This document shows positions 1-32,000 of a stretch of DNA of 32,000 bases, in pieces. The stretch's first letter is position 1. Each line of letters starts with the position of its first letter. The notes beneath the pieces were generated by a model. It was not told the origin of the DNA. It searched no databases and saw only the letters and a list, made by a program, of their open reading frames with translations. The DNA is taken from NCBI RefSeq assembly GCF_004006315.1, contig NZ_CP026530.1, forward strand, positions 585,889 to 617,888, given 5' to 3'. The stretch comes from Nautilia sp. PV-1 (GTDB lineage Bacteria; Campylobacterota; Campylobacteria; Campylobacterales; Nautiliaceae). The position numbers were made by a program, and so were the translations under genes.

Positions 1-1
1 T

Positions 2-589
2 TTATATAAAAAAGCAAAAAGTGTAGAAAAAACACCTCAGTTTCAAGCTTTAATGAAAAAAATGGCTGTTGACTACTGGCTAAAACAGCAGCTTAACAAT
101 ATGAAAATATCTGATGCAGAAGTTAAAAAATTCTATGAGGCAAACAAAGATATATATTTTAAAACTACTCCAAAAATCAAAGCTAGACATATTTTGGTGA
201 AAAGTGAAAAAGAAGCTGAAAAAATTATTAATGAACTTAAAGGTTTACACGGAAAAGCTTTAGAGAAAAAATTTGCCGAACTAGCAAAAAAATATTCAAC
301 AGGACCTACGAAAGTAAACGGAGGCGAACTTGGATGGTTTGATCCTAAACAGATGGTACAGCCGTTTGCACAGGCTGTTGAAAAAATGAAACCTGGGCAA
401 ATAACACTTAAACCTGTACATACGAGATTCGGATATCATGTAATTTTGGTTGAAGCTAAAAACGAGAAAAACTATATGCCTTTAAATCAGGTTAAATTAC
501 AAATTATTGAATATCTAAAAAGAGCAAAATTACAAAAAGAAATTCAAAAATTAAAAGACTCTGCAAAAGTTGAAATTAAAGTAAAATAA
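2..589 (+). CDS. Peptidyl-prolyl cis-trans isomerase, parvulin/PpiC type (SurA/PEB4-like), 5' truncated by window edge
   Basis: Frame is open to the window start upstream of the listed ATG at 53. Parvulin core IKARHILVKSEKEAEKI...FAELAKKYSTGPTKVNGGELGWFDPKQMVQPFAQAV...FGYHVILV. Confidence 0.9.
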   Translation, partial: LYKKAKSVEKTPQFQALMKKMAVDYWLKQQLNNMKISDAEVKKFYEANKDIYFKTTPKIKARHILVKSEKEAEKIINELKGLHGKALEKKFAELAKKYSTGPTKVNGGELGWFDPKQMVQPFAQAVEKMKPGQITLKPVHTRFGYHVILVEAKNEKNYMPLNQVKLQIIEYLKRAKLQKEIQKLKDSAKVEIKVK

Positions 590-602
590 AAAAGGGGTTT
601 AG

Positions 603-1667
603 ATGGATTTTAGTTTTGTAAAACCTGGGGTTTTAAGCGGCAGCGAAGCTGCAAAAGTTCTTGACTACTGCAAAGAAAAAGGCTTTGCTCTTCCTGCGAT
701 AAACGTTGTGGGAACTAACTCTGTGAATGCCGTAATGGAAGCCGCAAAAGAAGTGAACCTTCCAATTATTATTCAGTTCAGTAACGGAGGAGCGCATTTC
801 TGGGCGGGTAAAGGTCTTGATAATGAAGGTCAAAAAGCAGCAGTGCTTGGAGCTATTGCAGGGGCTAAACATATTCATACTCTTGCAGAAGCATACGGTG
901 TGCCTGTAATTTTACATACCGACCATGCCGCAAGAAAACTTTTACCTTGGATAGACGGTTTAATTGAAGCAAATGCTAAACACAAAGAAAAATACGGTAA
1001 ACCTCTTTTCAGCTCTCATATGCTTGATTTAAGCGAAGAGCCTCTTGAACAGAATGTTCAGACTTGTAAAGAGTATCTGAAAAAATTAAGCGCACTTGAT
1101 ATTATGCTTGAGATTGAATTAGGCGTAACAGGCGGTGAAGAAGACGGTGTGGACAATACGGGAATTGAAAATTCAAAACTTTACACTCAGCCTGAAGATG
1201 TGGCGTATGCATATAAAGAATTAAGCGAAGTGAGTGATTTGTTTACTATTGCCGCTAGTTTCGGAAACGTTCACGGTGTATATAAACCGGGACATGTTAA
1301 ACTTGAACCTATAATTCTTAAAAATTCTCAGGAATATGTAAAAAAAGAATTTAACCTAAATGATGACAAACCTATCAGATTCGTATTTCACGGCGGAAGC
1401 GGAAGTGAACTTTCTAAGATTCACGAAGCTATCGATTACGGTGTGGTAAAAATGAATATCGACACCGATACCCAGTGGGCGTTCTGGGCAGGAGTCAAAG
1501 GTTATATTGAAAAATTCAAAGATTATCTTCAAAGCCAGATAGGCAACCCTGAAGGTGAAGACAAACCTAATAAAAAATATTATGATCCTAGAAAATGGCT
1601 AAGAGAAGGTGAAAAATCTATGAAAGCCAGAGTAATAGAAGCATATAAAGATTTAAAAGCCATTTAA
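603..1667 (+). CDS. fbaA: Fructose-bisphosphate aldolase, class II
   Basis: 354 aa; AINVVGTNSVNAVMEAAKE, HTDHAARKLLPW, FHGGSGS, NIDTDTQWAFW are class II aldolase signatures. Confidence 0.95.
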   Translation: MDFSFVKPGVLSGSEAAKVLDYCKEKGFALPAINVVGTNSVNAVMEAAKEVNLPIIIQFSNGGAHFWAGKGLDNEGQKAAVLGAIAGAKHIHTLAEAYGVPVILHTDHAARKLLPWIDGLIEANAKHKEKYGKPLFSSHMLDLSEEPLEQNVQTCKEYLKKLSALDIMLEIELGVTGGEEDGVDNTGIENSKLYTQPEDVAYAYKELSEVSDLFTIAASFGNVHGVYKPGHVKLEPIILKNSQEYVKKEFNLNDDKPIRFVFHGGSGSELSKIHEAIDYGVVKMNIDTDTQWAFWAGVKGYIEKFKDYLQSQIGNPEGEDKPNKKYYDPRKWLREGEKSMKARVIEAYKDLKAI

Positions 1668-2548
1668 TGAGCACAAAAACCTGGAGATTGGAAAATTCTC
1701 CAATCACTCCTTTTTTCTTTCAAAACAATTTTTTTCATATTAAGCGCGACGATTTGTTAAGTAATGATTTTAACGGCAACAAAGCCAGAAAATTTTATTA
1801 TTTTCTGAATAATGAATTTCCGAATGTAAAAAGAGTTGTTTCATTCGGATCTAACCAGTCGAATGCAATGATGAGCCTGAGTGTTTTGTGTAAAATAAAA
1901 AAATGGGAATTCATATATTATACGAACCATATTCCGAAATACTTAAAACAAAATCCGGAAGGAAATTATTTAAAGGCTCTTCAAAACGGTGCTAATATAA
2001 TTGAAACGGATTTAAGAGGCGAGAAACTGATCAGATTTGTTAAATCGTTAAAAGATGAAGAAACACTGATAATCGAAGAGGGCGGAAGAATTCAGGAAAG
2101 TGAATACGGAATAAAACTTTTGGCCGAAGAAGTGAATGAATATGCACTTAATCATAATTTAAAAATTTTTCTTCCAAGCGGTACCGGTACAACAGCTTAT
2201 TTTCTTTCAAAACACGTAAATGTGGAGGTTCTAACGGTTCCTTGTGTCGGTGACGAAAACTATTTAAAAAAGCAGTTTAAATGGTTGGGAGGAGGGAAAA
2301 TACCTACCATTCTTAAACCCAGAAAAAAATATCACTACGGAAAACTCTATTCTGAACTTTATTTTCTGTGGAAAGAACTTAAAAATTCAGGAATAGAATT
2401 TGATCTTCTTTACGACCCTATAGGATGGGATACGATTATGTTCCACAATTTAAAAGATATACTATATGTCCATCAGGGCGGTATTTTCGGCAACAAAACA
2501 ATGATTAAAAGATATAAAAGAAAACTAAAACTCAACTCTTATAATTAA
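1667..2548 (+). CDS. PLP-dependent 1-aminocyclopropane-1-carboxylate deaminase / D-cysteine desulfhydrase family protein
   Basis: IKRDDLLSNDFNGNKARKF, FGSNQSNAMMSLS, LPSGTGTTAYFLS; overlaps the fbaA stop by 1 nt. Confidence 0.75.
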   Translation: MSTKTWRLENSPITPFFFQNNFFHIKRDDLLSNDFNGNKARKFYYFLNNEFPNVKRVVSFGSNQSNAMMSLSVLCKIKKWEFIYYTNHIPKYLKQNPEGNYLKALQNGANIIETDLRGEKLIRFVKSLKDEETLIIEEGGRIQESEYGIKLLAEEVNEYALNHNLKIFLPSGTGTTAYFLSKHVNVEVLTVPCVGDENYLKKQFKWLGGGKIPTILKPRKKYHYGKLYSELYFLWKELKNSGIEFDLLYDPIGWDTIMFHNLKDILYVHQGGIFGNKTMIKRYKRKLKLNSYN

Positions 2549-2688
2549 ACTTTCCAATCTGTTTAAAATTAAGTGTAACTTTTTTATACAAACCGCATAT
2601 CTTTTTAATATAAGTTTAATTTATAGTATTCATAAATGAATGTTCATTTTGATATTATTATATAATCAAATTTATTTTGGAGGGTAAT

Positions 2689-4548
2689 ATGGATACATTT
2701 ATTGTTCTAAGTATCGTATTGCCGTGGATTGCCGCTTTGGTGATTTATCTGGCAAAAAACGATTTTGTAACTAATCTGCTTTCATTTGCAATGCTGCCTA
2801 TTTTAGGTTATTTTGCATGGATGATTTATTCAAGTGGCAATTTGCCTTATTACATGGATACACCTAACTGGGTCGGATATCTGATAACGGTGTATGATTT
2901 CGGTTTGCTGGGATACTTTTTTTATCAGGGTATAAAAAATAAAAGTATGCTGGTTTCTTCACTTGCCGTTTTACAGCTTGTTCTTTTAACAATTGTTGTA
3001 TTTATGATTAAAGAGAGCGATACAGCCAACATATATGTTGATAAATTAACGGCGTTTATGTATATGATTGTAGCAATTGTCGGTGTTCCTATTGCGATTT
3101 TCGCAACTAAATACATGGAATATGACGAAAAAGGAAAACATAGCTTTGTAGCTATTTTGATCTGGTTTTTGGGTGTGATGAATTTCGCAGTAAGCGTTAA
3201 TAATATCGAATGGTTTTTTGCGCTGTTTGAGACAACAACACTTGCTTCATACGTACTCATCAGATTCAGAATGGACAGTGAAGCTGTTAATAACGCAGTT
3301 TTGGCTTTATGGATGAATCAGATTGGAGGGGTTGCTATTTTATTAGCTCTTCTGACTTTAATAAAAACAAGCGGTATTTATGATTTTACGGATCTGTTAA
3401 ACGCATCTCCGAAGGTTGTTTCACTTACGGCTTTAGGGTTTTTATCTTTAAGCGCGCTTGTAAAAGGCGCTCAAATGCCTTTTCACAAATGGCTTTTAGG
3501 TGCGATGGTTGCGCCGACACCCGTCAGTGCGATACTGCATTCGGCAACAATGGTAAAAATCGCTCCTTATCTGCTGCTTAGACTTTCACCTATTATTAAA
3601 GGCACTCTTTTAGCAAAACTTTTAATTATTACAACAGGTTTCGTGTTTGTTGCAGCTGCCGTTATAGCATTAACACAGGACAATTTCAAAAAAATTCTTG
3701 CATATTCAACCATTTCTCTGCTTGGACTTATGATGCTTGCCGCTGTTGTAGGTACGCCAATTGCGGTTACCGCAAGTCTTATTCTTATTTTATTCCATGC
3801 GTTTGCGAAAGGTTTTCTGTTCATCGAAGCCGGGGTTTTGGAAAAAGTATTTCACGTTAAATATATAAAAGAAATGAAAAGATTAATAGAAAGAGCTCCT
3901 CTTACTCTTATGTTTATTTTCTTTGGATTTTTAAATATGACGTTCGTTCCTTTCGGAACTTTTATAGGTAAATGGATTATGATTGAAGAGGCAAGTGGTT
4001 TCCTCTCTCACGGCAGTTATGTTCTGTTAATTCTTTATGTGGGTGCGGGAAGCGCATTTTTGAGCGTGCTTTATATGAAAGTATTGGGTATCAGTGTCAG
4101 AAAATCTCATGGAATAGAAAAAGTTAAACTTCTGCCTCTGCCAAAAAGATTTAACTTTGTATCAATCTGGTATTATGTGTGGCTATTGGCTCTGACAGTA
4201 TTTATCGCTCCGTTTATTGCTACGCAAATCGTTCCTGTTGCCACTGAAATAACCGGAAGCGTAGCTAATATTTATTCAGAACATCTGTCTTTGATTATTA
4301 ACAATTCAACATTGTATTTCTGGCAGATTATGGGAGCATTGATTATTTTATTATTAATTCACGCTCTTCCGTTTTTCGTACATTTCAAAAATGTAGATAC
4401 CGCTATGCCGTATAACTGTGGCGAAGCGTTCCCTAGACATATTGAAACATATAATTTCGTATGTATTTCAAAATATGAAAACTATCTGATAGCATTCAGT
4501 ATTGCTCTGTTTATTATGGTATTAGTTCTTGGAGGAGGTTTATTATGA
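2689..4548 (+). CDS. Group 4 energy-converting hydrogenase, NuoL/HyfB/EchA-like membrane subunit
   Basis: Track ORF starts at TTG 2677, but GGAGGG followed by ATG at 2689 is the better start. Multi-TM protein with LVKGAQMPFHKWLLGAMVAPTPVSAILHSATMVKIAPY and later subunits in order. Confidence 0.9.
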   Translation: MDTFIVLSIVLPWIAALVIYLAKNDFVTNLLSFAMLPILGYFAWMIYSSGNLPYYMDTPNWVGYLITVYDFGLLGYFFYQGIKNKSMLVSSLAVLQLVLLTIVVFMIKESDTANIYVDKLTAFMYMIVAIVGVPIAIFATKYMEYDEKGKHSFVAILIWFLGVMNFAVSVNNIEWFFALFETTTLASYVLIRFRMDSEAVNNAVLALWMNQIGGVAILLALLTLIKTSGIYDFTDLLNASPKVVSLTALGFLSLSALVKGAQMPFHKWLLGAMVAPTPVSAILHSATMVKIAPYLLLRLSPIIKGTLLAKLLIITTGFVFVAAAVIALTQDNFKKILAYSTISLLGLMMLAAVVGTPIAVTASLILILFHAFAKGFLFIEAGVLEKVFHVKYIKEMKRLIERAPLTLMFIFFGFLNMTFVPFGTFIGKWIMIEEASGFLSHGSYVLLILYVGAGSAFLSVLYMKVLGISVRKSHGIEKVKLLPLPKRFNFVSIWYYVWLLALTVFIAPFIATQIVPVATEITGSVANIYSEHLSLIINNSTLYFWQIMGALIILLLIHALPFFVHFKNVDTAMPYNCGEAFPRHIETYNFVCISKYENYLIAFSIALFIMVLVLGGGLL

Positions 4549-5387
4549 AGTTTGAAACGTTAATGATACTGCTTACGCTTTTTGCGCCTGTTATAGGCGG
4601 TTTTGTGTATGGTGTTGAAAGAATAGTAAAAGCCAGAATGCAAAGCAGGGTGGGACCTCCTGTAATGCAGCCTTTTTATGATTTTTTTAAATTAATGGAC
4701 AAAAGGCCTTTAATGGTGCATTCTCTGCATGCGGTAATGGGTATTATGTATTTTGTGGCGTGCTGGTTTGCACTTTTAGTGCTGTTTTTGGGAAATGACT
4801 TATTGGTTGCCGTTTTTTTCCATGTAATAGCGGTACTGGCTCTTACAATCGGTGCTTTTAGCGTAAGAAGCCCTTACAGTGTAATAGGTGCGATGAGAGA
4901 ACTTATGCATATGATAAGTTATGAGCCTTTAATGGTATTGATGGTGGTGGCTTTTTATCAGGTTGTAGGCAGTTTTAATCTGAAGGATATTTTGACATAT
5001 CCTGGAGTTCCTTTATTTCAGATTCCTGTAGTGTTTGTAGCATTTGTTTTAGCGATTCCTATGATGCTTCACAAATCTCCTTTTGATGTAGCAGAAGCGC
5101 ATCAGGAAATTATCGGAGGTCCGGAAATAGAATACAGCGGACCTTTTTACGAAGCTGTTTACACAGGAAAATGGATTGAATATGTGTATGTATTTTTCTT
5201 TGTGTTTTTATTCGGAGGAAGCCATTACTGGCTGGGAGCGCTGCTGGTGTTTTTAGTGTTTATTTTTGTCAATGCACTTGATAACGCGACTGCAAGGCTT
5301 GATTTCAGAAGAATGGTTAAATTTTCCTGGTTTGTATTAATTCCGATATCAGCGCTTAATATAATCTTTTTGGCACTATGGAGGTAG
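4545..5387 (+). CDS. Group 4 hydrogenase, NuoH/HyfC/EchB-like membrane subunit
   Basis: RVGPPVMQPFYDFFKL, SPFDVAEAHQEIIGGPEIEYSGP; ATGA-type overlap with the preceding gene. Confidence 0.9.
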   Translation: MKFETLMILLTLFAPVIGGFVYGVERIVKARMQSRVGPPVMQPFYDFFKLMDKRPLMVHSLHAVMGIMYFVACWFALLVLFLGNDLLVAVFFHVIAVLALTIGAFSVRSPYSVIGAMRELMHMISYEPLMVLMVVAFYQVVGSFNLKDILTYPGVPLFQIPVVFVAFVLAIPMMLHKSPFDVAEAHQEIIGGPEIEYSGPFYEAVYTGKWIEYVYVFFFVFLFGGSHYWLGALLVFLVFIFVNALDNATARLDFRRMVKFSWFVLIPISALNIIFLALWR

Positions 5388-5389
5388 TT

Positions 5390-5884
5390 ATGGGTATATT
5401 TAGTAAATTCAGAAAAAAATCCCCTTGGATATTGCATTATAATACAGGAGGGTGCAACGGGTGTGATATTGAAATTCTTGCGGCTCTTGCTCCAAAATTC
5501 GATATCGAAAGATTCGGTATGCTCAACAGAGGAAATCCGAAACAGTCTGATATTTTATTGGTTACGGGCCCTGTTACAAAAAGATGCAGAGACGTTTTAA
5601 GAAGACTTTATATTGAAATGCCCGAGCCAAAAGTGGTCGTTGCAATGGGCGCTTGTGCACACGGAGGAGGTATTTTCAGGGATTTTTATCACGTAGAAAA
5701 CGGCGTTGACAATATAATTCCTGTGGACGTATGGATACCGGGATGTGCGCCGAGAGTCGAAGCTGTTATCGACGGAATGGTTGAAGCGGTTAAAATCTGG
5801 GAGAAAAAAACAAAAGAAAAAGAATATATGAGGGGTCACAGTGTAGAATTATTAGAAAAATTAGGAGCTAGAAATGATGATTAA
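5390..5884 (+). CDS. Group 4 hydrogenase small subunit, NuoB/HyfI/EchC-like
   Basis: TGGCNGCDIEILAALAP, GACAHGGGIF, VDVWIPGCAPR Fe-S ligands. Track ORF begins at 5378; the internal Met of MGIFSKF at 5390 is the likelier start. Confidence 0.9.
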   Translation: MGIFSKFRKKSPWILHYNTGGCNGCDIEILAALAPKFDIERFGMLNRGNPKQSDILLVTGPVTKRCRDVLRRLYIEMPEPKVVVAMGACAHGGGIFRDFYHVENGVDNIIPVDVWIPGCAPRVEAVIDGMVEAVKIWEKKTKEKEYMRGHSVELLEKLGARNDD

Positions 5885-6248
5885 TCCGGAAATAACATTT
5901 ATGGAAGCTACAATAGAAAATGTGGTTGATTTAATAAAAGACTGGTATGACGAAAATCAGTATCATTATGTAACCGTTAACGCCACTGATAACGGAGGAA
6001 ATGTTACGATTGACTGGATATTTTCAAAATATAATGACAAAAACAAATTAACGGTGTTCAGAGCCGAAAACGTACCGTACGATGCTAAAATTCCTTCAAT
6101 AGTCAGTGTTGTTCCTAGCGCATGGATTGCAGAGTGGGAGCTTGCGGATCTCTTTGGATTAGATGTTGAAAATGCGGCAAAAGGGGTGTTTATCGAACCT
6201 GACGCACCTCAGGCGCCTTTAAGAAAAGGGGAAGCAAATGGGAAATAA
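5874..6248 (+). CDS. Group 4 hydrogenase, NuoC/EchD-like subunit
   Basis: SVVPSAWIAEWELADLFGLDVENA...PDAPQAPLRKG resembles NuoC ELWDMFGI..; located between NuoB- and NuoD-like genes. Confidence 0.8.
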   Translation: MMINPEITFMEATIENVVDLIKDWYDENQYHYVTVNATDNGGNVTIDWIFSKYNDKNKLTVFRAENVPYDAKIPSIVSVVPSAWIAEWELADLFGLDVENAAKGVFIEPDAPQAPLRKGEANGK

Positions 6249-7323
6249 AATTATTGTACCTTTCGGATCACAGCATGTTGCGCTGCCTGAACCGGTAAGC
6301 TTTTTGTTTGAAACTCAAAACGAAGTTATTACAGACGTTACCGTTAATATAGGTTATGTTCACAGAGGAATAGAAAAAGCGGCAATTACGAGATTTGAAT
6401 ATACTCAGCTTCCATATCTTGTAGCAAGGGTGTGCGGGCTTTGTTCTATTACGCATGCGGGAGCTTATACTCACGGTATTGAAAAACTGCTTGGAATTGA
6501 AACAAATAAAAAAATAGACTATTTAAGAATGCTTGTTGTGGAACTTGACAGAATTCACTCCCATATGCTTGCGAACGGGCACGTTGCCGAGGTAGTCGGA
6601 TACGAAAACCTGTTTATGCAGACATTCAGATACAGAGAAGACGTAATGGATATTCTTGAAAGAATTACCGGTAACAGGGTTCAGTACGATTATCAGATAA
6701 TCGGAGGAGTTGCGAGGGATTTTGATAAAGAAACGGAAAATTTTGCAAGAGAAAAACTTTTAACTCTTAAAGCAAATACAGAAAAACTGATTGAGTTTTT
6801 CGAAAACGACTATACTTTCGGAGTAAAAACAAAAGGTGTCGGTACTATTTCCAAAGAAATGGCTGCGAAGTTTAACGCTGCGGGACCTATTGCCAGAGCC
6901 AGCGGCCTTGAAACTGACGCAAGGGCTGAATATGACTATCTGCCGTTTGAAGAAGTGGGATATAAACTTCAGACACGAACGGAAGGTGATGTCTGGGCCA
7001 GAAATATGGTCAGATTCGATGAGATTATGAATTCAATTGAAATGTGTCTTAATATACTTGACGGTATACCTGAGGGAGAACACAGGGTTAAAGTTAAAGG
7101 AAGACCGGACGGCGAAACGTTTGTAAGGGTTGAAGCGCCTAGGGGAGAATGTTTTTATTATCTCAAAGGTAATAAAACGAAAGTTCTTGAAAGAGTCAGA
7201 ATCAGAGTGCCGACATATGCGAATATTCCTGTACTTAAAGAGCTTTTTGTAGGTGAAAAATATTCAGATGCGCAGGCGATCGTGCTAAGTTTCGATCCAT
7301 GTATGAGCTGTACGGCCAGATAA
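6238..7323 (+). CDS. Group 4 [NiFe]-hydrogenase large subunit, NuoD/EchE-like
   Basis: N-terminal RVCGLCSITH and C-terminal DPCMSCTAR: both CxxC nickel-ligand motifs of a catalytic [NiFe] subunit are present. Confidence 0.93.
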   Translation: MGNKIIVPFGSQHVALPEPVSFLFETQNEVITDVTVNIGYVHRGIEKAAITRFEYTQLPYLVARVCGLCSITHAGAYTHGIEKLLGIETNKKIDYLRMLVVELDRIHSHMLANGHVAEVVGYENLFMQTFRYREDVMDILERITGNRVQYDYQIIGGVARDFDKETENFAREKLLTLKANTEKLIEFFENDYTFGVKTKGVGTISKEMAAKFNAAGPIARASGLETDARAEYDYLPFEEVGYKLQTRTEGDVWARNMVRFDEIMNSIEMCLNILDGIPEGEHRVKVKGRPDGETFVRVEAPRGECFYYLKGNKTKVLERVRIRVPTYANIPVLKELFVGEKYSDAQAIVLSFDPCMSCTAR

Positions 7324-7333
7324 AGGAGTAATT

Positions 7334-7843
7334 ATGATACAAATGTTTATCGAATCGTTAAAAAATTTAGTTTCAAAACCTGAAACAATAAAATATCCTT
7401 TTGCTCCTTCACCTGAGCCTAAAGGATACAGAGGTACTATTCTTTATAATGAAGAGCTTTGCATTTTTTGTGACAAATGTGAAAATATATGCCCTCCGGG
7501 AGCTATTAAGTTTGAAGTGGTTGATATAGAAAGCGGAAAAAAACAGTACAACTACAACCCGTATCTTTGTATTTACTGCGGAGCATGTGTTGATGCGTGT
7601 CCGAAAGCCGAAGAGGGATGCCTTACCCAGTCGGAAGCAAGAACTCCCGTAATGGGAGAAAGCGTGATAAAAGATCCTAAACTAGGATATTTTATAAACG
7701 AAATAAATAATCCTAAAGAAGTTGAAAAAAAATGGCGTGAGCTTGAAATAAGAGCTGCCGACAGCCGTGAAAAACTGGCTGAATACAAAAAAGCAAAAAG
7801 AGCTGCGGCAAAAGCTGCAAAAGCAAAAGCGTCTGCCGAATAA
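7334..7843 (+). CDS. 2x[4Fe-4S] ferredoxin-like hydrogenase subunit (NuoI/HyfH/EchF-like)
   Basis: CIFCDKCENICPPGAIKFE and CIYCGACVDACPKAEEG; Ala/Lys-rich C-terminus. Confidence 0.88.
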   Translation: MIQMFIESLKNLVSKPETIKYPFAPSPEPKGYRGTILYNEELCIFCDKCENICPPGAIKFEVVDIESGKKQYNYNPYLCIYCGACVDACPKAEEGCLTQSEARTPVMGESVIKDPKLGYFINEINNPKEVEKKWRELEIRAADSREKLAEYKKAKRAAAKAAKAKASAE

Positions 7844-7915
7844 CATTTAAACCTTCCTTTTTTTTCTCTTTAGGTGTATAATATATTATGAATCTTTATT
7901 CATAAAGGAACCGTT

Positions 7916-8830
7916 ATGAAAATAGCCTTTTTTGAAATCAAACCTGAAGAGAAAACTTTTTTTGAACAAAATCTAAAAAATCAGGAGCTTTATTTTTTTG
8001 AAGAAACGATAAATGAATATGCCGGGTCTGCAGATTTTGATGTGATTTCAGTATTTATACATTCGAAACTCGATAAGAATGTACTTGATAAATTTAAAAA
8101 TCTTAAATATATACAAACCCGCTCTACCGGAGTCGATCATCTCGATTTGGAAGAAATATATAAAAGAGGACTGTTTGCAAGCAATGTAGTAGGGTACGCC
8201 GGTCCGTGTGTAAGCGAGTTTGCTTTTTCTCTTTTGCTGGAAGCTTTAAGAAAGACGTATATAGCAATACAGAGGGTAAAAAACGGAGATCTGTATTATT
8301 CTGATTTGAAAGGCAGCGAAATACAGGGTAAAAGAATCGGTATTTTAGGGCTTGGCACAATCGGGACCCATATTGCTCAAATCGCAAAAGGTTTCGGTGT
8401 TCAGAGCATAATAGGCTTTAACAGAAGCAAGAAACTGATAGAAGGCGTGGAATATACCGATAATCTTGAATACACTCTAAGAAACAGCGATATACTTTTT
8501 ATCGCCCTTCCGCTTACTAAAAGCACAAAAAATTTAATTAATTCTGAAAATATAACTTTTTTTGACGGGAATATAATTATAAATCCGGCGCGTGCCGAAA
8601 TTATCAGTTTTGAAGTTTATAACAGTTTTGAGGGTATAATTGCAGCGGATGTATTGCCGGATTGGAATCTGGCTAAAAAAGAAAATATAATAGCAACACC
8701 GCATATGGCTTATTACACTAAAGAAGCGCTATTTAGAATTATGGAAATTTCTCTTGAAAATATTAAGGATTTTATAAACGGTAAAAAACCTAGAAACTGT
8801 TTAAAAATATTTTATGAAAAGGAGAAATAA
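7916..8830 (+). CDS. D-2-hydroxyacid dehydrogenase (NAD-dependent)
   Basis: GKRIGILGLGTIGTHIAQIAKGFG nucleotide-binding motif; NPARAEII; AADVLPDW. Confidence 0.85.
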   Translation: MKIAFFEIKPEEKTFFEQNLKNQELYFFEETINEYAGSADFDVISVFIHSKLDKNVLDKFKNLKYIQTRSTGVDHLDLEEIYKRGLFASNVVGYAGPCVSEFAFSLLLEALRKTYIAIQRVKNGDLYYSDLKGSEIQGKRIGILGLGTIGTHIAQIAKGFGVQSIIGFNRSKKLIEGVEYTDNLEYTLRNSDILFIALPLTKSTKNLINSENITFFDGNIIINPARAEIISFEVYNSFEGIIAADVLPDWNLAKKENIIATPHMAYYTKEALFRIMEISLENIKDFINGKKPRNCLKIFYEKEK

Positions 8831-9189
8831 TGCTAAAAAAAACCGTCTGTTTAGCATTATTTGCAACTGTATCGCTTTATGCGTGCAGCAGCGACTGTCT
8901 GGAATGTCATCCTAAATTAAAACAGTTGGAATACAATAAAACAAATAAATATTATAAAGAGCATCATTTTTTGATTACCTGCACAAAATGTCATAAAAAC
9001 CATCCTAGTAAAGGTATGGATGAATGCGGAGCAGACTGTTTTGACTGTCACAGCAGAAAAAAACTTATAAATACGCCCGTTCCGGAACATCAGAAGTTAA
9101 GTACTTGCACAAAATGCCATAAAGATACGCTTCAGCAGATTATTCCGGCTCAGCCTAATAATGACTTTTTAAATTTCAAGCAAAAATAA
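8830..9189 (+). CDS. Small tetraheme c-type cytochrome-like secreted protein
   Basis: 119 aa with signal peptide-like N-terminus and four CxxCH motifs (CLECH, CTKCH, CFDCH, CTKCH). Confidence 0.8.
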   Translation: MLKKTVCLALFATVSLYACSSDCLECHPKLKQLEYNKTNKYYKEHHFLITCTKCHKNHPSKGMDECGADCFDCHSRKKLINTPVPEHQKLSTCTKCHKDTLQQIIPAQPNNDFLNFKQK

Positions 9190-9208
9190 AATTTAAATTT
9201 TATTTTTG
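9181..9208. terminator. Candidate bidirectional terminator: perfect 28-bp A/T palindrome
   Basis: CAAAAATAAAATTT|AAATTTTATTTTTG between convergent genes, overlapping both stop codons. Confidence 0.5.
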
Positions 9209-11583
9209 TTCACTTCTTTTAACATTGCGTTTGCCATAGTGTTGACTTTGTTTGCAATATTGTCGACTGTAAGGATATTTTCTTCCATTTTTTGTGTTTT
9301 TTGATTTACATTCATTATCTTTTCGGAAGTAGTATTAATTTTGTCGGCCTGATTTACAATACTTTCTCCTATTGTCGTTATAGACTGGGTTAAAATATTT
9401 ATATTGCTATCAATTTCATTTAAACTTTTTTGTGTTTTTTCAGCTAATTTTCTGACTTCGTCTGCAACAACGGCAAAACCTCTTCCGTGTTCTCCGGCTC
9501 TTGCAGCTTCTATAGCGGCGTTTAAAGCAAGTAAATTGGTCTGATCGGCTATTTCCTGTATTATTTTTACAATATTTTTAATATCGTGAGACTGTTCTAC
9601 TACATTTTTGGTATCGTTTGATATATTTAATACTTCTTCGTTTATCATTTGAATATCGTTTGTTACTTCGGAAAGCTCCTCAGACGCTTCTTTGGCAAAA
9701 TGTTTCAGCTGATTCATTTTTTCTTTTAATTGATTGGCTGAAGCGTTTAACTCTTCACCGTTTTCTTTATTTTTGCTTAATATATTTACAATGGTTTCAA
9801 GCACGGAATTAACGGCTTTTTCAACTTTACCTACCGCATGTTCTATTTTTTTGCTGAAGTCCCTTTTCATAGCCCTGTCGAGAACATATACCGTTTTATT
9901 TATGTCTTTGCCTATTATCATTTGAAAATTTTCAAGCATCGCATTGAATATATTTCTTATTTTTTCCAATTCAGGATCTGCCGCTTTTTCACGGATTTGT
10001 CCTTCGAAAATGCCTTTTTTCATTTTTTCAACTTCATTTCCTAAAGCCGTAATCATTAAATTGTCCTGGGCTAGTTTCTGTTCTATTTTTACAATGTTTT
10101 CATTTACTGTTTTCGCCATTTTTCCAAATTCGTCCATGGTGTTGATTTCTATTTCTTTTGCTGAATCGGTTTCTTTGTTTATAAATCTGAAAAACTCGTT
10201 TAATCCGTCTTGGAATATTTGAATGTTTGTTATTATGTTTTTAGATGTTAAGAAGATCATAAATGCGATAATAATAAATAAAAGCAGATACAGCGTGCTG
10301 ATTAGTATTATAAGCTCTATGTTTGTTTTATAGTCGGAATCAACAATTTTTAATATATCTTTTTTTATATAATTTATAATATTGTTTAACGTTTTTATTT
10401 TGTTGTTAATTATTTTTAAAAACTGTTTGTTGTTTTCTTTTAAAAAGAAGAAATTGCTTAAATTTCCTATGATATTTAATACATCCCCGTCATGTTCTGA
10501 TAGTTTGTCATTTAATTTTTCTAAAGGAAGGTTGCCGTTTTTTTCTAATATTTGTATTTTTTGATTATAGATATTTAAAAGTTTGTGTAATAGATTTTTT
10601 TCTATGTCGGTAACATAAGGTAGGGCAAGATAAGAGTTAATATCGTCTTTTAGATCGTCTACGTCGCCTTTCATATCGTCAATAAGATCTTTGTCTTTTG
10701 TTGCGTAATAATTTCTTAAATCTGTTTCAAAGCCGTTTGCTCCTATATCGTCTTTAATAAAACTGACCTGGATTTTTTTGTCTATATCATGCAGAAGTAC
10801 GTTTTCAATATAAATTATTTTTCTAAAAATATTCTTATTGGCATTTATCTGTGAACTGTAATAATCCAATATGTTTTTGGGTGCATTTTTTTTGAAAAAG
10901 TTAATAAAGGTTTTTTGTTTGGTTATAACCTGTGAAAAAAGTTCATAACTTTCCGGGCTGAACAGACCGCTTGAAATAGCTTCGGAGGCTATGATTTTTT
11001 CTATTTCAGTTTTTTCTTTGGTATTTAAAATAGCAAAATAAGAATTTATTATTTTAGAAAGTTTTTCATCCGGGGATAAATATGAAAGTGTTTCAAAAAG
11101 GGAGATTAAATTTGAATTTAATTGAGAATAAAAGGTAATAACCCTGTTTGTTTTTACTAAACCTGTATCTATCTTTTTTCTGACGGTGTTTAAATTTGAA
11201 AGATTATCCAGAATGATTTTTATTTTTTTATAAAAGTCGTAATTTATGTTATTTATTTTCTGCAATGTTATGTGATTTAAAGTAGTAATAAATATATTTT
11301 TGCCGGTATCGGTGTTTTTTCTTTGTTTGAGCATTGCGTTTTTATCGGAAGGGTCTTTTGAATATAAATAAAAAACGGATAATGTTCTTTCTTTTTGAAG
11401 TTCGTTTACTAATTTTTCGGCTTTCAAAGTTAACTGCATTAAGGTCTTGATATTATTAAGCCGGTTTATGTTTTCATATCTTTTATAAATAGAACTTATC
11501 ATAAGCCATAACAAAAAAGCGGACGGAATGACTGTTATAAGCATTATCTTTCTTTTAATTGACAGGTTTTTGAAGAAATACAT
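9193..11583 (-). CDS. Methyl-accepting chemotaxis protein with N-terminal NIT-like (nitrate/nitrite-sensing) domain
   Basis: 796 aa; [21 protein letters not shown] resembles the NIT-domain signature; two TM segments; MCP core [40 protein letters not shown]. Confidence 0.85.
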
Positions 11584-11706
11584 TTGACATCCTTTATGAA
11601 TAGTTGTTCATAACTTTGTATTATACACATTTTTTCTTCAAATTCAATAAATATATTTTTAATTTATATTTAATTTGAATTTTTTGAATTTTTTTCATAA
11701 ATTCTC

Positions 11707-11735
11707 TTGACATTGAAAAATAATTTCCATATAAT
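11707..11735 (+). promoter_or_regulatory. Sigma70-type promoter for the tRNA cluster
   Basis: TTGACA (11707-11712), 17-nt spacer, TATAAT (11730-11735), about 36 nt upstream of tRNA-Lys. Confidence 0.8.
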
Positions 11736-11770
11736 TTCAGTCCACAACGACAAGTTGTGAAAGAAAAGCT

Positions 11771-11846
11771 GACCCGTTAGCTCAGTCGGTAGAGCATCTG
11801 CCTTTTAAGCAGAGGGCCGTTGGTTCGAATCCAACACGGGTCACCA
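11771..11846 (+). tRNA. tRNA-Lys (anticodon TTT)
   Basis: GACCCGT/ACGGGTC acceptor pairing, CTTTTAA anticodon loop, GGTTCGAATCC T arm, encoded CCA. Confidence 0.95.
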
Positions 11847-11854
11847 CGCTAAAT

Positions 11855-11929
<75 letters not shown>

Positions 11930-11964
11930 CTTCACAAAGTCCTAATCCATTAATAAAATTTGTT

Positions 11965-12040
11965 GGTCGCTTAGCTCAGTTGGGAGAGCACCAGCCTTAC
12001 AAGCTGGGGGTCGCAGGTTCGAGCCCTGCAGCGACCACCA
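11965..12040 (+). tRNA. tRNA-Val (anticodon TAC)
   Basis: GGTCGCT/AGCGACC acceptor, CTTACAA anticodon loop, encoded CCA. Confidence 0.95.
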
Positions 12041-12057
12041 TCTACAATGCCAAGAGT

Positions 12058-12135
<78 letters not shown>

Positions 12136-12186
12136 CACTTCAAAAACTCCGTAATTTCGGTATCTTTTAAAAATCAACGAGGTAAG

Positions 12187-12230
12187 TGTCAGTCGTTTTT
12201 GGCGGATTTTTACTGACAATTTAACTGACA
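12187..12230. repeat. Candidate left integrase arm sites
   Basis: Inverted TGTCAGT at 12187-12193, direct ACTGACA at 12212-12218 and 12224-12230 (12-bp period); same pair near the right end. Confidence 0.55.
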
Positions 12231-12263
12231 AATTTTATTTGTTTTTAAAAAATTATTTTATTT

Positions 12264-12692
12264 TTATAAATGTATAATTTCTATATTAAAAAATTTTTTT
12301 AAATATTCTGCACTTAATCTTCTGTGACATTTATCAGCTGTCTTTTCACTACATAATAAAACTGCATTTTCAAAATCATTAATATTTATTTTATCTTCTA
12401 TTTTTCTTTCTTTTAATAAGTTTAAAAAAATATTTTCATATTCTTCCCATGTTATTTTTTTATTTTTATAGTTTTTCAATAATTCTTCTGTTGGAAAAAA
12501 AAGTTTGTTATGTTCATATTTAATACCATGTAATTTTAAAAAATAAGGAAAATGTTTTATATTTGTAAAGCCAGCAAGTTGTGACTTATTATTTAATCTT
12601 ATATCTATAACTTTTTGTATATTATTTCTAGTTAGTAAATTAAAAAATTCTTCCGCACTTTTTCCAGAAAATCCAATTGTAAATAATTTCAT
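12264..12692 (-). CDS. DUF488-family protein (short form)
   Basis: MKLFTIGFSGKSAEEFFNLLTRNNIQKVIDIRLNNKSQLAGF...WEEYENIFLNLLKER...AVLLCSEKTADKCHRRLSAEYL. Confidence 0.85.
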   Translation of the reverse strand: MKLFTIGFSGKSAEEFFNLLTRNNIQKVIDIRLNNKSQLAGFTNIKHFPYFLKLHGIKYEHNKLFFPTEELLKNYKNKKITWEEYENIFLNLLKERKIEDKININDFENAVLLCSEKTADKCHRRLSAEYLKKFFNIEIIHL

Positions 12693-13303
12693 TCATTATC
12701 CCCTTCTTTAGTAAATATATTGTAAGCTATATCTATATTTCTAAGCTTATATGCTTTTTGTAATCTTTCTTCATCGCTGATTTCAGGATGAAATAAATTT
12801 TTTTCTGGTAAAAATTTTATATATTTTTCCAAAAGTTTTTTTTCAAGGTAGGCTTGGGATAGTATTTTATCAGGATAAATATGATAAATATTAAATTTAT
12901 TTCTTAGGAATCTTGAAATTAAAGAAAATCTGTGGCAATCAAACGCTTCTTTTTCGCTGCACATTAATGCGATTTTATAACCTTTTTTTACCCCGTTTAA
13001 AATTCTATCAATTCCGTCTTGAAATTTTTTAGTTTGCATTACTTTTTCAAAATTTACTTTTCCATCTTCAAAAATTAAATTTTTATCTTCCCATCTTGCA
13101 CCTAAAGAATTGCCCATAAATATATAATAAATTTTGTTTTTCTTTAAATAAAATTGTAAATCTTCTTTATTGAACCAGTAAGCATATTTTGAATAAGGAA
13201 TACTTCTTACATCTACAATTACATCAATATTATTTTTTTGAAGTAATTTTATAAAATCTTCTAATTTATGTGTAGAATGCCCTATCGTGAAAATTTCTTC
13301 CAT
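12689..13303 (-). CDS. DUF488-family protein (second, distinct subfamily, 204 aa)
   Basis: EIFTIGHSTHKLEDFIKLLQKNNIDVIVDVRSIPYSKYAYWFNKEDLQFYLKKNKIYYIFMGNSLGAR...IALMCSEKEAFDCHR; 4-nt overlap with the downstream DUF488 gene. Confidence 0.85.
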   Translation of the reverse strand: MEEIFTIGHSTHKLEDFIKLLQKNNIDVIVDVRSIPYSKYAYWFNKEDLQFYLKKNKIYYIFMGNSLGARWEDKNLIFEDGKVNFEKVMQTKKFQDGIDRILNGVKKGYKIALMCSEKEAFDCHRFSLISRFLRNKFNIYHIYPDKILSQAYLEKKLLEKYIKFLPEKNLFHPEISDEERLQKAYKLRNIDIAYNIFTKEGDNE

Positions 13304-13322
13304 TTTAATTAAACTCCTATAT

Positions 13323-13988
13323 CTATAAACCTAGGATATCCCATACCTTCTTTTCAGGAAGTATATCTACAAATACTTTTGCAATAATTTTATAACAGTT
13401 GCCGTTAAATGGTTCTCCTAAACTAACAACGAGATAAACATCTTCTATAACTTGTTCTTTTAAATATTCAAAATCCGGATCAGTTAATGGCAAATCGTAA
13501 GTTATATTATTATATATAAATTTTCCTCTTCTTTGCAAAGATTTATTATTTCCTCTATCTTTCCAATATAAACTGATTTTATTAACCTTAATTAAAAAAA
13601 GAGAATAATTAATTTTAAGGTTTTCATCATACTTTATATAATTTTCTTTTCCCCATAAGCTTTTAGGAGTATACACAAAATTTTCTAATTCCTTTAAGTC
13701 AATTTCATTTATAAATTCAATTTTTTTATCAATAATAACATTTTCTGGTTGACAATTTAAAGGAACTTCTTTTAATATTTTTATTTTTGCCAAAAAAGGA
13801 AGATTATTTCGTATTGGAAATATGCAATTATATCCGAGTATATTATAGTCACTCCAAATAATTTCTTTTCCGTTTTTATCTGCAACTATTCGGTAAAATT
13901 TTTTATTATGTATGTCAATTACTGCTACACAATTTTCTGAATGTTTTACTGATGAAGCTACAAAAATTACTTTTTTTTCCAAAATCAT
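13323..13988 (-). CDS. Hypothetical protein resembling dual OB-domain (DuOB-like) family; first gene of the DUF488 operon
   Basis: FVASSVKHSENCVAVIDIHNKKFYRIV..., PLNCQPENVII, YDLPLTDPDFE resemble the family from memory only; 19 nt from the next gene. A TTG start at 13982 is possible, because AAGGA abuts the annotated ATG. Confidence 0.5.
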   Translation of the reverse strand: MILEKKVIFVASSVKHSENCVAVIDIHNKKFYRIVADKNGKEIIWSDYNILGYNCIFPIRNNLPFLAKIKILKEVPLNCQPENVIIDKKIEFINEIDLKELENFVYTPKSLWGKENYIKYDENLKINYSLFLIKVNKISLYWKDRGNNKSLQRRGKFIYNNITYDLPLTDPDFEYLKEQVIEDVYLVVSLGEPFNGNCYKIIAKVFVDILPEKKVWDILGL

Positions 13989-14085
13989 TCCTTAATTTTA
14001 AATTATATTATATATTTTACTTTAATACTTTTTTAAAAGCAAGGAATAAATTTTCAACTTTAAGTTTTAGCTTTATAAAAAATCA

Positions 14086-15411
14086 TTAATCTCCAATATT
14101 TTTACTGCTTTTTATACGTTTTTTTGAAGTATGCGTTAATGTTTTGTTTATTTCATTTTTTCCGTTTTTTTCAGCTTTATTTTCTTTATTAAATTCATAT
14201 TCCATTTCCGTATAATCCCTTTCAATTTTAAGTTTGACATTTTCATTTTCTAAATCTTTGATTTTTGTTTTTAAGATTTGATTTTTCTCTTTTTCCTGTT
14301 TCAGTTCTTTTTGAAGCTGTTTTACTCTAAAAACGGCTTCGATGAATTCTTTGCCATAGTCTTTTTTGGTTGATGTTGTGGATTTGATTATCTTTTTAGC
14401 CTTATCGGTTTTAATAACTTTTTCTTTTTTAATCAATCCTGTTTCGGTTGAGTGTTTTTCGATAAGCTCAAGCTGTCTTTTTCTAATTCTCTCTTTGATT
14501 GAATTTTCAAATTCGTTTAGCATATGATTTATGTCTTTAAGGGTTGAGACTTTTAAAAGTTTTTTGATTTGAGATAACGTTTGGTAATCATCTTTGGTAA
14601 ATAGTTTATATTGTTCGTTTGCTTCTTGGAGTTTATTATAGTCTTTCATCTGGTTTCTTAATTTTTGGATTCTTTTTTCAAGTCCTTTTTTGGTAAGTTC
14701 GAGTTTTCTGATTTCGGCGTCTTTAAGTAATAAATCTTTTTTTAGTTTTCTGTTTTTCTCTTCAGTTTGTTTTCTTAAATTTTTTTCTTTTTCAAGCTCT
14801 TTTTTTAATTTTAAAACTTCATCGTTTTTAATTTTCATGGCTCTTTTGTATTCGTAGGTGTCAAGTCTTTTTGGTCTTTTTTTCTTTTCTTGCGTATAGT
14901 TTACGCCTCTAGGCATGTTTAAGAGTTTTGCGACTTCATCCTGAAGGGTAATTAAATCTTTTTTGTCCATTTTTCTTCTGACACTCACACCTTCGTTGTC
15001 TATTCCTATAAAGAGTATATGTGCATGATAGTTGATAATTTTATTTCCGTTTTCATCTATGTGTCCTTCGTCTTTATGGATGGCAAACTGGATTACTTTT
15101 GTGTTATATCTTTTCTCAATAAATCTGACTATTTTTTCCAAATCTTCTTTTGTGTGTTTTTCGTTAAGGTTGATTACGGCACTGAAAAGGGTAATCGTTT
15201 TTTTATGAAGTTTCTTACCTGTTCTTCTTTGATAAAGTTCCGTTCTTTTTTTAAGTTCATTGAAATATAATTCCATTGCTTCGTTTGCTTTAAGACTGCA
15301 GTAATTATCATCTTTACTGAATATTGAATTGTTTGTATCCTTTTCCCTGCTGTTGTGATAGAATTCACCGATATTCGCTTTTTCAATATGGATTGAGGAT
15401 TTTCTAATCAT
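14086..15411 (-). CDS. Mob/Pre (MobV-like) plasmid mobilization relaxase with long coiled-coil C-terminus
   Basis: N-terminal SSIHIEKANIGEFYHNSREKDTNNSIF; FAIHKDEGHIDENGNKIINYHAHILF (HxDE plus HxH metal-binding motif); RGVNYTQEKKKRPKRLDTYEYK; AAGGAG RBS upstream. Confidence 0.78.
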   Translation of the reverse strand: MIRKSSIHIEKANIGEFYHNSREKDTNNSIFSKDDNYCSLKANEAMELYFNELKKRTELYQRRTGKKLHKKTITLFSAVINLNEKHTKEDLEKIVRFIEKRYNTKVIQFAIHKDEGHIDENGNKIINYHAHILFIGIDNEGVSVRRKMDKKDLITLQDEVAKLLNMPRGVNYTQEKKKRPKRLDTYEYKRAMKIKNDEVLKLKKELEKEKNLRKQTEEKNRKLKKDLLLKDAEIRKLELTKKGLEKRIQKLRNQMKDYNKLQEANEQYKLFTKDDYQTLSQIKKLLKVSTLKDINHMLNEFENSIKERIRKRQLELIEKHSTETGLIKKEKVIKTDKAKKIIKSTTSTKKDYGKEFIEAVFRVKQLQKELKQEKEKNQILKTKIKDLENENVKLKIERDYTEMEYEFNKENKAEKNGKNEINKTLTHTSKKRIKSSKNIGD

Positions 15412-15423
15412 TACGTAACTCCT

Positions 15424-15480
15424 TTACGCACTTGCGATTGTAAGCTTGCCGAACAATTGCGTAGTGCGTACGCACTACAC
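15424..15480 (-). promoter_or_regulatory. Candidate oriT / mob control region with palindromes
   Basis: Perfect 18-bp palindrome GTAGTGCGTACGCACTAC (15461-15478) beside an imperfect inverted repeat GCACTTGCGATTG...CAATTGCGTAGTGC, immediately upstream of the relaxase gene. Confidence 0.5.
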
Positions 15481-15598
15481 GTTTTCGTAAACTCAAACGC
15501 TTGTGCTTTTTAATCTATTTATATGAGTTTAAATTTTTTTAATGGGTTACAAGAAAAAAGAAGAAGAAATTAGGAAAGATAAAATTGTGAGTCAGTTA

Positions 15599-15787
15599 TT
15601 AGTTTATCGTAGAAGATGTTTGAGGTTGTTGAATGTTATTATTTGGAAGTGAGAGAAGTTTGTTTAATTCAGATTGAGTAATATTAATCTGTTCTTTTAT
15701 CTTTTTTATTTTCGATTCCAGTAGGGCTTCTTCTTTTTGCAGTTTTTCTAACTTATTGATTAGCTGTTTTATTTTTCTGTAATCCAT
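15599..15787 (-). CDS. Small coiled-coil protein (possible mobilization accessory protein)
   Basis: 62 aa, MDYRKIKQLINKLEKLQKEEALLESKIKKIKEQINITQSEL...; AAGGAG 7 nt upstream of the ATG; divergent from the HTH gene. Confidence 0.5.
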   Translation of the reverse strand: MDYRKIKQLINKLEKLQKEEALLESKIKKIKEQINITQSELNKLLSLPNNNIQQPQTSSTIN

Positions 15788-15935
15788 GGGATAACTCCTT
15801 TTGAGATTAATTATAATAAAGAAGTTATCTTTAAATCGTTTTAGTAAAAAAATTTAAGAAATTTTCAGAAATTTTTTCAATTTCGAGTTTTTTTGAAATT
15901 CTTTATTATAATTAAGTAACAAAAAGGATAAGCCT

Positions 15936-16151
15936 ATGAAGCCTTTTTGTTACTCTACATCTAAAATGGCAGACTATCTCGGTGTAAGTAAAGACTTTCT
16001 TCTTAAAAACAAGAATAAACTCTTCAAAAAAGGAATCCACTATTACGAACCGTATGGAATAAAGAAAACCTTATGGAACGTAGCACAGATGGAAAAATGG
16101 ATAACGGGCAGGGAGGAAAATCCTTTTAAAGAGATTTTAAATGAGCTATAA
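15936..16151 (+). CDS. AlpA/excisionase-like helix-turn-helix DNA-binding protein
   Basis: 71 aa, STSKMADYLGVSKDFLLKNKNKLFKKGIHYYEP...KTLWNVAQMEKWITG; 39 nt upstream of the integrase. Confidence 0.6.
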   Translation: MKPFCYSTSKMADYLGVSKDFLLKNKNKLFKKGIHYYEPYGIKKTLWNVAQMEKWITGREENPFKEILNEL

Positions 16152-16190
16152 TTGTATTACGATTGACACTTACCTCATAGGAGGTAAGAG

Positions 16191-17264
16191 ATGATAGAAA
16201 ATCCAAAAGTTAGTTTGTTTAATAGAAAAGGGAGATTATACGTTCAGTATTATATAAACGGCAGGTGTGTTCAAAAGTCACTTAAAAGGGATTACACCAA
16301 AGAAAACGTTAAGCTCGCTAAAAAATACGTTATTCCCGAAATCGAGAGGAAAATACTTTTAGGCGAGATTCAGGACAGTAAATTTAAACCCAAAGAATTC
16401 AAACATTACGCCGAGCTGTATCTGAAACAAAAAGAGTCTCTTAAAACATGGAAAGAGTTTAACAATATGGTTTCAAACCAGTTGATACCCGTTTTTGGAA
16501 GTTATACGATAGATAAAATCTCAAAAGGCTTCATCAAGCAATGGGTTGATGAGAGATTAAAAGAAGTCTCACCCATAAGAATGCAAAAATTTCTTGGAAT
16601 TCTTAAAGCCATATTTGAAATAGCAATTGACTATGAGCACATAAAAGAAAATCCTTGTGACAGAATCAAACTTCCAAAACATAATCCGATTAGGCAGATG
16701 TATCCTTTCAGTAAAGAGGAAGTAACTCTTATACTTAACAATGCTGACGGATGGTTTAAAAACTATTTGGCAATCGCTTTTATGACTGGTATGCGTCCGG
16801 GTGAGATTATCGCTTTAACGATTGATGATATCGATTTGGAAAATAAAACCATTAACGTAGATAAAAGAATCAAAAAAGGCGAAATAGGCACACCCAAAAC
16901 AAAACACTCAATAAGAAAAGTTCCTATAATGGATGAGCTTATCCCTTATTTAAAAAATCAAATCGAAACTCAAAAACAAAAAGGTCTTGATTTACTCTTT
17001 ACCACAATCAATAACAGGATGTATTACGACAGCGATAAATTCCATCCCTTCTGGTACAGACTGCTTGATAAGTGCGGTATTGAGAGAAGGGTAATGTATA
17101 ACACCAGACACACGTTTGCCTTAAACGCAATAAGAGCGGGTATCAATATACTTGACGTATCACAGATACTCGGACACAAAGATTCATACGAGACTCTTTC
17201 AACCTATGCGAAATACATAAAAAACGAACATTTAAAGATTAAAAGAGACATAAAACTTTACTGA
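16191..17264 (+). CDS. Tyrosine recombinase / phage-type integrase
   Basis: GMRPGEI (R), TPKTKHSIRKVPI (K region), YNTRHTFALNAI (xxxRH), ILGHKD (H), TLSTYAKY (Y); GGAGG RBS upstream. Confidence 0.93.
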   Translation: MIENPKVSLFNRKGRLYVQYYINGRCVQKSLKRDYTKENVKLAKKYVIPEIERKILLGEIQDSKFKPKEFKHYAELYLKQKESLKTWKEFNNMVSNQLIPVFGSYTIDKISKGFIKQWVDERLKEVSPIRMQKFLGILKAIFEIAIDYEHIKENPCDRIKLPKHNPIRQMYPFSKEEVTLILNNADGWFKNYLAIAFMTGMRPGEIIALTIDDIDLENKTINVDKRIKKGEIGTPKTKHSIRKVPIMDELIPYLKNQIETQKQKGLDLLFTTINNRMYYDSDKFHPFWYRLLDKCGIERRVMYNTRHTFALNAIRAGINILDVSQILGHKDSYETLSTYAKYIKNEHLKIKRDIKLY

Positions 17265-17278
17265 CAGTTCTACTGACA
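17260..17278 (+). repeat. Candidate right integrase arm sites
   Basis: ACTGACA at 17260-17266 and 17272-17278 (12-bp period), the first overlapping the integrase stop codon. Confidence 0.55.
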
Positions 17279-17318
17279 ACATAACGAAAAACACCATAAA
17301 TTCAATGTTTGAGAAATT

Positions 17319-17336
17319 TCCCGTCGGCTCCGCCAT
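17319..17336 (+). repeat. attR core repeat
   Basis: TCCCGTCGGCTCCGCCAT, exact copy of 12118..12135, not part of a complete tRNA. Confidence 0.85.
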
Positions 17337-17514
17337 TTAATGCTTCTCAATGTTTAGTGTCTGTCACTTAAAGTTTTATATTAATTCATCTTTTCTTTAC
17401 AGTAATTTTACAATTATTAAATTAAATTAAGTTAATTTTTCTTTATTTGTTTATTTATTGTCTCCGTACTGATATAATTTAAGTAAGAGAAATATATTTT
17501 TATAGGAATGCTGT

Positions 17515-17763
17515 ATGATGCCTGAAGAAAAAATACTAATTAAAAATTTAAAACATGAAGGTATTGATTTAAATTTTAAACAAAAAGCAATAGAGGCATT
17601 GAGTATAAACAACTTGGAAGATTTAAAAAAATATATTGAGAGATATAATATTAATATGATTATAGATATAACAGAAAGTATTGAAGAAAATAAAGAAAGG
17701 CTTTATTATTTGCTTAATGAAGAATTTTATAATTTGAGAGAAAACAATATTAATCTGTTTTAA
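17515..17763 (+). CDS. Hypothetical small protein
   Basis: 82-aa ORF just outside attR; C-terminal end overlaps the convergent gene by 14 nt. No recognised domain. Confidence 0.45.
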   Translation: MMPEEKILIKNLKHEGIDLNFKQKAIEALSINNLEDLKKYIERYNINMIIDITESIEENKERLYYLLNEEFYNLRENNINLF

Positions 17764-18307
17764 AATAATTATGTAAATGTTTTAACGAATTAATATGATA
17801 AAGATTGTATTTGTCGTTATTTTTTTCTAAAGTAAAAAACTCGATATTTTTATATGATGTCAAAAATATCAGTTTTTGGGTTGAGAGCCATTTATGCGTT
17901 GCTTCTATTTTTTTATTTATTTTTTCAAATCTTTCTTCATAAAATGAGGAATTATAAAACTCTTTTTTGTTTAAAGGCAGATATTCGCCTTCACACCCGA
18001 CGCCGCTGCAGCTTAAATCTAATAATATTTTATCATACCAAGGCGAGTAGGGATATATTTTACAAGCAGGAGGTCTGTTTTCGTATATTGTACATTTGCC
18101 GTTATTTAAATATGGGCAGGATATTTCGTTACTGAGCAGCATTACCGGTCTTAAATAATCAAGTTTAGCTATTAAAATAGGAAAATAATTATAAACTTTT
18201 TTGAAATCTTCAAGTATTAAAGGTGCCAGAGGTTTTTTACAGCATTCGGTACATTCTTTGCATCCTTTGAATTTAAGCAGTTCCAGATGTCTTATATCTA
18301 CAAACAT
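17750..18307 (-). CDS. YkgJ-family cysteine cluster protein
   Basis: CKECTECCKK, CPYLNNGKCTIYENRPPACKIYP. Confidence 0.8.
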   Translation of the reverse strand: MFVDIRHLELLKFKGCKECTECCKKPLAPLILEDFKKVYNYFPILIAKLDYLRPVMLLSNEISCPYLNNGKCTIYENRPPACKIYPYSPWYDKILLDLSCSGVGCEGEYLPLNKKEFYNSSFYEERFEKINKKIEATHKWLSTQKLIFLTSYKNIEFFTLEKNNDKYNLYHINSLKHLHNYFKTD

Positions 18308-18309
18308 AT

Positions 18310-19119
18310 TTATACTTTGTAAAATTTTTTTAATTCTTTGTGGATATCCGGAAAATGCTTTTTTAAAATATCCGGTTTAGAAAAATAATATTCGCTCATT
18401 ACTGCAAAAAATTCTGCAGGATTTGTAGCTGCATATTTGTCAATTAACGAATATTTCCCTAAAAATCTGTTTAATGAAAGTCTTTTTTTGAATTTTTTAT
18501 ATTCACCGTACATTATTTTGCTCCACTCGCCAAACTGTTCTTTTTCCAAAGGAGGTATTCCGTTTACGGCGCCTTCTTCAAAATCCAGCTCATGCGCAAA
18601 TTCATGAATAACGACATTTCTTTTGTTGGTTTTAATTTCTTTTTTTAACTCATCCCAGGCTATTACAACCGCTTCACCCACAGCTTCTCCGCTGATCAGT
18701 ACGGTTTCATGTGATGCTATATCGTTTATTATCGATTTTTGGTTAAGTATCATTGTATGCGGATATACATATATGTATTGAAGCATCGGATAACAAAAAT
18801 CTTTAAAGGATATAGTCGGAATACATGCAAAAAAGCTTATAGTGTATTTTATTTCGTCTGTAATTTTTAATTTAACGCCTATGAACTGTTTTTCTTTACA
18901 AAATCTTAGAATTTTATAGTGAAGGATATTTTTTTGGTGATTGTTTAGATTTTTATACTGAGGAAAGTTTGCAATAGTTTTTATTAATAAAGGAGGGGGA
19001 GGGGTCTTTTTTAAAGACCGTATCCATATTCTGTATTTAATTTCTATTAACAGCTGAATCAGGATAAATATAAAAAAAGCAATCCATAAAACAATTAAAA
19101 ATGTTTTAAAATTATCCAT
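18310..19119 (-). CDS. MtfA-like zinc-dependent peptidase (M90 type)
   Basis: NVVIHEFAHELDFEEGAVNG...DKYAATNPAEFFAVMSEYYF. Confidence 0.8.
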   Translation of the reverse strand: MDNFKTFLIVLWIAFFIFILIQLLIEIKYRIWIRSLKKTPPPPLLIKTIANFPQYKNLNNHQKNILHYKILRFCKEKQFIGVKLKITDEIKYTISFFACIPTISFKDFCYPMLQYIYVYPHTMILNQKSIINDIASHETVLISGEAVGEAVVIAWDELKKEIKTNKRNVVIHEFAHELDFEEGAVNGIPPLEKEQFGEWSKIMYGEYKKFKKRLSLNRFLGKYSLIDKYAATNPAEFFAVMSEYYFSKPDILKKHFPDIHKELKKFYKV

Positions 19120-19505
19120 TATCTCAATATGGCTTCAACAGCTTTAAAACCGGCTCCCGCTAAAATAATACATCCTATTACATTTAATAAAACATATGAT
19201 AACGCCTGAATATATAAAGCGTTTCTAAATAAGAAAAAGCTTTCAACGGCAAATGTTGAAAATGTGGTAAATGCGCCCATCATTCCTGTGGTAAGAAGTG
19301 ATTTTAAATAAGGGTTTTGAATTCCACCGTACTGAATGGCTCCTATAAAAATTCCTAATAACAGACTACCGATAAGATTAACGCTTAAAGTACCGAAAGG
19401 TATATCGTGTTTAATGGCATTATTAACAAGTCCTGCGGTATAAGCTCTCAAAATCGCACCTATAAATCCGCCTATACCTATAGCAATCATAGTATCGAAT
19501 TTCAT
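19119..19505 (-). CDS. crcB: Fluoride ion channel/exporter CrcB (Fluc)
   Basis: GIGGFIGAILRAY, GTLSVNLIGSLLLGIF, GMMGAFTTFSTFAVE. Confidence 0.9.
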   Translation of the reverse strand: MKFDTMIAIGIGGFIGAILRAYTAGLVNNAIKHDIPFGTLSVNLIGSLLLGIFIGAIQYGGIQNPYLKSLLTTGMMGAFTTFSTFAVESFFLFRNALYIQALSYVLLNVIGCIILAGAGFKAVEAILR

Positions 19506-19561
19506 AACTTTCCTTTATAATTAAATTAATATAATCTTATAATTTTAAACTTAAATTATTA

Positions 19562-20257
19562 TTAAAGCTTTTGATATTCTTTATCTAAAATATTTTGCAT
19601 TTTTGCTTTTGTCTCTTCAAACCAGTCAGGGTTTTCCTTAGGATTAAATGAAGGCAGAAAAATTACTTTTAAAGTCTGTTTTTCAATTCTGAACGGATGT
19701 TTCTTAAACGCATAAGGAAGGTTTATAATTACAAAAGGCTGAACCTTTAAGTTTAATTTTTCGGCAACCGCTTTTGTACCGTTTTTCCAATTAATCATTT
19801 TTGCAGGATTTTTTTGGTTTCTTGTACCTTCCGGAAAAAGCACAACTTTAAAACCTCTGTTTGTTCTTTCTTTTATTTCTTTCATCATTGTCAGGACCGA
19901 TCTTTTGTTGCTTCTGTCAACCAGTATCATGTCAGTTTTTGTTACCATGTATTTAATAACGGGTATTTCTCCCAGTTCTTTTTTTGCAACCCATATCAGC
20001 TTTTCGGGAATGACCGTTTCCATTAAGGCAATATCCAGATTGTTAGTGTGGTTTCCGATAAGCAGATTAGCGTTTTTGTCAACCTCTCCTTCTATTATTA
20101 TGTCATTAGCTACAAGCGATGTGAGAAATTTTGCGCAGCCTTTTCGGTATTTTAGCTCGTTTTTTGGGTTTATACCGCATAAAAGACCGGTAAAAAATAC
20201 ACATACCGCACCTGCGGCTAATTTTATAAAACTGATTATGCTATTTAATATCTTCAT
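19562..20257 (-). CDS. 1-acyl-sn-glycerol-3-phosphate acyltransferase (PlsC-like)
   Basis: NHTNNLDIALMET (NHxxxxD), LFPEGTRN. Confidence 0.85.
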   Translation of the reverse strand: MKILNSIISFIKLAAGAVCVFFTGLLCGINPKNELKYRKGCAKFLTSLVANDIIIEGEVDKNANLLIGNHTNNLDIALMETVIPEKLIWVAKKELGEIPVIKYMVTKTDMILVDRSNKRSVLTMMKEIKERTNRGFKVVLFPEGTRNQKNPAKMINWKNGTKAVAEKLNLKVQPFVIINLPYAFKKHPFRIEKQTLKVIFLPSFNPKENPDWFEETKAKMQNILDKEYQKL

Positions 20258-21212
20258 TTTTCACCCATCCTATTTTATTGTTTATTTTGACTTTTGTGTA
20301 ATGTTTTTCTTTTTTTAATATTTCAACTTTTGTTCCTATCGGAGCAATATAAAACACTGTAGAGTTTATTGTAGGCAATATGTATATTTTTGTTCCTCTT
20401 GCCAAAAACGCTTCTCCTTTAGGGAGATTCATATAAATTAGCAATGCAGATAGCAAAATAGGAGGAATTAAAAGCCATATTTTCTGATAAACAAGAAATA
20501 CTATAATTAAAAAGGCGATAAATGAAAGTATAAGAATGTTTACAGGCGTAAATATAGTGTTTTCTTCAGGGTTTAGATCTGTTTGTGTGCTTATTGTCTG
20601 TTCTTTTATATTAATCGGAATAGAAATTTTTTGAAAATTATCGTTTTGGGTGTTAAAGTAATAGAAAATTATCTTTTTTTTATCTTTTCCTACCAGACCG
20701 AAATATGTAGCTTTGTTTGCCGATACAAGAGTAAGATTTTCATCTTTAAGATGTAGCGTAAAATCTTTAAGGTTTGCGTTTTTTGCATTAATTGTAAAAG
20801 AAACCATATTGTGATTTTTATCATATTCGCTTGAAATAGGGTTGCTGATGTTTAATTTGTCTGCCAGTACATTGCAAAAATTTTTAACTTTAGTAAGAGG
20901 TACGCTTTTATACAGGTCGCTTAACGTAATCTGTTTATAAGTGTTTTTGCCTATAATAAAAAAATTTTTTATTTCATTGTCGTTTTTGTATTTTAAGTGA
21001 ACGTTATAAATAAACTTGTTAGTTTTTGTTATGTTAATATCTGATCCTAAGGGAGGGATAAAAGTAAGATTCATTTCTTTTGGCGTGATGACTTTAACGT
21101 CCAGATTTATTATCTGATTTTCATAATATTCTTTTTTTAGATTAGGATATTGTATTATTAAATTTGAAGCAAAAATAAAAGAAGTTAAAAGAGTAATAAT
21201 TAAATATCTCAT
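20241..21212 (-). CDS. Membrane protein with BatD-like N-terminal region and C-terminal bacterial SH3 domain
   Basis: Signal peptide, two TM segments, C-terminal AFLARGTKIYILPTINSTVFYIAPIGTKVEILKKEKHYTKVKINNKIGWVKNEDI. Confidence 0.55.
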   Translation of the reverse strand: MRYLIITLLTSFIFASNLIIQYPNLKKEYYENQIINLDVKVITPKEMNLTFIPPLGSDINITKTNKFIYNVHLKYKNDNEIKNFFIIGKNTYKQITLSDLYKSVPLTKVKNFCNVLADKLNISNPISSEYDKNHNMVSFTINAKNANLKDFTLHLKDENLTLVSANKATYFGLVGKDKKKIIFYYFNTQNDNFQKISIPINIKEQTISTQTDLNPEENTIFTPVNILILSFIAFLIIVFLVYQKIWLLIPPILLSALLIYMNLPKGEAFLARGTKIYILPTINSTVFYIAPIGTKVEILKKEKHYTKVKINNKIGWVKNEDIK

Positions 21213-22309
21213 TTGAGGGCTATATTATTCTCTTTTGTAAAATTTTTAATGTAAGCTAAAAATTGTTTTCTTTTTTTGCCGTAAAGAGTTACTTTTACCG
21301 AATGCTTAAGTTTAAGAGGGTTAATCCACTTTCCGTAATGCATAACTCCGAAATGCAAATGAGGGCCAGTTGAAAGTCCGCTGTTTCCAAGATAGCCTAT
21401 TACCTGTCCCTGTTTTACCCATTTTCCTACATATATACCTTTTGGCCATCCGTGAAGATGCGCATAAAGTGTCATATAGCCGTCTTTGTGTTTTATCTCT
21501 ACGGCTCTTCCGTAACCTCTAATCCACCCTTTATATATAATTTTTCCGTCTGCTACCGAATGGATAGGAGTGCCGATTCTGTTAACGTAGTCAATTCCGT
21601 CGTGCATTCTCCATTTGTGCAAAATAGGATGAAATCTCATTCCGAATCTTGAAGAAATACGTTTGTATCTTAAAGGTGCGGCTAAAAACATTCCTTTTAA
21701 ACTTCTTCCTTTAGAGTCATAATATCTTCCGTCATAAGGATTTAAAAATGCGTCAACCTGATAGTGTCTGTTTGATATTTTTGCGTATAGTATTTTAACG
21801 TCTTTTACTTCTCCGAATTTTATTTTTTCCTGATAAACAATATCAACTTTTGTATTTTTCGGAATAGCTCTGAAATTAATTCTGTCTGAGAATATGTTAA
21901 TAAGTTTTGATGAAAGACTTTTTAGTTTTGTCGCTTTGTATATATCGTAGCTCAGATAATTGTTAATTGTGGCACTTGCTTCTTTTTGAACGGTTTCGTA
22001 TATTATCGGGACTATTTTAGTGACATATCCTTTGTCCGTTTTAATAATCTGAAGCTGTTGTTTAGAGTTTATAGGTATAAGCGCCTGCTTGATAATGTTG
22101 TTGTCTCTTAAAATAAAAACGCTTTCGCCCTTTGGAATAGCGCGTACGTATCTTTTGATTTTAGGCGGAAGGTTGTAATATATACTTAACGGCAGAGAGT
22201 TTTGTTTTAAAAAACCGTAAAAGGTGTCTTTACTGCCCCATTTATGTATATCAACCTTGTATGCCAGAACAAAAACAGGAATCAAAAGATAAATTAAAAA
22301 TTTTTTCAC
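21209..22309 (-). CDS. M23-family peptidoglycan metallopeptidase
   Basis: RFGMRFHPILHKWRMHDGIDYVNRIGTPIHSVADG...GYMTLYAHLHG...LSTGPHLHFGVMHYGKWINP. Confidence 0.88.
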   Translation of the reverse strand: MKKFLIYLLIPVFVLAYKVDIHKWGSKDTFYGFLKQNSLPLSIYYNLPPKIKRYVRAIPKGESVFILRDNNIIKQALIPINSKQQLQIIKTDKGYVTKIVPIIYETVQKEASATINNYLSYDIYKATKLKSLSSKLINIFSDRINFRAIPKNTKVDIVYQEKIKFGEVKDVKILYAKISNRHYQVDAFLNPYDGRYYDSKGRSLKGMFLAAPLRYKRISSRFGMRFHPILHKWRMHDGIDYVNRIGTPIHSVADGKIIYKGWIRGYGRAVEIKHKDGYMTLYAHLHGWPKGIYVGKWVKQGQVIGYLGNSGLSTGPHLHFGVMHYGKWINPLKLKHSVKVTLYGKKRKQFLAYIKNFTKENNIALK

Positions 22310-22974
22310 TTAATAAATCCTTCTATCATTTTAATTCCGTCGCTTCCTCCTAAAAGACTTTCCATTGCTCTTTCAGGGTGAGGCATTAGTCCGAATACGT
22401 TTTTATTTTCATTGCATATGCCGGCGATTGCGTCTATACTTCCGTTAGGGTTTAATTCGTTACCGTCAGCATCGCAGTATTTTAAGATTACCTGTCCGTT
22501 ATCGTACATTTTTTTAAGTGTTTCTTCGTCAACTTTATAATTTCCTTCGGCATGTGCTATAGGTATGTTTACGATATCCCCTGCATTTAGATTTTGTAAA
22601 AATTTATTGTTATTGTCGACAACTTTTAAATGATGGAATTTTGATATAAAATGAAGATTTTCATTTCTCGTCATACCTCCGGGAAGAAGGTGCGATTCAA
22701 GCAGAATCTGGAATCCGTTACAGATTCCTAGTACATATCCGCCTTTATTGGCGAATTCTTTAACTTCCTGCATAATCGGTGAAAATCTTGCAATTGCACC
22801 GCTTCTTAAATAATCTCCGTAACTAAACCCTCCCGGAAGAACAACCAAATCAGGATTTTTCAAATCATGTTCGTTATGCCATACGAATTCCACGTCGGCA
22901 CCTATTTTTTCAAATGCCCATTTAGTGTCTCTGTCGCAGTTAGTTCCGGGAAAAACAATAACCGTTACTTTCAT
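22306..22974 (-). CDS. purQ: Phosphoribosylformylglycinamidine synthase subunit PurQ
   Basis: VIVFPGTNCDRDT, LPGGFSYGDYLRSGAIA, GYVLGICNGFQIL, GLMPHPERA. Confidence 0.95.
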   Translation of the reverse strand: MKVTVIVFPGTNCDRDTKWAFEKIGADVEFVWHNEHDLKNPDLVVLPGGFSYGDYLRSGAIARFSPIMQEVKEFANKGGYVLGICNGFQILLESHLLPGGMTRNENLHFISKFHHLKVVDNNNKFLQNLNAGDIVNIPIAHAEGNYKVDEETLKKMYDNGQVILKYCDADGNELNPNGSIDAIAGICNENKNVFGLMPHPERAMESLLGGSDGIKMIEGFIK

Positions 22975-23213
22975 TATTTTACCTCAATTTCAAAGTTTTC
23001 AATAACAGGGTTTGCCAACAGTTCCGCAGCGGCTTCTTTAGCTATTTCAACTGCTTTTTCTTTATCTTCAGTATCTATGTCAAGTAAAATCTGTTTTCCG
23101 ACTCTTACGCCTTTAACGTCTTTAAAGCCCAACGTTTCAAGTGCATGGTGTACAGCTTTTCCCTGAGGGTCAAGCACGCCTTTTTTCAAATGTACGTTAA
23201 CAGCAACTATCAT
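22974..23213 (-). CDS. purS: Phosphoribosylformylglycinamidine synthase subunit PurS
   Basis: VNVHLKKGVLDPQGKAVHHALETLGFKDVKGVRVGKQI; adjacent to purQ. Confidence 0.93.
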   Translation of the reverse strand: MIVAVNVHLKKGVLDPQGKAVHHALETLGFKDVKGVRVGKQILLDIDTEDKEKAVEIAKEAAAELLANPVIENFEIEVK

Positions 23214-23917
23214 TTTACATCCTTTAATCTGTTTAATACTTCAGTATATGCTTCTTTTATATTTCCTAAATTAAATCTGAATAAATCTTTATCAAGTTTT
23301 TTTCCTGTTTCTTTGTCCCATAATCTGCAAGAATCTGGGGTGATTTCATCGGCTAAAATAATGTTTCCGTTTTCGTCTCTGCCGAATTCTATTTTAAAGT
23401 CTACCAAAGTTAGGCCTACTTTGTCAAAAAACTTAGTTAGAAAATCGTTTACTTTTAATCCGTATTCCCTTAATAAATCAAGTTCTTTTCTGTCTTTTAC
23501 AAGTCCTAAAACCATTGCATGATCGTCATTTATTAAAGGATCGTTTAAATCGTCGTTTTTATAATAAAACTCAACTATGGTGAACGGCAGTTTTGTTCCT
23601 TCTTTAATTCCCAGTCTTTTGGCAAGACTTCCCGCTACAATGTTTCTTACAACCACTTCTATTAATATGATATCGACTTTTTTGACAAGCTGTTTAGTGT
23701 CGTCAATCTGTTTGATTAAGTGTGTAGGAATTCCTTCTTTTTCCAATGCTTCAAAAATTAAAGTGGTAATTGCACAGTTCAGCGCTCCTTTTCCTTCTTC
23801 TTCATCGGCTTTTTCACCGTTAAAAGCAGTTAAAGAATTTTTATATTCGCATATTACCTCATTGGGTTTGTCTGTTTCATAAATTCTTTTTGCTTTTCCT
23901 TCGTATAACAGTTTCAT
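23210..23917 (-). CDS. purC: Phosphoribosylaminoimidazole-succinocarboxamide synthase
   Basis: LLYEGKAKRIYETD, VVRNIVAGSLAKRLG, LILADEITPDSCRLWD. Confidence 0.95.
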   Translation of the reverse strand: MKLLYEGKAKRIYETDKPNEVICEYKNSLTAFNGEKADEEEGKGALNCAITTLIFEALEKEGIPTHLIKQIDDTKQLVKKVDIILIEVVVRNIVAGSLAKRLGIKEGTKLPFTIVEFYYKNDDLNDPLINDDHAMVLGLVKDRKELDLLREYGLKVNDFLTKFFDKVGLTLVDFKIEFGRDENGNIILADEITPDSCRLWDKETGKKLDKDLFRFNLGNIKEAYTEVLNRLKDVK

Positions 23918-25167
23918 TTTTCTCCTTTACTTATTATTAAAGCTTTTAAAATATTTGCGCCTGTGAGCAGTTGTAAGTCGCCGTCTATTTTTTTAATGTT
24001 TTTATCTTCTTTTTTGGTTTTTTTCTTATGGTCTATTTTATTTAATTCCGCTTTTAAATGCGCTTTTAAATTTGCTTCTTTAATTAAATCTTCAGTTAAG
24101 TTTTCTTCTTCCACTTTCCCTGGATGTACGATAATATCCGGAGTTACACCTTTGGCCTGAATTGTTCTGCCGCTTGGCAGGTAATATCTGGCTACCGTAA
24201 GTCTTAATGCTTCATCTTTGTTTACAGGAAGAATTGCCTGAACGCTTCCTTTACCGAATGTCTTTTCGCCTACTATTACGGCGCGTCTGTGATCCTGAAG
24301 ACCTCCGCTTACGATTTCTGCCGCACTTGCCGTTCCTCCGTTTACAAGCACTACTATCGGAATGTTTTTATATGTTCCCGCGCTGTGTGCGTAATATACT
24401 TCGTTTTCGCTAGGAACTCTTCCTTTTTGCGATACTAATATACCGTGGGATATAAACAGATCAAGTGTACCTGTAGCCTGATTTAACAGTCCTCCCGGAT
24501 TGTTTCTCAAATCTATTATGATTCCTTTTTTACCTTGTTTTTTAAGGTTTGCGAGTACTTTTTTAAGACTAGGCACTACATTTTTGTCAAACGAAGAAAT
24601 TCTTATATATTCTATATCAGGGTAATGCTGTAAATCTTTTGCTTTAACGGATTTGATTTTTATAATTCCTCTTGTAATCGTGACTTCAAAAGGTTTTTTC
24701 CCTTTTCTTACGATGGTAAGAGTAACTTTTGTCCCGGGTTTGCCTCTCATCAGATTTACCGCTTCGTCAAGCGTCATATCGATTGTGGCGTGATTGTTGA
24801 TTTTTAAAATAATGTCACCGGCTTTGATTCCGGCTTTATAAGCAGGAGTGTCGTCTATCGGAGAAATTACTGTAAGTACACCGTTTTTCATTCCGATTAC
24901 TACACCGAGTCCTCCGAACTCACCTGATGTCTGAACTTTTAATTCTTTATATGCTTTCTTGTCCAGGTAGCTTGAATGCGCGTCTAAATTCGGAAGAAGT
25001 CCTTTAAGCGCTTTATTTATTATAGTTGTCGTATTAATGTCGTCTACGTAATAAGCTTCGATCATATTGACGACTTTTACGAATTTTTCATATGCAGCCA
25101 GTCTAGTCTGCTGGTTTTCAGCGAATAGCGATACAATAAAAAGTGCTGCTAAAATTAGTTTTTTCAA
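23914..25167 (-). CDS. C-terminal processing peptidase, S41 family
   Basis: PDZ region GGLGVVIG..., VLVNGGTASAAEIVSGGLQDHRRAVIVGEKTFGKGSVQ catalytic region. Confidence 0.92.
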   Translation of the reverse strand: MKKLILAALFIVSLFAENQQTRLAAYEKFVKVVNMIEAYYVDDINTTTIINKALKGLLPNLDAHSSYLDKKAYKELKVQTSGEFGGLGVVIGMKNGVLTVISPIDDTPAYKAGIKAGDIILKINNHATIDMTLDEAVNLMRGKPGTKVTLTIVRKGKKPFEVTITRGIIKIKSVKAKDLQHYPDIEYIRISSFDKNVVPSLKKVLANLKKQGKKGIIIDLRNNPGGLLNQATGTLDLFISHGILVSQKGRVPSENEVYYAHSAGTYKNIPIVVLVNGGTASAAEIVSGGLQDHRRAVIVGEKTFGKGSVQAILPVNKDEALRLTVARYYLPSGRTIQAKGVTPDIIVHPGKVEEENLTEDLIKEANLKAHLKAELNKIDHKKKTKKEDKNIKKIDGDLQLLTGANILKALIISKGEK

Positions 25168-25315
25168 AACGGCTCCTTGGAGTTTTTGAAATTCTATTAT
25201 ATTGGGCAGTTAAAATCAAGTTTTAGGTATAATGTTTAAATATATATTATTAATATGTTAATTAAAGATTATTTTTCATTATTTTTATATAAATTGAATT
25301 TTTTTAATTAAAAAC

Positions 25316-25345
25316 CTTGACATAAACTGACTAAAGTTGTATAAT
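25316..25345 (+). promoter_or_regulatory. Promoter upstream of clpB with HAIR-like (HspR) inverted repeat
   Basis: TTGACA 25317-25322, 17-nt spacer, TATAAT 25340-25345. CTTGACA-N7-ACTAAAG (25316-25336) resembles HAIR CTTGAGT-N7-ACTCAAG. Confidence 0.65.
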
Positions 25346-25376
25346 TACATCAACTAAAACTTTTAAGGAGGAGAAT

Positions 25377-27977
25377 ATGGATAGAATATTTGAAAAATTA
25401 ACAAATCAAATGATGGAAGCACTTGAATCAGGTTTAAGTCTGGCATTACACAACAAAAACCCGGAAGTACATCCTTTACATATAGTATGGGGGCTTGTGA
25501 CTAATACAAATACGGTATTAAACCAGGCTTTAAACAAAATGGGAGTTGACAAAGTTGCTATTGAGCTTGAACTTAAAAGCGCGGTAGACAGACTTCCAAA
25601 AGTTGACAATATCACAAAAGAATCAATTAAAATAGGAAGGGAATTAATTGAAAGTCTGCAAAAAGCCGAAGGTCTTGCTACTAAACTCGGAGATCAGTAT
25701 GTAGCGGTTGATACATGGCTTATTGCAAACCTTGAGAGATTTAAAGACACTCTAGGAAAATTTGTAGATTTATTCGAACTTAAAAAAACTCTTGAAGCAA
25801 TAAGAGGTGATAAAAAGATTGAAAGCAAAAGTGCGGATGAAACACTTGACGCATTAAATAAATACGGAATCGACCTTACTGCAAAAGCGAGAGAAGGTAA
25901 ACTTGACCCTGTAATCGGAAGAGACGAAGAAATCAACAGAATGATGCAGATTCTTATCAGAAAAACTAAAAACAATCCGATTTTACTTGGTGAGCCTGGG
26001 GTTGGTAAAACAGCGCTTGTAGAGGGGCTTGCTCAAAGAATAGTTAAAAAAGAAGTACCGACAAGTCTTCAAAACAAACAGATAGTAGCTCTTGATATGA
26101 CAGCACTTATTGCGGGTGCTAAATACAGAGGTGAGTTTGAAGACAGACTAAAAGCCGTTGTGGATGAAGTAAAACAAAATCCTAACATTATATTATTTAT
26201 AGACGAAATTCACACAATCGTCGGTGCAGGTGCCAGCGAGGGAAGTATGGACGCTGCCAACATATTAAAACCTGCACTTGCAAGGGGAGAACTCAGAACA
26301 ATCGGTGCGACAACACTTAAAGAATACAGAAAATATTTTGAAAAAGACGCGGCTCTTCAAAGAAGATTCCAGCCTGTAATGGTAAACGAGCCAAGCGTAA
26401 ATGAAGCAATCAGAATCTTAAGAGGTCTAAAAGAAAGACTAGAAGCGCATCATAACGTTATTATTAAAGATGAAGCGATTGTAGCTGCGGCAAAACTGAC
26501 TGACAGATATATCAGTGACAGATTCCTGCCGGATAAAGCAATCGACGCAATTGACGAAGCTGCGGCTGAAATCAAAATGCAAATCGAAAGCGAACCGTTC
26601 GAGCTTGCAAAAATTAAAAGAGAAATCGAACAGCTGATGGTTGAAAAAGAGGCTCTTCAGATGGAAGGTGAGAGCGATAAGTCTAAAAAAAGACTTGCTG
26701 AAATTGAAAAAGAACTCGCTAATCTTGAAGAAGAAAAAAGAAGACTTGAAGCTAAATTCGAAGAAGAAAAAAGAGTTCTTAAAGAAATAGCCGAAATTAA
26801 ACAGCAGATTGAAGAGCTAAAAGTTCAGGCAGATATCGCTAAAAGAGAAGGTAACTTCCAAAAAGCGGCAGAAATTGAATACGGAAAAGTTGTAGAACTT
26901 ACCAAAAAATTAGAAGAGCTTGAGAAAAAATGGGACGAAATGTTAAAAGAAGGTACGCTTCTTAAAAACGCTGTTGACGAAGAAGCGGTAGCAGACGTAG
27001 TAAGCAAATGGACAGGTATTCCTGTAAATAAAATGTTGCAAAGCGAGCTTGAAAAAATATTACATATTGAAGACGAGCTCAAAAAATGGGTAGTCGGACA
27101 GGATGAAGCCATAAAAGCGGTAGCAAGAGCGATCAAAAGAAATAAAGCCGGACTTGGTGATCCAAATAGACCAATCGGAAGCTTTATGTTCCTAGGACCT
27201 ACAGGGGTAGGTAAAACAGAAACAGCTAAAACGTTGGCAAGATTCTTGTTTGATGATGAAAAAGCGATGATCAGATTTGATATGTCTGAATATATGGATA
27301 AAATAAGTGTATCTAAACTAATCGGTGCTGCGCCTGGTTACGTAGGATACGAAGAAGGCGGACAGCTTACAGAAGCTGTAAGAAGAAGACCGTACAGCGT
27401 AATTCTGTTCGATGAAATCGAAAAAGCGCATCCGGATGTATTCAACATCCTGTTACAGGTGCTTGACGACGGTAGACTTACAGATAATAAAGGTGTGACA
27501 GTAGACTTTAAAAACACAATTATTATCTTAACAAGTAACATCGCAAGTGATATTATTATGGAAATTAAAGATCCGGAAGCAAGAAAAGAAGCAGTTTGGG
27601 CTGAACTTAAAAGAAGAATGAAACCGGAATTCTTAAACAGACTTGACGATGTAGTGGTATTTAACCCGCTTGGCAAAGAGCAGGTTAAAGAAATCGTTGA
27701 CATATTGCTTAGAAAAATTACAAAAAGACTCAGTGAAAGAGAAATCGAACTTACTCTTACAGACAGAGTTAAAGAAGTTATCGCTGAGGTTGGATTCGAT
27801 CCGATTTTCGGTGCAAGACCTCTTAAAAGAGCGCTTGCCGAAATTATCGAAGACAGACTTGCCGAACTTATCCTTGAAGGAAAAGTTAAAGAAGGCGACA
27901 GAGTTGAATTCGACGCGGATGATAACAGTATCATCATTAAAGTTAACGATCAGGAAGTTGCAAGAGATCCTAGATAA
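25377..27977 (+). CDS. clpB: ATP-dependent chaperone ClpB
   Basis: Clp-N domain, two AAA modules ([37 protein letters not shown]), middle coiled coil between them. Confidence 0.96.
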
Positions 27978-28093
27978 AAGGGCTCTTGCTTACTTTATTT
28001 GTTTATTAAAAGTGACAGACACTAATTATTATTTAATTTTAGCTTTATTTGTGTCATAAATGTGTCTGTAGAATATATTGATACGACAATTAT

Positions 28094-28122
28094 TTGACAA
28101 AATGAATATTTGTTTATATAAT
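28094..28122 (+). promoter_or_regulatory. Sigma70-type promoter upstream of 28148 gene
   Basis: TTGACA 28094-28099, 17-nt spacer, TATAAT 28117-28122. Confidence 0.7.
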
Positions 28123-28147
28123 TTTTCAAAACAGATGAGGGGGAGAG

Positions 28148-28513
28148 ATGAACCTGCTGTATATGCATATGATGGTAGTATTTTGTTGGGGTTTGTTTAT
28201 GGTGTCTTTGGCTAAGTCGGTTGGATGTAAAGAAAATTCAAAATTACTTGCAATAATCAGTATTGTGTTTATGGGACTGGTGCTTTATCTGGGTACGAAG
28301 TTGATGCTCGCAATGCCTGGTATTTCAAAAAGCGGAAACTGGCTTCATGTTAAGCTTTCCATAGATATACTTGCAATGATTACAAATATTTATCTTTCAT
28401 ATTTGGCTTTTAGAAACAAGAATACTTCAAAACTTCTTTCACAGATTCTGTACTGGGGAAGTGTTGTTATGTTTGTATGCATGTATTATTTAACATTATT
28501 TAAACCTTTTTAA
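28148..28513 (+). CDS. Hypothetical small integral membrane protein
   Basis: 121 aa with about four hydrophobic segments; RBS GGGAG. Confidence 0.7.
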   Translation: MNLLYMHMMVVFCWGLFMVSLAKSVGCKENSKLLAIISIVFMGLVLYLGTKLMLAMPGISKSGNWLHVKLSIDILAMITNIYLSYLAFRNKNTSKLLSQILYWGSVVMFVCMYYLTLFKPF

Positions 28514-28541
28514 GGTGTGAATAAAGGAAAAAGGAGAAAAA

Positions 28542-29126
28542 ATGATTGACCAGGCAAGGATTGACGAGAAGTTGAAAGCCGGAAAAAGGCTTTCCAAGCT
28601 TGATGCTCCTAAAACTATTACCAATGATGAAAAAGTAATGAGCGAAAATGATTTTATCGTTTCCAAAACTGATACAAAAGGATACATAACATATTGTAAC
28701 AGAATATTTGTGAATATGGCCGGTTGGAGCAGAAAAGAGCTTATAGGTGCAAATCACAATATAATCCGTCATCCTCATATGCCGAAAATCGCTTTTAAAA
28801 TTTTATGGGATCTGATTCAGGCTAAACATGAGTTTTTCGGTTTTGTAAAAAATTTAAGAAAAGACGGAGGATATTACTGGGTTTTGGCTTATATTACCCC
28901 GGATTTGGATCTGAACGGAAATATTATAGGATATACCTCTTTTAGAAAAAAACCGTCAAGAAAAGGAATAGAAACTATAGAACCGATATATGAACAATTG
29001 GTAGATGCAGAAAAAAGCGGAGGAATCAGCGCCAGTTATGAACTGCTTAAGAAACTGTTAAAAGCCGATGACGAAACGGTTGTAGATAAGTATCACGAAT
29101 TAGTATTTAACTTGCAAAAAGGGTAA
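28542..29126 (+). CDS. PAS domain protein (Aer/CetB-like cytoplasmic sensor)
   Basis: SKTDTKGYITYCNRIFVNMAGWSRKELIGANHNIIRHPHMPKIAFKILWDLIQ... no TM or MCP domain. Confidence 0.8.
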   Translation: MIDQARIDEKLKAGKRLSKLDAPKTITNDEKVMSENDFIVSKTDTKGYITYCNRIFVNMAGWSRKELIGANHNIIRHPHMPKIAFKILWDLIQAKHEFFGFVKNLRKDGGYYWVLAYITPDLDLNGNIIGYTSFRKKPSRKGIETIEPIYEQLVDAEKSGGISASYELLKKLLKADDETVVDKYHELVFNLQKG

Positions 29127-29129
29127 AAA

Positions 29130-30602
29130 ATGAAATTTAAAGAAATGTTAACATTAAGATTTATTGCGATTTTAATTGCAAATTTTTTGCTTTTAGCTTA
29201 TATGATTTATCTTAAGCAGTATATTGCAGTAGGAGTATATGTTGTTTTTATAATACTGGCATATTTTTTACCCTCTAATAAAAAGAGGGAGTCAGACCAT
29301 AAAAATATTTTTCAAAAAATCGGCAAAACCGTCGATGACGCTTACAATGGAAAACTTTCCAGCAGAGTACTCTTGGACGGAGAAAGTACTTTGGAAGAAC
29401 AGATAGGCTGGAATATAAATGAAATGCTTGATCAGATAGAAGATCTGCTCAGAGAATCCAAAAACACAATACAGGCTATTATAAACGGAGACGAATACAG
29501 ATATATAATGCCAAGTGGGCTTCACGGAGAATTCAGAAACGTTGCTTTGGAATTTGAAAAGGCGATTGAATCTCTGAAAGTATCAAAAAAAGTTGAAAGA
29601 ATAAGCGCGCTTTCTAAAAAGTTTATTGAAATAGACGGCGGTGTTACCGCAAATATGGAAAGAGTCGGAAATGAAATTTATGAAATAGACAACGCATTTA
29701 AAGAAATAACCGCAAAAGTTAAAGCTTCTACAACACAGGCTGACAAAACATATTATTTAATGCAGGAAAGCAAAAACGATTTTACTCTTCTTAGCGAAAA
29801 AGTTCAGGAAACATCCAATGAAATAACCCAGATGGCTGAAAATATTCATTCGATTTCCAATATTGTGGAACTTATTAAAGATATCGCCGACCAGACAAAT
29901 CTGCTTGCTTTAAACGCGGCGATTGAAGCAGCCAGAGCCGGAGAACACGGAAGAGGGTTTGCCGTTGTCGCCGACAACGTAAGAGACTTGGCTGAAAGAA
30001 CGCAAAAAGCCACAAACGAAATTGCCATTACAATACAAACCCTGCAGCAGCAGTTTAACGGTATAGAGGAAAACACTAACCAGGTTGTTAAAATCGGAGA
30101 CAAATCTTATGAAACGCTTCAGAATTTTGAGCAGGTGCTTGATATTCTGAAAAAAGAACTTACAGAAGTGAGTACCATTTCAGACAAAAACACATTAAAG
30201 CTTATTTTTATTACATTTAAAATATCTCATATTATCTATAAATCAAATATATATTCTGCCATTACGAAAGAAAAAGTTGAAGACGAAATCTTAAGTATTA
30301 CGGATAAAAACTGCAAACTAGGCGAATGGCTCAATAAACCTGAAATTAAAGAAATGTTAAAAGGATTTAAGGATCTGAACAATTTGATGAAATACCATAA
30401 ATTAATACATGATATAGGTATTGAAATACTTGAAAGAGTAAGAAAAGAAGGTATAACCAAACAAAATCCAAAATGGTATTACGAAAGACTGCTTGAGCTT
30501 GAAAAATATGCTAAACTTACGTTCCAAGAATTAGACAAATTAGCAGAATATGCTACAAAAGAAAATATTGTAGCGGATTTACTTGAAAAATCTAAGGAGT
30601 AA
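29130..30602 (+). CDS. Methyl-accepting chemotaxis protein with C-terminal CZB-like zinc-binding domain
   Basis: Two N-terminal TM segments; [40 protein letters not shown]; C-terminal [36 protein letters not shown]. Confidence 0.85.
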
Positions 30603-30603
30603 G

Positions 30604-31908
30604 ATGTTAAGATTTGCGCCGAGTCCGACAGGTGATATGCATATAGGTAATTTAAGAGTTGCTATTTTTAACTATATAGTTGCAAAACAGAAAAACGAAA
30701 AACTTTTAATAAGAATAGAAGATACGGATAAAGAAAGAAATATAGAAGGCAAAGATGTTGAAATACTGAATATTTTAAAATTATTCGGTATAGAATACGA
30801 TAACGTTGTTTACCAGTCCGCAAATTTACATTTGCATCAGGAAATGGCAAAAAAACTGCTTGATTTTAAAAAAGCGTTTGTCTGTTTCTGTGATGAAGAA
30901 GAGATAAATTTTCAAAGGGAAAAAGCAAAAATTGAAAAAAGACCTTACAGATACAGCGGTAAGTGTGAAAGTCTTTCAAGTGAAGAGATAAGAAACAAAA
31001 TTGAAAAAAAGATACCGTTTGTGGTGAGACTCAGAAAACCGCAGCACAATATAAAATTTAACGATTTAATCAAAGGCGAATTTGATTTTTCACCTTTTGA
31101 AATAGACAGTTTTATTATTATGAGAAAAGATTTTACGCCTACATATAACTTTGCGTGCTCTATTGACGATATGCTGTATGACATTACTCTGGTAATAAGA
31201 GGAGAAGACCATCTGAGCAATACTCCTAAGCAGATAGCAATAAGAGAGGCGTTAGGCTATGATAAAGAGATAAAATATGCACATTTGCCAATCATTCTTA
31301 ATGAAGAAGGCAAAAAAATGAGCAAGCGTGACAGTGCCAGCTCTGTTAAATGGCTTTTGGAAGAAGGGTTTTTGCCTGAAGCGATTGCCAATTATCTGAT
31401 ACTGCTAGGTAACAGTTTCGAAAACGAGATATTTACTTTAAAAGAAGCCATAGAGTTTTTTGATATTACTAAAATTTCAAAAGCACCGGCAAAATTCGAT
31501 TTAGGGAAACTCAGATTTATAAATAAAGAACATATGAAAAGAATAGAAAAACTTACTCATTATATTGCGTACCATGAAGAGTACGAACCGTTGGCAAAAC
31601 TGTATCTTGATGAAGTTTCAACTATAAAAGAGCTTAAAGAAAAACTTGACAATATATTTTCAAAACAAAACTTTAACGAATTTACAGAAGAAGTGGAAAT
31701 ATTAAAACAGGAAATTTTAAACAGCGAACTTGAAGACGATTATAACGATTTCAAGAAAAGAATTATGAACAATACCGGTTTAAAAGGTAAAAAACTGTTT
31801 ATGCCTCTTAGAATGATAATGGTCGGTTCAAAACAGGGTCCTGAAATAAAAGATTTATATGCTATAATGAAACCGTACCTGAAAATGATTATTAAGGAGT
31901 ATAGATGA
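30604..31908 (+). CDS. gltX: Glutamate--tRNA ligase
   Basis: [16 protein letters not shown] (HIGH-like), [10 protein letters not shown] (KMSKS-like). Track start 30583 is TTG; RBS AAGGAG plus ATG at 30604 is preferred. Confidence 0.92.
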
Positions 31909-32000
31909 ATACGTTATTGATATCTATATTGCAGTTTATATCCATTTTAATAAGTATTTATATATGGGTTGTAATTATTGCCGCGCTTATTACCTGGGTG
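31905..32000 (+). CDS. YggT-family membrane protein, 3' truncated by window edge
   Basis: ATG overlaps the gltX stop; [32 protein letters not shown] resembles YggT N-termini. Confidence 0.55.

Follow-up and report, generated by a model that had tools for sequence, protein, structure and literature searches.

The window analysed here, a 32,000-nucleotide stretch of the genome of Nautilia sp. PV-1, carries three leftward genes tightly packed into positions 12264-13988, all on the minus strand, as the sequence-only reading of this DNA had described. In the direction of transcription, these encode a DuOB protein (13323-13988; 221 aa when read from the ATG at 13988; an ORF call matched by Pfam DuOB and PADLOC PDC-M45A), a long DUF488 paralogue (12689-13303; 204 aa; matched by Pfam DUF488 and PADLOC PDC-M45B), and a short DUF488-N3a paralogue (12264-12692; 142 aa; matched by Pfam DUF488 and DUF488-N3a and by PADLOC PDC-M45C). 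The gap between the first two genes is 19 nt, with an AGGAG Shine-Dalgarno motif 11 nt upstream of the start of the long paralogue, and the two DUF488 genes overlap by 4 nt (ATGA) and are translationally coupled. The true start of the DuOB gene is probably the TTG at 13982, giving 219 aa, since the NCBI protein has this length and an AAGGA motif abuts the ATG at 13988. A promoter-like site on the minus strand (14007-14036; TTAAAA, 18-nt spacer, TATAAT) lies within the 97-nt gap 5' of the DuOB gene and fits 10 of 12 consensus positions, a weak signal given that it comes from a consensus scan of an AT-rich region. Almost certainly, the trio forms a single operon, in the order DuOB, long DUF488 and DUF488-N3a, that belongs to the catalogued candidate anti-phage/anti-MGE system PDC-M45 (see below).

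The operon rides on a 5.2-kb integrative element in a tRNA-Asp gene. Two exact copies of an 18-bp direct repeat, TCCCGTCGGCTCCGCCAT, bracket the element; the first (attL core, 12118-12135) forms the 3' end of the tRNA-Asp gene (12058-12134) and the second, a direct-repeat match, is the attR core (17319-17336). Just inside attL lies a pair of (T/A)ACTGACA repeats (12209-12231, plus strand), with an inverted copy at 12188-12194, and a repeat search found a matching TACTGACA pair just inside attR (17257-17279, plus strand). The octamer of these repeats has three exact copies in the window vs. 0.38 expected by chance, and the pairs are probably integrase arm-type sites. Apart from the trio, the element has a tyrosine integrase and a 441-aa Mob-like ORF plus two small ORFs of 71 aa and 62 aa, the latter a coiled coil; no other ORF of 60 aa or more stands outside longer genes. 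The integrase (16191-17264, plus strand; 357 aa) matches Pfam Phage_integrase (1.5e-22), SAM-like N-terminal domains and the PHROG 1 integrase family (6.8e-69). The 71-aa ORF directly upstream of it (15936-16151, plus strand) had no match in family searches and may be excisionase-like, judged from its position only, and the 62-aa ORF (15599-15787, minus strand) gave weak coiled-coil-type matches only, i.e., nothing usable. Likewise, the 441-aa protein (14086-15411, minus strand), which consists of a conserved N-terminal domain of ~190 aa followed by a Lys/Glu-rich coiled coil, had no match in Pfam, PHROG or NCBIfam. Its N-terminal 190 aa, however, match ORFs on 166 plasmids by tblastn, most of which are cryptic or mobilizable plasmids of 3-5 kb from Campylobacter, Arcobacter, Helicobacter and Bacteroides, and we take its HKDEGH…NYHAHI stretch to resemble the HxDE…HxH motif of MOBV relaxases. 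Judged by its sequence, then, this is an integrative mobilizable element at tRNA-Asp, with the Mob-like assignment made by similarity to small-plasmid ORFs only. The GC content is 0.23-0.27 inside the element vs. 0.32-0.39 in the flanks, which are housekeeping, and no defence genes unrelated to the trio were found nearby in the window. With the exact repeats bracketing the element and its other ORFs being backbone, the trio is its sole cargo, as had been proposed.

Identity and conservation of the three proteins

The PADLOC PDC-M45A, PDC-M45B and PDC-M45C HMMs match three contiguous, same-strand genes here. PDC-M45, listed as the three-family cassette CAS_00153 with the number 68, is one of 145 untested phage defence candidates (PDCs) in PADLOC-DB v2, a set that goes back to genes found inside BREX, DISARM or type I restriction-modification (RM) loci (Payne et al. 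2024, bioRxiv 10.1101/2024.01.29.577857). In a separate study, four out of eight PDC or HEC (Hma-embedded candidate) systems, picked at random, conferred protection on E. coli; for the trio itself, the searchable literature contained no experiment, no mention of PDC-M45, and none of DuOB together with phage. The catalogued cassette consists of the same three families (A, DuOB; B, DUF488 of ~204 aa; C, DUF488 of ~145 aa) and shows no structural difference from the trio of the window, which is a member of the candidate system, and dedicated Pfam families already exist for its domains. Hence, the trio is already catalogued and not the novel system that it had been thought to be; what is new is its tRNA-Asp integrative-element context in Nautilia.

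The Pfam names used here (DuOB, PF22557; DUF488-N3a, PF22751; and, for variant loci, mSLOG, PF22565) follow the nomenclature of Burroughs and Aravind, who reportedly defined DuOB and DUF488-N3a in 2023 and are said to have predicted, for the RapZ-C-DUF488-DUF4326 clade, a novel DNA-end processing in nucleic-acid-modifying conflict systems. The families of their DUF488-N3 / DuOB / mSLOG-DUF4326 neighbourhoods are those that the window trio or the variant loci match. Unlike the "inactive" N3i type of that clade, the second DUF488 protein of the window keeps every catalytic-motif residue. To our knowledge, no activity has been demonstrated for the large DUF488 family, and DuOB is equally uncharacterised.

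The earlier suggestion that the 221-aa partner is an OB-fold protein of the DuOB kind was borne out. That is, the protein matches Pfam DuOB at 8.7e-36 (124.4 bits vs. a 27-bit cutoff; model positions 1-210 of 210) and the PADLOC PDC-M45A HMM at 3.2e-27 (residues 1-206), and its AF2 model, of moderate confidence (pLDDT 72.6; pTM 0.72), has two all-beta barrel units (strands 4-95 and 130-205). The top Foldseek matches of this model in the PDB were all tandem-OB proteins, namely HIN-200, LEF-3 and Teb1/RPA (RPA70), the best at E = 2.6e-4 to 1e-3 with probabilities of 0.99-1.0, although TM-scores to HIN and LEF-3 are just 0.35-0.41 and identity in the structural alignments is 7-14%. A PDB sequence search with DuOB gave no match even at E <= 10 and no HIN-domain sequence homology, and PDB sequence and profile searches with all three proteins found no solved relative. 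The matched proteins (HIN-200, RPA70 AB, Teb1 and LEF-3) share with the DuOB model two consecutive OB barrels within a ~200-aa DNA-binding module, and HIN domains (AIM2, IFI16, MNDA, p202) are the DNA-sensing part of innate-immune sensors. The likeness is architectural only; the DuOB barrels differ from those of the HIN-200/RPA type in relative orientation, and HIN and RPA lack the distinctive invariant polar residues and cysteine of DuOB. These residues (S13, K15, C20, R33, Q80, N83, T169 and D170) resemble a pocket for a specific ligand or for catalysis more than they do a generic surface for ssDNA, and the conserved S-x-K-H-x3-C, QPEN and TD motifs of DuOB look pocket-like as well. With its median pI of 6.5, the family does not qualify as a basic binder of polyanions. 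Elsewhere, DuOB occurs as a fusion partner of the RecQ C-terminal DNA-binding modules RQC, HRDC and HTH_40, as well as of DUF1351 and Gp157, two domains of phage recombination modules.

Both DUF488 proteins match Pfam DUF488 (PF04343), the 142-aa protein at 2.7e-18 and the 204-aa protein at 2.6e-23 (67.2 and 83.4 bits vs. a cutoff of 22.2 bits), and their PADLOC HMMs at 2e-52 (PDC-M45C, residues 1-141) and 7.8e-57 (PDC-M45B, residues 2-196). In the long paralogue, the DUF488 domain (residues 1-141) is followed by a conserved C-terminal tail of ~60 aa. The two proteins come from different subfamilies, as had been noted: they are 31% identical, and only the short paralogue is a DUF488-N3a protein since it scores 32.1 bits against the 27-bit cutoff of that family, with the long one below it at 19.2 bits. 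Both keep the FTIG motif (residues 4-7 in the short and 5-8 in the long paralogue) and the CSEK…CHR motif (residues 114-124 and 115-125, respectively). Residues 114-116 and 122-124 of the short paralogue (C114-S-E…C122-H-R124) are 100% conserved in 57 orthologues, C115, E117, C123, H124 and R125 of the long one are invariant in 16 orthologues, and C-x-E-x5-C-H-R, T-I-G and D-x-R are invariant across both paralogue families. A decayed duplicate is thereby ruled out, in agreement with the earlier reading, and both enzymes look catalytically competent from their motifs and the available model. In this model, that of the short paralogue (AF2; pLDDT 91.2), C114 ends strand beta4 and is followed by a loop and then by the helix that bears C122-H-R124, and the predicted strand-Cys-loop-helix arrangement is P-loop-like in topology, as in cysteine phosphatases. 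Its best Foldseek E-value is 0.02, with PTP-fold phosphatases at E = 0.3-1.5, i.e., the match to the rhodanese-phosphatase fold is not significant.

Spread and genomic neighbourhoods of the operon

About 60 loci from many phyla show DuOB nearly always adjoining the short DUF488-N3a, which is the most conserved component and the near-universal predicted enzymatic partner of DuOB; the third gene is either the long DUF488, as in Nautilia, or mSLOG-DUF4326. Gene orders were DuOB>N3a>mSLOG-DUF4326 (n=42), B>C>DuOB (n=9), DuOB>B>C (n=8) and partial (n=6; in some cases the locus lies at the end of its contig or the DuOB match is truncated), in a sample (53 loci of the GTDB species-representative collection plus others) that was found with a DuOB subfamily alignment and is biased by it toward the mSLOG-DUF4326 variant. 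A scan of the GTDB species representatives with a close-family DuOB alignment found nothing, and one genome has a DUF488 pair without DuOB; all five of the closest relatives have DuOB, a DUF488 of ~200 aa and a DUF488 of ~143 aa. Thus, the genes do not co-occur rarely: in essentially all loci examined, DuOB adjoins the short DUF488 and a third protein of the predicted rhodanese-phosphatase fold. The DuOB and N3a matrices of pairwise identity correlate (Mantel r = 0.82, reached by 0 of 999 permutations), and mean pairwise identity rises from 35.6% in DuOB through 44% in the long DUF488 to 52% in N3a. That is, DuOB evolves fastest, which fits a recognition module paired to conserved enzymes. The operon is conserved and horizontally mobile, with a patchy spread (Campylobacterota, Gammaproteobacteria, Firmicutes, Desulfobacterota, Cloacimonadota, Acidobacteriota and an archaeon). 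The reading that it is phage-encoded or serves counter-defence was rejected, DuOB having no match in 50,697 phage records and two IMG/VR viral-contig scans; the only phage matches were distant DUF488 relatives, found in Gordonia phages and in a single Salmonella jumbo phage.

Several loci lie within RM, Abi or SIR2-HerA islands. For instance, the trio stands between SIR2 plus HerA and a type I RM shufflon in Eubacterium infirmum, shares an island with an integrase, a MORC-like ATPase, AbiH, a resolvase and type I RM at locus L012, and adjoins large helicase and AAA genes and HipA in Psychrosphaera; ParE and HipA toxins are common neighbours. Among the 112 nearest neighbours at 28 loci were type I MTases (3), mad2 (4), type IV REases (2) and SoFic (2), but defence families are a minority and many neighbours are housekeeping genes (aconitase, DNA polymerase III alpha, aldolase, TyrRS), a diffuse picture that comes from a PADLOC and Pfam scan without a control set and for which no statistical enrichment is claimed. 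The link to defence genes that the sequence-only reading implied thus holds in part, at the islands, and many of the other neighbours do not follow it. We regard a conflict or defence role of the trio as somewhat more likely than not, a reasonable view that others have reached independently.

Alternatively, the trio might serve the mobile elements themselves by aiding the establishment or persistence of small plasmids and integrative elements, for which possible routes might be the processing or protection of ends or ssDNA intermediates of transferred or rolling-circle DNA, the countering of host restriction, or an addiction module. Such a selfish role, which we judge unlikely, would account for the presence of the trio on 23 plasmids that are for the most part small (4-48 kb), with Acinetobacter plasmids of 10-35 kb carrying it beside RelE/ParE and Rep genes and the 4,167-bp mobilizable Klebsiella plasmid pB16KP0202-4 having it as sole cargo and only substantial ORF set, just as it is the only cargo of the Mob-carrying element in Nautilia. 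The fusions of DuOB to recombination/replication-type modules and the ParE and HipA neighbours point in the same direction. However, small mobile elements typically carry defence systems as sole cargo too, the trio has no evident toxin-like or antitoxin-like small partner, and many chromosomal copies have no mobility gene within 6-8 kb and are flanked by housekeeping genes or lie inside RM islands. Furthermore, the backbone genes of the window's element have no homologue in any other trio locus; backbones being unrelated between loci, a shared element family was rejected, and the trio is specific to no single mobile-element lineage and to no single mechanism of transfer or replication.

It is also conceivable, if quite improbable in our assessment, that the trio serves outside of conflict, in accessory nucleic-acid repair and end healing or in the metabolism of nucleotides or ADP-ribose derivatives. 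In the repair version, the two DUF488 enzymes would act on damaged termini of DNA or RNA held by DuOB and strip them of blocking phosphates or sugar-phosphates. Several loci have housekeeping flanks only (e.g., TyrRS and aldolase at locus L011, and miaA in Campylobacter lari), as would suit such a role, DuOB is fused elsewhere to the RecQ C-terminal modules, and DUF488 proteins are, as a family, widespread and encoded by single genes, e.g., E. coli YeaO. For DUF4326, a role in processing the ribose-linked phosphates of ADPr derivatives has been suggested (PMC9503650). For a core repair function, on the other hand, one would expect vertical inheritance and taxonomic coherence, whereas the spread of the trio is patchy and driven by horizontal transfer, with carriage on plasmids, on the integrative element and in defence islands. 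The GC content of the Nautilia element is atypical, and Payne et al. found the trio embedded in RM, BREX or DISARM loci.

Proposed chemistry and its significance

Should the trio have the conflict role favoured above, its effector would be the end chemistry as such; among its proteins, nothing was recognised as a nuclease, an NADase, a pore or another toxic effector of the classical kind. Under this model, DuOB, as a tandem-OB protein of HIN-200/RPA/LEF-3-like build, would recognise ssDNA, a DNA end or a junction of incoming or replicating foreign nucleic acid, and would place two cysteine-dependent enzymes of the rhodanese-phosphatase fold on this target. The first would be the near-universal DUF488-N3a and the second a lineage-exchangeable one, either the long DUF488 or mSLOG-DUF4326, and the two would perform consecutive phosphate or sugar-phosphate transfers at the terminus via a Cys-linked intermediate, leaving ends that could not be ligated, extended, circularised or packaged. 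An analogy for such chemistry is offered by the cysteine-phosphatase-type polynucleotide 5'-phosphatases, which act on nucleic-acid termini via a Cys-phosphate intermediate; the metazoan capping-enzyme RNA triphosphatase, baculovirus BVP and DUSP11/PIR1 are metal-independent and use a strand-end Cys, a phosphate-binding loop and an Arg. The model of the short paralogue shares their strand-Cys-loop-helix topology, and it is by this analogy that the chemistry is proposed, but these enzymes have CX5R whereas the loop of the short paralogue is C-x9-R with a second Cys, and the fold matches are of the poor E-values given above. Hence, we put forward nucleic-acid-terminus chemistry by Cys-phosphotransfer only tentatively, and the substrate could instead be RNA, a nucleotide or a protein. 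Taken as a whole, the explanation offered here, i.e., a PDC-M45 operon with a conflict role and end chemistry, seems to us evenly poised between right and wrong, a judgement that is weighted towards its conflict-role layer.

Phosphate transfer is not the only chemistry that can be imagined for these proteins. A thiol or persulfide relay, drawing on the rhodanese side of the superfamily, in which the DUF488 cysteines and Cys20 of DuOB would pass sulfur or another group onto DNA or RNA and thereby mark self or poison non-self, would make use of the invariant cysteines in every component (each DUF488 has two, DUF4326 three and DuOB one) and of the pocket-like DuOB motifs, and the rhodanese-phosphatase superfamily includes sulfur- and selenium-transferases acting on tRNA, of which the 2023 abstract of Burroughs and Aravind reportedly makes mention. 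Nevertheless, we consider it very improbable, given that the loci examined have no linked cysteine desulfurase, ATP-dependent activating enzyme or other sulfur donor, that a cognate restriction partner is absent, and that the C-x-E-x5-C-H-R loop exceeds the classical rhodanese loop in length.

Returning to the proposed effector role, its most far-reaching form would be a nuclease-free immune effector, also without an NADase or membrane toxin, in which a HIN/RPA-like tandem-OB sensor delivers two Cys enzymes to the termini of invading DNA or RNA. There they would take off or transfer phosphate, sugar-phosphate or thio groups and leave the molecule unfit for ligation, priming, circularisation or packaging, and the interchangeable third gene would stand for a choice of two chemistries or co-substrates in the second step. 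We view this form as doubtful. On the side of annotation, DuOB with DUF488-N3a and mSLOG-DUF4326 is the commoner variant in our sample, PADLOC v2 models only part of it (the mSLOG-DUF4326 gene, which takes the place of component B, lacks a model there), and the current annotation of the DuOB-DUF488 system is, for this reason, probably incomplete. In both the Nautilia element and the 4.2-kb Klebsiella plasmid, a mobile backbone carries the trio and nothing else; as minimal natural packages, they are convenient for a first functional test. If the trio turned out not to defend, it would advise caution on guilt-by-embedding candidates, i.e., those for which defence is inferred from embedding in known defence loci. 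If it does defend, an effector that is nuclease-free and works by nucleic-acid-end chemistry would be added to prokaryotic immunity, and DUF488 would gain its first function.

The trio and its match to PDC-M45

The three genes are packed leftward (minus strand) as the sequence-only reading had described, with DuOB (221 aa, 13323-13988) followed after 19 nt by the long DUF488 gene (204 aa, 12689-13303), which overlaps the DUF488-N3a gene (142 aa, 12264-12692) by 4 nt (ATGA), all three from ORF calls, and with a good Shine-Dalgarno motif ahead of both DUF488 genes. The 221-aa protein matched the whole Pfam DuOB model (8.7e-36), and Pfam DUF488 was matched by the 142-aa (2.7e-18) and 204-aa (2.6e-23) proteins, of which only the former (32.1 bits) passed the DUF488-N3a gathering score of 27 bits, the latter scoring 19.2. 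The two DUF488 proteins share 31% identity, and the FTIG and CSEK…CHR motifs were found in both, as noted earlier. The start of DuOB is probably TTG 13982, not ATG 13988, because the NCBI protein has 219 aa (the record of the identical protein is from Nautilia sp. PV-1) and AAGGA directly abuts the ATG; the TTG is normally spaced and fits the 219-aa protein.

The proposal that this is a novel system gives way to the finding that all three proteins match, near full length, the PADLOC-DB v2 models PDC-M45A (DuOB; 3.2e-27), PDC-M45B (long DUF488; 7.8e-57) and PDC-M45C (DUF488-N3a; 2e-52). The two-DUF488 form in the window corresponds exactly to PDC-M45, of which the trio is almost certainly a member; that is, the locus is a further instance of an already known candidate system, not a novel one. 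Under the label PDC, Payne et al. 2024 (bioRxiv 10.1101/2024.01.29.577857) list 145 "phage defence candidates", chosen for having members embedded in BREX, DISARM or type I RM loci, and PDC-M45 appears in their supplementary table as the three-family cassette CAS_00153, with the number 68 beside it. Within the searchable literature, PDC-M45 is mentioned nowhere and DuOB and phage nowhere together, and, judged by title or abstract, none of the 32 publications mentioning DUF488 resembles a functional study of it. The Pfam names DuOB, DUF488-N3a, DUF488-N3i and mSLOG reportedly originate with Burroughs & Aravind 2023, whose abstract is said to predict that the RapZ-C-DUF488-DUF4326 clade holds DNA-end-processing conflict systems. 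Separately, the C-terminal half of PDC-M19A is matched by both window DUF488 proteins (PADLOC, E about 1e-18), so another PADLOC candidate system, distinct from PDC-M45, also includes a DUF488 domain, there as a fusion with a further domain.

Co-occurrence and two variants of the operon

The trio is a conserved, co-inherited and horizontally mobile three-gene operon encoding two enzymes with intact Cys motifs and a tandem-OB protein. The genes do co-occur elsewhere, with DuOB and DUF488 adjacent in nearly all surveyed loci, which contradicts the rarity that had been named as a reason to abandon the proposed system. The DuOB family comprises 718 representative clusters (E <= 1e-3), and the close relatives on metagenomic contigs all carry DuOB, a ~200-aa DUF488 and a ~143-aa DUF488. 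Our survey covered 53 loci from GTDB species-representative genomes, together with others, with ORFs assigned by HMMs built from the window proteins and their relatives. The order DuOB>N3a>mSLOG-DUF4326 was found at 42 loci, a variant that the survey over-represents, having supplied the query alignment; long-DUF488>N3a>DuOB was found at nine loci and DuOB>long-DUF488>N3a, as in the window, at eight, while six loci held incomplete sets, some at contig ends or with a truncated DuOB match. DuOB and DUF488-N3a thus form the invariant core, and the third position is filled by either of two ~200-aa proteins that exclude each other, long DUF488 or mSLOG-DUF4326 (the latter at compared loci L006, L008, L013, L014 and L017-L050, e.g., L006 10001-11659). 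PADLOC-DB v2 holds no model for the mSLOG-DUF4326 protein, and hence PDC-M45 annotation probably misses or truncates that variant.

In the two-DUF488 form, long DUF488 and N3a are always adjacent and in the same order, usually with a 4-nt overlap, an arrangement suggestive of a stoichiometric pair. DuOB and N3a have strongly correlated pairwise-identity matrices (Mantel r = 0.82, reached in 0/999 permutations), and of the three components DuOB changes most rapidly (mean pairwise identity 35.6%, vs. 44% for long DUF488 and 52% for N3a). One exception to the association is Sulfurihydrogenibium azorense Az-Fu1 (L068), where the long-DUF488 and DUF488-N3a pair (7441-8438) is adjoined by a HerA-like ATPase and tblastn detected no DuOB.

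The integrative element and trios elsewhere

The window contains a cluster of tRNAs (Lys, Glu, Val, Asp) whose end is at 12134, and an 18-bp direct repeat, TCCCGTCGGCTCCGCCAT, made up of the final 17 bases of tRNA-Asp and one further base, lies at 12118-12135 with a second exact copy at 17319-17336. Inside both ends are paired (T/A)ACTGACA repeats (12211 and 12223; 17259 and 17271; an inverted copy at 12188-12194), probably integrase arm-type sites. Between the 18-bp repeats lie the trio, a 441-aa ORF (14086-15411, minus strand), a 62-aa coiled-coil ORF, a 71-aa ORF and a tyrosine integrase; with no other accessory genes present, the trio is indeed the sole cargo, as first proposed. GC content falls to 0.23-0.27 inside the element, and the flanks are housekeeping (aldolase, hydrogenase/complex-I-like subunits, NIT-domain chemoreceptor, peptidases, ClpB). 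The 441-aa ORF had no family match in Pfam, PHROG or NCBIfam, and its N-terminal 190 aa matched, by tblastn, ORFs of 166 plasmids, mostly 3-5 kb and cryptic or mobilizable, from Campylobacter, Arcobacter, Helicobacter and Bacteroides. It contains HKDEGH…NYHAHI, which is MOBV-relaxase-like, and may represent a relaxase family without an existing model. The 5.2-kb unit is a complete integrative element and is probably mobilizable.

The host genes immediately left of the tRNA cluster encode a 119-aa secreted-looking protein with four CxxCH-type motifs that resembles a small multihaem cytochrome (8830-9189, plus strand) and, adjoining it, the 796-aa chemoreceptor with its nitrate/nitrite-sensing NIT domain (9193-11583, minus strand). 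An 86-aa ORF running antisense through tRNA-Val and tRNA-Asp (11971-12231, minus strand) was rejected as a mechanical ORF-calling artefact.

Relatives of the trio are carried by 23 plasmids, small Acinetobacter plasmids among them. The tiny mobilizable plasmid pB16KP0202-4 of Klebsiella pneumoniae (L013, 4,167 bp) parallels the window element in that DuOB, DUF488-N3a and mSLOG-DUF4326 (2370-4028) are its only ORFs >100 aa and thus its sole cargo. The window element's backbone genes had homologues in none of the other loci; the trio therefore moves between unrelated backbones, and its hosts span Campylobacterota, Gammaproteobacteria, Firmicutes, Desulfobacterota, Cloacimonadota, Acidobacteriota and an archaeon. 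A selfish function in the establishment, maintenance or addiction of the mobile element itself is an alternative that we consider unlikely.

By context, a conflict role has real but partial backing, to which the carriage on plasmids, the unrelated backbones, the spread of hosts and the lack of DuOB hits in phage genomes and viral contigs contribute. In Eubacterium infirmum (L009, 5994-8903) the full trio directly follows SIR2+HerA, with a type I RM shufflon on its other side; in L012 a yebC-like gene is split by an inserted island that holds the trio along with an integrase, a MORC-like ATPase, AbiH, a resolvase and type I RM; in Psychrosphaera large helicase and AAA genes, grouped in a block, precede it and HipA follows; and in Sulfurimonas an integrase, a transposase and ParE adjoin it. 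That a HerA neighbourhood recurs, in L068 and L009, could reflect chance or a functional connection. Other observations count against a conflict role: several trio loci sit among housekeeping genes, and defence families are a minority of 112 neighbour proteins (the two nearest genes on each side at 28 loci), a scan that had no control set and says nothing on enrichment. The proposed association with defence genes is partial, being seen at several loci in RM, Abi or SIR2-HerA islands. Accessory repair or nucleotide metabolism appears less probable again than a selfish function.

Searches of phage genomes and of viral contigs (IMG/VR) gave no DuOB. The sole phage relatives of the short DUF488, from Gordonia phages (e.g., NC_031061.1 33860-34246) and Salmonella phage SA002 (143897-144139), are distant (24-31% identity); one phage record labels gene 42 'HipA toxin', which looks mis-annotated. 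The two metagenomic loci most closely related to the window's have mutually homologous J-domain (DnaJ) proteins beside the trio (L001 4514-5563; L002 1511-2314; L057 19710-19883); their C-terminal 64 aa share 83% identity, and their contigs, with many small same-strand ORFs, have a plasmid- or phage-like look.

Candidate activities of the three proteins

The DuOB model (moderate confidence, pLDDT 72.6, pTM 0.72) contains two beta-barrels, and the PDB structures that match it best are DNA binders of the tandem-OB type (HIN-200 domains of MNDA, AIM2, IFI16 and p202; baculovirus LEF-3; Teb1/RPA70) at E = 2.6e-4 to 1e-3 but with a TM of only 0.35-0.41; LEF-3 was again the top match in the viral fold library (BFVD). 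Elsewhere, DuOB-domain proteins (P0049, P0060, P0087, P0131, P0147, P0081) combine DuOB either with RQC, HRDC and HTH_40, which are RecQ C-terminal modules, or with DUF1351 and Sipho_Gp157 (Gp157), domains of phage recombination modules; these fusions support a DNA-directed role. P0087 resembles the C-terminal part of a RecQ helicase ending in DuOB. However, the family is non-basic (median pI 6.5), and its invariant residues (S13, K15, C20, R33, Q80, N83, T169, D170) look like a specific pocket, both caveats on DNA binding.

In the confident DUF488-N3a model (pLDDT 91.2), Cys114 ends strand beta4 and is followed by a loop (115-121) and a helix starting C122-H-R124, which resembles the strand-Cys-loop-helix layout seen in cysteine phosphatases and rhodaneses; PDB searches found no solved DUF488 structure. 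A rival role in thiol- or persulfide-relay modification is very improbable. The C-x-E-x5-C-H-R, T-I-G and D-x-R motifs are invariant across orthologues in both DUF488 paralogue families, and DUF4326 retains an analogous C-x-C-K-P-x2-C-H-G-D (weakly aligned by hhalign, E = 0.012-0.08), so both variants encode a pair of distinct Cys enzymes that look competent. An extra conserved tail of ~60 aa is present in the long DUF488, and the mSLOG domain is a nucleotide-binding SLOG-type fold. DUF4326 fused to mSLOG has been proposed to act on ribose-linked phosphates of ADPr derivatives (Iyer et al., PMC9503650), which, with that fold, hints at the involvement of a co-substrate or signal derived from a nucleotide.

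The evidence supports a role directed at nucleic acids and a genomic lifestyle of the conflict type, and we lean towards a role in defence or conflict, for which the protection of E. coli by four of eight PDC or HEC (Hma-embedded candidate) systems, chosen at random in an independent study (PMC12881386), is a fair prior. As a tentative mechanism, DuOB would recognise foreign nucleic acid, either as ssDNA or at an end or junction of DNA, and recruit two putative rhodanese-phosphatase-fold enzymes to the foreign terminus, where successive phosphate or sugar-phosphate transfers through a Cys-linked intermediate might block ligation, priming, circularisation or packaging. The variant commoner in our survey sample, with mSLOG-DUF4326, is only partially covered by current defence annotation, and the window element and the 4.2-kb Klebsiella plasmid represent minimal natural constructs for functional work on DUF488/DuOB.
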